A stretch of DNA of 64,000 bases from Planctomycetota bacterium (GTDB taxonomy: Bacteria; Planctomycetota; MHYJ01; WSZJ01), in contig WSZJ01000030.1 in NCBI GenBank assembly GCA_009773755.1, forward strand, positions 7,955 through 71,954, written 5' to 3'. Positions 1-64,000 of the stretch are shown piece after piece; within the stretch, counting starts at the first letter, position 1, and every line of letters begins with the position of its first letter. Under the pieces are notes generated by a model that ran no database searches, was not told where the DNA came from, and saw only the letters and a program-made list of their open reading frames with translations. A program made the translations under genes and the position numbers.

Positions 1-897
1 GCCCCCGAACGTCAGCGTTCCGTCCTTCGCGAGTCGCGGAGCCCCGTCGTCGCCGGCGCCAAGCAGCGAGGCGATGAACCCGCGCGTCTTCGGCTCGCCG
101 ACCTTGTAGTCCGCGGCCGCGTCGTCCGCGCGGCACGACCACCCGTAAACGTCGGCGTCGAGGCGGAACGCGCCATTCGAGGCCAGCGCCCAGAACCTGT
201 TGCGCGAGGTCTCCGGTCCGTCGAGAAGGAGCGGTGGCTCGTCGAAATGCCCGTCGAAGCCCGCGAATTCCCCGACGCTCCCCGCCGACTCCCACTCGGC
301 CAGCGGCGCGCGCGGCGGCGAAGACAGCTCTTTGCGCAGGTCTTCCAGTTTTCGGGGAGACGCTCTTGCCAGCTTCGCAAGCGTTTCGGGCGATATCGCG
401 TCTTCAGGGCGCCGCCAGGCGTCCGCGCGAAGCGCCGCGGTCACCAGCGACGCCGCTTCGGACGGCCAGCCGCCGACGCCCAGCGCCTCGAGCAGAGAAA
501 CCGCCGGCAATCGCTCGGCGACCTCGAGCACCTCGTCGCGCAACCGCGAATTCCCGAGCCGCCACGCACAGAGCGCCATCGCGGCCACGAAGTCCTCCCC
601 GGACTTGAGCCCGGCTGACAGCGAGGGCAGGCGAAGAGCGAGCGCTTCCCCCCGGGCATCCAGGTTTTCTACGGCGTTGGAAATCTCCGAAGGAAGCGAA
701 TCTGCGCGGGTCAGGAGGATTCTTCTCAGGGAAGGGAAGACTTTCCGCAAGAGCGTCGTCACGCCCCGGCTCGTGCCGCCGCCGGGGGCGAGGGTTCCTC
801 GACCGGCGTGCAGCAGGATCAGATCGTACACGGACGAGAGCAGCTCGGCGGTCCGGTCGCCCTCTTCCGTGGCGGGCTGCGGACTGGAAACGCGCAT
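1..897 (-). CDS. hypothetical protein, truncated by the window edge (N-terminal 299 codons present)
   Basis: Own minus-strand translation. ATG at 897-895 (MRVSSPQPATEEGDRTAELLSSVYDLILLHAGRG...) stays open to nt 1, so it has no stop in the window and is absent from the ORF track. It lies 48 nt downstream of the ATPase stop. No family recognised. Confidence 0.55.
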   Translation of the reverse strand, partial: MRVSSPQPATEEGDRTAELLSSVYDLILLHAGRGTLAPGGGTSRGVTTLLRKVFPSLRRILLTRADSLPSEISNAVENLDARGEALALRLPSLSAGLKSGEDFVAAMALCAWRLGNSRLRDEVLEVAERLPAVSLLEALGVGGWPSEAASLVTAALRADAWRRPEDAISPETLAKLARASPRKLEDLRKELSSPPRAPLAEWESAGSVGEFAGFDGHFDEPPLLLDGPETSRNRFWALASNGAFRLDADVYGWSCRADDAAADYKVGEPKTRGFIASLLGAGDDGAPRLAKDGTLTFGG

Positions 898-945
898 TCA
901 GGTCGTCTCTCGAAGAGGCGACCCAGGCGCGCAGGACCGTGCTGG

Positions 946-2526
946 CTATCGCGGGTGTTTCAGCTTCCACGGCCGATAGTTGGAATAGCGCTGGTGGTAA
1001 TACTTCAGCTTCACGACGTCGGTGTGGACATGCGCGTACAGCTTGGAAGTCTTCGCAAACTTCGCGAGCGCCGTTTCGATGCGGTTGATCTGCGCGTCGA
1101 CGACGTCCACCGGCGGTTCCGATTTCAAGTGGCCGTTCGCCGTCCAGATCTCGTCGATCTCAGCCACCGGGTCGTCCCGGTCCAGGTTGAGCCGCACGAA
1201 CTCCTCGCACGCGAGGTCCCAGGCCCGGCGCAGCCACGCGATGCGGTCGACGCGGTAGATCTGCGCGCTCTGCTGGTCGAAGTACGGCGACGTCGGGTTC
1301 GGCTGCAGCTTTTCGTGGAGCACAAACGGTGCGATCTGGCGGACGTCCTCGGGCGAGACTTCTTCCGAGCCGCGGAACCAGGCCATCGACTTGGCGAAGG
1401 TAAGAAGCGTCATGAGGCTGCGCACGCTCAAGCCGTTCTCCGTCTGGCTGCAGAGACACTTCGTCTTGTCCCTGCCGCAGTCATTGGCGCAGACGGCCGA
1501 GAGCGTCTTCCCCGCGAGGTGAATCGTGTCCTTCGACTTGTATTCGATATCCACGGACGCCAGGTCGCAGAAATCGAATTGCGCGGCGAAAAACTCGATC
1601 CGCCTCCGAAGCGACCGCGCGATCGGCATCGCCAGGATCTCCTGGTACGACTCGTCCAGCTCCGTTTCCGTGAAAACGTGCTTCTTCTCGGCCTGCATCG
1701 TCTCCTCAGGCCGCTCCCGGTTCTCGAGGCGCTTCTGCAGGACTTCGAGAAATCTCGGATTGAACGTGAGCGCCTTGATGACGACGTCGATCCGGTCCTT
1801 GAGAGCCTCGATCACCTGGTAGGTGCCTCCGCCCGCGTCGTCGTTGGCCGTCAGGAACCACGCGCTTTCAGGGGACTCGATCGTCTGGCCCAGGACCTCC
1901 GCGTAGCCGTCCGCCATGAGCGTCAGGAGCGCCGACTGCGTCCGCGTCGGGATCCGGTTGTACTCGTCGACGATCTTCACGCGCATCTTGATCCACGCGC
2001 GCCACCCGATCCGGATCTTCTCCATGTCGTCGGCCTGGATCAGGTCCTTGGGCAGGGGAGACCCGAGCAGGTCCGCCACCGTCATCTGCGGCTGCCCGTG
2101 CTGCATCGCCCGGCGCATTTCCTTCAGCGGGTAGCCGGCCATGATTCCCATCAGCAGCGCCGAAGCCGTCTTGCCCCGCCCCGGCCCGCCGACGAAGAGC
2201 GCCTTCTTCCGCCCCGCAAACGTCAGCAGCGGCAGCAGCACGAACGACGACCACGAATGCGCCGTCGGAAGCCGCAGATCCGTCCCCGCGCCCTGGAAGC
2301 GGAACGACCGCGGAGCCGCCGTGTTGAATTCGATGTCGTAATGCGGCGTGATCACCGCGTTGTTCACGATCCAGTCGTACGCGTCCTGGAATCGCTCGTA
2401 GAGCGGCTTTCCCGCGCCGGCAGGCTGCCGCGCCTTCGGCTTCGACGCCCCGGACAGGAATTCCTCGATCTCGAAATTCCGGGAAACAGCCTTCTTCGGG
2501 GATTTCGATGAAGAGGGGTGAGGCAT
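946..2526 (-). CDS. MoxR-like AAA+ ATPase
   Basis: ORF 946..2562; the 2562 start is TTG, so I prefer ATG 2526. Walker A is GGPGRGKT. VDEYNRIPTRTQSALLTLMADG and TANDDAGGGTYQVIEALKDRIDVVI fit the MoxR/AAA_3 pattern. Confidence 0.8.
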   Translation of the reverse strand: MPHPSSSKSPKKAVSRNFEIEEFLSGASKPKARQPAGAGKPLYERFQDAYDWIVNNAVITPHYDIEFNTAAPRSFRFQGAGTDLRLPTAHSWSSFVLLPLLTFAGRKKALFVGGPGRGKTASALLMGIMAGYPLKEMRRAMQHGQPQMTVADLLGSPLPKDLIQADDMEKIRIGWRAWIKMRVKIVDEYNRIPTRTQSALLTLMADGYAEVLGQTIESPESAWFLTANDDAGGGTYQVIEALKDRIDVVIKALTFNPRFLEVLQKRLENRERPEETMQAEKKHVFTETELDESYQEILAMPIARSLRRRIEFFAAQFDFCDLASVDIEYKSKDTIHLAGKTLSAVCANDCGRDKTKCLCSQTENGLSVRSLMTLLTFAKSMAWFRGSEEVSPEDVRQIAPFVLHEKLQPNPTSPYFDQQSAQIYRVDRIAWLRRAWDLACEEFVRLNLDRDDPVAEIDEIWTANGHLKSEPPVDVVDAQINRIETALAKFAKTSKLYAHVHTDVVKLKYYHQRYSNYRPWKLKHPR

Positions 2527-2653
2527 TTCTCGGAGCGTGCCAGACGAGAAAAGCAGGGTCAAGGGAAGCGGCGCTCGACGAAGTCAACGGACGCGGGGTC
2601 TCTCAGCTCCGCCGCAAGGATGCGATGCCGCCTTGACGGACGCGTCTAGTATC

Positions 2654-2869
2654 ATGGCCCTGATGAGCGAGCTCATTTTCGTGGTTGAAGAGGCTGTTGA
2701 GGGCGGCTACACGGCCAAAGCCCTGGGTGCCAGCATCTTCACCGAGGCTGACTCCCTGGACGAATTGCGCGCCGGCATTCTGGACGCCGTGAGATGCCAC
2801 TTCGGCGAGTCCGAACGCCCCAAGATGGTCCGTCTGCATCTTGTTCGAGACGAAGTCCTCCCCGTATGA
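2654..2869 (+). CDS. hicB: HicB-like antitoxin (small N-terminal HicB fold)
   Basis: Internal ATG 2654 of ORF 2537..2869. MALMSELIFVVEEAVEGGYTAKALGASIFTEADSLDELRAGILDAV is the typical HicB_lk_antitox pattern. It has a 4-nt ATGA overlap with hicA. Confidence 0.75.
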   Translation: MALMSELIFVVEEAVEGGYTAKALGASIFTEADSLDELRAGILDAVRCHFGESERPKMVRLHLVRDEVLPV

Positions 2870-3108
2870 AGCTGCCGCGGGACCTGAGTGGCTCCGATCT
2901 CGCGAAGCGCCTTGCGAAGTTTGGATACAGCGTGACGCGCCAATCCGGGAGTCACATCCGGCTGACGACCATGATCGGCGGCGAACACCACGTCACCATT
3001 CCCGCTCATTCGACGCTCAAGACTGGAACCCTGAGTGGCATCGTGGGAGACGTCGCGATGCATCTCGGGAGAGACAAGTCCGTTGTTTCAAAAGAACTGT
3101 TCGAGTAG
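2866..3108 (+). CDS. hicA: HicA mRNA-interferase toxin
   Basis: MKLPRDLSGSDLAKRLAKFGYSVTRQSGSHIRLT matches the YcfA/HicA signature (G...R..GSH). Start is the internal ATG 2866 of ORF 2794..3108. Confidence 0.8.
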   Translation: MKLPRDLSGSDLAKRLAKFGYSVTRQSGSHIRLTTMIGGEHHVTIPAHSTLKTGTLSGIVGDVAMHLGRDKSVVSKELFE

Positions 3109-3533
3109 CGGAGCGGGCCTACTTCGTCAATGCGCGAGATTCCAGGATGAATGATTCGCCCTATGCGAGCTGCAGTTGTTTTAGCCAGACCGGCAAGAAC
3201 GAGCGTGGCGGAGTCCCGGTCATGTTCCATCGCGAGATCCAGGATTTGCGATGCCAGGCGTGGACCCGAGAACTGAGCCGGGAGGAGGTGATGTCGGGGT
3301 CGGTCTGGCCCGGGAGTGGCCGGGAGATTGACCGGGAGCCGACGAGATAGGAGAAATTCAAATTCTCCGTTTCCAGAGTATTCCCTCTCAACCTGGTGGA
3401 CACTCTCCCGAAAACTCCCGATCCAACTCCCGGCCTCTCCCGGGCTCCGCCTCTTTTCAATGATGCCCAACGCCCATGGGTACCGTGCTGCAGTAGCCAT
3501 TCTTGCCGCGACTCGCATACCATCTCCCGGCTC

Positions 3534-4346
3534 ATGAACCCGAAGATGATCTACGGCACAGCGTGGAAGGAACTCGAGACCGAGCGACTCGTCGGGCTGG
3601 CGCTTCGGAGCGGCTTCCGCGCGATCGACACCGCGAACCAGCGGAAGCACTACTACGAGGCTGGCGTCGGCGCGGCACTGGCGAAGGCGTATAAGGACGG
3701 GTTGGTGAAACGCGAGGACCTCTTCCTCCAGACGAAATTCACCGACCGCGGCGGGCAGGACCAGCGGCTGCCGTACGACCCGAACGCGGATGCGGCGACG
3801 CAGGTGAAGCAGTCGTTCGCGAGTTCGCTGGAGCACTTGGGGACGGACTACCTCGACTCGTACGTGCTGCACGGGCCGTCGACGCGTTACGGCATCGGCG
3901 AGCACGACCGGGCGATCTGGCGGGCGATGGAGGAGATTGCGAAGGCGGGGAAGGCGCGGGCGCTGGGCGTGAGCAATGTTTCTGCGGAGCAGCTCGAGGA
4001 GCTTTGCGCCTTCGCGAAAGTGCAGCCCGCGTACGCGCAGATCCGGACGTTCGCGCGCAGCGGCTGGGATGCCGACACCCGCGCGGTCTGCCGGGAGCGG
4101 AAGATCGTCTTCCAGGGGTTTTCGCTTCTGACCGCCAACCCGCACGTCGTGATGCATCCCGAAATCGGCCGGCTTGCGGCCGCGCGAAAGGTCACGCCGG
4201 CGCAGCTCACGTTCGCGTGGTGCGTGCACCTCGGAATCCTGCCCCTCACCGGGACGACGAGCGAAGAGCACATGAAGCAGGACCTGGAAGCGGTGAACCT
4301 CCGGTTGAGCGAAACGGAGTCTCAGATTTTCGATCGCCTGCGCTGA
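3534..4346 (+). CDS. aldo/keto reductase
   Basis: From internal ATG 3534: MNPKMIYGTAWKELETERLV...FRAIDTANQRKHYYEAGVG...DSYVLHGP. This is the AKR catalytic-region pattern. Confidence 0.8.
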   Translation: MNPKMIYGTAWKELETERLVGLALRSGFRAIDTANQRKHYYEAGVGAALAKAYKDGLVKREDLFLQTKFTDRGGQDQRLPYDPNADAATQVKQSFASSLEHLGTDYLDSYVLHGPSTRYGIGEHDRAIWRAMEEIAKAGKARALGVSNVSAEQLEELCAFAKVQPAYAQIRTFARSGWDADTRAVCRERKIVFQGFSLLTANPHVVMHPEIGRLAAARKVTPAQLTFAWCVHLGILPLTGTTSEEHMKQDLEAVNLRLSETESQIFDRLR

Positions 4347-4939
4347 CGCTGGGCGGGCATCAGCCCCGGCACTTTGGAAAGTTCCCGGGTCAGGGACTCC
4401 ATTGGCAGCCCGACGACGTTCGTGAACGAACCCCGGATTGCCGCGACCAGTTCGTCGCCGTGCTCCTGGATGGCGTAGGCGCCCGCCTTGTCGAGAACGT
4501 GGACGCGCTTCAGGTAGTCGGAAATGCGTTTCTCTGAAAGGCGCCGGAAGGTCACGCGCGTTCTTTCGATCCAGAGAGTTTCATCCGGCCATGGCGTGCG
4601 AGATAAGCAGACCGCCGTGAGGACTTCGTGCGTCCGTCCGGAGAGCGCCCGCAGCATCGAAGCGGCCGCGCGGAGGCTCGCCGGCTTTCCCAGAGTCTTT
4701 CCGCCCAGTGAGATGACCGTGTCCGCGCCAATGACAAGAGATCGCCGGCGTGTGTGCGACACGACGCTGGCCTTAAGAACGGCGTTGTACCTGGCGATCT
4801 CCTCAGGCGACCACCCGAGGCCCTTCACCTCGGGGACGCAGATGGGCACGATCTCGAAGGGAACTCCCAGACCGCGCAGCAGTTCCGCGCGACGCGGCGA
4901 AGAGGAAGCGAGCACGAGGCGGAGCGTTCGCGGAGGCAC
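4322..4939 (-). CDS. maf: Maf-like nucleoside triphosphate pyrophosphatase
   Basis: LVLASSSPRRAELLRGLGVPFEI...DKAGAYAIQEHG...GSFTNVVGLP are Maf family hallmarks. Its 3' end overlaps the AKR 3' end by 25 nt (convergent). Confidence 0.85.
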   Translation of the reverse strand: MPPRTLRLVLASSSPRRAELLRGLGVPFEIVPICVPEVKGLGWSPEEIARYNAVLKASVVSHTRRRSLVIGADTVISLGGKTLGKPASLRAAASMLRALSGRTHEVLTAVCLSRTPWPDETLWIERTRVTFRRLSEKRISDYLKRVHVLDKAGAYAIQEHGDELVAAIRGSFTNVVGLPMESLTRELSKVPGLMPAQRQRRRSKI

Positions 4940-4990
4940 CTCGGGATCTTAGTCCCGCACTTCGCGCCCCTGCCTTAGAATTCCGGCGCC

Positions 4991-6007
4991 ATGCCCACCG
5001 ACCTCCCCTTCACCTCCCCCTGGCTCCTCGCACCCATGGAAGGCGTCACGGACCCGTGTTTCCGCGACGTGGTCCTCGAGCGCCTCGACCCCCGCGATCT
5101 CGGCGGGGCATACACGGAATTCGTGCGCGTCAGCCACACGCCGATTCCGGAGTGGAAGCTTGCGGAACACCTCGGTCCCCGGAAGTACGGGCAGCCGGTC
5201 GGGCTGCAGGTCATGGGAAGCGACGCCGGGCCGCTCGCCGCGACCGTGGACGCCGCGATCTACGCGGGCGCGCCGCTCGTGGACGTCAACTTCGGCTGCC
5301 CGTCGAAGGGCGCCTTCCACGACTGTGCGGGGTCGGCGCTTCTCGATCACCCCGAGCGCATCGAAGCCCTCGTGCGCGCCTGCGTCACGGCCGCGGGCGG
5401 GCGCGTGCCGGTGACGGCAAAGATGCGAAGCGGCGTCCGTGAGGACTCGCGGCTGGAGGAAGTCGCGCAGGCGGCGGAGGCGGGCGGCGCCGTGATGATC
5501 ACGGTGCACTGCCGGACGCGCGAGGAAGGTTACCGCGACTGCGCCGACTGGAGCCGAGTGGCTCGCGCGGTGGCCGCGGTGCGCGTCCCCGTCTGCGGCA
5601 ACGGAAGCGTCGAAACGCACGCCGACCTGGAGCTCATCCGCCGTGAGACCGGCTGCAAGTACGCCATGGTCGGGCGCGCGGCGCTCGGCGACCCTTGGAT
5701 CTTCAGCGGGCGCTCCGTCACCGTCGCCGAGGCCGCGCGGTTCCTGCTCGACTACGCCGAGGCGCTTCTGACCCGCAGGAAATTCAGCCAGAACGGCGCT
5801 TCGGGGCGCGTGAAGCGGCTGCTCTCGTTCTGGAAAGCAGGCCGTCTCTTCGACGGCGCGGGCCCGGCCGCGACACGGGCTGAAAAGGGGCGTCGATTGG
5901 CCGAACCGAAACCCGAGCGCCTGTGGGCCTGGCTGGAAGAGCGAGCTGCGACGGCTTCCGCAGGCGATTGCGAGGCGGGACGCCCCTCGGCTATTCTCCA
6001 CGCATGA
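4991..6007 (+). CDS. dus: tRNA-dihydrouridine synthase
   Basis: LAPMEGVTDPCFR...VDVNFGCPSKGAF...VTAKMRSG...ITVHCRTREEGY is the Dus family pattern. Confidence 0.85.
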   Translation: MPTDLPFTSPWLLAPMEGVTDPCFRDVVLERLDPRDLGGAYTEFVRVSHTPIPEWKLAEHLGPRKYGQPVGLQVMGSDAGPLAATVDAAIYAGAPLVDVNFGCPSKGAFHDCAGSALLDHPERIEALVRACVTAAGGRVPVTAKMRSGVREDSRLEEVAQAAEAGGAVMITVHCRTREEGYRDCADWSRVARAVAAVRVPVCGNGSVETHADLELIRRETGCKYAMVGRAALGDPWIFSGRSVTVAEAARFLLDYAEALLTRRKFSQNGASGRVKRLLSFWKAGRLFDGAGPAATRAEKGRRLAEPKPERLWAWLEERAATASAGDCEAGRPSAILHA

Positions 6008-6780
6008 TCCGACTCCTCCTCGCGCTCGCCGTCCTCGCCCTCCCCCTGCGCGCGGAGGACTGCGCTTTGTGCACTCCCGCGAAGCTCTGTGCCCCCCACA
6101 CCGAGTCCGACAAAGACGCCTGCAAGAAACTCCAGGCGGGACTCGGCAATCCCGATCCCGCGGTGCGAAAGACCGCAATCGACGCGTTCGCGGCCGCCTG
6201 CTTCGCCCACGCGAACTGCCGCCCCGCCGCCAATGCGCTTCTGCTGGGCGCCGCGCTGAAGGATCCTGACCCCGGGGTTCGCATCCGCGCGGCCGGGCAG
6301 CTCGGCCTGACACAGGATCCCCGCACGAGCGTGAAGCTCTTCGATCCCCTGATCGATCCTCTCCTCAAGAAGCTGGGGAAAGAACCGAAGCCGGGAAATG
6401 AAGAGGTTGCCTGGGACAACGACTTCGATTTCATGAAAGCGATCATTCACGCGCTCTCGGTAGCCGCCGTCCCGGAAGCCGGTCCTCCGATGGCCCGGAT
6501 TCTCTGCGGCAAGCGCATGATCGTCATCGAAGCGGCGGCTCAGGAATGCCACACCATTCGTTCGAAGGACCTGCCGCCTGCGATTCTCGCTTCGCTCGAA
6601 GCAGTGAAGCAGACGCCGCCGGATCCGTTCCGCGACCGGGCTTTCAATGCGCTCACCGCGGCCTGGGAAAAACTCACGTCGTCCGGCGTCAAGGCTCCGG
6701 TAGCGGGTGCCAGCGATGCAAACCGGTGGCTCGCGGAATGCAAGGCGTGGTGGAAGGCGAACGAGAAGGGGTGGAAGTAG
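6004..6780 (+). CDS. secreted HEAT-repeat-like protein
   Basis: Internal ATG 6004 gives an ATGA overlap with the dus stop. Signal peptide MIRLLLALAVLALPLRA. Repeated NPDPAVRKTAIDAF / DPDPGVRIRAAGQLG HEAT-like units. Confidence 0.65.
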   Translation: MIRLLLALAVLALPLRAEDCALCTPAKLCAPHTESDKDACKKLQAGLGNPDPAVRKTAIDAFAAACFAHANCRPAANALLLGAALKDPDPGVRIRAAGQLGLTQDPRTSVKLFDPLIDPLLKKLGKEPKPGNEEVAWDNDFDFMKAIIHALSVAAVPEAGPPMARILCGKRMIVIEAAAQECHTIRSKDLPPAILASLEAVKQTPPDPFRDRAFNALTAAWEKLTSSGVKAPVAGASDANRWLAECKAWWKANEKGWK

Positions 6781-6782
6781 CC

Positions 6783-6948
6783 AAGTAGCTCCTCGATGAT
6801 TCTGGCCCATCCAGCCGCCGCGAATTTCGTCGGCCCGCAAGGAGGAGACCGGAACTGGAGCGGAACGGAGCTCCAGTGAGGATCGACGACGCTGCGGGAC
6901 GACGAAAGGCGCGCGGATGGATGGGCCAGAATCATCGAGGAGCTACTT
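6783..6948. repeat. 166-bp rod-like palindromic element (31-bp perfect terminal inverted repeat)
   Basis: AAGTAGCTCCTCGATGATTCTGGCCCATCCA (6783-6813) is the exact reverse complement of 6918-6948. The interior continues to pair imperfectly (TTTCGTCGGCCCGCA vs TTTCGTCGTCCCGCA). The apex is a 7-bp hairpin, ACTGGAG...CTCCAGT (6854-6877). Confidence 0.85.
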
Positions 6949-7813
6949 AGTTCCCCGCGCCGAGCCGCTTCAGCTCCGCGCGCGCCATGTCGGGTTCCAC
7001 GAATCCGGTGACCGAGCTGCCCACGCAATCCCGGAACCGCTCGATCGCGCCGGCGTCGTCGCCCGCGGCCTCCCGCGCGACGCCTGCGTAGAACGAGGCT
7101 TCGCAGGTGCGCTCCTTTCGCGTCTTCTCGTCGCCGGTGCGCGCGGTCAGCAGCAGCTCGCTCTCGGGGAAATCGCCCTGGAGGAATTCGGCAATCTGGC
7201 GCGGCCAGGCGGTTTCCATCGTCGGACGGTTCTGGCGGAAATGCCGCTTCAGTCCCTCGATCGCCTCGTCACGGCGGTTGGCGCGGAGGCGGGCGGCGGC
7301 GAGCTCGAGCTGGGTGAAATCGAGGTTGGAGCCGGCTTTCTGGGTGCTGCCGGCTTCGGCGAGGTCGGCGATGGCGCCTTCGAGGTCGCCGAGGCAGAAG
7401 CGGGAGTGGCCGCGCGCGCGATAGAATTCAGCTGCGGTGCGGATTGAAAGAGCCTTGGTGTGGTCGGCGACGGCGCCTGCAGGATCTCCTGCGGCCTGCT
7501 TCGCCTTGCCGCGACGGAACCAGACCGTGGCGTCGTCGAGGTTGAGCTCGATCGCTCGCGAGAAGGCCTCGGCCGCGCCGGACTCGTCGCCGGCCTCGCG
7601 CCTGGCCTGGCCGAGGCTGAACCACGTCGAGGCCGATTCGGGCTCGAGGTCGAGCGCGAGTTCAAAGGCGCGCACGGCGCCGGGGGCATCGCCATGCTGC
7701 ATCTTTCTCTCGCCGGTGCTGACCCGGTCGCGGAATTCGCGGATGCGGTTTCCGGGAGCGGTGCAGGCTGAAAGCAGGACGAGCATGGCGATGACGGGAG
7801 ATGCGCGCTTCAT
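6947..7813 (-). CDS. TPR-repeat lipoprotein/secreted protein
   Basis: Internal ATG 7813. MKRASPVIAMLVLLSAC is lipobox-like. Multiple TPR-like units (GAVRAFELALDLEPESASTWFSLGQARREAGD...). Confidence 0.7.
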   Translation of the reverse strand: MKRASPVIAMLVLLSACTAPGNRIREFRDRVSTGERKMQHGDAPGAVRAFELALDLEPESASTWFSLGQARREAGDESGAAEAFSRAIELNLDDATVWFRRGKAKQAAGDPAGAVADHTKALSIRTAAEFYRARGHSRFCLGDLEGAIADLAEAGSTQKAGSNLDFTQLELAAARLRANRRDEAIEGLKRHFRQNRPTMETAWPRQIAEFLQGDFPESELLLTARTGDEKTRKERTCEASFYAGVAREAAGDDAGAIERFRDCVGSSVTGFVEPDMARAELKRLGAGN

Positions 7814-8040
7814 GTGTGATTCCCTGGCCTCGAATCCACCCCGCCCCATTATCAGGGTGACGGCCGGGGACGCGTCGAGAAATGCACCATTTGCCGGCCC
7901 TTTCGCGTATATTCGGAAGTCTCTATGCCCAAAGGGGTTGCATCGGTCTACCACCGTGCCGGCGCTTCACCCCGCCATACGAAATTCCCTTTACCCTGTG
8001 TAACACTTCCTCTTCCCACCGTCCTATTCCCGGCTGACGC

Positions 8041-8595
8041 GTGATAACACCGCTGGAGAGCGAGCACCAGAAAGTTCTTCTCCGCAACTGGGCCCGGGGA
8101 AACCGGGAAAGCGGAGAGGAACTTCTCCGGCAGATGCTTCCGGGGATCTACGGGTTGTGCTACCGGATCCTCGGTCGCGACGCTGATGCGCAGGACGCCG
8201 CGCAGGAGACGTTCGCCCGGATGTGCGCGGAAATCCGGAAAGGGACTGAAATCCGGGACGTGAGAAAGTGGGCGGCCACGGTGGCGATGAACCGCTCGAT
8301 AGACATGAAGCGGGTACGCGGGCGCGAGGTCGAGCTGGAGCCGGAACTCGCGCCGGCCGCCGAAACGGCGGACCCGCTGGACCGAATTGACGGGGAAAAC
8401 TTACGGAAGTGGATGGAGAAGTTGCCTGAGCGTTACCGGGTCGTGCTTCACCACCATTTCTACATGGACATGAAGCCGCAGGAGATCGCGGAAGTCATGA
8501 AGCTGGAAGCGGGGACGGCGAGAGTGCTGCTGCACCGGGCGATCGCCGCGTTACGGAAGGCCGCCGGACAGGAAAAAGGAACGACGGAACCCTGA
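8041..8595 (+). CDS. ECF-type RNA polymerase sigma factor
   Basis: GTG start. Region 2 pattern YGLCYRILGRDADAQDAAQETF and region 4 pattern LPERYRVVLHHHFYMDMKPQEIAEVMKLEAGTARVLLHRA. Confidence 0.85.
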   Translation: MITPLESEHQKVLLRNWARGNRESGEELLRQMLPGIYGLCYRILGRDADAQDAAQETFARMCAEIRKGTEIRDVRKWAATVAMNRSIDMKRVRGREVELEPELAPAAETADPLDRIDGENLRKWMEKLPERYRVVLHHHFYMDMKPQEIAEVMKLEAGTARVLLHRAIAALRKAAGQEKGTTEP

Positions 8596-8596
8596 G

Positions 8597-9604
8597 ATGA
8601 GCATGCACCCGACCCACGAGAAGCTCGCGGAATTCGCCTGGGACGCCCTCGAGGGCGCCGAGGCGGACGCCGTCGAGAAGCACGTCGCCGCCTGCGGCGA
8701 CTGCGCTCTCCAGGTCGAGCGCGTGCGGGCCGAGGCGCGCAAGCTGTCGGCCGCGCTGGAGCTTCCGATTCCCGCCGGGCTCGCCGTGCGCATCCTCGAT
8801 TCGGCGACTCCCGCTGCTGAGAGCGGTCCTCGACTCGCGCCGTGGATTGGGGTTGCCGCCGCGGCGCTCTTCGCCGTCACCGCGGCCTGGGCCTGGCGCG
8901 GGATGGAGAGCGCCAACCGCCGGATCGAAAAGCTCGAGAAGGAACTGGCCTCGCGTCCGACCCCGGGACCGGTCGTCGCGAACCAGACCGAGGACATCGA
9001 CACCATCCTGAAGCAGATGGCGCGGATCGAGATCGAAGGCGAAGCGGGCACCGTGAGCGCTTCGGTCCCCGGACTCACCCCGGACGAAAAGGAATCCCTG
9101 CGCGGCATGATCGTCGACGCGGCGGACACGATTGCCGAGGTGCTCGCAAAAGTCGCCCGCAAAGAAATCGACTGGGACACGCTGGAGCACACGGATTTGT
9201 TCGCGAGCCTCGACCCGGACCTCCTCGCCAAGTTCGAGCGGTCTGACTTTGCCGATATCGTCGCCGCTCTCGAGCGCCCCTCCCGCGCCGATGCCATCGC
9301 CGTCGCCCGCGCTCTCGTCGGCGACCTCGTCGTCGCCGCGGGTCTCGATCAGGCCCAGGCCTCCTCGCTGGAATCTTTCATCGTCGACAAGACGGCTTGG
9401 CGTCGCGATTTCCACTTCCTCCCCGACGTCGTCCAGCGCGAGCTCGCAGCGCGCTTCGTCGGGGCGGGCGGCTCGCTTCGCCCTGAGACGGCCGCGCTTC
9501 TCAGCGATAGCCAGAAATCCCGCGTTCTCAACTACCTGGCAAGCGCGGCGACCGAGCGGAATCGCTACTGGGAAACCCTGAAAAAGAACGCCAACAAACA
9601 CTGA
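8597..9604 (+). CDS. anti-sigma factor (zf-HC2 type) with one TM segment
   Basis: Starts 1 nt after the sigma-factor stop. H-x3-C-x2-C motif (VEKHVAACGDCALQ). TM segment APWIGVAAAALFAVTAAWAW. Confidence 0.7.
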   Translation: MSMHPTHEKLAEFAWDALEGAEADAVEKHVAACGDCALQVERVRAEARKLSAALELPIPAGLAVRILDSATPAAESGPRLAPWIGVAAAALFAVTAAWAWRGMESANRRIEKLEKELASRPTPGPVVANQTEDIDTILKQMARIEIEGEAGTVSASVPGLTPDEKESLRGMIVDAADTIAEVLAKVARKEIDWDTLEHTDLFASLDPDLLAKFERSDFADIVAALERPSRADAIAVARALVGDLVVAAGLDQAQASSLESFIVDKTAWRRDFHFLPDVVQRELAARFVGAGGSLRPETAALLSDSQKSRVLNYLASAATERNRYWETLKKNANKH

Positions 9605-9615
9605 AGGAGACGGTC

Positions 9616-10080
9616 ATGAGGAAGGTGATCGGCGGATTCGCGGCGGGCGTAGTGGCGGTGATGGCGGTGCTGGCGGCGGCGGAGGACAGGAAACCGGCCG
9701 ATCCGGTCAAGCCGCCGGAAGAAGTCTGGCTCGAGGGCGAAGTGATCGACCTGACGAGCTACCTGAAGGATGGGAGCTGCGGCAAGGACCACTGGAAGAT
9801 GGCCAAGGCGCACATCAAGGCGGGGACGCCGGCAGCGCTCAGGACTTTTGACGGCAAGCTGTACGTGATCACGCCCTACAACAACGAAGGGTTCGAGCCG
9901 CTTCAGCGCGGAGGCGAGCAGGTCCGCATGAAGGCCATGGTCTACGAGCGGGACGGCGTGAAGTGCGCTGTGGCGAAGGACGTGAAGAAGCTGCCTCCGG
10001 ACTACAAGCCGGGCGACGATGGCGGCGACCGCGGCCACAACGGCGGCGGCGGCGGCGGCGCGAAAATGGGCGGCAAGTAG
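9616..10080 (+). CDS. secreted hypothetical protein with Gly-rich tail
   Basis: Signal peptide MRKVIGGFAAGVVAVMAVLAAA. Same strand, 11 nt after the anti-sigma gene. Confidence 0.6.
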   Translation: MRKVIGGFAAGVVAVMAVLAAAEDRKPADPVKPPEEVWLEGEVIDLTSYLKDGSCGKDHWKMAKAHIKAGTPAALRTFDGKLYVITPYNNEGFEPLQRGGEQVRMKAMVYERDGVKCAVAKDVKKLPPDYKPGDDGGDRGHNGGGGGGAKMGGK

Positions 10081-10137
10081 CGAATCGGCGGAAGGCCCGG
10101 GCCGGATAGAATCGACCCGGACTTTCGCGTGAATACC

Positions 10138-10650
10138 ATGAACAACAACTTCCTTAGAATGGCCCTGAGCGCCGCGCTGGCGGCGGCCGCGTTCGCTTCG
10201 TGGGCGCCTCCGTCGCGCGCCGACGACAAGAAAGAGGAAGAACGGAAGAAGAAGACGGAGAAGGACCGGGAAGAAGAAGCGAAGAAGAAGAAGGAAGAAC
10301 AGGCGAAGAAGGGTGAGGAAGAGGCGCGCAGGAAGAAGGACGCTGAGGAAGGGTGGGACAAGAAGGACGGTGAGAATCTCGGCTGGCCCGAGCCGCCTGA
10401 CATGGATGAGATGTTCGAGGCAGCGAAGGGTCACGGCGGCGCGGGGCTCGGGCTGGGCGGGGGCGCCGACGAGGAGCCGAAGCCGGGCGTGGGCGGGTAC
10501 CGCAAGCCGCCATCGGACGAAGAGGCTGAAGCCGCGGCGGCGGCCGGCGGAGCGTTCGGCGAGGGCGCGAAAGACGCGGGCGCCAGGGACGAAAAGAAGG
10601 ACGAAAAGAAAGACGGCGAGAAAGGCGAGCACAAGGACGGCAACAAATGA
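10138..10650 (+). CDS. secreted low-complexity Lys/Glu-rich protein
   Basis: ATG 10138 (GTG 10129 is possible). Signal peptide LRMALSAALAAAAFASWA, then a KKEEERKKKTEKDREEEAKKKKEEQAKKGEEE tract. Confidence 0.5.
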   Translation: MNNNFLRMALSAALAAAAFASWAPPSRADDKKEEERKKKTEKDREEEAKKKKEEQAKKGEEEARRKKDAEEGWDKKDGENLGWPEPPDMDEMFEAAKGHGGAGLGLGGGADEEPKPGVGGYRKPPSDEEAEAAAAAGGAFGEGAKDAGARDEKKDEKKDGEKGEHKDGNK

Positions 10651-11612
10651 GGCGCTTCCTCGTCCCCGTCCTCCTTGCGCTGATCCAGGCGCTGGCGGTG
10701 CGGGCGGGAGAGGAGACGAATCGCGCCGGGGGCGGCTCGGCGGAGGAGTTGCGCGCAGTGCTCGAGCTCGACTCAATTCAGGCGGGGCGCGTGCAGACGC
10801 TGTACCGCGACGCCGACGGCGAGCTGCAGCAGTTGCGGACAGGCGCGCGGCAGCGCAACGGCGCGGTCACCATCGAACAGCTCGTCGGCTGGCAAACCGG
10901 GCTGCGCCAGCGAGTCAAGGACGTCCTTCATCCGAACCAGCTCTCGCTTTACGAGGCGTGGCTCGAAAAGAAGCGCCGGCTCGGCGAGGAATACGACAAG
11001 TCGCTCTTCGGCGTCCCCAACGCCACCGAACTCAAGCTGAAGCTTGGATTCGCGCCGGACACGCTGGAGAAGGTGCACGGGATCGCGGACCAGGCGGTCG
11101 TGGACATTCGCAGGAAAATGTCGGAAATGCGCGCGGCAGGGCAATCGGTTTCGTCGATCGGCGACGCGGTGAACGAGCTGCGGAAAGAGGCCGTGAAGAA
11201 GATGGGCGAGGCCGCGTCCTCGGCGGAGAAACGGAAGTTCACCGACTACCTGAAGACCTGGGTGAGGATCCCTGCGGAGAAACTTTCCCGACCCGAGGGG
11301 GACCGGCTGGACCGGATCATGAAGCAGCTCGAGCTGGCCGACGGCGCGGTGACCGACCGGATTCAGTCCCTCGTTTCAGCCGTGCTCTGGCACCAGGAAG
11401 AGAACGCGACGCTGCGCCGCGGGCTGGGAAAGGAGCTGCTGATGACGCTCCTCCAGAAACGCCCCGAATCGGAAGTCTGGACGGCGATTTACGAGTACGG
11501 GACTCTCTTCGACATTCACAACCGGCGCATCAAGGCGCTGCGCGAAGACCTGAAAGCGCTGTTGCCGACGAAGCAGATCGCGAAGCTGGTGGCCGAGGGC
11601 GTGCTCGAGTAG
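10647..11612 (+). CDS. secreted hypothetical protein
   Basis: ATGA overlap with the previous gene. Signal peptide MRRFLVPVLLALIQALAVRA. Helical, no family recognised. Confidence 0.6.
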   Translation: MRRFLVPVLLALIQALAVRAGEETNRAGGGSAEELRAVLELDSIQAGRVQTLYRDADGELQQLRTGARQRNGAVTIEQLVGWQTGLRQRVKDVLHPNQLSLYEAWLEKKRRLGEEYDKSLFGVPNATELKLKLGFAPDTLEKVHGIADQAVVDIRRKMSEMRAAGQSVSSIGDAVNELRKEAVKKMGEAASSAEKRKFTDYLKTWVRIPAEKLSRPEGDRLDRIMKQLELADGAVTDRIQSLVSAVLWHQEENATLRRGLGKELLMTLLQKRPESEVWTAIYEYGTLFDIHNRRIKALREDLKALLPTKQIAKLVAEGVLE

Positions 11613-11665
11613 CGCCCACCCTTCCGCTTTGCGCCCTGCCCCGCGGCGGCTAGAATCGTCAGCTC

Positions 11666-13963
11666 ATGGATCAGGTCGCCCCCCCCCTCCCGCAGGACTT
11701 CGGCGTCACCCACGGGCTGGACTTCGCCCGGTGGATCACCGAGATCGCGAACCTCCTGAAAAAGGCGGACGCTTCCGATCCCACGGTGCAGGTGGCGTTC
11801 CTGGAGATCGCGAAGTCGCTGGAGCGGCTGCGGCGCTACAAGAAGCCGATGATACTTGGGACGTACAAGACATATCTGACGGTGAACGAGTCGGTCGTGA
11901 CGTCTTTCCCGACCGCGGAAATCGTCGCGGCTCCGATGGTGCGTCTCATGGATGCCGCGGGGATCTGGTCGATCGGCGTGGACCACCGGATCGACATCGC
12001 CAACGTCGAAATGCTCGCGACGATGCTCGCGCGACCGGAGGAAGAACGGCCCGACCCGGCCTCCATGAAGTACATCACCATCAATCCCGTGAAATACATC
12101 GTCGTCTTCGCGGGCGAACAGGTCGTCGAGCCTGAAGTCGGGATGCCTACGCCCGACGAAGGCATGGCCGTCGGCGGCTCGCAGGTGGACAAGGAACTGT
12201 TCCACCAGGAAGCCGACGTCAACAACGCCCTCGACGACGCCTTCTCGGGCTGGGGTGGCGAGCAGTCCGACCCGCTCAAGGTCGCCAGCCGCGAAATGGC
12301 GCGCAAGATCGAAAGCGTCCTCCCTTCGCTTGAAAAACTCGCCTCCCTCGACAAGAAGGCTCCCGGAGATTTCCTCCGCGGTTACTTCGAAAGAGATTTC
12401 GGCGACCTCGTCCGAGGCAAGCCGGCGGAAGAATTCCTTACCGCACTCGGGCACGTCCTGCGCGCCCTTCCACCGGAAGTCCAGACGAAGATATTCCAGC
12501 ACTCGTTCAAGAAGTGCGAGCGCGACGATTGTGTCGAGGCCCTGCGCGGCACGTCGCCTGATTTCCGCATGAACTTCCTGCTCGAGCGCATGAAAGGGAT
12601 GGCCGCGTTCAAGGAAGTCCGGGATCTCGCTTCGCTCGTGGTCGCGCCGGGCGGGGAAGTGCTGATGGTCGAGCACATCGCGAAAAAACTGCTCACACCA
12701 GATCTCGCCCCGGACGACCGGGCCAACCTCCAGAAGATGCTCAACGTTTTCGGCTTCGACCCCTCGCGCTCCGAGCGCCGCCGCATCGTCCTCTTCATCG
12801 GCCAGGCCGGCAGCGACTACGACAACATCAACAAGCTTCTGACGAAGCGCGGGTACGGCGTGTTCCTGTGGGACGGGACGGACGCGACCTCGGGGGACGG
12901 CGGGCAGGAACTTCAGCCGGACATCGCGATCGTCGACGCGCCGAACGCGGGAGAAGCGGGGCTGGCGCAGCTCAAGAAGGTCGCGGCGGCGAGCCAGAAG
13001 ACGGCGATCATCGTTTTCAACGAGGGCGCCGTCGATATGACGCCCTTCTATGAGCTCGGCGTCAGCCGCACAACCGTCCTCCAGAAGCCGGTTCCTTCCG
13101 ACATCCTGCTGTCGTTCTTCGAGGACCGCAAAGCCCACACGAAGGTCCCGGCCGTCAAGGCCCCCGGACAGGCCATGCGCGAGAGCACTTCCAAGTACAT
13201 GAAAGCCGACCTGGCGCGCGCGCGCGAAATCCAGGAGAGGCTCATCCCGAAGGACATCCCGAACGTCGCGGGCGCCGAGATCGCGGTCGCCTACCGGCCG
13301 TGCAACGAGGTCGGCGGCGACTACCTCGACCTGTTCTGGACCGCCCCCGGCAAGCTCGGCTTCGTGATCGCGGACGTTTCCGGCAAGGGCGTCGCGGCCG
13401 CCATGGTGATGGTGATGGTGCGAAGCGTCTTCCGCAGCGTCGCCGCGGGCGCCGGGACGGCGAAGGAGACGATGATCCAGGTGAACCGGATGCTGGCGCG
13501 GGATGTGAAGAAGGGGATTTTCGTCTCGGCGCTTTACGGCATCTACGACGTCGACTCCCAGAGAGTCGCGATCGTCAACGGCGGCCACAACCCTCCGGTC
13601 CTGTGGCGCAACGAAGCGGGCACGGGCGAGTACGTCAACGTCACCGGCATGGCGCTGGGCCTGACGGAGCGCCCCGCATTCGACAACTCGATCAAGGAAC
13701 TCGTCCTGGAGCTCGCGCCGGGCGACAAGCTGCTGAATTACACCGACGGCGTCACCGAGGCCTTCGCTGCCGACGGCGACATGTACGGCGAGGACCGGCT
13801 CCTCGAGATTTTCAAGCAGCAGGGCAAGAACGCCGCCCAGCCGCTCATCGACGCCGTCATGCTCGACATCGACAAGTTCGTCGGCAAGGCCCCCCGGAGC
13901 GACGATACGACGATGCTCGTCATCGGGCGGCCCGTGGGGAGCCTGATCGACGCGGTGGGGTAG
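11666..13963 (+). CDS. SpoIIE/RsbU-type PP2C serine phosphatase with central receiver-like domain
   Basis: The C-terminus (ARAREIQERLIPKD...VGGDYLDLF...FVIADVSGKGVAAAMVM...GGHNPP...YTDGVTEA...DDTTMLVIG) is the SpoIIE pattern. Residues around RRRIVLFIG...PDIAIVDAPN...LQKPV resemble a degenerate REC domain. Confidence 0.8.
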   Translation: MDQVAPPLPQDFGVTHGLDFARWITEIANLLKKADASDPTVQVAFLEIAKSLERLRRYKKPMILGTYKTYLTVNESVVTSFPTAEIVAAPMVRLMDAAGIWSIGVDHRIDIANVEMLATMLARPEEERPDPASMKYITINPVKYIVVFAGEQVVEPEVGMPTPDEGMAVGGSQVDKELFHQEADVNNALDDAFSGWGGEQSDPLKVASREMARKIESVLPSLEKLASLDKKAPGDFLRGYFERDFGDLVRGKPAEEFLTALGHVLRALPPEVQTKIFQHSFKKCERDDCVEALRGTSPDFRMNFLLERMKGMAAFKEVRDLASLVVAPGGEVLMVEHIAKKLLTPDLAPDDRANLQKMLNVFGFDPSRSERRRIVLFIGQAGSDYDNINKLLTKRGYGVFLWDGTDATSGDGGQELQPDIAIVDAPNAGEAGLAQLKKVAAASQKTAIIVFNEGAVDMTPFYELGVSRTTVLQKPVPSDILLSFFEDRKAHTKVPAVKAPGQAMRESTSKYMKADLARAREIQERLIPKDIPNVAGAEIAVAYRPCNEVGGDYLDLFWTAPGKLGFVIADVSGKGVAAAMVMVMVRSVFRSVAAGAGTAKETMIQVNRMLARDVKKGIFVSALYGIYDVDSQRVAIVNGGHNPPVLWRNEAGTGEYVNVTGMALGLTERPAFDNSIKELVLELAPGDKLLNYTDGVTEAFAADGDMYGEDRLLEIFKQQGKNAAQPLIDAVMLDIDKFVGKAPRSDDTTMLVIGRPVGSLIDAVG

Positions 13964-13992
13964 TCCGGAGTTCTCCGAACAGGGAGGCGCCA

Positions 13993-14988
13993 ATCTGCCG
14001 CTTTGCCCTTCGACTCGCCTGCTTTGCCTTCGCGGCCCGCGCCGCCTCCGCCGAGAGCATCGATTGGATCGAGAACGACCCCGAACTGGCGATGTCCCGC
14101 GCGAAGGCTGGCGGGAAGTACGTTCATGCCTTCTTTCACGCCGGCTGGTCGTCCTGGAGCCGCGACATTGAAGCGGACGTCTACGGCGACAAGGCTGTGA
14201 TGGAATTCCTGTCGGAGGACTTCGTCAATCTCCGGATCGACGTCGAAAACCAGTCCGCGCGGTCCGCGCTGAACGGGGACGTGCAGGACGCGCCCGTTGT
14301 CTGGATTCTGGACCCCGAAGCCTCTCCGAAAGACCGCCTGCTCGTTCAGATTGGCCAGTATTGTCTGGCACCGGATTTCATCAGCCGGCTCAAGCGGGTG
14401 AAGCCGGAACATGAGCGGCTGAAGAAGGCGCGAGTCGCGTTTTCCGAGAGGCGCGAAGATCCGGCCGTCTGCGTCGAGCTGGGACTTGCCGCTCTCAATT
14501 TCGACAGAATGGGCGAAGCGGAGCCCTGTCTGGAATTCGCTCTTCGGTGTCAGGCTGACAGGTCCTCGCCCGTCGCGCTCGACGCAATGTGGGGCCTCGC
14601 GGTAATCAACTCCGGCAACCGGCCTCGTGAATCCAGGGTCATGCTCGACAGGTTGTTGATTGCGGACTCTGGAAACCGCGGCGGGCGTGCAGACAATGCG
14701 CTTCTGTTGAAGTTGCGACTGACGACCGACCTGTCGACCGCCGAAGTCCGGAGCGCTCTTCAGAATATCGTTGAAAGATACCCGGGCACTGACGGTGCCT
14801 TCGAAGCCATGTTCCTGCTGGCGGCGTCCTTCGCGAATCGAGACGGAGAATTCGCCATGGCTCGACATTGGCTGGAGCGCCTCGCGAAAGAAACGCCGGA
14901 CGGAGTATGGGCACCGCGCGTCAAACTGGCGCTGGGCGTGCTCGAGCGAAATGAACAGGGAGCTGCGGCGGGCGAAAGGAAGCGCTGA
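13993..14988 (+). CDS. thioredoxin-fold (redox-inactive, WSSWS instead of WCxxC) plus TPR protein; start uncertain
   Basis: GKYVHAFFHAGWSSWSRDIEADVY...FVNLRIDVEN is Thioredoxin_7-like, followed by TPR-like helices. The first ATG is 14092. However, GGAGG (13983-13987) sits 5 nt before an in-frame ATC (13993) that opens a signal peptide, (I/M)CRFALRLACFAFAARAASA. Confidence 0.55.
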   Translation: MCRFALRLACFAFAARAASAESIDWIENDPELAMSRAKAGGKYVHAFFHAGWSSWSRDIEADVYGDKAVMEFLSEDFVNLRIDVENQSARSALNGDVQDAPVVWILDPEASPKDRLLVQIGQYCLAPDFISRLKRVKPEHERLKKARVAFSERREDPAVCVELGLAALNFDRMGEAEPCLEFALRCQADRSSPVALDAMWGLAVINSGNRPRESRVMLDRLLIADSGNRGGRADNALLLKLRLTTDLSTAEVRSALQNIVERYPGTDGAFEAMFLLAASFANRDGEFAMARHWLERLAKETPDGVWAPRVKLALGVLERNEQGAAAGERKR

Positions 14989-14994
14989 CCTCCC

Positions 14995-17900
14995 ATGTCC
15001 AGTCCGCCGGAATCAGTGCTGGCCCTCGGCGATTCCGAGGAATTCGTCAAGCGCTCGCTGGGCGCGCTCGAGGGTCGATTCCGCGAACTGGCCCTGCGAT
15101 CCCTTGCATCCTGGGACGGGGTCGGAGTCGTCTCCGTTGAACTGTTCGCCGCAGTTGCGGCGTTGCAGCGGCCTTCCTGGGGATCCTGGAACGGCCTCCT
15201 TACGGCGCTTCGGAGCGCACGAATCAACGTCCTCCGGGGGCGAAGCATCGGCGAGCGAGAACGGGCAGGGGGAGCGACGCGCCTGGCGGAGGTATTGGCC
15301 CGACTCGACGAACCGGCCGGCCTGGATGTGCGAGGACTGTCGGAGATCCTTCGCGTACCTCTCCCTCGCGCCAAGGTCGGGGACGTGCTGGCGCTTCCGA
15401 TCGTGCTCCGAAACCGCGTGGTGCACGACATGCCTGCGGACGCCGCGTGGTGGAAGCGTGCGGCGGAAGCTCTTCGGCCCCTGGTAGCGTGGCAACTCGA
15501 GTCTGCGGACCTGAGGTATGAAGGAGACGCGAGCCCGTGGGTCGTGGCTGAGGGAGGCGAGACCTGGGCATTTAACGGTCTCGGTGCCGACTTCGCCGCG
15601 ACATACGTTTCGAGAACCGGGACGGTCCGGCATGACGAAGAGCGAGGCCGCGCGATTCTGCAGGCGTGCAAGCGGCTGATGGGGAAAGAAGAGGTCCAGG
15701 AGACGGATTTCAGGCGGCTGATGACGAAGCTGGCGCCGGAGGATCTCAAGGGCGTGATGATGGGAGACTTTCTTGTCGGAAGACCTGTCGGAAGCGGCGG
15801 GTTCGCCGAGGTGCATTCGGGTCGGCAGCTTTCCACCGGGCGACGAGTCGCGGTCAAGATCCTCCACGACGGCACGGACGAAGGAGCCCGCGCCCGGTTC
15901 CAGCAGGAGGCCGCGTATCTCGCCCGATTCGATCACCCCAACATCGTGAAAGTGCTGGGATTCGGGGAGGAGAGCTGGACAGCGCCCAGGGCATTCAGCC
16001 TTTCTTCGGAGGACTGGTTCGTCAAGTTCTCGCGAGGCGCGGCTGTCCGATCGTTCATTGCGCTGGAGTGGGTCGAGGGGAAGACCCTGGAGGAAGTATT
16101 CCGAAGCGGGCGCCCCAGGATCAAGTCGGCGACCAGCTGGTTTCTCCAGGCCGCGGAGGCGCTCACGGTCGTTCACGCGTTAGGCCTGATTCATCGGGAC
16201 GTGAAGCCAGGAAATCTGATGGTGACGGACGCCGGGTTGATCAAGCTCATGGATTTCGGAATCGCGCGAAGCCAGGGCGAGGTGCGGACGCTGATGACCA
16301 CGGCAGGCGCGTCGCCCGGCACTCCGGCCTACATGAGTCCCGAGCAGATACGGGCCCGAGACCAGAAAGAGGAGCTGGGCCCCGCGACCGACGTGTATTC
16401 CCTTTGCGCTACTTTTTACGAACTCATGAGCGGGAGGAGGCTCTTCGACCACGACCGGGAAAGCGAGGACATGGTCAAGACACGCAAAGTCCGCGGCGAC
16501 CTTCCGCCCAGTCCCAGGCTTCTTGCCCCGAAACTGCCCTGGGAACTGGAGACGATCATTCTTGGCGGCCTCCAGAAGGAAACGGGCGACCGCTACCGGA
16601 CGATGGAAGGTCTGAAGCGCGACATCCAGCACTACATGCGCTACGAGCCCATTGAGTATCGAAAGCCGTCTCTGGCAAGAAGGGCGGCTCTTGCCTGGCT
16701 CAGGAACCGGGAGAAGTACCGTCCTGTCTTCCCGCTGGCTCGAGCCCTGGCGGCCGTTCTCGTCGTCGTTGCGGCCACCCTGTTCGGCCTTGGAATGTGG
16801 AAGAAAGTCCGGAACGCGAGCGCTGTGACAAGGAACATTCGCGATGCGGCGCAGCGGGGCGCCGACGCGCGGGCGAAAGGCGACTCTCCCAACGCCAGCG
16901 CAGCCTTTGCCGAAGCGTACGCCCTCGCCGTTCTGTCCGGGAATCCGGAGGATCGCGAGGCCGGCGTGAATGCGCTACTCGAGCTCGCAAAGGAAAAAGA
17001 ATCCGTGAAGGACTGGCGGCACGCCAGAGGCGCCTACCGAACACTTCTGGCGCAATTCCCGGATTCGAACCGGGAGGAAGCCGCCCGTTACGGTCTGGCG
17101 AGAAGCGAAGAAGGCCTGGGGCGGGCTGAAGCGGCCTACGAGGGATTCAAGGACGTGCTTCGCAGGGGCAAAGGGAACGCGGAAATGCTGGAAGCGTCTC
17201 GCCGGTCCCGCGACGTTTACGCAGCTCTCTTCCCCGTGACGGATTTTGAGATTCCGGAAGGGCACTACGCCGTCGGTGAACTCGATGATCTACCAGGGCC
17301 CGAAATCGCTATCTGCGGAGCGGATGCGACCATCACCGTTCTTACGCTGCGAAACGGGGCCCTGACCACGCTGTTTTCCGGAAACAATGACCCAGGGCAG
17401 AGCGGCGTGCAAGGGCGCGTCTGGATCGAAGATGTGGACGGCGACCGTAAGAACGAAATTCTCGCAGCCTGGGGGGCTGGGTCAGAAGAGCGAGGTGGCC
17501 TGAACATCTGGCGCCTGGGAGCCGCAAATCTCCGGATGACTGCCTTTCTCGATCTCAAGACGCGGGAAGCGGCGCTTCGCGTGGACGACCTGGACAGTGA
17601 CGGCCGCCCCGAGGTGATTGTCGGCATCGGATACTTCGCGCGGCGTGTCCGCATCTTCCACGTTGACCGAGCGGACGGCGCGGATGCTCATCCGGGCGAC
17701 ACGGTTTCCATCGTGGGGGATTATGTCCCCGACACTTCCTCGGCGACCTTGAGGCAATCGGTGCGAAACGTTTCGCAGGTGATTCCCACGCGATTCGGTG
17801 CCGGGCCCTATACCTTCGGTAGCGACGGGTTTTTCGTCGCCACCGGCGAATACGGCCCCGATCCTGGCTTGGAGATATTTGCGGTCTTCGGCGGGTGGTC

Positions 17901-19845
17901 CTGCTACCAGGGGATGGTCCTTCGATGGGACCCTGCGAGCCGTGACCTGCGGGAGGTCGCCCAGGCCCCGTGGCGGGTCCACGCTCCCTGGTGTTGCATG
18001 CTTCCCGGAGGCACTCTTGTCCTCGCAAACTTCATTCACCCCGACCACGCCAGCTCTTTGCAGCTGTCGACGAGGTTTCAGCCGGGCGAGTTGATGGAAA
18101 ACGGGCTGTACCTGGTGGAAGCGCCCGCGAACGGGCGCATCGCCAACCTGCGCCTTCGCAGCGCGCTCGGCAACGACATCGATGTCTTGAGCGTCACTTG
18201 GGCCCGGCTGGGAGGCAAGCTGCATGTGGTGGTCTCGCTGAAGCCTGCACCTGGCTTTCGGGGAGAGCCGCGCATCGTCATTTACCCGCTCGATGAAAGC
18301 GACCTGACTCGACCGATTGAAGCGCCCGGCGAGACTCAGCTGAGTTCGTACGACCTGGACGGCGACGGGGAAAGCGAGCTCCTTTCGCGATGGACGTGCT
18401 ATGGCGGCCATAGGCTCCGCGTCCGAGGCTACGGGCAGGCCCCGACGACCGCCCACTCCGACACTCCCGTCGGCCACGCGGATCTCGAAACCAGCCTCGC
18501 TCGCGGCCTGCCCGAGGCCGGGCAGGCCGAAGAAGCGCTGGTCAAATTCAGGGAAGACCAAGATCACCTCGGAGCAGGCCAGGCGCTGATGGAATTGGCG
18601 GACATGGCGGGCAATCAACGCGACAAAGAAGGCCGACTGCGGAGCGCCGCAGACGAATTTCAGAGGGAGAACAAAGACAGAACGCGCGCGCTCTGGCGCG
18701 CCCTGGAGTGCCGGCTTGAAGGGCGAGACTGGGCTGGCGTTTCAGGAACGACCGACATGCTTGGAGATCGCATGGACCTGGATCCGCTCGATCGCTCAAG
18801 ACTGTCGGAGATGCGTGGGCGGATTCGCGAGATGAGGTCCTGGATCCGACATCGGACTGAACCTCGTCGCCGCGAGCACTCCATGAATCTCGACCAGTTG
18901 CCCGTCTGGAGCGCCGAAAACCCCTTCCTGTGCCGCAAAGCCGACGACAGTCTCGAGTTGCTGGTCCTCCATGAAGACAGCCGGGGCGCGGGGATCCCGC
19001 TCCTCTACACCGGCGGACCTCTGCTGCTGGAATGGGAAATGCGCCTCACCCGCAACGCATTCCCAACCCCCGTCGAAATCGGCCTCGCGGGACCCGATTC
19101 GCTCTTCGCAGGGTTCTCCGAAAGCGGCAGCGAGCAGAAACCGAGAACCCTCTGGAGTCTCAGCTGGCATGCCGGGCCGCTTCCGGGCGGGAGCTCGTTC
19201 ATGGAGCCCGACCGGTTCAAGCCCGAAGTCGGCGACTGGTTTTCCGTGGCCATTGAATATGTGCCCTGGATGCGGCGCGCCTGGATGGAGTGCGAACGCA
19301 AGGAGGACCACCAGTTTTATGGAACCAGCGTCCTGATGGATTCACCGCTGAGGCCGGGCTCCTATGTGTTCGGATTGAAGGGGCGGAACGAAAGGAGGCC
19401 GGGCGCAACCTACTCATCCGTCCAGATCCGGAATTTCCGCATCGCCTCTTCCGACGATGGAACGAAATTTCAAACGGAGCCGTCGGCACAGACGGCCGAA
19501 TGGAGAGTGCGCTTCGCGGAGGCCAACGGGCTGCTCGCCCAGGGAAGCGGGCCTCAGGCTGACGGCGGCTTGCTCATGCAGAAGCGCGCGCAGGAGGCGA
19601 TCCTGCGGTACGACGAGCTTCTGGCAGAGATTGCGGCCCCGCGACCGCGCACTCAGGAAATGGACTTGCGCGAATTCGCCGTGAGGTTTTTCAGAGCCGT
19701 CGCTCTCGCGCGAACGGGATTCCGGGACGAGGCACGCTCTCTGCTCGTCGCGCTCGAAGAGTCGAATGCGGACGAATTTCCGGTGCTCCGCGCAGAAAGC
19801 GAGATCGGCATGAGCGCGGAGGACCTCGAACTGCTGGGAAGATGA
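14995..19845 (+). CDS. giant membrane Ser/Thr protein kinase with TPR and FG-GAP/VCBS-like propeller regions
   Basis: Kinase motifs VGSGGFAEV...VAVKIL...HRDVKPGNLMV...DFGIARS...GTPAYMSPE. TM segment ALAAVLVVVAATLFGLGMW. DVDGDRKNEIL / DLDSDGRPEVIV / DLDGDGESELL FG-GAP-like repeats. Confidence 0.85.
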   Translation: MSSPPESVLALGDSEEFVKRSLGALEGRFRELALRSLASWDGVGVVSVELFAAVAALQRPSWGSWNGLLTALRSARINVLRGRSIGERERAGGATRLAEVLARLDEPAGLDVRGLSEILRVPLPRAKVGDVLALPIVLRNRVVHDMPADAAWWKRAAEALRPLVAWQLESADLRYEGDASPWVVAEGGETWAFNGLGADFAATYVSRTGTVRHDEERGRAILQACKRLMGKEEVQETDFRRLMTKLAPEDLKGVMMGDFLVGRPVGSGGFAEVHSGRQLSTGRRVAVKILHDGTDEGARARFQQEAAYLARFDHPNIVKVLGFGEESWTAPRAFSLSSEDWFVKFSRGAAVRSFIALEWVEGKTLEEVFRSGRPRIKSATSWFLQAAEALTVVHALGLIHRDVKPGNLMVTDAGLIKLMDFGIARSQGEVRTLMTTAGASPGTPAYMSPEQIRARDQKEELGPATDVYSLCATFYELMSGRRLFDHDRESEDMVKTRKVRGDLPPSPRLLAPKLPWELETIILGGLQKETGDRYRTMEGLKRDIQHYMRYEPIEYRKPSLARRAALAWLRNREKYRPVFPLARALAAVLVVVAATLFGLGMWKKVRNASAVTRNIRDAAQRGADARAKGDSPNASAAFAEAYALAVLSGNPEDREAGVNALLELAKEKESVKDWRHARGAYRTLLAQFPDSNREEAARYGLARSEEGLGRAEAAYEGFKDVLRRGKGNAEMLEASRRSRDVYAALFPVTDFEIPEGHYAVGELDDLPGPEIAICGADATITVLTLRNGALTTLFSGNNDPGQSGVQGRVWIEDVDGDRKNEILAAWGAGSEERGGLNIWRLGAANLRMTAFLDLKTREAALRVDDLDSDGRPEVIVGIGYFARRVRIFHVDRADGADAHPGDTVSIVGDYVPDTSSATLRQSVRNVSQVIPTRFGAGPYTFGSDGFFVATGEYGPDPGLEIFAVFGGWSCYQGMVLRWDPASRDLREVAQAPWRVHAPWCCMLPGGTLVLANFIHPDHASSLQLSTRFQPGELMENGLYLVEAPANGRIANLRLRSALGNDIDVLSVTWARLGGKLHVVVSLKPAPGFRGEPRIVIYPLDESDLTRPIEAPGETQLSSYDLDGDGESELLSRWTCYGGHRLRVRGYGQAPTTAHSDTPVGHADLETSLARGLPEAGQAEEALVKFREDQDHLGAGQALMELADMAGNQRDKEGRLRSAADEFQRENKDRTRALWRALECRLEGRDWAGVSGTTDMLGDRMDLDPLDRSRLSEMRGRIREMRSWIRHRTEPRRREHSMNLDQLPVWSAENPFLCRKADDSLELLVLHEDSRGAGIPLLYTGGPLLLEWEMRLTRNAFPTPVEIGLAGPDSLFAGFSESGSEQKPRTLWSLSWHAGPLPGGSSFMEPDRFKPEVGDWFSVAIEYVPWMRRAWMECERKEDHQFYGTSVLMDSPLRPGSYVFGLKGRNERRPGATYSSVQIRNFRIASSDDGTKFQTEPSAQTAEWRVRFAEANGLLAQGSGPQADGGLLMQKRAQEAILRYDELLAEIAAPRPRTQEMDLREFAVRFFRAVALARTGFRDEARSLLVALEESNADEFPVLRAESEIGMSAEDLELLGR

Positions 19846-19977
19846 GGGTCGTCCTGCCTGTTCGCTGGCGTCAACCTCTCTCCGCACTTCCGTCTCGTCA
19901 GGCAAGGCGGTAAGACAAGACATTTCCCCGTCGCAGCATAGAATCCCCGGCCTTCCCAGCGAGAGGACTTACTCCCC

Positions 19978-21984
19978 ATGCCCGCCCTCCAGCCCCGCAT
20001 GATCGGCGTCGTCGGAAGCGGCCAGATCGGCCCCGACATCGCGCTGTACTTCGCGAAGGTCTTCCACGCGGCGAAGGTTCCCGTGGTCGTGGTCGACATC
20101 CGGCAGGAAGCGCTGGACGCCGGGAAAGAGAAGATGCGGAAGAAGCTGGCGAAGGGGGTCGAGAGCGGCGCGTTCAAACAGGCCGAGTTCGACGGGATGA
20201 TGGCGAACACTTCGTGGACGACGGACTACGGGGCGCTTGCCGGCGCGGACTTCATCGTGGAAGCGGCTACGGAGGACTTGAAGATCAAGCAGCGGATTTT
20301 CGAGGGGCTGGAGAAGGCGGTTTCGAAGGACGCGGTGCTGGCGTCCAACTCTTCGCATCTCGAGCCTGAAGTGATTTTCGAGAAGGCGCAGCATCCGGGG
20401 CGCTGCCTGGTGATCCACTACTTCTTTCCGGCGGAGCGGAACATCATCGTCGAGGTGGTTCCCTCAAACAAAACATCGGCGTCCGTGACCGACGGGATCA
20501 TGAAGCTGTATGAAGGCATCGGGAAAGTGCCGCTCAGGATCGGCAGCCGGTACGGGTACGCGATCGACCCGGTGTTCGAGGGGATGTTCCTGTGCGCGGC
20601 GCGGCTGGTGGAATCCGGCATTGCGACGACGAAGCAGGTCGACGTGATTGCGCAGAAGGCGCTCGGGCTGGGCATCGGGCCGTTCACGGCGATGAATCTC
20701 ACGGGCGGAAACCCGCTCACGGCCGTGGGCCTGAAGCACTACCACACGAAGATCATGCCCTGGTACGACGCGCCGAAGATCCTCGACGCTCAAGTCGCCT
20801 CGGGGAAGCCGTGGGAGACTCCCGGCCGCGGCGAGAACGTGACCTGGACCGACGACCAGTTCCGCGCCGTCGGCGACGCGCTTCGCGGCTGTTACTTCGG
20901 CCTCGTCAGCGAAATCCTCGAGAGCAGGATCGCTTCGGTCGCGGACCTCGAGCTCGGCGTCGAGACGGCGCTGGTCATGAACGCGCCTTTCTCAATGATG
21001 AATGCGGCCGGCGTGCCGGCGGCGCTGGAGCTGGTGCAGGCGTACGCGTCGAAAAATGCAGGGTTCAAGGTGGCGGAGTGCCTCAGGAAGCAGGCGGCTT
21101 CCGGAAAGCCGTGGGAAATCCCGCTCGTTCTGCGCGAGGACGTGAACGGAGTCGCAGTGCTGACGTTCCGCCGGCCGAAAGTCCTCAACGCGCTGAACAG
21201 CGATGTGATGAAGCAGCTTTCGCAGCACCTCGAAGCGGCGCGGGCGGACACTGCCGTCAAAGGGGTCGTTCTCACCGGCTACGGCTCCAAGGCTTTCGTC
21301 TCCGGCGCCGACATCAACGAGCTGGCGGCGCTCAAGACGCCGCAGCAGGCGACGATGCACGCGCTGACCTGGCAGCAGGTCGCCAACTCGGTCGAGGCGT
21401 TCGAAAAGCCCGTCGTCTGCGCCTACAACGGCCTTGCGTTTGGCGGCGGAAACGAGCTGGCGATGGCTTGCCACGCGCGCGTCGCGAAAGAGGGGCTTCC
21501 CATCCTGTTCGCCCAGCCGGAGCCGCGCCTCGGCATCATCCCCGGCATGGGCGGCACGCAACGCCTCCCGCGCCTGGTCGGCCTCGCCAACGCCTGGGCG
21601 CCGCTGCGCACCGGCGCGCCTGTCTCCGGCTCGAAAGCGAAGGAGTGGGGGCTCATCCTCGAGGAATGCGACGAGCCCGTCGCTCGCGCAATCGAGATCG
21701 TCGCGGAAGCCGCTTCCGGCAAACGCACGCTTGCTCCGATCAACCGCGAGCCCCTTGAGGTCCTTGCCGCAATGCCCCCCGTCGAGCTCGGCCACCTTTC
21801 AAAGAAGATCGACGAGATGGTTCAGCGCGCGATTCTCGAGGGCGCGCAGAAGCCTCTCGAGGATGGGCTGCGGAACGAAGCGAAGCTGTTCGGCGACTGC
21901 CTCAAGACCGAGGACATGCGGATAGGGATGGAGAACTTTCTCAAGAACGGGCCGAAGGCGAACGCGGCGTTCGTGAACCGGTAA
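19978..21984 (+). CDS. 3-hydroxyacyl-CoA dehydrogenase / enoyl-CoA hydratase fusion (FadB-like, dehydrogenase domain first)
   Basis: N-terminal Rossmann IGVVGSGQIGPDIA with the HFFxP motif (VIHYFFPAERN). C-terminal crotonase pattern VLTGYGSKAFVSGADINE...AYNGLAFGGGNELAMAC. Confidence 0.85.
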   Translation: MPALQPRMIGVVGSGQIGPDIALYFAKVFHAAKVPVVVVDIRQEALDAGKEKMRKKLAKGVESGAFKQAEFDGMMANTSWTTDYGALAGADFIVEAATEDLKIKQRIFEGLEKAVSKDAVLASNSSHLEPEVIFEKAQHPGRCLVIHYFFPAERNIIVEVVPSNKTSASVTDGIMKLYEGIGKVPLRIGSRYGYAIDPVFEGMFLCAARLVESGIATTKQVDVIAQKALGLGIGPFTAMNLTGGNPLTAVGLKHYHTKIMPWYDAPKILDAQVASGKPWETPGRGENVTWTDDQFRAVGDALRGCYFGLVSEILESRIASVADLELGVETALVMNAPFSMMNAAGVPAALELVQAYASKNAGFKVAECLRKQAASGKPWEIPLVLREDVNGVAVLTFRRPKVLNALNSDVMKQLSQHLEAARADTAVKGVVLTGYGSKAFVSGADINELAALKTPQQATMHALTWQQVANSVEAFEKPVVCAYNGLAFGGGNELAMACHARVAKEGLPILFAQPEPRLGIIPGMGGTQRLPRLVGLANAWAPLRTGAPVSGSKAKEWGLILEECDEPVARAIEIVAEAASGKRTLAPINREPLEVLAAMPPVELGHLSKKIDEMVQRAILEGAQKPLEDGLRNEAKLFGDCLKTEDMRIGMENFLKNGPKANAAFVNR

Positions 21985-22015
21985 GTTCGCGCCGCGGATC
22001 CCACGACCGCATATC

Positions 22016-24946
22016 ATGGGTCCTGCGCGCCGCGCCCTCATGAAAACTCCTTCCCACTCCCAGATCCTCGTCCTTCTGGCTGAGAGCGATCCCGCCTCCG
22101 TGAAGGAGATCCGGACGAGGCTTTCTGAGCCAGGCGATCGGTCGATCCACCTCGAAGTGGTGCCCTCAATCGCTGACGCATTGCACCGCCTGGCCAAGGG
22201 CGAGGTAGGTGCGGTGCTCCTCAGCCTGAACCTCCCCGATCTCACCGGCCCGGCCGCGGTCGCCGCGCTTCGCGCCCGCGCGCCTCTGGTCCCCATCCTC
22301 ATCCTAGTCAATCCGGAGGACTCAGCCCTCGGAGGCGAGTTCATCCGCGCCGGAGCCCAGGACTACGTTGTCCGCGGCACGATCAACGCCAGTTTCCTTT
22401 CGAGGCGCATCCGCAGCGCGATGGAGCGGAAGCGGATCGACGAGGAGGAACGGTTGCTGACGGTGCTGTCGCTGGCCGTCGGACAGTCGGAAGACTTCGA
22501 AAGGGCGATGGAGCGGGCGCTTCGCGACATCTGTGCCTTCACAGGCTGGGACTTCGGGCAGGCGTGGATTCCGGATTCGACCCAGCGCAAGATCGACCCC
22601 GGCCCCTTCTGGCTCGGTTATCCGGCCCTTCACTCGTTCCGGACCGCCAGCGAGAAGTCGGTGACAGGGTACGGGAATGGTCTCGTCTGGAAGGCGTTCC
22701 TCAGCCGCAAGCCACTCCATTTCACCGATCTGTCGGCCGAGCCGTCGTTCTTCCGCGCCTCCGACGCAGCCGAGGTCGGCCTCCGCGGAGGACTGCTTTT
22801 CCCCGTCCTGGCAGGCAAGGACGTCGTCGCCGTCATCGAGTTTTTCATGCGGAACCCGAAATCCGAAGATGCCCGGCTCCTCAACGTCGTCGCGGCGGTC
22901 GCCGCTCAACTTGGCCAGGCGTTCCTCCGGCGCAAGATCGAGGGAGAACTGCTCCTGAGCCAGGAACACTTCAGGAAAATCGTCGAGATCACGTACAACG
23001 GCTACATGATCCAGGAGTCGGGGATCATTCGGGAAGTCAGCCCGGGCAACGCGTCTGTCTTCGGTTACGCCCCTGCGGAGCTGGTCGGCCGCAACGTCCT
23101 CGATCTTGTCGTGCCGGAAATGCGGGAAGAGGTCAAGCGCTACTACACGCCGGAATTTGAAGGCGTGTACGAGATCACGGGACTGCGTAAGGACGGGTCG
23201 CGCTTTCACGCGGAAGTCGTGGGTTTCAATCACCGCTGGAAAGGGTGGCCCGCGCGGATCGGCGCGGTGCGGGACGTTTCCGACCGACGGACGGCCGAAG
23301 AGCGACTGGCACGGCTGAACGACTGCTTCGTCACTTTCGGGCCGGACCCTGCCGGGAACATCGATCGACTCACGTCTTTCTGCGGTCAGGCGATGAATGG
23401 GCTCTGGTCCGTCTACTTTTCAGCCGAAAGCGAAAAGCCGATTCTGCCGGCCTCCCAGTGGCAGGTCCCCGCCGGCTTCGCGTCTGCAGGGAGCCCGCTC
23501 GTCGTATTTGCGCACCAGGTCCTTGGCTCGGCACGGACCGACCTCGTGGTCGGCGGCGGTCGGCCGCCGGTCCGCCACGGCGACACGAACCCCAACATCC
23601 TGCGCGGCCCCGAGGCAACCCTCGTCGGGCGCGTCGTCTGGTGCGGCGGCGTTCCTCGCGGCGGCCTCTGCATCGCCCTTGCCGGCAAGGCCGAACCGAG
23701 CCGCGAAGATTCCCGCTTCATGGGCATCATCGCCAGCGCGATCGGCGTCGAGGAAGAACGCCGCCTTGCCCAGCAGAAACTGCAGGCGATGGAAGAGAAT
23801 CTCCGGCAGACGACGAAGATGGAGGCGATCGGGCGGCTGGCCGGCGGCGTCGCGCACGACTTCAACAATCTGCTCACCGCGATCATCGGGTATGCGGAAC
23901 TTGCGAGGGACCGTTTTTCGGAGTCGGACCCGACGCGGAAGGAAATGGACGAGATCCTGAAGGCCGGCGAACGCGCTTCCGGTCTCACCCGCCAGCTTCT
24001 CGCCTTCAGCCGCAAGCAGGTGCTGCAGCCGCAGGTGCTTGAACTGAACGCCGTGGTGACGGACATGGAGAAGCTGTTGCGGCGGCTGATTGGCGAGAAC
24101 ATCCGCCTCGAGATGTCCCTGTCGACCGATGCAGGCAGGATCCGGGTCGACAGGAGCCAGGTCGAGCAGGTCATCGTCAACCTCGCGGTGAATGCGCGCG
24201 ACGCCATGCCCAAGGGCGGCCGGCTTACATTGAAAACGTCGAACATCCCTGCCGTGGAAGTCGCCGCCACGCCAGGGGGGGGCGCCACGCCGCCCGCCGC
24301 CTTCGCCCGCCTTTCCGTCTCCGACTCCGGCGTCGGCATGAGCCCGGAAGTCATCGCTCACCTGTTTGAGCCCTTCTTCACCACCAAGGAGCGCGGCCGG
24401 GGCACCGGCCTCGGCCTCGCCACCGTCTACGGAATCGTCCGCCAGAGCGGTGGCCACGTCGTCGTCAACAGCACGCCGGGCCAGGGCTCGACGTTCGACG
24501 TCGACTTGCCGTGCGTCGAGGAAGCGGGCGTTGAGAAGGCGCCGGAGCGGCCGCGCGCGGCGCCGACCGGGCCCGAGACCGTGATGATCTTGGAGGATGA
24601 GGAGCAGCTGCGGGTCCTGATGGTGAGAGCGCTTCGGGGCCTCGGGTACACCGTTCTTGAAGCGGGAGAAGGCGCTGAGGCGATGCGTGTCGCCGCCGCT
24701 CACGCGGGCGAGATCCATCTGCTGGTCACCGACGTCGTCATGCCTGGCGAGAGCGGCCCGCAAGTCGCGACCCGGATCGCAGGCGCGCGCCCCTCGATGC
24801 GCATCCTCTACATTTCCGGCTACACGGACGACGCCCTCAGCCGGCACGGCCTGGTCGACAGCGAAATTGAATTCCTGTCGAAGCCTTTCACCCCGCGGGC
24901 ACTGGGCGAAAAAGTGCGCGAGGTTCTCGAGAAACGGCGGTCGTGA
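22016..24946 (+). CDS. hybrid sensor histidine kinase (REC-GAF-PAS-HisKA-HATPase-REC)
   Basis: N-terminal REC (ILVLLAESDP...). H-box GRLAGGVAHDFNNLLTAIIGY. N/G boxes NLAVNARDAM...DSGVGM...GTGLGLATVYG. C-terminal REC VMILEDEE...LLVTDVVMPGESG...LSKPF. Confidence 0.85.
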   Translation: MGPARRALMKTPSHSQILVLLAESDPASVKEIRTRLSEPGDRSIHLEVVPSIADALHRLAKGEVGAVLLSLNLPDLTGPAAVAALRARAPLVPILILVNPEDSALGGEFIRAGAQDYVVRGTINASFLSRRIRSAMERKRIDEEERLLTVLSLAVGQSEDFERAMERALRDICAFTGWDFGQAWIPDSTQRKIDPGPFWLGYPALHSFRTASEKSVTGYGNGLVWKAFLSRKPLHFTDLSAEPSFFRASDAAEVGLRGGLLFPVLAGKDVVAVIEFFMRNPKSEDARLLNVVAAVAAQLGQAFLRRKIEGELLLSQEHFRKIVEITYNGYMIQESGIIREVSPGNASVFGYAPAELVGRNVLDLVVPEMREEVKRYYTPEFEGVYEITGLRKDGSRFHAEVVGFNHRWKGWPARIGAVRDVSDRRTAEERLARLNDCFVTFGPDPAGNIDRLTSFCGQAMNGLWSVYFSAESEKPILPASQWQVPAGFASAGSPLVVFAHQVLGSARTDLVVGGGRPPVRHGDTNPNILRGPEATLVGRVVWCGGVPRGGLCIALAGKAEPSREDSRFMGIIASAIGVEEERRLAQQKLQAMEENLRQTTKMEAIGRLAGGVAHDFNNLLTAIIGYAELARDRFSESDPTRKEMDEILKAGERASGLTRQLLAFSRKQVLQPQVLELNAVVTDMEKLLRRLIGENIRLEMSLSTDAGRIRVDRSQVEQVIVNLAVNARDAMPKGGRLTLKTSNIPAVEVAATPGGGATPPAAFARLSVSDSGVGMSPEVIAHLFEPFFTTKERGRGTGLGLATVYGIVRQSGGHVVVNSTPGQGSTFDVDLPCVEEAGVEKAPERPRAAPTGPETVMILEDEEQLRVLMVRALRGLGYTVLEAGEGAEAMRVAAAHAGEIHLLVTDVVMPGESGPQVATRIAGARPSMRILYISGYTDDALSRHGLVDSEIEFLSKPFTPRALGEKVREVLEKRRS

Positions 24947-25293
24947 TGGATCCTGCAGCGGCGTTCGAGCTCTATCGCCGGAGGGTATTCGCCCAACCGG
25001 AGCTCACGTCCGCCGACGGCGGATTATTTGCGGCCATGCGCGCCGAAGACAAGAAGGCCAATCTTCGCCTGATCATGGGCGTGTCGCGCTGGCTGATCGA
25101 GCGCATCGAAGCGATTCCCCAGTCCGACCAGATCGCGGCCGGTCTGGACCCTCTGGCGCTGCTGACGCAGGCCAACGCCGTCGTGGGGGAAAAGCTGCGG
25201 GCCTACCGCGGCGAGAGCATCGACGAATTCAAGGGCATTCTCCTTCCGGCGCTGGATGCGCGACTTCATGCCCTCTTCGGCAGAAAAGTCTGA
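24943..25293 (+). CDS. hypothetical protein, translationally coupled to the kinase
   Basis: ATGA overlap with the kinase stop. 116 aa, no family recognised. Confidence 0.5.
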   Translation: MMDPAAAFELYRRRVFAQPELTSADGGLFAAMRAEDKKANLRLIMGVSRWLIERIEAIPQSDQIAAGLDPLALLTQANAVVGEKLRAYRGESIDEFKGILLPALDARLHALFGRKV

Positions 25294-25300
25294 GCCGGCC

Positions 25301-25334
25301 AATAAAAACGGGGCGCCCGGTTTGCCGGCGCCCC
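25301..25334 (-). terminator. intrinsic terminator for the minus-strand thioredoxin-fold gene
   Basis: GGGGCGCCCGG-TTTG-CCGGCGCCCC hairpin (25310-25334). On the minus strand it is followed by GTTTTTATT (25301-25309). It lies between convergent genes. Confidence 0.6.
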
Positions 25335-25357
25335 GCAAGTTCAACCCCGGTTGGACC

Positions 25358-26227
25358 TCACTTCACCCGGTTCTTCTCTTTCTCCACGATGTCCGCCATG
25401 GCTTGCTCGGCTTGCTTGCAGACGGGGAGTCCTTTGTACTGGGCGATGACCTTCTTAAGTCCTTCTTTCGCGCGCGGGAAGTCCGAGGCGGCGGCAGCTT
25501 CCGTCGCCTGTTCGAGGAGCGCCTTGCCGGATTCATTGAGCCTGTTGAGGCCGTCCTGCGCGCGGCCCGCCATCGTCTTCGCGCCCGGCGCCTTCTCCTG
25601 CTTCACGACGGTGTTGTAGGCCTTGATCGCCTCCGCGATCTTGCCGTCCGACGCGGCCTTGTCGCCCGCGGCGATCTGGTCGCCCATGAAGGTGTACTCG
25701 TCCGCGCCCAGCCCGGGGCCGACTTTCTTCGCCGCTTCCGCCATCTTGTCCGTGAGCAGCTTCGTGGCCATCGCGCCCTTTTCGCGTCCGATTTCGTTCC
25801 CCTCGACATCGCCCCAGATGTGGTGCGGCATGAGGATCGAGCCCTTGAAGAATTTTCCGTTCAGCTCCTGGTAGGCCTGGACGTGTTCTTCGCACGTGAT
25901 GCTCGGAATGATCGAGCACATCTCCTTGTCGCCGACCTTTTTCGTCCCGTGCGTCGTTTCCTTGTTGCAGTAGATCGAGACCCACTTCTTCGAGCTTCCC
26001 ACGAAATCTTTGTTCGGATAGACGGAGCCGTCCATCGTGGTGCAGCCGCCTCAGCCGTCCTTGTGGAACGCGAACATGATCGGCACGTTCCGCGTTTTTG
26101 CTTCTTCCTGGGCTTCCTTCCAGCTGTGGGCCCAGCGCATGGCGGGGCCGGAGCCGTCGGGCGGTTTGGCGAGTGCGACCGCGCCGGTCAGGGCGATCGC
26201 GATCGCGGTCAGGGACAGGTGGCGCAT
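25358..26227 (-). CDS. secreted thioredoxin-fold protein with in-frame TGA in a U-G-G-C motif (candidate selenoprotein)
   Basis: ORFs 26051..26341 and 25358..26035 share a frame and are separated only by TGA 26053-26051. The junction reads ...NVPIMFAFHKDG-TGA-GGCTTMDGSVYPNKDF. AAGGAG SD, ATG 26227 and signal peptide MRHLSLTAIAIALTGAVALA. Confidence 0.7.
26017..26036 (-). promoter_or_regulatory. candidate bacterial SECIS hairpin
   Basis: Starts 14 nt 3' of the TGA. 8-bp stem GAUGGACG/CGUCUAUC (one G-U pair) with a GCUC loop. The apical loop is about 22 nt from the UGA. Confidence 0.45.
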
Positions 26228-26430
26228 GGCTTCTCCTTGAAGGGGCGTGAGGTTCTTTGGAAAGAGGACTTGCGGAGACGGTCTCTGTTTCAGGAATACG
26301 CCGCGCCTGCGGCTTGTATTCCGCTGAAATGTCTCGGACAATCCGGAGATGCTAGGGAATCAGCGGCGGAAAAGCGACGCCGAATGCGGCACAAACATGA
26401 CTTAAGTGATCACCTATACGCGGTTTGCGA

Positions 26431-27549
26431 CTACTCGCCCGTCGCGCCTCCCACGTCGTCATCCGCGGCCCCCGTCGTGCGGTGCGCCGCCGGCGCCGCC
26501 GACCCCGGCTCAAGGTTGATGAGGTCAATCATCTGCCTCAGCCGCCCCTGATTTCGCCGGTTGAAATTCATCGCCAGGCGCGGAAGGTGCGCCACCCGCT
26601 CCTCGCGCGCCTCCTCCGGATGCACTCCCGTCATCTCCAGGTCCCCGCCGTGGATGTCGGCGAACTCCGCTTTCAGTCGCGCCACCGTCCCGGCGGACAG
26701 CGGCCCGTTCAGGCGAATAATGAAGCGGCCCTTCACGTACCGCGAAGAGTTGTACACGCGGTAGAAGTTGCAGATTTCGTCGCACGCCTCGTTCACGGAG
26801 TAGGCCACCTTGAAGAGCCGGTTGTCCTCTTCGCTCACGAGCCCGCGATAGATCAGCCGCTCGACGAATCCGTGCCAGTCGGCCCAGTAGGTCCCGCCGG
26901 GCGCGTCGACCATCACGAGCGGAATCGGCACCGTCTTTCCCGTCTGCACCAGCGTCAGCGTCTCGTACATTTCGTCCATCGTCCCGAACCCGCCCGGGAA
27001 AAACGCGACGCCGTCCGCTTCCTTGATGAACATCAGCTTGCGCGTGAAGAAATACCGGAAGGTGACGAGCTTCTTGTCCCCGTAGATAACGGTGTTGGCG
27101 CGCTGCTCGAACGGGAGCCGGATGTTCACGCCGAAGGATTTCTCGGCCCCCGCGCCTTCGTTCCCGGCCCGCATGATCCCCGGCCCGGCGCCGGTGATGA
27201 TCATGAATCCGCGCTTCGCCATCTCTTTCCCGAATTCCAGCGCCTGCTTGTACCCCAGGTGGTCCGTCGGCGTCCGGGCGCTGCCGAAGACCGAAACTTT
27301 TCGAACTTCTTTCCAGGGAGCGAACGTCTTGAAGGCGTAGCGGAGTTCTTTGAGCGCGCTGGAGACGATCTTCACGTCGCCGCGTTCGGCGGAGTCGTCG
27401 GCGAGGCGCAGCGCGGTGACGATCAACTCGCGGACGAGGTCGGCGTTGCTGGTGATGGCGAGTTTTGTGAGCAGCTCATCCGCGGCGCGGTCGAACGCGC
27501 CGAAATCGCGGCGGAATCCGGGGATGCCGGGTTGGGAATCAGGGGGCAT
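26431..27549 (-). CDS. LOG family / TIGR00730 Rossmann-fold protein (long form)
   Basis: VSVFGSARTP...FMIITGAGPGIMRAGNEGA...PGGFGTMDEMYETLTLVQTGK are LOG hallmarks (PGGxGTxxE). Confidence 0.8.
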   Translation of the reverse strand: MPPDSQPGIPGFRRDFGAFDRAADELLTKLAITSNADLVRELIVTALRLADDSAERGDVKIVSSALKELRYAFKTFAPWKEVRKVSVFGSARTPTDHLGYKQALEFGKEMAKRGFMIITGAGPGIMRAGNEGAGAEKSFGVNIRLPFEQRANTVIYGDKKLVTFRYFFTRKLMFIKEADGVAFFPGGFGTMDEMYETLTLVQTGKTVPIPLVMVDAPGGTYWADWHGFVERLIYRGLVSEEDNRLFKVAYSVNEACDEICNFYRVYNSSRYVKGRFIIRLNGPLSAGTVARLKAEFADIHGGDLEMTGVHPEEAREERVAHLPRLAMNFNRRNQGRLRQMIDLINLEPGSAAPAAHRTTGAADDDVGGATGE

Positions 27550-27746
27550 CGCGCCATGGTAAGGGCGCGCGCGCGGGGCGGAAAGGAAGTCGGGAGAGTT
27601 GAGTCGGGAGTCGGGAGAAAAAACGACCGAATGGAATCATGACCGGGGTGGTCAACCAGGACTTGGCCATTACAAGTCTCTGTGACATCATTTCCCGCCA
27701 CGCCCCCCCCCACGGGCGCCGTCGCCTTTCACCTGGAGGTCGTTCC

Positions 27747-28874
27747 ATGACGCGCGCCGCCGCTTTCTGCCTCTGCCTCTCCGCCTCTGCCGCTTTCGCG
27801 CAAGGCAAGGCCGCTGCCCCGAATCAGCCGCTTCTCGACGCCCGCAAATCGGCCATCGAGGAATTGACGAAGCTGCGCGGCTCCATGGCCCAGCTCGGCT
27901 GCAAGGGCGAAGTCGACGACTGCGACTCCGTGATGAAGAAGATCCTGGAGCCGTCGAAGAGCATCAACGACAAGGGGATGGGGACGCCCTACCCGGGGGA
28001 CGAGAAGCTTGCGGAGCTGATGAAGACCTGGAGTGAGGCCGGCGACCGGCTCTCGGCGAGCTTCAAGGAGGCGGCAGCGCAGCTTGAAGGCGATGCGAAG
28101 GCGGAAGCGGAGATGTTCGCGGGCTGGTTCGAGTCGTGGAGCCACGTTGCGAAGGGCGTGACGCACCTGAACCGCCGGCGGAAATTCTGCAAGCTCACGC
28201 CGGTGATGGCGGACTGGTCGGGGACGCTGGGCGGCTACCTGCACGGCGTCTACATGGCGAAAAATCGCGACAACCGCGCGGCCGCTTCCGACCCGCATCA
28301 CGAGGACGGCAAGCTTCCCGGTTACACGCTCGAGGGAGCTGCGGCTGCGGGCGGCATCCTCGGCGGCGGATCCTCCGAGTACGTCATGGATTCGTGGCTC
28401 GGCTCCGAGTACCACCGCGAGCCCGTCTGGAGCCGCAACTGCTCGCGCGTCTGCTTCGGCGGTCTCGCGCCCGGCGGCTGGTGGTCGTGCAGGAACGGCG
28501 GCGGCGGCTCCGGCAACGTCCTGGCCGACGTCATCACGTTTCCCGGCGACGGCGACACGGACATTTCACCGATCTTCGGCGGCGAGGGTCCCAACCCGCT
28601 CGAAAAATACGGGATGTCCCAGTCCGGCACCCTTTTCGTCATCGACTTCCTGCGCGGCAAGCCGAAGAAACCGACCGTCACGCTCAAGGATCCCGAAGGC
28701 AACGCATCGGAACTGCTCGAGCTCGGCAAGGCGCCGATGAGCTTCGTCGCGAAAAATGCGCTCAAGGAAAACACGAAGTACACCGTCGAGGTTCTCGGCC
28801 AGGACGGCGCGAAATTCTCGTTCAGCTTCACGACGGGCGGGAAGTGGGGCGGGAAGGGCGGACAGGAAAAGTAA
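27747..28874 (+). CDS. secreted hypothetical protein
   Basis: Internal ATG 27747 preceded by GGAGG. Signal peptide MTRAAAFCLCLSASAAFAQG. No family confidently recognised. Confidence 0.6.
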   Translation: MTRAAAFCLCLSASAAFAQGKAAAPNQPLLDARKSAIEELTKLRGSMAQLGCKGEVDDCDSVMKKILEPSKSINDKGMGTPYPGDEKLAELMKTWSEAGDRLSASFKEAAAQLEGDAKAEAEMFAGWFESWSHVAKGVTHLNRRRKFCKLTPVMADWSGTLGGYLHGVYMAKNRDNRAAASDPHHEDGKLPGYTLEGAAAAGGILGGGSSEYVMDSWLGSEYHREPVWSRNCSRVCFGGLAPGGWWSCRNGGGGSGNVLADVITFPGDGDTDISPIFGGEGPNPLEKYGMSQSGTLFVIDFLRGKPKKPTVTLKDPEGNASELLELGKAPMSFVAKNALKENTKYTVEVLGQDGAKFSFSFTTGGKWGGKGGQEK

Positions 28875-28889
28875 CGGCGTGCGAAGCGA

Positions 28890-29615
28890 TTACTTGCCGT
28901 CCCCCGGCGCTTCCTCGTTCCCGTCCTTCCGGTCGATCACGATCGACATCCCCGCGCCGCCGAAGTCCGAGATCTTCCCCGCCTTCTTCAGCTCTTCGTA
29001 CTTGTCCTGCTGCGCCAGGTCCAGCTCCCGCTTCACCGATTCCTCGCACGTCTTCCGCAGCTCCGCCGCCTTCGCTTCCGTCCCGCGCCAGTCCTTCCGC
29101 CCTTCTTCCGTCTGCCACAGTTCCATCGTGGCGTCGTCGCGTTCCTTGAAGTGCTGCGCGATGCGCGTCTTCTGGATCGGCGAAAGCTTGAGTTCGCGCT
29201 CCATGACGACGAGCGGGTCCTCGAAGTTCATGATCTGCGCGAAAGGGTTCTTCTTGTCGCGCTCGGCGAGTTTCTTGTCGATCAGCTTCTCGATTTCTTT
29301 CTCGGAGAGCGATCCATCCGCCTTCCGGGAAGCGGGTTTCTTCGCCGACCCCGTGTCCGCTGCGCCGGCTGCTCCCGCAGCGCCCGCCGGATCGGTCGCG
29401 CCGTTCGTGCTTCCGCCTTTCGCGCCGGCCGCCGCCGGGTCCGTCGCTCCCGTTCCGTCCGCCTTCGCGACGCTGGCGACGGTCGGGGGCGCCGCTTCCA
29501 GTTTCCCGATCTGGTCCTGCAGCTTCGCGAGCCGCATGGAAGTCGCGACCTGCATGGCGAGAAGTGCAATGACGGCGGCGCCGAGAATCAGCGGGGCGAG
29601 GAAGCTGCGCTGCAT
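28890..29615 (-). CDS. membrane-anchored coiled-coil/low-complexity protein
   Basis: Internal ATG 29615. N-terminal anchor MQRSFLAPLILGAAVIALLAMQVA, an Ala/Gly-rich linker, and a charged C-terminal region. Confidence 0.55.
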   Translation of the reverse strand: MQRSFLAPLILGAAVIALLAMQVATSMRLAKLQDQIGKLEAAPPTVASVAKADGTGATDPAAAGAKGGSTNGATDPAGAAGAAGAADTGSAKKPASRKADGSLSEKEIEKLIDKKLAERDKKNPFAQIMNFEDPLVVMERELKLSPIQKTRIAQHFKERDDATMELWQTEEGRKDWRGTEAKAAELRKTCEESVKRELDLAQQDKYEELKKAGKISDFGGAGMSIVIDRKDGNEEAPGDGK

Positions 29616-29790
29616 GGTCGAATCCTCAGGAAGGGGAGCGTGGCGCGCCCGGGTCCCCCGACACCGGCCGCCGCGGCTGAGAGAGCATACGCGAAGTGGG
29701 GCCTGAAGTTGGCCCGTTCCCTGGGCGGAGCGCTCCTGCCGGAGGATGAGACGACGCGGGAGGCGGAATTCCTCGGGAAAACTCCGATTC

Positions 29791-29936
29791 GTTACACGGA
29801 GGTCACGGAGACCACAGAGGTCACAGAGAGAAATTCTTATTGAAAACTCTCCGGGCTGCAATGGCCCGGGACGTCGCGATACTCTCCCGTCTCTTATTCT
29901 CTGTGCGCTCCGTGCTCTCAGTGTCCTCCGTGTAAC
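29791..29936. repeat. REP-like imperfect inverted repeat built from CACAGAG/CACGGAG units
   Basis: The left arm GTTACACGGAGGTCACGGAGACCACAGAGGTCACAGAGAGAA (29791-29832) pairs imperfectly with TTCTCTGTGCGCTCCGTGCTCTCAGTGTCCTCCGTGTAAC (29897-29936). An inner CCGGGC...GCCCGG hairpin lies at 29852-29869. Confidence 0.7.
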
Positions 29937-30017
29937 CAGAAGAATCTCACTCTGCGAGTATCGTCACCCTCCCTCCTTTGCCAGAATGACCACCGCTTCC
30001 ACCATCAGGAGCCTTCC

Positions 30018-30518
30018 ATGCGCCATACCTTCACCACCCCCTGGGGCCGCTTCGCCATCCAGTGGTCCGATCTTGGCATCACGCGCGTCGAGTTGCCTCC
30101 GGCTCAAGCCGGCGAAATCGGCACGCCGCCGCCGGAAATCCGCAAGGCCGCGCAGGCGATCCAGGAGCATCTCGCCGGCCGCACGGTCCGCCTCGACCTG
30201 CGCGTGGACCTCGGCGGCGTCTCGAACTTCGAGCGACGCATCTTCGAGGTCCTCCGCGAGACCTGTCCCGGCGAAACGCTCTCCTACGCAGACCTGGCTT
30301 CGCGCGCAGGCCGCCCCGGTGCCGCGCGCGCCGTCGGAAACGCGCTTCGCAAGAATCCTGTTCCCGTCCTGGTCCCCTGCCACCGCGTTCTCGCAGCGGG
30401 CGGCAAGATCGGCGGCTTCAGCGCGCCGGGCGGGACCGACACCAAGCGCCGGCTGCTGTCGCTTGAAGGATGGAAAGGGGAGGAGCGTGGGGTGAGGCGG
30501 GGAAGGGGCGTCGAATGA
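30018..30518 (+). CDS. ogt: methylated-DNA--protein-cysteine methyltransferase
   Basis: Active-site motif VPCHRVLAAGGKIGGF, with the upstream ETLSYADLASRAGRPGAARAVGNA helix-turn-helix. Confidence 0.85.
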   Translation: MRHTFTTPWGRFAIQWSDLGITRVELPPAQAGEIGTPPPEIRKAAQAIQEHLAGRTVRLDLRVDLGGVSNFERRIFEVLRETCPGETLSYADLASRAGRPGAARAVGNALRKNPVPVLVPCHRVLAAGGKIGGFSAPGGTDTKRRLLSLEGWKGEERGVRRGRGVE

Positions 30519-30733
30519 TCGCGCGAGGGATGCCTATGTTTGCGGTCGTGCGGGACGACACGCTGACGGGGGGAGTCGAGGTGCTCTCCTGCGGCGTGAG
30601 CCAGGCGTTTGCCGAGGGGAAGATGGACGACTACAGGGCTACGTCTTCGGGGAAGCGCCGGAAGGTGGCCTTGGTGAAGTTGGCGGTTGAGGCGGTGGTT
30701 GAGGAATACGAGGAGGTGTCGGTCAGCGGCTAG
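30515..30733 (+). CDS. small hypothetical protein
   Basis: ATGA overlap with the ogt stop. 72 aa (MIARGMPMFAVVRDD...). No family. Confidence 0.35.
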   Translation: MIARGMPMFAVVRDDTLTGGVEVLSCGVSQAFAEGKMDDYRATSSGKRRKVALVKLAVEAVVEEYEEVSVSG

Positions 30734-30747
30734 GGGCTGCAAAAAGG

Positions 30748-30862
30748 GCAACAACGAAAGAAAAAACGAAAAACGAAAAACAAAAAACGAAAAATCCGGC
30801 CGAATTCAGGCCGTCGTTTTCGTTTTTTCTTTTTCGTTTTTCGCTTTTCGTTTCGTTGTCGC
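30748..30862. repeat. 115-bp imperfect palindrome of (ACGAAAA)n-like repeats
   Basis: GCAACAACGAAAGAAAAAACGAAAAACGAAAAACAAAAAACGAAAAATCCGGCC - GAATTCA - GGCCGTCGTTTTCGTTTTTTCTTTTTCGTTTTTCGCTTTTCGTTTCGTTGTCGC. The arms are near-complementary. It fills the gap between convergent genes. Confidence 0.8.
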
Positions 30863-30875
30863 ACTTTTTACTCCG

Positions 30876-31808
30876 CTATTTCCCCTCCTTGTCCATCGAC
30901 TCCGCAGGGATCTCATTCCCCCGCATCCACCCATGCACTCCATCCCTCACAACCTGAGGCAGCGAGTGTCCCCCGGCGAACGGGAAGAAGTCGTGCTTCA
31001 CCCCGTGCTTCTCCAGCGCCTCGACAAATTTCTTCCCCGTCACGTACGGCACAACCGAATCGCTCGTCCCGTGCGCGATCAGGATCCGGATCCCCTTCGC
31101 CTTCTCGAAATCCGCTTCCGCCACCAGCGAGGGGTCGTGTCCGCCGCTGATCACGATCGTCCCGGAGATCTGGTCCGCGTACTGAAGTCCGCAGTGCGCC
31201 GCCATGAACGCGCCCTCGCTGAAGCCGAGCAGGTACACCTTCTTCGGGTTCACCGGGTACTTTTCCTTGAGCGACTTGAGCGCGCGCTCGACCGTTGCTG
31301 CCGACAGCTTGTACGCCTCCTTCGTGTTCTCCTTCCCCGACTCCCACGGCGCCCAGCAGCGCCCGTTGCGTCCGCCGGGAAGGGCGAGCACGTACGGCGT
31401 TTCGAGCGAAGCCACCAGAAAATCTTCGCCGCGCCAGTCCTCGACGCCTTCGAGAAAATGTTCCGCCGTGTCGCCGCGGCCGTGGAGGAGGATCAGCAGC
31501 CCGTAGGTCTTCGTCGAGTCGTAGCCCTTCGGTTTGCGCACGTAGCAAGGCAGCAGCGCGTCGCCTGCGATCCATTCCGTCTTCGGCTTCGTCCCCGAAG
31601 CCGTGTCGATCTCCTTCACGATCGCCTTGTACGCCTTCTTCTTCCGGATCGACTTCAGGTCCGGATCCGACTTCATGTGGTTCGCGTCCTTGAACCCGCC
31701 TTTCACGGCCTGCTCCAGCGCCGAGATCGCGTCGTTCTTGCGCTCCAGCAGCGCGAGGCAGCACGCGAGGTTGTACCAGGCGCTCCCGTCGTCCGGCCGC
31801 TTCGTCAC
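30876..31808 (-). CDS. TPR + alpha/beta-hydrolase (carboxylesterase/phospholipase-type); N-terminus apparently frameshifted
   Basis: The ORF track start 31808 is GTG. LLILLHGRGDTAEHF, YLLGFSEGAFMAA and IAHGTSDSVVP give the esterase triad context. The frame stays open upstream (ALPCLADGITDALLKAIEQ...) and matches the paralog. The only ATG with a signal peptide (31999) is in another frame. Confidence 0.7.
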   Translation of the reverse strand: MTKRPDDGSAWYNLACCLALLERKNDAISALEQAVKGGFKDANHMKSDPDLKSIRKKKAYKAIVKEIDTASGTKPKTEWIAGDALLPCYVRKPKGYDSTKTYGLLILLHGRGDTAEHFLEGVEDWRGEDFLVASLETPYVLALPGGRNGRCWAPWESGKENTKEAYKLSAATVERALKSLKEKYPVNPKKVYLLGFSEGAFMAAHCGLQYADQISGTIVISGGHDPSLVAEADFEKAKGIRILIAHGTSDSVVPYVTGKKFVEALEKHGVKHDFFPFAGGHSLPQVVRDGVHGWMRGNEIPAESMDKEGK

Positions 31809-32102
31809 GTGCTCGAGATACGCCGCCGCCGCTTCCTCGTAGTTCTTCTCGTTGTAGAGCGCATCCCCGCGCGCCGATTCCGGCGGCTTTTTCGTCTGCT
31901 CGATCGCCTTGAGAAGCGCGTCGGTGATGCCGTCGGCGAGGCAGGGGAGGGCGAGGGCGAAAACGACAAAACGACGGCGAGCGTGCGAAGGCGAAGCATG
32001 GGAATCTCCCGAAGAAGAAAGTTGAGCCGGCGAATGGCCGCCGGCGCGTTAGACAACTGGTACGGAAGCGAAACTGGATCTGATAGGACCGAGAACGCGA
32101 TT

Positions 32103-32369
32103 CTAATCGCCGGCGGAGTCTCCGGTTGGCGCCGTAGAGCTGGGAGACCCGGAGTCATCGAGATCCGTGATCCAGTTCCCGTACTTGGTGCTGCAGGCGC
32201 GACTTGTTAGCAGCCGGCAAGGAATTCCGTCGATGTAGTCGAAGGAACGAACAGCCTCCTTCGGAGGCGTGGGAATCGACTGAAGCCTTCGAGGCTCCGG
32301 CCATCCTGCCGCCCACCCGAGCGCGAAAACCGCGATTGCCGCATACGCGAATCTGAAGGAGGCCCGCAT
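32103..32369 (-). CDS. small secreted hypothetical protein
   Basis: Signal-like MRASFRFAYAAIAVFALGWAAG. Only 26 nt from the divergent MFS start, which lowers confidence. Confidence 0.35.
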   Translation of the reverse strand: MRASFRFAYAAIAVFALGWAAGWPEPRRLQSIPTPPKEAVRSFDYIDGIPCRLLTSRACSTKYGNWITDLDDSGSPSSTAPTGDSAGD

Positions 32370-32395
32370 CGCCGGAGTGTACTCTCTGCGGCCCG

Positions 32396-33700
32396 ATGTC
32401 TATTCACCGCGACTACGTCACGCACCTGCGCGCCTTTTCGCCGAACGCCCGTCGTTTCCTGCTGGCGAATGCCTTCTTCGCGCTCGGTGGGGCGCTGCTC
32501 GGCGTGACGCGAAACCTGTATCTGAAAGGGGCTGGGTACAACGAAGCGGACATTGGTTTCTTCCTGACGGCAGCGCAACTCGGCACCGTCTTCTGCGTCG
32601 TCCCAGCGGCGCTGCTGCTCGATCGCTGGAAGATGAAGCCGCTGCTGGTGCTTTCCGTGCTCATTTCGATGGCCGGAAGCGCCGGGACGGCGCTGTTGAC
32701 GGGGAAAGTGCTGATCGCGGCCGCGTCGTTCGTGGCGGGAGCGGGAGGCGCGGCGTTCGGCGTCGCGGCGAGCCCGTTTTACGCGCGCAACTCGACGCCG
32801 GCGGAGCGAGGGCATTTGTTCGGCGTCTCGATCGGCCTTTCGGCGTTGGCGGGGACGCTCGGGACGCTCGCGGTCGCGCCGCTGGAACGCTGGCTCGGCT
32901 CCGGATCCGACGCGCTGCGCACGATGATGCTCTGCGGGGCGGGCGGCGCGATCCTCGCCGTCCTGCCGATCGCGATATTGACAGACACTCCAGGCGCCGC
33001 CGCCGCGCGCCGCACGCTCCGCGATTTCCTCTTCGCCCGCGACTGGAAGACTCTCTTCAAACTCTGCGCTCCCGACGCCCTCATCGGCGCCGGCGCCGGC
33101 CTCACCATTCCCTTCATCAATCTCTACTTCCAGGGGCGTTTCGGAAAATCCCCCGCGCAGATTTCCTACTACTTCGCGGCCTCGAACGCCATGAACATGA
33201 TCGGCTTCTTCGCCGCGCCCGCCATCGCCCAGCGCTTCGGCCGCGTCGCGACGATCGCGGGCTCGCAGCTCCTCTCGATCCCGTTTTTCGCCGCGCTCGC
33301 CCTCACGACCTCTCTCCCCGTCGCCGTCGTCGCCTTTCTCCTTCGCTCCGTCCTCATGAACCTCTCCCACCCCGTCAACTCCGCCTTCGTCATGGACATG
33401 GCCGCCGCCGACCAGCAGGCCGTCACGAACTCGCTCAAGCAGGTCTCGTGGAACGTCTGCTGGGCGATCTCCGCGTCCGCGGGCGGCTGGATGATCCACC
33501 ATGTTCAGGTCGGCCGCGACGGCTACACGCTTCCCATGTTCTGCACGATCGGGACTTATGTCGTGGGAAGCGGCTTGTTCATCGCGTTCTGGGGAGGCAA
33601 AGGCAGCCGTTCGCACGGCCAGGCCCAGCCGAGTTTGCCGGCAGAACCGGTCGCGAATGGCGACCAGCCGCGCCGAGCAAATCAAATTAATAATTTATAA
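32396..33700 (+). CDS. MFS transporter
   Basis: About 12 hydrophobic segments and an MFS-like loop (LLDRWKMKP). 434 aa. Confidence 0.75.
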   Translation: MSIHRDYVTHLRAFSPNARRFLLANAFFALGGALLGVTRNLYLKGAGYNEADIGFFLTAAQLGTVFCVVPAALLLDRWKMKPLLVLSVLISMAGSAGTALLTGKVLIAAASFVAGAGGAAFGVAASPFYARNSTPAERGHLFGVSIGLSALAGTLGTLAVAPLERWLGSGSDALRTMMLCGAGGAILAVLPIAILTDTPGAAAARRTLRDFLFARDWKTLFKLCAPDALIGAGAGLTIPFINLYFQGRFGKSPAQISYYFAASNAMNMIGFFAAPAIAQRFGRVATIAGSQLLSIPFFAALALTTSLPVAVVAFLLRSVLMNLSHPVNSAFVMDMAAADQQAVTNSLKQVSWNVCWAISASAGGWMIHHVQVGRDGYTLPMFCTIGTYVVGSGLFIAFWGGKGSRSHGQAQPSLPAEPVANGDQPRRANQINNL

Positions 33701-33735
33701 TTATAAATTAGAAATTATAAATTGTCGTTGGTCCC

Positions 33736-34839
33736 TTACTTCGGCGCCGGAGCCTTCAATTCCTCCGGAATCGCCTCACCCCTCAACCACTTTCCAATCC
33801 CCTCGATCATCTTCTGCGTCAGCGCATGTTCTCCGTCGTACCAGTAGCTCTCCGCCTGCACGCCCGCGGCCTCGAGCGACTTCGCGAACTCGGCCTGCAT
33901 CTTCCACGTGATGACAGAGTCCTTCACGCCGTGCGAAATCAGCAGCCTTTTCCCCTTCCATTTCTCCAGGGACCCTCCCGGATTTCCGCCCCCGCTGTTG
34001 AACACCGCGCCGGCCAGCTTTTCGCCGAACGCGCTCACGCACCGCGCCGTCAGGTACGCGCCTTCCGACGACCCGACGAGGTAGATCTTTTTCGCGTCAA
34101 TCGAGAGCTTCGCCTGCACCTTCGCGATCGCCTTCTCGACCTGCTTCACCACCAGTTCCGACCCTCTCGCCGCGTCCTCGCCGCCCGCCTGCGGCGACCA
34201 CCCGTACCCCTGCGTCCCGTCCGCCGCCCCCGCCGGATACGGCGACTCCAGCGCCGCCACCACGAACTCGTCCCCCGGCCAGTCCGGCACCGACCGGATG
34301 AAATCGTCCGCGTTCGCCCCGTGACCGTGCAGCAGCAGCACCAGCCCGTACGTCTTTGCCGCGTCGTATTTCTTCGGCCGCGTCATTTCGCAGCGAAAAA
34401 GCGCTTCCGCCTCGACCCACAGCATCTCGACGTTGATCGGCTTGTTCGCGCGGTACGCCTTGAGCGCCATCTCGTACCCCTTCGTGGCCCGCAATGCCGC
34501 GAGATCTGCATCCGCTTTCACGTGCTCGAGGTCGGAATATCCCGCGAGGAATGCCCCCTGAAGCGCGTTCGCCGCCGCCGCCGTGCGCCCGGCCTTCGAC
34601 AGCGCGCACGCGAGGTTGTACCAGGCGTTCCAGTCGTCCGGCCGCCGGGTCACGTAGTCCGTGTACGCCTTCGCCGCTTCAACGAATTTCTTTTCCTTGA
34701 AGAGCCCGTCCGCGCGCGCGGTGCTCGCCGGCCGCGTCGAGTCCTTGAGCGCCTGGATGACGCGGTCGTCGAGGTCGTCGGCGGGGCAGGCGGGCGGGCG
34801 GGCGAGCAGGCAGGCAAGCAGGAGTGCGGTGGTGCGCAT
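33736..34839 (-). CDS. TPR + alpha/beta-hydrolase, paralog of 30876..31808
   Basis: ATG 34839 with a GGAG SD (34872 is GTG). Signal peptide MRTTALLLACLLARPPACPA. RRPDDWNAWYNLACAL TPR; LVLLLHGHGANADDF, YLVGSSEGAYLTA and ISHGVKDSVI are collinear with the paralog. Confidence 0.8.
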   Translation of the reverse strand: MRTTALLLACLLARPPACPADDLDDRVIQALKDSTRPASTARADGLFKEKKFVEAAKAYTDYVTRRPDDWNAWYNLACALSKAGRTAAAANALQGAFLAGYSDLEHVKADADLAALRATKGYEMALKAYRANKPINVEMLWVEAEALFRCEMTRPKKYDAAKTYGLVLLLHGHGANADDFIRSVPDWPGDEFVVAALESPYPAGAADGTQGYGWSPQAGGEDAARGSELVVKQVEKAIAKVQAKLSIDAKKIYLVGSSEGAYLTARCVSAFGEKLAGAVFNSGGGNPGGSLEKWKGKRLLISHGVKDSVITWKMQAEFAKSLEAAGVQAESYWYDGEHALTQKMIEGIGKWLRGEAIPEELKAPAPK

Positions 34840-34979
34840 GGGGGCTCCGAGAAGTGTGTTGCTCGAAGTCACTACGAAATCAAGGGAGACGTTCTTCCAG
34901 TCAGTGTAACTGCGCAGTCAGGGAGAGGGTCGTCTTCTCTTGCATACAAGTTACGATATTCGTAATCTATCAACAAATC

Positions 34980-35633
34980 ATGCAAACTCTGACAGAGAAG
35001 GTGATGAGGCTGGACCCGCCGGGGTCGCTCTTCGATGAGGCGGTCCTTCACAACCTGTTCCCCGAATCGACGTCGGGCGCGAAAAAGCTTCTCGTACATC
35101 GAAGCGTCCAGCACGGAGAAGTCGTCCGCCTGAAACCCGGGATCTACTGCCTCGCACCCGAGTATCGGAAAACCCATGCCCATCCGTTTGCCGTCGCCGC
35201 CACCCTCCATTCGCCGTCGCACATCAGCCTCGAAAGCGCGCTGGCCTGGCACGGCCTGATCCCGGAGGCCGTGGCGCAGGTCTCCAGCGTGACCGTCAGC
35301 CGCAGCCGCATCTTCGACACGCCTCTCGGGACCTTCTCCTTCCAGCGCGTCCCCTGCACTGCGCCGCGGGCCGGCGTGCGGGCGGTGAAGCTGGACGCCA
35401 GCAGCTGGGCTTTCGTCGCCATGCCGCTTCGCGCGATCGCCGACCTTGTCTATCTGCGAAAGGAAATTTCCTGGGATCGCGACGGCCTTGGATTTCTCAC
35501 GGTTTCCATGCGAATGGAAGCGGATGAACTCCGCGAACTACCCACGGAAGATTACACGCCGGTCCACAATGCCATGCGGAATCTGAGAACGAAACGCTAT
35601 CTGGAAGGACTGAAGAAGGAGATGAGCCCATGA
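34980..35633 (+). CDS. abiEi: AbiEi-family antitoxin/transcriptional regulator
   Basis: Internal ATG 34980. VRLKPGIYCLAPEY...FAVAATLHSPSHISLESALAWHGLIPEAV is the AbiEi_4 pattern. Confidence 0.75.
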   Translation: MQTLTEKVMRLDPPGSLFDEAVLHNLFPESTSGAKKLLVHRSVQHGEVVRLKPGIYCLAPEYRKTHAHPFAVAATLHSPSHISLESALAWHGLIPEAVAQVSSVTVSRSRIFDTPLGTFSFQRVPCTAPRAGVRAVKLDASSWAFVAMPLRAIADLVYLRKEISWDRDGLGFLTVSMRMEADELRELPTEDYTPVHNAMRNLRTKRYLEGLKKEMSP

Positions 35634-36502
35634 TGAAGGACATTCTCTCGGACAGACTGAAGGAGTACGCGCCGGCAAACGCCATCGAACAGGAAAACGC
35701 GCTCGCGGAAATCATGCAGCATTACGTGCTCGCGAGCCTCGCCCGCGCACGCTTCTTTGGCCGGGCGATCTTTCACGAGGGCACATGCCTGCGCATCCTG
35801 TATGGATTGCATCGCTTTTCCGAGGATCTGGATTTCGTCCTGAAGGATGCAGACCCTGCGTTTGACTGGAAATCCTGCGTGGACCGCATTCGTCATGATT
35901 GCGCGGCGGAAGGGATCCAACTGGACGTGCAGGGGCGCGCCGGGAAAGAGACCGCCGTTCGAAAGGTTTTCCTCAAAACGGATTCGATCGGGCAGATCCT
36001 CAACCTGGAGTTGCCCTACGCGAGGCATGCCACCCGGAAAATCCGCATCAAGCTGGAAATTGATACCAATCCTCCGGGAGGCGCGACCTTTGAAACGCGG
36101 TTCATCACCTTCCCGATGGCCACCGCCATCACCTGCATGGACCTGCCCTCCGGCTTCGGATCCAAATGTCATGCCCTGCTCTGCAGCGAATACGTCAAGG
36201 GCCGCGACTGGTACGACTTCCTCTGGTACGCGTCCCGGAAAGTGACGCCGAATCTCGACCTGCTGTCGCATGCCCTCGCCCAGCAGGGCCCGTGGGCCGG
36301 GCAACAGATCGCTGTCACGACAGCCTGGTTTCTCAAAACGCTGCGATCCCGAATCATGGAAATCGACTGGCGGGTCGCCGCGCAGGACGTCGCACGCTTT
36401 ATCATGACGCGCGAACAGGAGGGGCTGCGTGTGTGGTCCGCCCCGCTGTTTCTCCAGCATCTGGAAGACCTGGCCGGGAAGATGGCGGAAGCCGGGCGAT
36501 GA
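35630..36502 (+). CDS. abiEii: AbiEii/AbiGii nucleotidyltransferase toxin
   Basis: ATGA overlap with abiEi. EQENALAEIMQHYVLASL...FHEGTCLRILYGLHRFSEDLDF is the DUF1814/AbiEii pattern. Confidence 0.8.
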   Translation: MMKDILSDRLKEYAPANAIEQENALAEIMQHYVLASLARARFFGRAIFHEGTCLRILYGLHRFSEDLDFVLKDADPAFDWKSCVDRIRHDCAAEGIQLDVQGRAGKETAVRKVFLKTDSIGQILNLELPYARHATRKIRIKLEIDTNPPGGATFETRFITFPMATAITCMDLPSGFGSKCHALLCSEYVKGRDWYDFLWYASRKVTPNLDLLSHALAQQGPWAGQQIAVTTAWFLKTLRSRIMEIDWRVAAQDVARFIMTREQEGLRVWSAPLFLQHLEDLAGKMAEAGR

Positions 36503-36931
36503 AGTCATGGGCGATGGTGAATGCGGATACGAACTACGGACAAACCTGCACGTACCGCCTCCAGACCTTCTTCCGCCGACCCGGTAGCCTCCAGAAATCC
36601 TCACTCCCGTGGAACCTCGAGGTCATCCGCCTGCGAGCCTCCTCGAGGCGCGACAACCCCCTCGAACGCCGACGTGATCGACGTCACCAACGCAGGCGAC
36701 TCCCCGGCACCAGGAGGTAGAACCGTCCCGAGAAGTTCGGGTTCCGTCACGGGCGGGTAGCATCGGCGCGACGTGCGCGAACCTGACGCGGCCGTGCGGG
36801 CCAACGAGCCATTCGCTCGACGCGGCGCAGCGGGGTCGGTAGCGTCGTCGGGATGAAGAGGGCGACAACAGAGCGAATTCCGCGCATCTGCCCCTTGAAC
36901 ACGGGCGGTGCCTAGTTTCGAGGTAGAACTC

Positions 36932-37909
36932 ATGACCAAAGCGAAGGGGCACGACCCCGCAGTGTTTCCACCACCGATGGACCTGCCGAAACTCAATTCC
37001 GTCGAAGAAGTCGTGAGTCTCCTGCGGAGGGGGAATCACCGCCTCTATGTGCGACCGGCAGGTGAGATCCCCCGTTCTCCTGATCGCTGGTACGTCGCCC
37101 GAAATCCGCTGCCCTCCAGCGCGGCTGACCCACTTGTCCGAATCCATCGAACCGAGTCGGCCGCGCCCGGCGCAGAGTATCTGGGTGCCTGCTTCGATGG
37201 CATCATCCAAGGTGACGCGATCGCGGAAGTGCCTGAAAGCGTTTGCACGCAGATCGAGTCGAAACTGGACTCGGACGAGCCGATTCGGTGGCTCTCGACT
37301 CGGCCGATCGTCCGCACGTTCCTGTACCTCGACATCTCGGACTTCTCGACCTACCCTCCGGGGCAGCAGGCACTGATCGTGGCCTGTTTGCCGAAGTTTG
37401 TTAGTGAAGCTCAAAAGGGCCGCCGCGCGGAACACACTGGAACACCGCAGCAGATGATCTGCACAGGCGACGGCTACATCTTTGTCTTTCTCGATCCAGT
37501 GGCGGCAACTTGGTTCGCGGCACAGCTCGCCACGGAGATCGACTACGCCGTCGCGAAGCCTATGGGTTCAGTGGAGATTCACTACCGCATGGGAATTCAC
37601 ATCGGCGAGGTTTTCCCTTTCGAGGAAGGCGCAGAGCGAAATCGCTGGAACTTCGCTGGCGACGGTATCAACGGAGGCCGGCGGGTGCTCGACGCGATCG
37701 GAAGGAATGCGGACGACTTGGTGTTTCTGTCCGGAGACGTCGTGAAGTCGATTCATGCAAAGGCTGAGTGCTCCACGGGTTTCGGCGAGATCATGCAGTA
37801 CTTGGTGAATCGGGGACGGAGAAAGGACAAGCATAAGAAGCCTTGGCGGGTATATGAGCTGAACCACAGGGATGCCGCCTCGAACTCAAGGCAGATCAAG
37901 CCATCATAA
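36932..37909 (+). CDS. class III nucleotidyl cyclase-domain protein with unknown ~125-aa N-terminal domain
   Basis: ATG 36932 (GAGG SD). RTFLYLDISDFS (metal Asp), ICTGDGYIFVF (second Asp), YRMGIHIGEV and NFAGDGINGGRRVLD (Asn/Arg) are collinear with adenylate/guanylate cyclase catalytic motifs. Confidence 0.65.
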   Translation: MTKAKGHDPAVFPPPMDLPKLNSVEEVVSLLRRGNHRLYVRPAGEIPRSPDRWYVARNPLPSSAADPLVRIHRTESAAPGAEYLGACFDGIIQGDAIAEVPESVCTQIESKLDSDEPIRWLSTRPIVRTFLYLDISDFSTYPPGQQALIVACLPKFVSEAQKGRRAEHTGTPQQMICTGDGYIFVFLDPVAATWFAAQLATEIDYAVAKPMGSVEIHYRMGIHIGEVFPFEEGAERNRWNFAGDGINGGRRVLDAIGRNADDLVFLSGDVVKSIHAKAECSTGFGEIMQYLVNRGRRKDKHKKPWRVYELNHRDAASNSRQIKPS

Positions 37910-38550
37910 GTTCGCGATCTGCGCGGGGCGCGAGATCCTCGATGACGGCATGGAGGTTGCCTTTGACGAGGCGACAGACAGGCAGTGGTTCGTGATCGAG
38001 GGCACTTAGCACGCTCAAGCGGGGATACCGTACTGCGCAGGGAGCGGCTTGGCCGAAGCGGCGTTCGCCTTCTTCGCCGTCCACGTCTCGTGCTCATCCC
38101 GTCCAGCCCAGCTTCGCCGCGATCGGCCGCAGGTGCCGCTCGGTGAACGGGACAGAGGGTACGCGGTCCCCTCTCGGAGTTCATCGTGCTAGGGGGTCGA
38201 GACGGTTCGGAAAAGAATCTCTTCTAGTGTCGAGGAGCTTCGATTCGACGACCCTGCGAACCCCTTCGCTTCTCAACAACCTGGCCGAGCGCCAAACAGC
38301 CCGGCGAAGGGATCGTCGGAACTGGAGACCCAGGGCGAAACCAGCCTGTGATTTGAATCCAAGGGATGGGCGCATCAGCCGAAAGAGTTCAAGGATATAA
38401 CCCCACGCCGACTGTTCCAAGACTGAGCCTTGAGCCTGAGACCCGCCTGCTGCCGCCCCGGAGTACCGGCGAGTAATTGCAACGCCTGCGATCGTCGCCA
38501 ATTTGGGGGCGCGCGCCCGCGTTGATCGGGCGTCCCCGCGAGATTCCACT

Positions 38551-41430
38551 CTACACGCTTCTCGCCTTCGAAAGCAGTTCCTCCATGGTGGCGAGATCAC
38601 GTTTCACTACGACCTCCGGCTTGATGAGCTTCATTGCATTGCCTGCGACCTCGACCTCTTCACTGCTCCATTCTTTTGGCAGGGCTCCGACCCAAGAAGA
38701 GCTGATAGGTCCCACGAGAATCCTGGGAATCGCCGATCTTCGGTCGTTCGACGCGGTCTCCGCAAGTCGCTTTGTTTGCTTCGCCGAAGCACTGTTCTTG
38801 ACAGAGATCAACTGGCCAAGCGGCCCAGATCCCACTTTGTCATGTGTAATTCCAAAATATGGGCGCCAAGGCGTGACAGGCTCCGGCTGCAGTAGCAGCG
38901 AATGTTCGTCACCGATTGTTAATCCCCAAGACGCCCCTCGTATCGCATCCACGCCTCGCTGATAGACCCCAAGACTCTTGTCGCCAGCATCCTCAACAAT
39001 CGGAGCCAGACGCCCTCCGAAGACTCGGGACCAATTTAGCAAAGCGTGAATCCCCCTCCTATGCCAGAGAGGTGCTGTGTCGGGAGGAACTCCGGAGGAT
39101 CCCGCCAGATCTACATAACTTAGGTACGCCTCAAGACTTTCGCCGGAGGCGAGTCGAACCCTGTCGGCCTCATAAACCTCTGCGACCTGATCCGCGCCAA
39201 GCAGGGCAGCGGCCCACAATTCAAGCCTTCTCAGCAGTTTCTTGATCGCTTCATGGGTGGTAGCTGATCCAACAGAATCCGCTTCTGGAACCATTAGAAG
39301 GGCGAGCGACTCAACATCCCTTGTGGCAACTCGATCTACACCTAATGCCGTGGTCGCATATGTGGCGACATCCGCGTACCACTTCCATGCACGCAGCAAC
39401 AGACCATCGGGACGTACCCGCCGCACCAGACTCTGGCGCAGATCTTCGTTGTAGGATCCAGTCCGGCTCGACAAGGCGCCATCGATCTCGGGTTGGATTT
39501 CCTCTGACTTGCCCAGGATTTCGACTTTTGCACGCAACCCTGCCAGCGACGCCAAGGCATCGTCCGGCGAACGCGTCGCCCGGGCATCAGGAAAGATAGA
39601 ATCAGTTCGTACCTGTTTCGGATTTGCCTCTAGGTAGGCCTCCAACCCTGAAAGCGCCTCCGAGACGTTTTCGCAAAGGTCGCTCAATCCTCCGTCATTA
39701 GTGCCATGGAGACTCACGTACAGAAGGCGCTGCAGAGTTGTGAACTTCGAGGATGACGAGTGGCAACTGTTCATGATCACTTCCATAGGTGCGATGAAAG
39801 GGGCTAGTCGAGATTCGCGCTGAATTGAGCGCCTAAGACTATCGAATCCCGGTTTCAATACGTACTCTTTCTTGACGGTGTCATACGCATAAAGCTCACT
39901 GAATATTGTTGGAAGGGGCTGTGGCCTACCATTGACATTTGCGCTGGCAAGACGCCCGAATGTGTAGTGGCCAGCATTGGCATGCTCAATTTGCATTCCA
40001 AAATTATGCTGCAGAATAGCAACGGTCTTCTCTATCGTGCCTCGAGAAGCCACGCCTCCCATCATGTGCGTTGCAAAAGCAATTATCATCTCAATCAGGT
40101 GCCGCTCTTTTCTTGCGTTCTCCCCGATCTCTGTCAATCGAAGCGCGCGAGCATGGTCTTCTCTATAAAAGGCGGTCGCTTGAACATAGTCGCACAGTGC
40201 ATCAACTGCAGCATGAATTTCTAGAGGCGACGAGCCCTCCGGAGGGCATTGCAACAGTTCGGAGATTGTTTCGCCGTGGGATTCCCACTTTCTCACATCA
40301 AGGCAGTGGCGATTATGTTCCAAGTACGAGGAATTAAGTCGATCCCGAATCTTCACCATCGTTTCCAAGTAGTCAATCGAGCGACTGTTGTCTTCAATTG
40401 CTCGTTCCATGACTTGCGAGTGAGGATTTCTCAGGTGTTGCAAGATCGCAGGCATTAGGTCTTTGGCAATCGCATTCCCATAGTACCTGATCAGGGGGGT
40501 TGTGTTCGGAGTGACCCGTTCGCGAAGGTTCCTCGGTGAGAAGACATCGGTATTCAAGTACCGGGCCGCCAGTTCAACTCTCAGGCCAAGACTATTCGCA
40601 TCGAAAACGTCCCTCAATCTCGCCCCTGGACCTGAGGTTCCCGATCGAATCATGTCAGCGTAGCCAGCCGCCAGTGCAAATGCTGAGTCCGGCGTTCTCT
40701 TTCGATGATTCGCAAACGCCATCGGCACTAACCTGAGGGTTCCTGAAGATGGCGAATACCAAAGGCGAATTTTGGGAGGAACATCAAAGCTAGGTGGATT
40801 GTCCAGTCTGAATAGAACGCTCGCCGTCAAATGGTCGCCTCGCTTGCCGTAATCAAGGACGTTTCCAAAGCGTGCCGAGGACCGAAGCAACTCCAACCAG
40901 GAATCGTTTGATACTGATTCCGCTTCAAGCACAACTTGATTTGGTCCTGACGGATAGTAGTGATCCAAGCAAATGTCCTGTAACGACCGAAAGAAACGTG
41001 CGTATTCTTCTGGTGACGATACTTCGTAACCGATCTTGACATCGGGTGGCGGGGCAGATAGCGCGGGCCTGCCTGATCGCGGCAATCTTGTAAACAGCAG
41101 GGCATACTTATCAATTGTAGAAAAAGGTCGGCTGCGTAGGTCATTGTAGATCCGTCGTTGAACGCCACCAGCAAAGAGCGTATCGTCAATTAGTGCGGCG
41201 CGCTTGCCGATTAACTGTGAATCGGGAACAAAATCGAATGCCCTCGGGAGCATGATTGTTGGGTTCCGCGCCAAAAGGGGCGGCGCGTTGCGCTTGAGGA
41301 TCTCAAGTGTACGGTCGAGAAGAACTGTGCCCTTGCCCGGCACTGGAATGAGGTAGTCATAGTTCTGGAGGAGAGCGTTTCTTGCGAGGAAGTCGGCCAA
41401 GATGCCAAGTAGTTCTGTCATTCCCTTCAT
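38551..41430 (-). CDS. 959-aa protein: N-terminal phosphoribosyltransferase-like domain, long helical middle, possible palm-like C-terminus
   Basis: YLIPVPGKGTVLL... and KRAALIDDTLFAGGV resemble the PRTase PRPP-binding loop (acidic pair then T-x-G-x-T-like). C-terminal YVDLAGSSG...EDAGDKSLGVY...FGITHDKV is weakly cyclase/GGDEF-palm-like. Low GC. Confidence 0.6.
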   Translation of the reverse strand: MKGMTELLGILADFLARNALLQNYDYLIPVPGKGTVLLDRTLEILKRNAPPLLARNPTIMLPRAFDFVPDSQLIGKRAALIDDTLFAGGVQRRIYNDLRSRPFSTIDKYALLFTRLPRSGRPALSAPPPDVKIGYEVSSPEEYARFFRSLQDICLDHYYPSGPNQVVLEAESVSNDSWLELLRSSARFGNVLDYGKRGDHLTASVLFRLDNPPSFDVPPKIRLWYSPSSGTLRLVPMAFANHRKRTPDSAFALAAGYADMIRSGTSGPGARLRDVFDANSLGLRVELAARYLNTDVFSPRNLRERVTPNTTPLIRYYGNAIAKDLMPAILQHLRNPHSQVMERAIEDNSRSIDYLETMVKIRDRLNSSYLEHNRHCLDVRKWESHGETISELLQCPPEGSSPLEIHAAVDALCDYVQATAFYREDHARALRLTEIGENARKERHLIEMIIAFATHMMGGVASRGTIEKTVAILQHNFGMQIEHANAGHYTFGRLASANVNGRPQPLPTIFSELYAYDTVKKEYVLKPGFDSLRRSIQRESRLAPFIAPMEVIMNSCHSSSSKFTTLQRLLYVSLHGTNDGGLSDLCENVSEALSGLEAYLEANPKQVRTDSIFPDARATRSPDDALASLAGLRAKVEILGKSEEIQPEIDGALSSRTGSYNEDLRQSLVRRVRPDGLLLRAWKWYADVATYATTALGVDRVATRDVESLALLMVPEADSVGSATTHEAIKKLLRRLELWAAALLGADQVAEVYEADRVRLASGESLEAYLSYVDLAGSSGVPPDTAPLWHRRGIHALLNWSRVFGGRLAPIVEDAGDKSLGVYQRGVDAIRGASWGLTIGDEHSLLLQPEPVTPWRPYFGITHDKVGSGPLGQLISVKNSASAKQTKRLAETASNDRRSAIPRILVGPISSSWVGALPKEWSSEEVEVAGNAMKLIKPEVVVKRDLATMEELLSKARSV

Positions 41431-41714
41431 GAAGTGTTCCTGAGCTATTATATGATGTGTGAGTACCCGTCAGTACTGAATTGATTCTTGACGCTCTTTG
41501 GACTCCCACCAAGGGAGTCAGAGATTTCTACCTCATGCGTGGCACCGAATCAAGTGAAACCAGCTTCCGTCGTCGGGAGTGTGGCAACATTTTCATAAAC
41601 CGCGGGTCGTGGAGATGTAAGGTACCAAGACCTTCTTCATCGTCGTGATTTGCGGAGCTCGAGGGCAGGCGGGCTTCGTATCTGAGCCTTGCTTTTGCAA
41701 GGTGGGAGACACTG

Positions 41715-44591
41715 ATGGGCATGAACCGTGGGTCCGAGTGGGCGCGTTGGGATGTGCACCTTCATACCCCCGGGACCGCACTCAACGATCAGTTTCCTGC
41801 AGACTCTATGGACCAGTTCATCGACAAAGTGAACGGCGCTTCTCCCTCCGTGATCGCCTTGGGCGTGACCGATTACCTGTCGGTGGAAAACTACGCCATC
41901 GTCCGCGCTCGGTGGGAAAAGGGGGAGATGCCCAACGTCCTCCTCCTGTTTGCGAACGTGGAGCTTCGGCTCTCGATTCAGACCGAGAAGCCTCAGCCGC
42001 TGAACCTACACATCCTCGTCTCACCCGACGACCCCGAGCACCTTCAGAAAATCAGGGCAAAGCTGGGTCTCCTGACCTTCGACTACAAGAAGGAGCCCTA
42101 CCAGTGCACGCCCGAGGACTTGGCTAGACTTGGGGCGGTCTGTTGTCCTGAGATCCAGGACAAGAACCTCCGGCTCTCGGCAGGTGTGAATGCGTTCAAG
42201 CCCGATTTCGGCAAAGTTCGCACTTGGTTTGAGGGTGACAAGTGGTTGAAGGACAACTGCCTCGTCGCCGTTGACGGTGGAAAGAACGCCGGCGCAAGCG
42301 GACTTCAGGGAGACGGGGGCATGGTTTCAGTGAGAAAGGAGATTCAGCGGTTTTCGGACATCGTTTTTTCTGGAAATCCCAAGGATCGCGAATTTTGGCT
42401 CGCGCAGAATCCTGAATTCAGAGAGGAGGTTCTGAGGGAGTACCGCAGACCAAAGCCTTGTCTTCACGGATCGGATGCGCACCGTCTCGAAGAGGTGCTG
42501 GAACCGAAGGAAGAGCGGCGCTGCTGGATACGGGCCCGCCCCACGTTTGACGGTCTCAGGCAAGTCTTGTTCGAGCCCGGAGAGCGCGTCTGGCTTGGTT
42601 CCGAGCCGCCTACGCGGCCGCGGAACAACTGGGTGCGAGGCTGTGGGATTCGTGACGCCGAATGGTCCAAGACTCCAGATGTGCCACTGAATGCGGGCCT
42701 GGTCGCGATCATCGGCCCGAGGGGATCGGGGAAGACGGCACTCGCCGACCTAATCGCGCACGGCGCAGACTCATTCGTGTCGGGAGGATCGTCCTTCCTA
42801 GACAAGGCGATAGACTTCATGGGCGGAGCCAAGGTCGACCTGACTTGGGCCGGAGATCCGGAGAATCCCACTCGGCGAGTCGTCGGAGAAGGAGTGCAGG
42901 ACTCCCCTGGAGCCAGGTACCTTTCCCAGCATTTCGTTGACCAACTGTGCTCCCCGCAGGGACCGACTGATGGACTGGTTGATGAGCTCGAGCGAGTGAT
43001 ATTCGACGCGACCGAGGAAACTCAACGACTCCGGGCATCGTCGTTCGCGCAACTTCGAGAAGCAGTCACCCAGGGCAGCGCAGCACGAGTTGAGGCGCAC
43101 CGGATCGAGATCACCAAGTGCAACACTGAGATCGCGAAAGAAATCGCGTCGAAGGAACGCTTGGCACCCTGCGAGCTGCGACTCGTGAAGTTGCAAGAGA
43201 CTGCGACTGAACTTGCGAATACCGCTTCGAAATTGGTCGTGAAAGGGAAGGAAGCGAAAGTCGAACAGCTTCGACAACTACGAGAATCCACCGCCCTGAT
43301 CGAGGAGAAGATCGCGCAGCTTCTTGCGATCGATCAGCAGATCCAGGACGTCGCTGGCGAACTCGCAACTCTGCGACAGTACATGGAAGATCAGTACGCC
43401 TACATGTCGGCTCGGCTGACTTCGATGGGACTTTCTGCCGTCGACGTGGAGTTTTTCCGACTCCGATTCACAGGAGATGTGGACTCGGTACTCCAGCGAC
43501 GCAGGGAGCAAATCGTCGGAGAAATTGAACGTCGCAAGACTGGGCCAGATGGTGGAGGCCAGCAAGTAGGCCTGCAGAAAATGAAGGAGCAGCTGGCAGC
43601 CCTTCAGAAGGAGGTGTCCGGAGACCTCGCACGTGAGCATCAGTTAGTCGAGATTCAGAAACGCGAGAAACTCACGCGACAGGAGAGAGAGAAGGTCTCG
43701 GCAGAAATTGTCGTCATCAAGTCCGCCAGCGAGAGAATCCGCGTCGCGAGCAAGCGGCGCATGGATCGTTATCTGCAAGTCTTTGACGAGATCCGAGGTC
43801 AGAAGTCGGCGATGGAGCGACTGTATGCCCCGGTCACCGACCGTCTGCGCAATGGGCCTCTCGAACGCCGGAAACTTGAGTTCTACGTTCGAACCGAAGT
43901 CAACACGCCTGCTTGGGCTGCGCGTGGAGAGGCTCTGATTGACCTGCGGAGAGCCTCGCCGTTCCAAACTCCAGGCAGTCTCCTTCTCAGTGCTAGACGG
44001 TCGCTCGAAAAGCCGTGGAGGGAGGGCGATCGAACAAGCATCGAGAAGGGCCTTCAGGAGATGTATCAGGCATTCAGCGAGGGAAAACAGATGCTTGTGA
44101 AGGAAGCCACCTTGGCCAGTCTAGCGGAATGGCTGTTCTCGACGGATCATGTGCGCATTTCGTACGGCATCCGTTTCGAAGGAACGGAGATCGAAAAGCT
44201 GTCTTCAGGCACTCGAGGGATCGTGCTCCTCATGCTCTACCTCGGGCTAGACGACCAGGACGATCGGCCACTTCTCATCGACCAGCCAGAGGAAAACCTG
44301 GATCCTCAGTCGGTATTCGAGGTACTCACGGAGTACTTTAAGCTCGTGAGGAAACGGCGACAGGTCATCTTGGTCACCCACAACGCCAATCTCGTCGTGA
44401 ACACCGACGCGGATCAGGTCATCATCGCCAGCGGTGTGCGAGACCAACTTGGAAGTTTACCATCGATCCGGTACGAGGCGGGAGCGTTGGAGGATTCTGA
44501 GATTCGGGCAAGGGTCTGCCAGATCCTCGAAGGCGGCGCCGAAGCATTCCTCCAGCGAGAACGGAGGTACGGCTTGCAACGACTTCTCTAG
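41715..44591 (+). CDS. PHP-domain + ABC/OLD-type ATPase protein (Ppl-like single-gene defence architecture)
   Basis: N-terminal WDVHLHTPGT...GVTDY...ANVELR (PHP metal ligands). Walker A GPRGSGKTALADLI, a long coiled-coil insertion, signature-like LSSGTRG, Walker B LLIDQPEENLDP and VTHNANLVVNTDADQVI. Confidence 0.7.
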   Translation: MGMNRGSEWARWDVHLHTPGTALNDQFPADSMDQFIDKVNGASPSVIALGVTDYLSVENYAIVRARWEKGEMPNVLLLFANVELRLSIQTEKPQPLNLHILVSPDDPEHLQKIRAKLGLLTFDYKKEPYQCTPEDLARLGAVCCPEIQDKNLRLSAGVNAFKPDFGKVRTWFEGDKWLKDNCLVAVDGGKNAGASGLQGDGGMVSVRKEIQRFSDIVFSGNPKDREFWLAQNPEFREEVLREYRRPKPCLHGSDAHRLEEVLEPKEERRCWIRARPTFDGLRQVLFEPGERVWLGSEPPTRPRNNWVRGCGIRDAEWSKTPDVPLNAGLVAIIGPRGSGKTALADLIAHGADSFVSGGSSFLDKAIDFMGGAKVDLTWAGDPENPTRRVVGEGVQDSPGARYLSQHFVDQLCSPQGPTDGLVDELERVIFDATEETQRLRASSFAQLREAVTQGSAARVEAHRIEITKCNTEIAKEIASKERLAPCELRLVKLQETATELANTASKLVVKGKEAKVEQLRQLRESTALIEEKIAQLLAIDQQIQDVAGELATLRQYMEDQYAYMSARLTSMGLSAVDVEFFRLRFTGDVDSVLQRRREQIVGEIERRKTGPDGGGQQVGLQKMKEQLAALQKEVSGDLAREHQLVEIQKREKLTRQEREKVSAEIVVIKSASERIRVASKRRMDRYLQVFDEIRGQKSAMERLYAPVTDRLRNGPLERRKLEFYVRTEVNTPAWAARGEALIDLRRASPFQTPGSLLLSARRSLEKPWREGDRTSIEKGLQEMYQAFSEGKQMLVKEATLASLAEWLFSTDHVRISYGIRFEGTEIEKLSSGTRGIVLLMLYLGLDDQDDRPLLIDQPEENLDPQSVFEVLTEYFKLVRKRRQVILVTHNANLVVNTDADQVIIASGVRDQLGSLPSIRYEAGALEDSEIRARVCQILEGGAEAFLQRERRYGLQRLL

Positions 44592-44659
44592 GAGGGTGCG
44601 AGGTCGGCAATCGTCGCGAGCCGTCCTCGTCTGTTGGGACGAGAGGGCAATCGCGGCAA

Positions 44660-46132
44660 TCAAGGAGTTTTCCTGCTGGCGACGAATCGGCGGACCGCTC
44701 GGATGGCTGAGAGAGCCTCCTCTCGACCGATGGCAGCTTTGGATCTCATCTCAACCTTGGCGTGAACATGATTTCGGAATTGCCGAAGGCTGTCGGAAAC
44801 ATAGACGTTTCCAGGTGAAAGCAAGCCTGCCTCTTCGCATCGGTCAATCATCGAATCGAACGTCCAGGCGAGCGCTTCCTTCGAGTCCTTTCCTGCGGCC
44901 GCTTTGCACTTGCTCTGCACCTTGGGCCAGTTGGCTTGAAGCATGTCGACGAGGAGCGCCTCGATCATTCCGCCAGCACAAACAATCGACATCTTCCAAG
45001 CACCAGCAAGGTAGCACGCGATCACCTCACGATAGTCGCGCTCCAGGAGCTTCCGCATCTCTGGCGACGCCACTATCGAGCCGAAGTCGGGTAATTGAAA
45101 ACACTCCGGCTCGATCCGCTTCTCGATCGCCAGCGCCAGTCCTTCCATGAAATCTCGGAGAACTGCGCTTGACTTCGCTCCCAGGATGCCGGCGGTCCCC
45201 GAGAGTGAGTGCTGTTCAGCGGCAGCATCGTAGAGTTGGCGTACTTCCCGAAGCAATGTCGGGGCTTCGGAGACGCCGCGTTCCAGGAATTCCTCCACGA
45301 TCTCAGCATGTCGGATGGATGCGAGGCAACTGGCGAGAGCCCCGCCGTACTGGAGAGCGCGCGGCTTCCAGTCCGGCATCTGGTGTGTGTTGTTCGAGAT
45401 GAGATCTACGGCGTTTTTCAGGTGAGGGAGCGCTTCCTTGAGAAAGGCGGAAGCGGAAGCTGTGTTGAGTACTCGCAGTTCAAGTTGACCTCGCAGGTAT
45501 GGCGCCAGCGCGACAGCGAACTCGAAGCGGCTCTCGTACAGTGGAGCGAACTCCGTCCATCTGGGAAGCGATCGAAGCGCCTCCAACGCCCTCGTCGCGT
45601 CAGCCAAGGACATTCTGCAGTCGTCAAACCGCGCGAGGAGTGCGAAATGCATCGTTTCATTCACTGCCGCCTCGAGCAGCGATTCGGCTGCGATTGCTTC
45701 GAACCGCTCCCGTTCCTCGACGAAGGTAGTGCCGAGGAGGGAGAACCGGTGAGCGGCTTCTCGGAATGAACCACCCGCCTCTTCGAAGTCGAGATCTCCC
45801 GCTTCCTCGTAGCCTTGGCAGTACTTCTGATAAGCGCGCACGCGACGGAGGTTCCCCTGATCACTTGCTAACTCGAACTCTTTTGCGCTCCTGGCGAGGA
45901 TGCCACGCGTTTCTTCCCACGATCCAGTCGTCTTCAGGATGGCAAGTGCATGGCAGAAGACCGCGCATGCGAACGCTCTACGGGAATTGGCCTGCCATGA
46001 GGTCCTCACCATCTGTTTCGAGAGCTGCTCGTAGAGCTTGCTTGCGAGCTCGAAGTCGAAACTCTGGCGCGCGGCTTCGGCGCGCCGGTACTTTTCGGCG
46101 CCATCAGCGGAGAGATTCAACGGTCCGAGCAT
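44660..46132 (-). CDS. helical (TPR-like) protein with C-terminal DUF4145/HEPN-like domain
   Basis: ATG 46132 with GAGGCGAG upstream (GTG 46180 is possible). The C-terminus reads DYREVIACYLAGAWKMSIVCAGGMIEALLVDML...MIDRCEEAGLLSP...LRQFRNHVHAK, i.e. an R-x4-H motif in the DUF4145-type helix arrangement. Confidence 0.55.
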   Translation of the reverse strand: MLGPLNLSADGAEKYRRAEAARQSFDFELASKLYEQLSKQMVRTSWQANSRRAFACAVFCHALAILKTTGSWEETRGILARSAKEFELASDQGNLRRVRAYQKYCQGYEEAGDLDFEEAGGSFREAAHRFSLLGTTFVEERERFEAIAAESLLEAAVNETMHFALLARFDDCRMSLADATRALEALRSLPRWTEFAPLYESRFEFAVALAPYLRGQLELRVLNTASASAFLKEALPHLKNAVDLISNNTHQMPDWKPRALQYGGALASCLASIRHAEIVEEFLERGVSEAPTLLREVRQLYDAAAEQHSLSGTAGILGAKSSAVLRDFMEGLALAIEKRIEPECFQLPDFGSIVASPEMRKLLERDYREVIACYLAGAWKMSIVCAGGMIEALLVDMLQANWPKVQSKCKAAAGKDSKEALAWTFDSMIDRCEEAGLLSPGNVYVSDSLRQFRNHVHAKVEMRSKAAIGREEALSAIRAVRRFVASRKTP

Positions 46133-46487
46133 GTAGACTCGCCTCGATCGAGGGGTGTTCGACCTTGATCGCCGTCCCACACATAAGGTTCACAATCATA
46201 CAGAGGTACTTCAACTCTGCCGTGGAGAGTTCAGTTGTCTGAAACACCGTTCCTTGCCTGAGCCCAAGAGCCGCGAGAGCTGCGCCTCCAGGAACCAAGC
46301 GGGGGCGGGATCGTTGTCGAGAGAGAAGCGCGCCGGTTCCGGATCGCGTTCGGAAAAAGGCGGACGGCTTTGAGTCCACACCCGGTAGGGCGAGCCGGTC
46401 TGAATTCGGACTAGGACGATGCTGGGCGCCACAGGAACTCAGCGCATGTCCTACTCACGCAGGAGTGATTGCATTCTGACCGGGCTT

Positions 46488-48794
46488 TCATTCCCGGCAC
46501 GCCCAAGGATCGCCGTAGAAACAGTACGCCGCGTAGGTGTCTTGGAGTGGGTTCTTCTCGTCGTACGCGCGGGCTCGAATCCCCCGGAGAATTTCTGCGA
46601 ATGGCAGCGCGGGATTCTTAAGCGCCTCCTCGTAGAACTCTTTCGCAATGAGATGGGCAATATCGTCCTCCACGCTCCAGAGTGCCGCGATCACCCCACC
46701 GGCCCGCTGCTTGACGAGTGCCTGGACGAGGCCTCCCACGCCGCTCAGCGCCGGAGCCGGCCGCCCTACCTCGCAGGCGTTGAGCACCACCAACGTCGGC
46801 GCTCTGGAAAACGCAGATCTGAACTCTGGGCAGCCCCTCACCTTGGTCGATGTCAGCGTCTGCAATTGTTCCAGGTCCAGACTCTGTCCGCCCGCCGCCG
46901 ATCCGTGGCCGACAAAATGAACCAGGTTGCACTTGCTCTCGGTCAACGACTTTGTAATGGACTCCATCTCCGCCGGATTGGCCTGCCGGCCAGGTACTTT
47001 TCCGAGCACGAAGACGGCCTCTTCCTTCGATGTTGGAAGATCCCGCGTGTCCCCGTAACTCGGAGCGATCACGAGGCTCCGGTCAATTGCAAACCGTTGA
47101 GGGCCGGAGGTGTTGTCGGCCGGCACCCATCGGCCGATCACGAACTCTACGCCGAGCGGCTGCCGCTCCTGGTCCCCACGATTCGGGATCATTAGCTCCC
47201 AGGGAATGAAGGGCTCATCGGTAACGATTGCGATCGTCCGGGGGAGCTTGTTCGCATCGACCAGTTGCCAGAACAACTTACGGAATTGCTTGGGCGAAGC
47301 ATCAAATAAATTTAGACCAGCGCCCCTAAGCTCGCCGAGCCTGCCCGCGGCGTCGTTGTTCGGATCCACGAACTGCTTCATGTAATCGCGGACGATCCGC
47401 TCTGCTCTGCCCTTTAGCTTCCATGTGTGGCACTTGTTCAGCAGGTTTGACTTGATCAACGAAGTCCGCAGAAAGCAGCAAAAATCGGTCTCCTCGCCCT
47501 CCGGAACCGCATGGATCTGCACGATCAGGTCGGCAGGTTTCGCCGTCGGATCTACTGCAATAGTCCCCGGAAGGGGTGACGGAGGCACCTCCTTCCCCTG
47601 ACTGGAACTGATAGCGATCGGGACGGTGATCCGAACCTCCCCCGCTGGCCTTCCCCGATGAAGGAACAGCACCGAAATCCCGCCATGATCGACGCGCGTT
47701 GGATCCGGAAAGCGGTTTCGAAGTTCGGCCTCGCACCGGACCCGCACCCGGAAATCGATTCGCTCCGTCCGCTCTCGGGACACTTCCATTGGGAACGGTT
47801 GGCTGTGGTCTCCGACTGGCTCGAAGTGATCACTGACTAACAGTTCCGCTACCAGGTCGATCCGCTTGATTCCCGGAGGCACCTCGACGTCGATCGGAGT
47901 GACATCCTCGCCCTTCCGCGCGGGCTTTGTGTCGGCCCAGATTGTGAGCGTGAATTCCATCGCGGGTTTCACAGGCGCCTTGGGTGAGAGTTCGACGTGC
48001 GGAGTCCGGTGGATGGTGCGCGGGACCACCGGCCGACGAGGGGTTCCTTCAACCGGTTGCGTTCGCCTCGGCAAGAAGGGCCTTGGTTTGGCTGAATGCG
48101 GAGGGAGATCTTGACCCCGCTGCAAGGGCTGGAAGTCGACAAAGGCTTCAAGCCCCGCATCGTCCCACTGCTCCGATAACTTGCGCAATGCCTCCTGGAG
48201 CGGACCCACAACCGGGGCTTCGAGCTGTGACTTGTAGTCCGCCCAAGCTTCAAATAATTCGCTTTGCCCTGTCAGTAGGCTCAAGTCCCCTCGCAAGATT
48301 GCCGCCCCCGAAACTGGCGCTTGCAATTTGAAGAGTTGTCCGGCCGTGGCTTCCAACACTCTGGTGATCTTCCTCCCTGAAGCCGGTTCGTCCCCGCGAT
48401 CCTTCAAGGCAAGTGCTTCGATGAGACCACGGTCGGTTTCGACGCTCCCCATTACCACCTCATGCGGCTCGACGATGCGCGCCATTGTAGGGGACTTCAG
48501 TCCGAAATACAGATGCAGGTCCTTCTGCCTCCGTGCAAGGAGCCAGCGGAGTTGCATCAATCGGCCTGCATCCACCCGGCCCAGCTTGGCATTTTTTTCC
48601 AACGCCTCGAGGACCCTGATCCTGGAACGCAAGTCAAGCTCCCAGAGCGTGCCGAGTGCGGCGCGGATCGGCTTCGCGATTGGGTTGCCAACTCTATGGA
48701 AGGAGCTCAAGAGGGATCGGGCTTGGAATACACGGCCGCTGGCCACGAGCTGCGCCGCCTTGATCACGTCAGTTCGCTGAGGATTGGGAGGCAT
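46488..48794 (-). CDS. CHAT-domain (caspase-like) protease with long N-terminal helical and beta-rich regions
   Basis: Start ATG 48794, 4 nt after the hydrolase stop. The C-terminal CHAT pattern has catalytic His in LVHFVGHGS and Cys in LVVLNACEVG, ending ...YCFYGDPW. Confidence 0.8.
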   Translation of the reverse strand: MPPNPQRTDVIKAAQLVASGRVFQARSLLSSFHRVGNPIAKPIRAALGTLWELDLRSRIRVLEALEKNAKLGRVDAGRLMQLRWLLARRQKDLHLYFGLKSPTMARIVEPHEVVMGSVETDRGLIEALALKDRGDEPASGRKITRVLEATAGQLFKLQAPVSGAAILRGDLSLLTGQSELFEAWADYKSQLEAPVVGPLQEALRKLSEQWDDAGLEAFVDFQPLQRGQDLPPHSAKPRPFLPRRTQPVEGTPRRPVVPRTIHRTPHVELSPKAPVKPAMEFTLTIWADTKPARKGEDVTPIDVEVPPGIKRIDLVAELLVSDHFEPVGDHSQPFPMEVSRERTERIDFRVRVRCEAELRNRFPDPTRVDHGGISVLFLHRGRPAGEVRITVPIAISSSQGKEVPPSPLPGTIAVDPTAKPADLIVQIHAVPEGEETDFCCFLRTSLIKSNLLNKCHTWKLKGRAERIVRDYMKQFVDPNNDAAGRLGELRGAGLNLFDASPKQFRKLFWQLVDANKLPRTIAIVTDEPFIPWELMIPNRGDQERQPLGVEFVIGRWVPADNTSGPQRFAIDRSLVIAPSYGDTRDLPTSKEEAVFVLGKVPGRQANPAEMESITKSLTESKCNLVHFVGHGSAAGGQSLDLEQLQTLTSTKVRGCPEFRSAFSRAPTLVVLNACEVGRPAPALSGVGGLVQALVKQRAGGVIAALWSVEDDIAHLIAKEFYEEALKNPALPFAEILRGIRARAYDEKNPLQDTYAAYCFYGDPWACRE

Positions 48795-48798
48795 CGGG

Positions 48799-50064
48799 CT
48801 AGCGCAGCATCTTTCGGATGAAGCTGAGAGTCTCTGGCTGCTCAAAGTAGTTGGTGTGATGCACACGATCGGTACTCTTGAAATCGAAGATCTGGTCGTC
48901 GCCGAGCCTCGCCGTATCCGCAAGCTCAATCATCGACTCGCTGTCGACCACCAGGTCGTTTTCGCCGTCGAAGACGAAACTGGCAGCGAGATCCTTCAAT
49001 CGACCGCCAGGTCGCCGGAAGTACCTCCAGAACTTCCACCCTGGCTTTTCGCTTTCGAAATTGGAGCGCACCGCGAAGTAGCGGCTCCGCCACTCGACAG
49101 CCGCGCTTCGAAGGCTCAACAGCTCAGAAGCGTTGCCCACACGGCTCTGCGCCGCCATCCCAGGGAGGAGAGCGATGGCAGCATCGATGGCCGGAGTTTT
49201 TGAGGCGATCTTTGTAACGGACGAAATTATGCGGAACACTCCGGTGAGGACTGTCAGAAATGGAAGGCCAGCGCTGGCCGCACCTAGGACGTTCGCGATG
49301 TTGGAGAGGAGGCTCAGGCTGTGTTTGATGTTGGGTGGAGAAGCGAGCCCGGTGCCGGCCAATGGCGAACCCACGAACACTGCTCTCCGCCGGTTGGCGG
49401 GCCCCCTGTCGAACGCCTCGAGCCACCAGCGGGCGACAAGTCCGCCGCGACTGTGGCAGACGACATCCACCGCGGCCTTCGACTCCCGGAAGTGAAGTGC
49501 GAGTGCCCGAGCATTCAGCATCGGGCTCACCGACAGAGTGGGATGATCGAATGTTATCACCTGATCGTATCGGGTGTTCATCCAATCGAGGAATGATCTC
49601 CCCTCTGGATTCTTTGCGATCCCGGCCAGGATGTTCTCGGTGTTGGAGAATGTGCCGTGGACGAGGAGTAAGATCCTTCCTTCATCGGATGGCCTGTGGT
49701 CCTTGGTCGACTCAAGGTTCCCGTCTTGCCAGCGACGAAGTCCCTGGTTCGGAGTGAGCTTCCTGTCGAGCGACTCGAGCCAATCGGTGACCTGTGAATG
49801 ATCGAGCTTCGCCAGCACTCGTTCCCACACGAGGATTCCTGGAGAAGAAATACCCTGCGCACCGCGGCGCCGAGGACCAGTCGGGACGAACTGCGGAGAG
49901 TCGTCCACTTGAAGGACCCCGTCGTGCTCCACGATCCTCATGGTGAGGGCTCCTTCACTTGCGATGGGCCTGACCGCTCCTCTGCGGCGGGCCGGCTTGG
50001 GGCACGCGCCCAGCTCCTGGGTCAGCTTGTCTAACGCGGCTGACAACGTATCCCCTCCGTTCAT
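48799..50064 (-). CDS. lipase-like alpha/beta hydrolase with ~140-aa N-terminal extension
   Basis: AAGGAGG SD. ILLLVHGTFSN (oxyanion region), VVCHSRGGLVA (nucleophile elbow), FDGENDLVVD and RVHHTNYF (Asp/His candidates). Confidence 0.7.
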   Translation of the reverse strand: MNGGDTLSAALDKLTQELGACPKPARRRGAVRPIASEGALTMRIVEHDGVLQVDDSPQFVPTGPRRRGAQGISSPGILVWERVLAKLDHSQVTDWLESLDRKLTPNQGLRRWQDGNLESTKDHRPSDEGRILLLVHGTFSNTENILAGIAKNPEGRSFLDWMNTRYDQVITFDHPTLSVSPMLNARALALHFRESKAAVDVVCHSRGGLVARWWLEAFDRGPANRRRAVFVGSPLAGTGLASPPNIKHSLSLLSNIANVLGAASAGLPFLTVLTGVFRIISSVTKIASKTPAIDAAIALLPGMAAQSRVGNASELLSLRSAAVEWRSRYFAVRSNFESEKPGWKFWRYFRRPGGRLKDLAASFVFDGENDLVVDSESMIELADTARLGDDQIFDFKSTDRVHHTNYFEQPETLSFIRKMLR

Positions 50065-50156
50065 CGTACTACCTCCTTAACTCTGCTCCGGAGAGTGCTT
50101 CGGGGCCCAAGATCCCATCGAAAGGAGAGGCTCGGATTCTCCCCATGAGGGATGGG

Positions 50157-51374
50157 CTAATCGACGCTCACAATTCCTCCCTGCACCCGCCCGGGTGGCG
50201 GGAATAAATAAAACGCAATCGACCGCCAGCCCACAAAATAGATTGACGTTCCAACGAGCAGTACGAACAAACCCAGGAGCAACCTGACCAGCTTTCGTTC
50301 GAATTTGTCGACACCAAGCTTGGCATCGGCATCGATTCCCCAGCGTTTCGATGTGGCTGTGAGGACGGCAATCAACACCACCATCACTAGGAAGGTTACC
50401 GACAAACCTAGCCACACGTGCGATTGCTTCAGTCCAGCGATCAGTACAACAAGAGCTGATACGACAGTGGACGAAACAAAATAGAATCGAACCAATCGAC
50501 TCTTGGCCAACAAAAACTGTGGCGCGAAACTGGCCACGCCACAAGCAAGTAGAGATGTTGTGACGACAAGGCACTCCGCCATGCGGAAGCCCCAAAGGTC
50601 CGCACGACCAATTATCGCACTCTCTAGGGAGTTAAAGGCGTGCCCTCGCAGGAAGGAAACTGTTTCTCCCGGGTATCCGGCCATCCAGCTAACTCCCACC
50701 GACGTTATTGCGAGCGCAAGAAACACCAAGCCCGAAGAGATCTGGGATTCTGGCTTTTGCATCCCGGCAATAACGTGAGACCACATCAGCGAAGCGACCA
50801 GATAAATCATCAAGAGAGCTAAAAAAGCAGCAATGCGCAATGAGATCTGAACGTCTGCGCTCCAGGCCGCAATTAACCCGAGAGCAGCGCTCATTGAACT
50901 CGTGGCGAAGAACATTAGGTCAAACAAGTCGCTGTGCGTTATCGGCGGGCGCGGTTGTGATGACAAGAGTGTCGCGAAGACTCCATTCGACCCTACTCCC
51001 AACAGCTCTTCCAACTTCTTGCCCGCCTCGGTACAGGATCTATAGAGTTCGCGATTGCGGATTTCCAACCCCCAGAATAGCAACGAGCCGGCGGACACGC
51101 AGAACGGAATTGCCCACTGAACAGCTAGAAGCAGATCTTTCGTCTTGATTGTCGCAAAGGCGACACAGTTCGCGGCTACAAACGTGAAAAAACCAACTAG
51201 AAGTCTGTGCCGCCATCCTAAGTAATGAATGAAGAGATCGACAACCTGAGCGTAGACAGCTTCAGGATTGCCAATTTCCTTCGGTCGACCGGGGGCGTCT
51301 TCCTTCCTCGCGAGGCCGGCATCTGGTCGAACAATGACCTTGAAGGTTCTTTCCGGCGGCTCTCCTCCGGCCAT
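50157..51374 (-). CDS. polytopic membrane protein (about 9 TM segments)
   Basis: GGAGGTG SD. Nine hydrophobic stretches, e.g. LLVGFFTFVAANCVAFATI, LLLAVQWAIPFCVSAGSLLFWGL and HVWLGLSVTFLVMVVLIAVLTA. No family recognised. Confidence 0.7.
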   Translation of the reverse strand: MAGGEPPERTFKVIVRPDAGLARKEDAPGRPKEIGNPEAVYAQVVDLFIHYLGWRHRLLVGFFTFVAANCVAFATIKTKDLLLAVQWAIPFCVSAGSLLFWGLEIRNRELYRSCTEAGKKLEELLGVGSNGVFATLLSSQPRPPITHSDLFDLMFFATSSMSAALGLIAAWSADVQISLRIAAFLALLMIYLVASLMWSHVIAGMQKPESQISSGLVFLALAITSVGVSWMAGYPGETVSFLRGHAFNSLESAIIGRADLWGFRMAECLVVTTSLLACGVASFAPQFLLAKSRLVRFYFVSSTVVSALVVLIAGLKQSHVWLGLSVTFLVMVVLIAVLTATSKRWGIDADAKLGVDKFERKLVRLLLGLFVLLVGTSIYFVGWRSIAFYLFPPPGRVQGGIVSVD

Positions 51375-51568
51375 CGAATCACCTCCGAATCCAATTCCGT
51401 TAGCGTTCCTCGGGCGTCACGCGAGCGACATTGACAATTAGAGTAGAGTATCTCTGGAAGTCTGCTGCAGAAGACTCATTAGTGTTCTTGAGCATCGCCT
51501 CGATAATTCCGAGGTGATGGAGAGATGACACTTTCATCATCATAAATCTGTGCAGCGACTACCTGGGT

Positions 51569-53260
51569 CTACTTCTCTTCCTTCTTCTCCTCGCGACGAG
51601 CAAGCCCCGCCTCGATTTGCTTCTTGATGTACTCCTGAAGCGCTTCCTTCAAACTCGTGTTGAAGGTCTGCGCCGCAGCAGCGGTCTGTTCGACAAGGTG
51701 CTTTGCGTCGCTTGAGTCCTTCTCATTGACTTTGAATTTCACGCCCCAGGTACCCGAGGCAATCTCTCCAACTCGCGTCCATGGCGGCGGGTTCGGCTCA
51801 TTACCTTTGGTGAAGTGATTGCGGAGCGTAGCTTGGTCACTCAGGACGTTTGCCTTCCAAATCGCCTGCGTTGCTTGGGCCGATTTCAATCGCCTTTCGA
51901 TCTCTTCGCTTTCGGTTCGTCTGCCTTCAAAAGCCGCTTGGTATTTCCGCAAATCGCCGAACAGCCTCTTAGCATCTTCTGACGCTTTCGAAAGAGCGTC
52001 GTTTGCCTTTGCGAGCGCCTTCTCGGAGTCCACGATCGGCTGAGATCCTGGTGGGTTGTCCCTCTTTGCGAACTCAAGATCCATTTTGCAGGACGAGACG
52101 TTCTTCTCGGCGGTTCTAAGCGCAGTTCGTGACTCTTTCAAACTCGCCTTCGCAACATCGACTTCGTCTTCCGCAGCCTTCTTCAGAATCTCAACTTCGT
52201 TTTTCAAGACGATCACGGCTCGCACCTCACCTCCGCTCAGCCAGGTTAGCTGATCATCGAAGCGTTTGATAAGTGGAGAGATCAGTTCATCGACCCCCCC
52301 GGGCCTCCGAACAGAACGAAACCATCCTTCGGACTTTGCTCTGCTGGGCAAAAACAGGTCGTTATCAGGAGCGTCTAGGTCGACGTAAGGCAATTTGAAG
52401 GTCGATGTGGTAAGAGTGGGAGTGGACAGTTCTCCGTCCTTGGAAAATGCTTCCAGCACGTCCAATTGCACCTCCAAGGACACCTCTCCATCCGCGCCGA
52501 TCAGGAATTGCCAGAAGAGGATCGGAAATAGCCCGTAACTCCACCACCGAGTGTCGGAGACACGAGCTTTTGTCGCAATCACTCGACCGGCTAGTGGAGC
52601 AATCAAGAACGTGCCTTCGTCCTTCTGACATATACCTAGGATCAACTCTACGGCGGGTCGCTCTTCCGGGCTCTGATTCTCATAGGATTTAGCGGTAGGC
52701 TTGTAAATGTGACCTTCAACTTCGCGAATGAGACGTACTGCACTGTACTTCGGAACCCATTTTGTCTGTTGCATCTCTATGATCGCATAGTTGATGCCGG
52801 GCACCTTGTAACTAAATTCAGCCTCATCCGCCGCCTTGCAAGGAACGTAAATCGTTCGTTCACAGAGAACCCAAAACTCGTTGTCGGCGGCGGATTGGGC
52901 ATACTCGGCCTCGTGCTTTGCGGCCTCTGCTGCTACAGCGCGCTGCATGAGATCCAAGGCGATGCCCGACAGGGCTCCCGCGGCGTCAGATCCGACTTTA
53001 GTGATCAGAGCCGCAGCCGCGGCACTTGATGTCGCTAGAGACTTCTCGTCCTTGCTCCAATTCGCAGGCTCAGCATTGAACGCAGCCCGGTAGCGATCTG
53101 TCAGTCCCATTGCGGCGAGGTCGTCTGGGGTCAGGAAGTCAACGCTGATGCGCTCTCCGCTTGACATGTCGGAGTTCTCGTTCCGCGGAAGGAGGAACTG
53201 GCATCCGACACCCAGCACGCAGTTGGCCAAAGCGAGAACGAAGAGACATCTCCTCGACAT
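51569..53260 (-). CDS. putative lipoprotein with C-terminal coiled-coil region
   Basis: GAGGAG SD. MSRRCLFVLALANCVLGVGC is a signal peptide plus Cys. There is a long Lys/Glu/Ala heptad-like region (KNEVEILKKAAEDEVDVAKASLKESRTALRTAEKN...). No family recognised. Confidence 0.65.
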   Translation of the reverse strand: MSRRCLFVLALANCVLGVGCQFLLPRNENSDMSSGERISVDFLTPDDLAAMGLTDRYRAAFNAEPANWSKDEKSLATSSAAAAALITKVGSDAAGALSGIALDLMQRAVAAEAAKHEAEYAQSAADNEFWVLCERTIYVPCKAADEAEFSYKVPGINYAIIEMQQTKWVPKYSAVRLIREVEGHIYKPTAKSYENQSPEERPAVELILGICQKDEGTFLIAPLAGRVIATKARVSDTRWWSYGLFPILFWQFLIGADGEVSLEVQLDVLEAFSKDGELSTPTLTTSTFKLPYVDLDAPDNDLFLPSRAKSEGWFRSVRRPGGVDELISPLIKRFDDQLTWLSGGEVRAVIVLKNEVEILKKAAEDEVDVAKASLKESRTALRTAEKNVSSCKMDLEFAKRDNPPGSQPIVDSEKALAKANDALSKASEDAKRLFGDLRKYQAAFEGRRTESEEIERRLKSAQATQAIWKANVLSDQATLRNHFTKGNEPNPPPWTRVGEIASGTWGVKFKVNEKDSSDAKHLVEQTAAAAQTFNTSLKEALQEYIKKQIEAGLARREEKKEEK

Positions 53261-54163
53261 GGCACTCTCCTCAATTGGAAATCCGGATCACACGTCGGGG
53301 TTCCCACGTCAGCAAGTCAAAACGGCTCAACCCCTCATCGGCAGTTACTTGAATCTAAGAGACTGATTGCTGATCTCATCAGCCCCCACCTCACCGGACA
53401 CGGCAAATGACTTAACCAACTCTCTTCGGACATCGCCTTTGAGGAATTGCTGGGACTCTCCGTTGGGCGTCTTACTTGACGTGATCTGAGTCGAGGCCTT
53501 GTGGTGGACTGGTAACCAGCTGGTCCTTTGCCGCCGGACGACCGCACAACTCGAGTTGCCAGGTAGATGCTTCGTGTTGGATCTCTCTCAGCGCCACGGA
53601 CGCTGATTTCTGCAGAACGACATCCGCTTCACGAGGGTTTGGAAGGGACGCCCTCGCCGCGAGTTGAGAGGGGTTCTGTTGTGGCACCTGGATTGAGCGC
53701 GGCACCAAGACCAGGTTCGATCCAAGGGAGCAAGTAGCCCCATTTCGCCGACCTCATCTCCACCCCTCCTGACACAACCAGCCAGAAACCTGCGACTCCC
53801 TCCCGGGGAATGTGGCAGAATTTACCGGTCCTGGGCGCGTGTGGTCAAGAGAAATGCACCCCCCATGATGAGAAAAAATGAAACCGGAGTTCAGTCTTGT
53901 ATCAAACTGATGCTTCGTGAGCTGACGGTGGTCGCCGTGCCGGGAACACTCCGGTCGACTTCCTGTCTCCCACGGGCTACACGCGGGATGTGATCATCCG
54001 TCACGACAAGAACGAGCGACGTTGCAGAGATCGAAGGGGAAGATGGACGCGATTCGAGAGAGCTGCCGCAGGTGCAGTCGCTGTCCGAGCGATCCCGTTC
54101 GCTCCGTACACAGCTGAGCCTTCGCACTCTTCAGCTTTGCAGTAGAGCGACCTATCGGGAGTT

Positions 54164-55729
54164 CTAGCTCGACCGGCGAGCGAAGAGCAACTCGTTCACG
54201 GCTTGCAGGAGTTCGCTTGGGTTGAACGGTTTCTGCAGGAATCGAACGTGGTCGCGGTTCAGGACGTCGGGTCCGAGTTCGTCCTTGGGATACCCCGAGA
54301 CGAACAGCACCGGGAGTTCGGGCTGGGTCTGCCACAGTCGCCCGGCAAGTTCGCGGCCGCCCATCGCTGGCATCACGACATCTGAGACGAGGATTTGAAC
54401 TTCCCGAGCGCTCCGCTCAAGTACTTCCAAGGCCGCCTTTCCGTCTCCGGCTTCAAGCACTTCGTAGCCGTCGCGGCGCAGCGCTATCGACACGACGTTG
54501 CGGACCGACGGCTCATCTTCGACGAGCAACACCGTAACACCGCTCGAGGATTGCACCGATTCCGATGGTGGGAGATTCGCGGTCGGACGCGCTACCTCGG
54601 TCGAAGACGGCAGCAGGATCCAAAACACGCTTCCTGCACCCGTCTTGCTTTCGACGCCGATCTGGCCTCCGTTCTGCATTACGATTCCGTGGCACGTTGC
54701 CAAACCGAGGCCGGTTCCCTTGCCTTGCTCTTTCGTGGTGAAGAAGGGCTCGAAGGCGTGCTCGAGCGCCTCAGGGCTCATTCCGGAGCCGGTATCGGCC
54801 ACTTCCACGCGGACATGAGGGCTGGAACGCTCTGACTTCGTTCCTGTCTTCGAGTCTCCGTCGAGCATCACGTTTGCTGTCCGAATCTCGAGCGTTCCGC
54901 CGTTTGGCATGGCGTCGCGAGCGTTCGTGGCGAGGTTCATCAGGATGTCTTCGAGTTGTCCGGGGTCGATTCGCACGCGCGCGAGGCCTGTAGCCAAAAT
55001 CGTTTTCTGCGTGACGCCGGCGCCCAGCTCTCGGCTCAGTGTTTCACGCATGCCCTCGATAGCAGCATTGACATCAACGACTCGTGGCTGCGCGGTCTGT
55101 TTCCGTGCGAATCCCAACAGCTGCCTCACCAACGCGGACGCGCGCAGAGCGGTCTTTCGAATGGCGTCCACTTCCGCTGGAGCGCTTCCGGGTGACCGAC
55201 GGTCCAGCTGGTCCGCGTACCCGAGGATCGCGGTCAGCATGTTGTTGAAGTCGTGAGCAACTCCGCCAGCCAGCCGCGCTACGCTCTCGATTTTCTGCAC
55301 TTTGAGCGCCTGCGCTTCCAAGCGCTTCAGCTCCGTGATGTCCTCGACCATCGCCTGCCACCCTCGGCGTCCGTCCAGCATGATCGGCTCAAGGCTCAAC
55401 CTGGTGAGGTAGTGCGAACCGTCCTTCCTCTTGAAGCGAACCTCGTGCTGTCTCAGGAACCCTTGCTTCCGCGCGAGAGCCAGCGCCCGGTCTCGATCCT
55501 CCGAGAATGCGTACAGCGCCGCGACGTTGCCGATTCGTTCGACTTCTTCGCGCGTGTACCCGCCGGGGCGCATCATCGCCTCGTTGAAGGCCAGCAGCGC
55601 TCCTCGCTCGTCTGCTACGCCCAGCCCGACGGGCGAGCTCTCGAACAAGGTCCTGTAACGCGCCTCGCTCTCACGCAGGGCCATCTCCGCGAGCGAGTTG
55701 CCTTCGCTTGGTGGCAACGAGTTGGTCAT
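54164..55729 (-). CDS. PAS sensor hybrid histidine kinase (PAS-HisKA-HATPase-REC)
   Basis: PAS region YRTLFESSPVGLGV. H-box ARLAGGVAHDFNNMLTAILGY. NLATNARDAM...DTGSGM...GTGLGLATCHG. C-terminal REC VLLVEDEP...ILVSDVVMPAMGG...LQKPF. Confidence 0.85.
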   Translation of the reverse strand: MTNSLPPSEGNSLAEMALRESEARYRTLFESSPVGLGVADERGALLAFNEAMMRPGGYTREEVERIGNVAALYAFSEDRDRALALARKQGFLRQHEVRFKRKDGSHYLTRLSLEPIMLDGRRGWQAMVEDITELKRLEAQALKVQKIESVARLAGGVAHDFNNMLTAILGYADQLDRRSPGSAPAEVDAIRKTALRASALVRQLLGFARKQTAQPRVVDVNAAIEGMRETLSRELGAGVTQKTILATGLARVRIDPGQLEDILMNLATNARDAMPNGGTLEIRTANVMLDGDSKTGTKSERSSPHVRVEVADTGSGMSPEALEHAFEPFFTTKEQGKGTGLGLATCHGIVMQNGGQIGVESKTGAGSVFWILLPSSTEVARPTANLPPSESVQSSSGVTVLLVEDEPSVRNVVSIALRRDGYEVLEAGDGKAALEVLERSAREVQILVSDVVMPAMGGRELAGRLWQTQPELPVLFVSGYPKDELGPDVLNRDHVRFLQKPFNPSELLQAVNELLFARRSS

Positions 55730-56395
55730 GCGAATCGACTGACCAGAATCATCGCCGAAAGCGCGTGCTTGGATCGAAGCATGTTTCTCCTTCAGCCATG
55801 GACGTCGAAGCGCGTGAACCAGGAAGCTTCGCGAGCCGAATCCCGCTCATCGTGTGCCCGTCATTCCCTCTCCCAAGGGGAAGCGAGCTTAACCCGGATT
55901 CTGGCAGGGATGCCCAGCTCCTGATCCGCTACGCTTCGGACGAAGAGAAGCTGACGCCTGGCAGAATCCACATCACTTCTGCGCCAGGCTCGACCTTGAA
56001 CGGCGAGCTTGGATTGGTGGGGCCAGATCCGAGGGAGCGCGTGAAATGCATAAAGCTGGGGCATTTCATGGCTTTTCGGAAAGATGAAATCTTGTGGTCT
56101 CGAACCAATCGGAAGCCGCCTGGCGTGCGAAGGTGCACGCGCCACTTTTTTGTCCAGAGAGCGTCGTTTCCGCTTGACACGAATTTGAAAACTGCGGACT
56201 TTGTGAAGCAGAGTCCGGCGCAAGGGCGAGGCGAGTAGTTTCCAGCTAGTGGCGGCCAGCTTGCGCTTGTCCACTTGGAGCGGCCGTCGTGAGAGTTGCC
56301 ATCTTCATCGACGGAAAGAACTTCCATGCCGGCTGGAAGGACGCAGACCGCACGCCAAGCCTCACGGTCGAGAGTTCGTGTTTCGTACATCAACA

Positions 56396-56467
56396 TGGGC
56401 GATGACGGGATCGAACCGCCGACCCGCTGCGTGTAAAGCAGCCGCTCTGCCGCTGAGCTAATCGCCC
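56396..56467 (-). tRNA. tRNA-Val (anticodon UAC)
   Basis: The reverse complement GGGCGAT-TA-GCTC-AGCGGCA-GAGC-G-GCTGC-TTTACAC-GCAGC-GGGTC-GGCGG-TTCGATC-CCGTC-ATCGCCC-A folds as a 72-nt cloverleaf. The anticodon loop UUUACAC gives UAC. CCA is not encoded. Confidence 0.9.
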
Positions 56468-56551
56468 TTCAAGAGGATGATAGCTGAAGCTTGCCGGAAG
56501 CACCGTGCGAGTATTGTGTAATCGCTTAAATCTCGGTGGTATGATCCGCGC

Positions 56552-56785
56552 ATGGCACCTAAAAAGTCGAAACGCGGCCGCCCGCCGATGAAGCAGGGAC
56601 AGGCCAAGTCCATTCTGATCCAGGTCCGGGTCACGCCGGAAGAAGCGAAGGCGATCGAGGAGCAGGCGACGCAGTCGCACAAGCCGCGCTCCGAGTGGAT
56701 CCGCCGCAAGCTCGTGCAGCCCGGCGAACCGAAGCCGCCGCCGAAACCCGAGGAGCCGAAACCCCAGCCGCCGGCGAACCCATGA
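56552..56785 (+). CDS. ribbon-helix-helix (CopG/MobC-like) small DNA-binding protein with Pro/Lys-rich tail
   Basis: ILIQVRVTPEEAKAIEEQATQSHKPRSEWIRRKL is the beta-strand/helix/helix RHH pattern. Confidence 0.6.
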   Translation: MAPKKSKRGRPPMKQGQAKSILIQVRVTPEEAKAIEEQATQSHKPRSEWIRRKLVQPGEPKPPPKPEEPKPQPPANP

Positions 56786-57390
56786 GCGCCGACCCCGTCT
56801 GGGATGGCGCGCAATACGTCGAGCGGTGGGCAGGGGAAGTCAGAGTCAACCTGCTGCGGATCGTCGCGCTCGCGGCGTTTTATGGCTGGCACCTCTTCAA
56901 TTACCTGAACAAGGCGCCGGACCTCACGCCGCAGATCCATTTTGCGATCACGGCGGCCTGCCTCGTCTGGGGTCTCTCCGCGCTGGCGGTTCACCTCGCG
57001 CTCAACCGGCGGTATTGTCCTCCCGCGCTCCGGTACGGCGCGATCGCGATGGACGCGCTGATGGCGACGACCGTGCTGCTGGTGGCCGACGGGCCGAAGA
57101 GCCCGCTCGTCGTCGTTTACTTCCTCGTCGTCGCGAGCGCCGCCCTGCGCCTCGACCTCAAGGCCGTCTGGGTCGCGGTGCTCGCGGCCGTCCTCGGCTA
57201 CGCCACGCTCTGCGGCCAGGCGAAATGGCGCCGCCCGGAGATGAACGTCCCGCGCCGCGCGCAGGTCACCGTCGCCCTCGCCCTCGGCTGCGCCGGGCTC
57301 GTCGCCGGGCAGATGGTGCGGCAGGCGAAGCGGCTCGCGCGCGATTACGGCGAGAGGCTGACGGCGAAGGACGAAGAGGCAAAAGCGTGA
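56782..57390 (+). CDS. membrane protein (4-5 TM)
   Basis: ATGA overlap with the previous gene. Hydrophobic segments include LLRIVALAAFYGWHLF, ITAACLVWGLSALAVHLAL and AIAMDALMATTVLLVA. Confidence 0.6.
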   Translation: MSADPVWDGAQYVERWAGEVRVNLLRIVALAAFYGWHLFNYLNKAPDLTPQIHFAITAACLVWGLSALAVHLALNRRYCPPALRYGAIAMDALMATTVLLVADGPKSPLVVVYFLVVASAALRLDLKAVWVAVLAAVLGYATLCGQAKWRRPEMNVPRRAQVTVALALGCAGLVAGQMVRQAKRLARDYGERLTAKDEEAKA

Positions 57391-57836
57391 GCCACGTCCG
57401 TTGCCCGTGCTGCCGAACCGTCGCAGAAGCGACGTTCCGCTTCTGCTACGTCTGCGGTACTGAGTTCGCGACGGGCGGCCGTCTCAACGCGGCGGCGCCG
57501 CCGCTGGCTGCTCAGCAGGCGCGTACGGACTCTCGATCGTCCTCCGTGGCCATCTCCGTTCTCGGGGCGCTCGGCGCGGTTGGGGCGCTTCACGTCGTCC
57601 TCGTGCTCCAGATCCCGATGGTCCAGAAGCTCCTTCTGCTGGCGCTCGTCGGCGGGTTCGCCGCTTTCGGGTTCACCGCAGCGTTCAAGCGGGGAAGCGA
57701 GCACGCCGCTCTGGGCCGAGCGGTCCTCAGAGGATTCGCGGCGCTCGCGTGGGTGTTCCTGATCGGGTTTGTCGTCATCGTCGGCATCGTGATCTACCTC
57801 TTCATCCTCTGCGCCCAGCACGTCGGCAAGTTCTGA
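57387..57836 (+). CDS. zinc-ribbon membrane protein
   Basis: GTGA overlap. N-terminal CPCC...FCYVCG zinc ribbon, then 3 TM segments. Taken from the tail of ORF 56826..57836. Confidence 0.55.
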   Translation: MSHVRCPCCRTVAEATFRFCYVCGTEFATGGRLNAAAPPLAAQQARTDSRSSSVAISVLGALGAVGALHVVLVLQIPMVQKLLLLALVGGFAAFGFTAAFKRGSEHAALGRAVLRGFAALAWVFLIGFVVIVGIVIYLFILCAQHVGKF

Positions 57837-58276
57837 TGGGGCAATTCCGCTGCCTTAACTGCCGGACGGTGCCGCTCGAGGGACACCGCTTCTGTTACGT
57901 CTGCGGCGCCTCGTTTCCGGGCCCGGTCCCGGCGGCAGCTCTGCGCCCGGAGGTGGAGGTCGAAGGCTCCCTCGACATTCGCAGGACCGGAGTCACGATC
58001 GCAGGCCTGACCGGGCTGATTCTGCTCGGGGTCGCGAAGTCTCTCGCTTCCGATTCGAAAAGTTCGTGGCCGCTTGCGGCGCTCCTTCTGATGGCGGGAT
58101 CGTGCACGCTCGTCTGGGCGCTTCAGCCGCGGGGAGAACGGGCGAGCGCGGGCGGCGTGGCGCTCGACGTGCTGCGCACGGTCATTCTCTACCTGCTGCT
58201 TGCGCTCGCCGTCGGCGGCGGGTTGCTGATGCTGCTGATCGGAACGTGCCATTCGTTTGTCGGCAATACAAGCTAG
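57836..58276 (+). CDS. zinc-ribbon membrane protein (paralog of the previous gene)
   Basis: TGATG overlap. MGQFRCLNCRTVPLEGHRFCYVCGASF zinc ribbon plus 3 TM segments. Confidence 0.55.
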   Translation: MGQFRCLNCRTVPLEGHRFCYVCGASFPGPVPAAALRPEVEVEGSLDIRRTGVTIAGLTGLILLGVAKSLASDSKSSWPLAALLLMAGSCTLVWALQPRGERASAGGVALDVLRTVILYLLLALAVGGGLLMLLIGTCHSFVGNTS

Positions 58277-58288
58277 CATGGGAAATTC

Positions 58289-59692
58289 ATGAGCGCGCTT
58301 CGCGACTACACCTACCTCGGCCTGACGCAGTCGCTCTGCCCGAAGTGCCTCCGCCTCGTGCAGGCGAAGATTGCGGTGCGCGAGGGGCGGGTGTTTTTCC
58401 TCAAGACGTGCCCCCAGCACGGGAAGATCGAGGACTTCGTCTGCTCGGACGTGAACTACTACGACCGGCAGGAATTCTCGCGGCCGTCGCGGAAGCCGCT
58501 GTTCTATGCGACGGAAGCGCAGAAGGGATGCCCGTACGACTGCGGGCTGTGCCCGGAGCACGAGCAGCACACGTGCATCGGCCTGGCGGAGATCACGACG
58601 GCGTGCAATCTCGAGTGCCCGATGTGTTACGCGGTGAGCGGGCCGGGCGGGGTGCACTGGAGCTACGAGACTTACACGGAAGTGGTGGACCGCTTCGTGC
58701 GCGCGGAGGGCTCGCCCGACGTGCTGCAGCTTTCGGGGGGCGAGCCGACGATCCACCCTGAGTTCCTGCGGATGGTGAAGTACGCTTATTCGAAGCCGGT
58801 CCAGGTCCTGATGGTCAACTCGAACGGCATCCGCCTCGCCAACGACCAGCGTCTCGTCGACGGCCTCGCGGAATTCCGCGACCGCCTCGAGATCTACCTC
58901 CAGTTCGACGGGTTCGAGAAGAAAACGTGGGAGACGCTTCGAGGCGAATCCCTCCTCGACGTCAAGATGCGCGCCCTCGACAATCTCGCCGCGCGCGGCA
59001 TCCGCTCGACGCTCGTCTGCACCGTCCAGCACGGCCTGAACATGCACGAGATGGGCGCGATCGTGAAACTCGGGATGGAGCGCGAGTGGGTGCGCGGCGT
59101 CTCGTTCCAGCCCGCGACGTACTCCGGTCGCCACATCAATCCCGCCGACCTCCACAACCGCGCGACGATGCCCGACGTCGTCAAAGGCATCGTCGCCCAG
59201 ACCGGCGGCTGGCTCCGCGAGGACGACTTCATGCCCCTCCCGTGCGCCCACCCGAACTGCCACATGATGTGCTTCATCTGGCGCGGCGCCGGAGGGCCGC
59301 TTCCCGTCGGCCGGCTCGTCGACATCAAAAAAAACCTCGACCTCGTCGCCAACACGATCGTCTACACGCCGCACAAGGCGAAAAACGTCGTCGCGGAGTT
59401 TCTCAAGCGTGAAGCGGCGTGCTGCGCACCGGGCGAGTCCTGAGGTCCCGACGAGGCCCCGGCGGTGCCGGGATTCCTGGAAGCGGCGTTGGCGGAGAAG
59501 CTGACCGGCAAGGAAGTGTTCCGGATCACGCTGACGGCGTTTCTCGACAAGCACATCTTCGACGTGCGGCGCGTGATGAAGTGCTGCACGGCGATGCTGC
59601 TGCCGACGGGGCACACGGTGCCGTTCTGCGCGTACAACACCTTGTACCGGGACGGGACGGTGCCGCTGCCGCCGATTGCGGGAGCCCGTTGA
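58289..59692 (+). CDS. radical SAM enzyme (MJ0619/Tes-like architecture) interrupted by one in-frame TGA at 59441-59443
   Basis: CPKC...CPQHG ribbon, CPYDCGLCPEHEQHTC, the radical SAM CNLECPMCYA, and SGGEPT. ORF 59465..59692 is in the same frame and supplies the expected C-terminal KCC...PFCAYN motif. The junction reads ACCAPGES-TGA-GPDEAPAVPGFLE. Confidence 0.65.
59454..59478 (+). promoter_or_regulatory. candidate bacterial SECIS hairpin
   Basis: CCCGGC-GGU-GCCGGG perfect 6-bp stem (59458-59472), extendable by AGG/CCU. The apical GGU loop starts 20 nt after the UGA. Confidence 0.4.
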
Positions 59693-59693
59693 A

Positions 59694-60530
59694 ATGTCGC
59701 GGCCGTACTGGGCGGACGATCCGATGCGCCGAGGCATCTGGGCGTTGTTTGCGGTCGGCCTTTTCTTACTGACGTTCGGAGCGATCGCATTCTTCACCTG
59801 GGCGCGGATGCCCGACTTGGACGATCCACAAGGCCGCACGCGAGTTTCGAATGCGCAGATGTACGCCGTCTTCCAGATCCTCGCGCTTCTCACGGCGATC
59901 GCCCTTCGCCCGAAATCGCTGCTTCCCTGGCGCCGGCGCCTTGCGCTCTACGCGGGGGCGATTGCGGGGGCCGGGATCGGGTCGAAGCTGCCGTTTGCGA
60001 TCACGGGGAGCGAGCCGTTCTGGGCGGCGGGGGCGTGGTTTACGGACGGGAAGACGATTCTCGCGGGGATGGCGGGCGGGTACATCGGCGTCGAGATCGC
60101 GAAGCTCGTCGCGGGTATCCGGGAGAAGACCGGGGACGGCTTCGCGGTGCCGCTGGCCGCGGCTGTGGCGGTGGGGAGGTGGGGGTGCTGGTTCAACGGG
60201 TGCTGCTCGGCGCCAAACGTCCCGGTGCCGATCATCGAGAGTGCGTTCCACGCGACGATGGCCTTCATACTCTGGCGCCTGCAGCGGATTGACGCGCTGC
60301 GTCATCAGCGCCTGAAGTTGTACCTTATTTCCTACTGTATTTTCCGCTTCGGCATCGAATTCGTCCGCACCGAGCCTCGGATCGCGTGGGGCCTCACGGC
60401 GTACCAGTTCGGCGCGGCGGCGTTCGCGGCGGCGCTGGCGGTGCACTGGGTCGTGGACTCCAGGCTCTACGGAAGCGTGGAGACACGGGCAACGGCCCCG
60501 TGGCTGGGCGAAAAACTGCCGGAACGCTGA
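59694..60530 (+). CDS. Lgt-family (prolipoprotein diacylglyceryl transferase-like) membrane protein
   Basis: ATG 59694, 1 nt after the upstream stop. Multi-TM. AVGRWGCWFNGCC resembles the Lgt GR.GN/C..NGE/C motif. YCIFRFGIEFVR resembles the Lgt Y...RF..EF.R motif. Confidence 0.6.
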   Translation: MSRPYWADDPMRRGIWALFAVGLFLLTFGAIAFFTWARMPDLDDPQGRTRVSNAQMYAVFQILALLTAIALRPKSLLPWRRRLALYAGAIAGAGIGSKLPFAITGSEPFWAAGAWFTDGKTILAGMAGGYIGVEIAKLVAGIREKTGDGFAVPLAAAVAVGRWGCWFNGCCSAPNVPVPIIESAFHATMAFILWRLQRIDALRHQRLKLYLISYCIFRFGIEFVRTEPRIAWGLTAYQFGAAAFAAALAVHWVVDSRLYGSVETRATAPWLGEKLPER

Positions 60531-60645
60531 AAGGCGCGGAAAGGGCCGGAAAGGCACCGCCCGCCGCTCACCTCCTGACTCACTCCCCACTCCGCACTGC
60601 TCGCTACTCAATCCGCGATACTCAACACTCGATTCTCCGGATTCG

Positions 60646-61686
60646 TTAGTAGACCGGTCCTGCACTCTCAACCTTCCCATCCTTCGCAATCTTTACCAGC
60701 CGGCAAGCCGACGTCACCCCCCAGAACCCTCCATCCGCCGCTGTCGTAAATCCAGCCCAATACTCCGGCCACCCCGGCAGCCGGTCGACTTCAAACTTCA
60801 CCGCCGTCCCTCCATCCAGCGTGCAGATCGCCCCCGACCTCAACCCGCCTCCGATCGCCAGCTTCCCGTCCGCCGACCAGCCGCGCCCGTAGTTGTAGCT
60901 CGTCGTCACCTCGAAAATCGTGACTTCCCCCTTCGGCGTGATCCGCGCGCACACGTCGTCGTACGGCATGATCCACGCATACTCCCCGGCCGACATCACG
61001 CCCACTCTCCCTCGCGCCGTGAAAAACGTCTTCGCTTCCGCCAGCGGCTTCCCGGTCGGCGCCTCGAACCACTTCACGCTCGCCGACAGCGCGTCGTTCT
61101 TCTGGATCCACTCCTTCCGCGCCGCCCCCTTCAGCTCTTTCGGGATCGCGCTGTAGTCCGCCTTCGGTTCCGCCTTGTCCTCCTCCGGCTCCATCACCAC
61201 CACCGCTTTCGTCCCCGCCGCGTCGATTCCCGCCGAGCCGATCCTTCCTTTGATCGCCGTCTTTCCCTTCTCGACGCCGTCCGTCATCGACAGGAAGCGG
61301 ATCCCGTTTTCCTTCCCGGAGATCGCCAGGCAGAGGTCTGCCGTCGGCGCGAAGGCGCAGTCGCCCGCGTCCGCGACCTTCTGGACTTCTTTCCACGTTG
61401 AGGTATCGAAGAAGTGGAGAACCTCGTCGTCGTCCTCGAGGCACAGCCGTGTTCCGTCTTTGGAGAACGCGAGCGCGCCGACGCGCGCCTGGATCCAGAT
61501 CCGCTGCTTCACTTCGCGCGTCGCGGCGTCGAGCACATACAGCACGCGGTTCTCGCCGCCGCAGACGACGGTTTTCCCGTCCGGGCTTGCGGCCACGGCG
61601 CCGAGACCGCCCCATTCAGGGTCGCGGGCGGCCGAAATCGAAGCGCAGACAACGAGCAGGGCGAAGGCGGCGAGGGCGCGCGGCAT
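60646..61686 (-). CDS. secreted beta-propeller (WD40-like) repeat protein
   Basis: Internal ATG 61686. Signal peptide MPRALAAFALLVVCASISAA. Repeats SPDGKTVVCGGENRVLYVLD / SKDGTRLCLEDDDEVLHFFD. Confidence 0.65.
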   Translation of the reverse strand: MPRALAAFALLVVCASISAARDPEWGGLGAVAASPDGKTVVCGGENRVLYVLDAATREVKQRIWIQARVGALAFSKDGTRLCLEDDDEVLHFFDTSTWKEVQKVADAGDCAFAPTADLCLAISGKENGIRFLSMTDGVEKGKTAIKGRIGSAGIDAAGTKAVVVMEPEEDKAEPKADYSAIPKELKGAARKEWIQKNDALSASVKWFEAPTGKPLAEAKTFFTARGRVGVMSAGEYAWIMPYDDVCARITPKGEVTIFEVTTSYNYGRGWSADGKLAIGGGLRSGAICTLDGGTAVKFEVDRLPGWPEYWAGFTTAADGGFWGVTSACRLVKIAKDGKVESAGPVY

Positions 61687-62114
61687 GGGGATCTCCGGGG
61701 AATTGGAAGGCGCGAGGCTATTCCGGGGAGAGCCGGGATGCAAGGGAGGGCGGCTCGCAGGGTGCATGGCCGGTATTGCGGGGCCGCCCGGGAGTCCCCC
61801 TGCGTTCCGCCTCGGCAGCGGGAAACGGCAAAGGCAAAAAGGAGAATTCTCAAGGAAACGACAAGAGCCAAAGGACAAGTCAGGCAGCTTCGTGGATGCC
61901 GCGGATCATGGCGCTCAGCACACGAAGCGCGAACCGATTCGTCCGTTCGCGGATGTCGACTGGCTTGCCGGGAGGCGGCTTTCCGGGCATTTGTTTCTCC
62001 TCTTTGACTTTGGCGTTTGGCTTGGCGTTTCGCCGTTTTGAATTTGCCTTTTCGGGTCGCCCTCGAAGGTTATTGCAATACCGGCCATGCACCCCGGCTC
62101 GCACCACCGATCGA

Positions 62115-62549
62115 TCAACAGTGTTCCGGCGACACGATGACAGGGTCACGGGGCTTGTCTTTCGGCAGGGAGTCATTCCCCGGCTTCGAGATGAAAAGCG
62201 TTCTGAGCGCAGAGGCCGGGATTTTGAGCAGGCCGAAACCCGTGTTGAAGTCGAGCGTCGCGAAGTTCTCGATGCGGCCCTTGAAGACTTCCTCGCTCGT
62301 GGTCACCGTGTCGAACTCTCCCTCGCTCGCGTTTCCCCAGGCAAGGCCGCGCACGTCCTTCAGCGCGAACTTCAGCAAGCCGTGCCGGGTTTTCAGCTCG
62401 ATCGATGCGAGGTTCTCGATCGAACCCTTGATGAGGGATCCGTTCTTGAGCTGCACCTCCCAGCCAATCCCCTCTTCCTTCGGTTCCTCCGACAAACCGC
62501 ACAGGCTGCACAGCAGAGCGAGCACGAATCCGGCGGCGATGTGGCGCAT
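62115..62549 (-). CDS. small secreted hypothetical protein
   Basis: Internal ATG 62549. Signal peptide MRHIAAGFVLALLCSLCG. Internal duplication (GSIENLASIELKTRHGLLKFALKDV / GRIENFATLDFNTGFGLLKIPASAL). Confidence 0.6.
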   Translation of the reverse strand: MRHIAAGFVLALLCSLCGLSEEPKEEGIGWEVQLKNGSLIKGSIENLASIELKTRHGLLKFALKDVRGLAWGNASEGEFDTVTTSEEVFKGRIENFATLDFNTGFGLLKIPASALRTLFISKPGNDSLPKDKPRDPVIVSPEHC

Positions 62550-62577
62550 GACCGATCTCCCTGTCGAGTGATTGGAA

Positions 62578-63465
62578 CTAACAGTCGTGACGAAGCGCTT
62601 CGAGCGCGATCCGTGCTTCCCGCGCCGTCGACGGATCCTGCGCCTGGAGGACGGCGCGCTCGGCGAGGCGAAGAAGTGTCGCTTTGCTCTCCAGAATGCG
62701 GTTGGCGTCGTCCAGCCGGTCGCGCGCGCTTTCAAGCAGGTTGAGCAGGCGCAGGGCGCGAAGGGCGTGCTCTTCGAGACCGTCGCCGCTGCTCGCGATC
62801 GCGTTCGCATACGAACCGTCCGCGAGCCGTTCGGCCATCTGAATAGACTCGTTGAAAAACTCCGTCTCCGCAGGCCGCGCGACGCGGACCCAGGCCTCGA
62901 AGGCGGCGCTTGAAGCGCCTGCCGAGAGAGAGTGGCGCGCGGTCTCGCGGATGACCTCGTTCAGGTCGCGCGTGGCTGCGTCCTCGAGCGCGTCGACGGC
63001 CGCAACCAGTCGCGCGGGGTCGCCGTCGCGCAGCCGCAGGACGTCCGCCAGGTCGCGAATCGCGACAATCCGGGCGAACGGGTCCGGGGCACGGCGCGCG
63101 CGATCGAGCAAGTCTGCGAATCCGCCCTCGTCCAGGGGGATGTTGGCAGCCCTTCAGCCGAGGACAAAACCCTTCAGCCGGTCGTTGAGGGTCAGCTCCG
63201 CGGGCGTGCACCCCGGTTGCGGGTCGGCCGGCTTGACAGCCGCCGTTTCAAGCGGGACCGCGATCTCGATGGCCGCGGCGGACGATGAATTCGTCGCCGA
63301 ATCTGCAGGCGCCGCGGATGCGGCCTGAACAGGTTCCGCGATCGGCGCGGAGCCCACGGTGACCGGCAATGGGCGAAGCGCGACGACCGGTGCTGCCGCG
63401 CCGGAAGCGCACAGCAGCGCCAGCAGGATGACCTTCCTCGCCTTTCCACTTTCTTCGCTTCGCAT
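62578..63465 (-). CDS. secreted hypothetical protein interrupted by in-frame TGA at 63156-63154 (readthrough/Sec candidate or pseudogene)
   Basis: ORFs 63154..63465 (signal peptide VILLALLCASGAAA) and 62578..63111 are in the same frame. The downstream ORF begins only at TTG with no SD. The junction reads LKGFVLG-TGA-RAANIPLDEGG. Confidence 0.4.
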
Positions 63466-63585
63466 GGCTGCCTTCTCCGTGGATCTGGTCCCTCCACCTG
63501 AGTGACCGGAAGCGCCCGGTTCAATACCGGAAAATCGGATTCGCGGGGAACGGGGCGTTCACGCAGCCGGAATGGCTGAAGTAGA

Positions 63586-64000
63586 TTACTTCTCGCTGTT
63601 CTTGTCGGCGATCGCCTGCACGTAGCTCTTTCCGTTCGCGGCGAATTCCGGAAGCTGCTTCAGCTCATCGTCCGTCAGCGCGCGGTCCCAGATCGCGAGC
63701 TCGTCCATCGCGCCTGCGAACGCGGAAAAGGCCTGCCCACTCGACAGTTTCGACCTGCCGATGGTGATTGCTTCGGCCTCCGGCGCGGGCTTTTCGGGAA
63801 GGGTGAAGGGCGGCCGCTTCAGCTCCGGCCGTTCCGTGGGCCTGGGCGGGCGGCCTCCCGGCTCGCCTTTGAGGACGAAGCCGTCGTTGAGGACGCCGTC
63901 GACGGCGATGCGCACCGAGCGGTCGCCGTCCCAGACGACCGCGAGGTGATGCCATCCTTCGAAAATGCCGCGCGCGCCGGTCACGACGCCCGATTCCACG
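63586..64000 (-). CDS. LamG/concanavalin-A-like lectin domain protein, N-terminus beyond window
   Basis: GWHHLAVVWDGDRSVRIAVDGVL...FAGAMDELAIWDRALTDDELKQL is the Laminin_G_3 pattern. The frame is open to the window end. Confidence 0.65.
   Translation of the reverse strand, partial: VESGVVTGARGIFEGWHHLAVVWDGDRSVRIAVDGVLNDGFVLKGEPGGRPPRPTERPELKRPPFTLPEKPAPEAEAITIGRSKLSSGQAFSAFAGAMDELAIWDRALTDDELKQLPEFAANGKSYVQAIADKNSEK

Follow-up and report, generated by a model that had tools for sequence, protein, structure and literature searches.

Among the closest described systems are the archaeal Tes/GDGT-MAS proteins (MJ0619; PDB 7TOL/7TOM; NF045702; PMC9433317, PMC8941075). In GDGT-MAS the C-terminal [4Fe-4S] cluster adjoins the lipid pockets and lies 8.0 A from the terminal carbon of the substrate, and one of the [4Fe-4S] clusters of the enzyme forms a carbon-sulfur intermediate (PMC9433317). 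The labile ligand Met439 is completely conserved in 1000 archaeal homologs, and it is dispensable in vitro (PMC9433317). Bacterial Tes homologs, planctomycetal ones included, have been put forward as makers of membrane-spanning lipids, which stands as a proposal only (PMC8941075, PMC11868695). A second close system is TrsS (NF045646), which is listed as a selenoprotein family under the name 'radical SAM (seleno)protein TrsS', with credit to Haft & Tolstoy 2025 (mSystems e0141724; PMC13188914). ArsS (TIGR04167, GxxU) and the SbtM-type maturases are likewise listed as radical SAM selenoproteins (PMC13188914). In the present study we describe a planctomycetal radical SAM gene in which the UGA at 59441-59443 is very probably decoded as selenocysteine (Sec), so that one enzyme of 467 residues is made.

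The gene lies within a stretch of 64,000 nt of Planctomycetota DNA, hereafter called the window, and the features discussed are collected in Table 1. An earlier note on this DNA had described an ORF split by an in-frame TGA, its continuation to a total of 467 residues and the residues at the junction, and all these coordinates agree with the sequence. The ATG at 58289 begins a frame of 384 codons which is closed by the TGA, and past this triplet the same frame reads GPDEAPAVPGFLEAALAEK... up to the TGA at 59690-59692, which adds 82 further codons and brings the read-through total to 467 residues. The junction is ...EAACCAPGES-U-GPDE, or in fuller form ...KREAACCAPGES-U-GPDEAPAVPGFLEAALAEK, and the C-terminal part carries KCC at residues 432-433 and PFCAYN at 445-450. 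The downstream ORF as listed (75 aa) starts at GTG 59465. On every contig that bears the gene, gene callers return a 384-aa and a 75-aa product as a 'hypothetical' pair.

Table 1. Features of the radical SAM locus and its neighbourhood, in window positions
Feature	Position	Strand	Basis
Complete putative selenoprotein gene, Tes/GDGT-MAS-like radical SAM enzyme, 467 residues, predicted Sec at codon 385	58289..59692	+	Read-through translation collinear with 450-490 aa homologs; AlphaFold2 model
Zinc-ribbon / rubredoxin-like N-terminal domain, residues 9-53 (C17, C20, C41, H44)	58313..58447	+	Pfam PF23545 Zn_ribbon_HMPTM, E 1.9e-17
Radical SAM CxxxCxxC motif (C106, C110, C113)	58604..58627	+	Columns invariant in alignments; Pfam PF04055 covers residues 101-261
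CC doublet C378, C379 (TGC TGC), first part of the CC-x5-U linker motif	59420..59425	+	In homologs C379 invariant, C378 nearly invariant
In-frame UGA, codon 385, read as predicted selenocysteine	59441..59443	+	TGA also in L015-L017 and L049/G002; aligns with third Cys
SECIS-type hairpin, 6 G:C pairs (59458-59463 with 59467-59472), loop GGU (59464-59466)	59458..59472	+	Centroid fold
C-terminal cluster cysteines, KCC (C432, C433) and PFC (C447)	59582..59629	+	Columns invariant or nearly so
True stop codon of the gene, TGA	59690..59692	+	Sequence
Lgt-family membrane protein paralog, conserved partner gene	59694..60530	+	Pfam PF01790, E 1e-11; 20 bits on TIGR00544
RHH/NikA-like gene	56552-56785	+	Gene calls on identical contigs, Pfam
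202-aa membrane protein gene	56782-57390	+	Gene calls, Pfam; recurs in 21/80 loci
Zinc-ribbon membrane protein gene, first	57387-57836	+	Gene calls, Pfam
Zinc-ribbon membrane protein gene, second	57836-58276	+	Gene calls, Pfam

A search of 5.8 billion proteins gave thousands of homologs, of which the best 120 were considered. Apart from three exceptions these are single proteins of 449-509 aa with 59-73% identity. The exceptions are two clusters of 384 aa, one being the truncated call of the window itself (P0002) and the other a truncated call with 85% identity (P0005), and one protein of 418 aa which its record labels as partial. When one genome per GTDB species was used, 251 stretches were found to encode a relative, nearly all of them from Planctomycetota, and we inspected the best 80. 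Uninterrupted single genes are seen at 79 of these 80 loci, and an in-frame TGA, at the corresponding codon, is found in L049 alone, which comes from an uncultured Planctomycetia MAG assigned to the genus of the window. Over a phylum-wide sample of 251 genomes the TGA is confined to the genome of the window and this congener, and the orthologs bearing it (L015-L017 and L049/G002) all fall inside one genus-level clade. It had been claimed that the family normally has both parts in one polypeptide, and this is borne out, as the homologs are single polypeptides and none ends at the point of the TGA.

In the linker before the C-terminal domain, which could be located in 135 sequences, a CC or CxC is followed by a third Cys 2-7 residues on in 115 cases. 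It is the column of this third Cys, within the CC/CxC-x(2-7)-C motif, that is occupied by U385, and the flank 'GP.EAP' matches too; the window reads 'CCAPGES-U-GPDEAPAV' where P0006 has 'CGPGSGC-C-GPGEAPV' and a Gemmataceae clade has 'CGCGPGG-C-GPADP'. The Cys at the U column is seen in 'CCGPGEAPV' (P0006), 'GDCSPV' (P0004), 'GCGP' (Gemmataceae) and 'ACGEA' (P0021). The other 20 of the located linkers have the CC doublet alone, without the loop and the third Cys, and they are among the closest by identity (68-72%); the residue can therefore be dispensed with in some lineages. The check proposed by the earlier note, that a Cys should align with the TGA, accordingly came out positive for 115 of 135 homologs and negative for about 20. 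Its suggestion that Sec replaces a cluster or redox Cys holds as far as the Sec/Cys pairing goes, whereas a role as essential cluster ligand is not established since the third Cys is not universal. Maximum-likelihood analysis places the three Sec sequences in one clade (100/100) nested within the Cys forms, and the nearest neighbour of this clade, placed there with weak support, is P0021 with 'DCPEGA-C-GEA'.

A hairpin had also been noted behind the TGA, and both its position and its geometry were confirmed. The hairpin, CCCGGC-GGU-GCCGGG at 59458-59472, is the centroid fold and alone amounts to -11.8 kcal/mol; its stem begins 14 nt past the TGA, and the gap from TGA to loop is 20 nt. The published bacterial SECIS (bSECIS) model sets a loop of 3-9 nt with a G within the first two loop positions, a stem of 4-16 bp, a UGA spacing of 16-37 nt and an MFE of at most -7.5 kcal/mol (PMC13188914), and the hairpin found here, with its GGU loop, six G:C pairs, 20 nt spacing and the energy given above, lies within all these bounds. 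An Rfam scan of 59300-59700 with E up to 10 gave two chance hits, without any SECIS family among them.

Whole-region MFE z-scores (0.35 to 1.06) were not significant, and they do not discriminate because the background sequence is G+C-rich. We replaced them by counts of a hairpin class, defined by a stem of 6 bp or more with 4 or more G:C pairs and by a loop of 3-5 nt that has G first and starts 17-31 nt from the codon, and compared these counts with control Cys codons and with the Cys-form homologs. The class follows 2.9% of the 7499 control Cys codons in the genome (0.5% when at least 6 G:C pairs are asked for) and 12 of 24 thioredoxin-like UxxC TGA sites in the same genome. At the homologous Cys codon of the Cys-form relatives, where the linkers are G+C-rich, it is present in 4 of 57 loci. 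Taken alone, the hairpin does not carry more than a likelihood ratio of roughly 10-20. The selD gene of this genome has a hairpin of its own, GGGUCC-GGC-GGACCU, whose loop begins at a distance of 21 nt from the U in the UGA; here the loop starts at nt 24, and the hairpin at 59458-59472 falls in the same class. In L015 and L049 the outer C-G pair is changed to U-A, a compensatory change arising via a synonymous GCC to GCU together with GGA to GAG (Gly to Glu), and one extra C-G pair is gained. This covariation is a single event in three sequences and is equalled by 157 of 500 shuffles, so it is not significant alone, and the stem doubles as coding sequence for conserved residues (PAVPG/E).

The hairpin bears also on the question whether there are two genes rather than one, translation stopping at UGA 59441 and restarting at GTG 59465, with the 384-aa and 75-aa chains assembling without Sec. 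This is how gene callers annotate the locus on all contigs, both the window and L015 have a GAGG 7 nt before the GTG, and two chains would equally account for the downstream selection described below. However, the GTG lies inside a G:C hairpin of 6-7 bp, partly in the loop and partly on the base that opens the 3' arm, where initiation would be hindered, and the GAGG is lost in L049 (GACG). Further, splitting is not seen in any other family member, all three lineages have TGA as the stop, which aligns with a Cys, and UGA is decoded as Sec at many places in the genome. We consider a split gene decidedly unlikely.

The Sec machinery, for which the earlier note had advised to look, is present in full. 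The genome search detected SelA (544 bits), SelB (344 bits, C-terminal part included), SelD (370 bits, with an in-frame TGA of its own) and tRNA-Sec with anticodon TCA (tRNA-Sec(UCA), 71.9 bits), and SelA was found in all five same-genus genomes examined, G002 among these. The 24 thioredoxin-like UxxC sites came from a custom genome scan, the TGA being flanked by coding signal on both sides. The machinery, along with the SECIS-type hairpin, makes it very unlikely that an ordinary amino acid is inserted at the UGA, whether by near-cognate Trp, Cys or Arg or under a reassigned code. Such reading would also account for the continuity of the gene and for the downstream selection, but the UGA aligns with Cys, with which Sec is usually paired. 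The code itself is standard, since TGA ends the radical SAM gene itself and many other ORFs. An alternative genetic code was rejected on these grounds.

The identical 384-aa call was found on contigs from ERZ27284375, ERZ27284376 and SRR8863439, all with the TGA, and an ortholog of 85% identity with the same TGA on contigs from SRR33452767, SRR13871840 and SRR17284923. The TGA is thereby shared by six independent assemblies of two lineages and by a third lineage, the same-genus MAG. Between the window and L015, which are separated by a dS of about 0.6 at about 85% amino-acid identity, omega is 0.16 for codons 1-384 and 0.10 for codons 386-455, so that both parts are under purifying selection. 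Of the 28 differences downstream of the TGA 21 are third-position changes, and over this distance the downstream frame has acquired neither a frameshift nor a second stop. With such omega values on either side of a kept TGA both halves must be translated in this frame, and as they are so in the lineages that keep the TGA, a sequencing error and a recent pseudogene are excluded.

A nonsense mutation, leaving either a decaying pseudogene or a functional truncated enzyme of 384 aa, appears highly improbable on these data. It would fit with the third Cys being dispensable in some relatives, and with the gene not being found in five of the seven same-genus genomes searched, all of which are incomplete. 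Against it speaks that the TGA and the intact downstream frame, under an omega of 0.10, have been retained at a dS of about 0.6, and that truncation would remove the entire C-terminal cluster domain, an invariant part of the family. A sequencing or assembly error at 59441-59443, which the earlier note had raised as a doubt and for which we found no supporting point, has a negligible chance, as the TGA recurs in the independent assemblies and diverged orthologs listed above, the third-lineage MAG included.

The protein belongs to the radical SAM superfamily, with 60.5 bits on PF04055 against a gathering cut-off of 29.5 bits. Its top NCBIfam match is TrsS NF045646, at 328.9 bits against a cut-off of 490 and collinear over positions 3-437 of the 441 in the profile, and Tes NF045702 gives 275.4 bits against a cut-off of 450; as both scores are under their cut-offs, the protein is in neither equivalog. 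GDGT-MAS 7TOL is the only close solved structure (sequence match E 4.7e-70). We modelled the 467-residue read-through protein with AlphaFold2 (pLDDT 85.3, pTM 0.89), and the best fold match of the model is 7TOL/7TOM, with superposition over the whole length and a TM of 0.81 over 488 columns. The fold model requires the C-terminal 82 residues, and from the full-length superposition these residues after the TGA are integral to the fold. Residues 381-390 around the Sec are modelled as a low-confidence loop (pLDDT about 50) following helix 361-378. The zinc-ribbon site aligns with C9-x2-C12-x20-C33-x2-H36 of GDGT-MAS, and the four-domain fold of Tes/GDGT-MAS, consisting of rubredoxin-like site, N- and C-terminal auxiliary cluster motifs and radical SAM core, is present.

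Directly downstream of the radical SAM gene lies an Lgt-like gene, an arrangement seen in 63 of the 80 homologous loci. A true Lgt function for this gene was rejected, as it scores 20 bits where the cut-off is 118.9 bits and the bona fide Lgt of the genome sits on contig C32. A paralog of the Lgt family that recurs in this position and is not the real Lgt points to a membrane glycerolipid substrate. The four genes upstream (56552..58276, + strand) are packed tightly, and of these the 202-aa protein is the only recurring one. The gene product is a member of an uncharacterised planctomycetal Tes/GDGT-MAS-like clade which is paired with an Lgt-like membrane gene.

If the UGA is decoded as selenocysteine, SelB together with Sec-tRNA(Sec) would bind the GGU-loop hairpin 20 nt downstream while the ribosome is at the UGA, and we infer that selenium is indeed inserted at codon 385. 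The product would then be built of four domains as in GDGT-MAS/Tes, namely zinc ribbon, N-terminal cluster, SAM core and C-terminal cluster domain, and Sec385 would stand in for the third Cys of the CC-x(4-5)-C motif in a flexible loop that immediately precedes the C-terminal cluster domain. The enzyme probably modifies a membrane lipid tail, because the layout is that of GDGT-MAS/Tes and the clade is paired with an Lgt-like membrane protein. Sec385 is perhaps a ligand or a redox partner near the C-terminal [4Fe-4S] cluster. As Cys438 and Met439 of the archaeal enzyme give way to L415 and T416, and as that enzyme has no Cys-rich linker, it is reasonable to regard the CC...C/U loop as the possible source of a cluster ligand or redox residue. 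Some relatives have lost the third Cys, which is reminiscent of the dispensability of Met439 and argues against an indispensable structural ligand. More specifically, we speculate that the C-terminal [4Fe-4S] cluster might receive from the CC-x5-[C/U] loop either a fourth ligand that can be exchanged or a residue that traps radicals, with selenium substituted in this genus, although we hold this idea to be rather doubtful.

Owing to the split into 384 aa and 75 aa by annotation pipelines, inventories of Tes-like lipid enzymes and inventories of selenoproteins both miss the gene. With this gene Sec use would reach a second branch within the Tes/TrsS group of radical SAM proteins, one which geochemists see as a candidate for making membrane-spanning lipids in bacteria. 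The gain is incremental, with the Sec form limited to one genus, and the main value lies in the annotation and in a natural Sec/Cys pair near the auxiliary cluster. Such a pair would lend itself, through 77Se or as a heavy atom, to probing the surroundings of the C-terminal auxiliary cluster; engineered Sec substitutions have served as such probes in other radical SAM enzymes (PMC10177961). Should the loop indeed act as ligand, the enzyme would offer a natural Se-ligated or Se-trapping auxiliary site in lipid C-C coupling, and full-length synthesis would hinge on the selenium supply.

Compared with the known systems, the gene product resembles Tes/GDGT-MAS over its whole length (E 4.7e-70, TM 0.81), and the two share the zinc-ribbon/rubredoxin site, the CPYDCGLCPxH N-terminal cluster motif, the CxxxCxxC motif and the RCC...PFC C-terminal cluster domain. 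They differ in that the archaeal enzyme is without the CC...C linker, and in that the archaeal Cys438 and labile ligand Met439 align here with L415 and T416, the latter being nearly invariant in the clade of the present gene product. To our knowledge there is no known Sec form of Tes. ArsS and the SbtM-type maturases are alike in being radical SAM proteins with Sec for Cys outside CxxxCxxC that were recognised via truncated gene calls, but the similarity is at the superfamily level only (34 and 28 bits), and both the architecture and the position of the Sec differ.

With TrsS the gene product has in common the zinc ribbon, the radical SAM core, the PFCAY tail and an abundance of Cys in the linker ahead of the C-terminal domain (CCC/CC in TrsS), and selenoproteins occur among the TrsS members. 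On the other hand, the gene product here is 30-36% identical to TrsS and far under the 490-bit cut-off, and its Cys-form relatives P0006 and P0021 reach 360 and 336 bits on the same model. The neighbours appear to differ as well, the Lgt-like gene and the small membrane and zinc-ribbon proteins found here apparently not matching the TrsS cassette. No TrsS above the cut-off was found in the 251 Planctomycetota genomes, and one Cys-form TrsS was found in about 200 genomes of the phylum reached via locus L057 (labelled Acidobacteriaceae). An interrupted TrsS gene was not seen in these 251 and about 200 genomes, in the protein searches or in 80 metagenome loci. The truncated TrsS-like P0389 ends just before the PPG-C-EH cysteine that corresponds to C319 here, which hints that TrsS may have its Sec at a different site; if this hint holds, the Sec site described here would have been acquired independently. 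Radical SAM selenoproteins are already known, and the present gene product is very probably a Sec form in a sister clade.

The Tes-like radical SAM gene and the Lgt-family paralog, a membrane gene, form a conserved two-gene module. Across the homologous loci of other Planctomycetota (L050-L128), the paralog lies directly 3' of the radical SAM gene in 63 of the 80 species, and a 202-aa multi-pass membrane protein is encoded upstream of the radical SAM gene in 21 of the same 80.

The radical SAM gene is accompanied by other genes with in-frame TGA codons, both within the window and elsewhere in the genome (table below). The selD of this genome is itself a selenoprotein gene, with the hairpin GGGUCC-GGC-GGACCU located 11 nt 3' of its TGA. 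The BNR/sortilin-like gene carries CCCGGC-GGT-GCCGGG, identical in sequence to the hairpin of the main radical SAM gene and likewise encoding PAVPG; its loop starts at nt 30, counted from the T of TGA.

In-frame TGA codons in the window and in the rest of the genome G000 (U, the TGA codon; coordinates on C110 and C253 refer to the strand scanned).
Feature	Location	Position	Strand	TGA context
Thioredoxin-fold gene	window (G000:C293)	26053	minus	FHKDG-U-GGC
Same-frame TGA junction	window	63156	minus	...LKGFVLG*RAANIPLDEGG
Same-frame TGA junction	window	12915	minus	IAMSG-U-SSC
selD	C224	33554		SCAG-U-ASKLGP
BNR/sortilin-like protein	C83	+9511		ETAT-U-VHKLLLHPAVPG
Four paralogous proteins	C110	+2422		APD[FY]-U-T[HF]FWRQV
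	C253	-12938, -16309, -19755
Three paralogs	C18, C224, C276			NGHPLACT-U-NNG (and DGHVLGAT-U-GNG)

Further, we suggest the four paralogs on C110 and C253 as a candidate multi-copy selenoprotein family. They span about 1100-1250 codons from stop to stop, the TGA-containing motif is common to all four, and downstream of the TGA lies a hairpin of 5-7 bp whose loop reads AGGTC or AGGTG. Pfam domains of one of them (C253, -16309) comprise FG-GAP repeats, UnbV_ASPIC, an AhpC/TSA domain and TPRs. In the set of three paralogs, coding signal was seen on both sides of the TGA.

Within the window, the thioredoxin-fold gene provides a second in-frame TGA. Downstream of this codon is a hairpin of 8 bp; its loop, GCTC, begins at nt 26. 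The two remaining junctions were unconvincing as Sec sites. There is no Cys in the vicinity of the one at 63156, and at 12915 a hairpin is absent by the criteria of our analysis.

Among relatives belonging to the radical SAM (seleno)protein family TrsS, the four proteins P0154, P0176, P0203 and P0213 are 665-687 aa long and contain an extra PF18978 domain.
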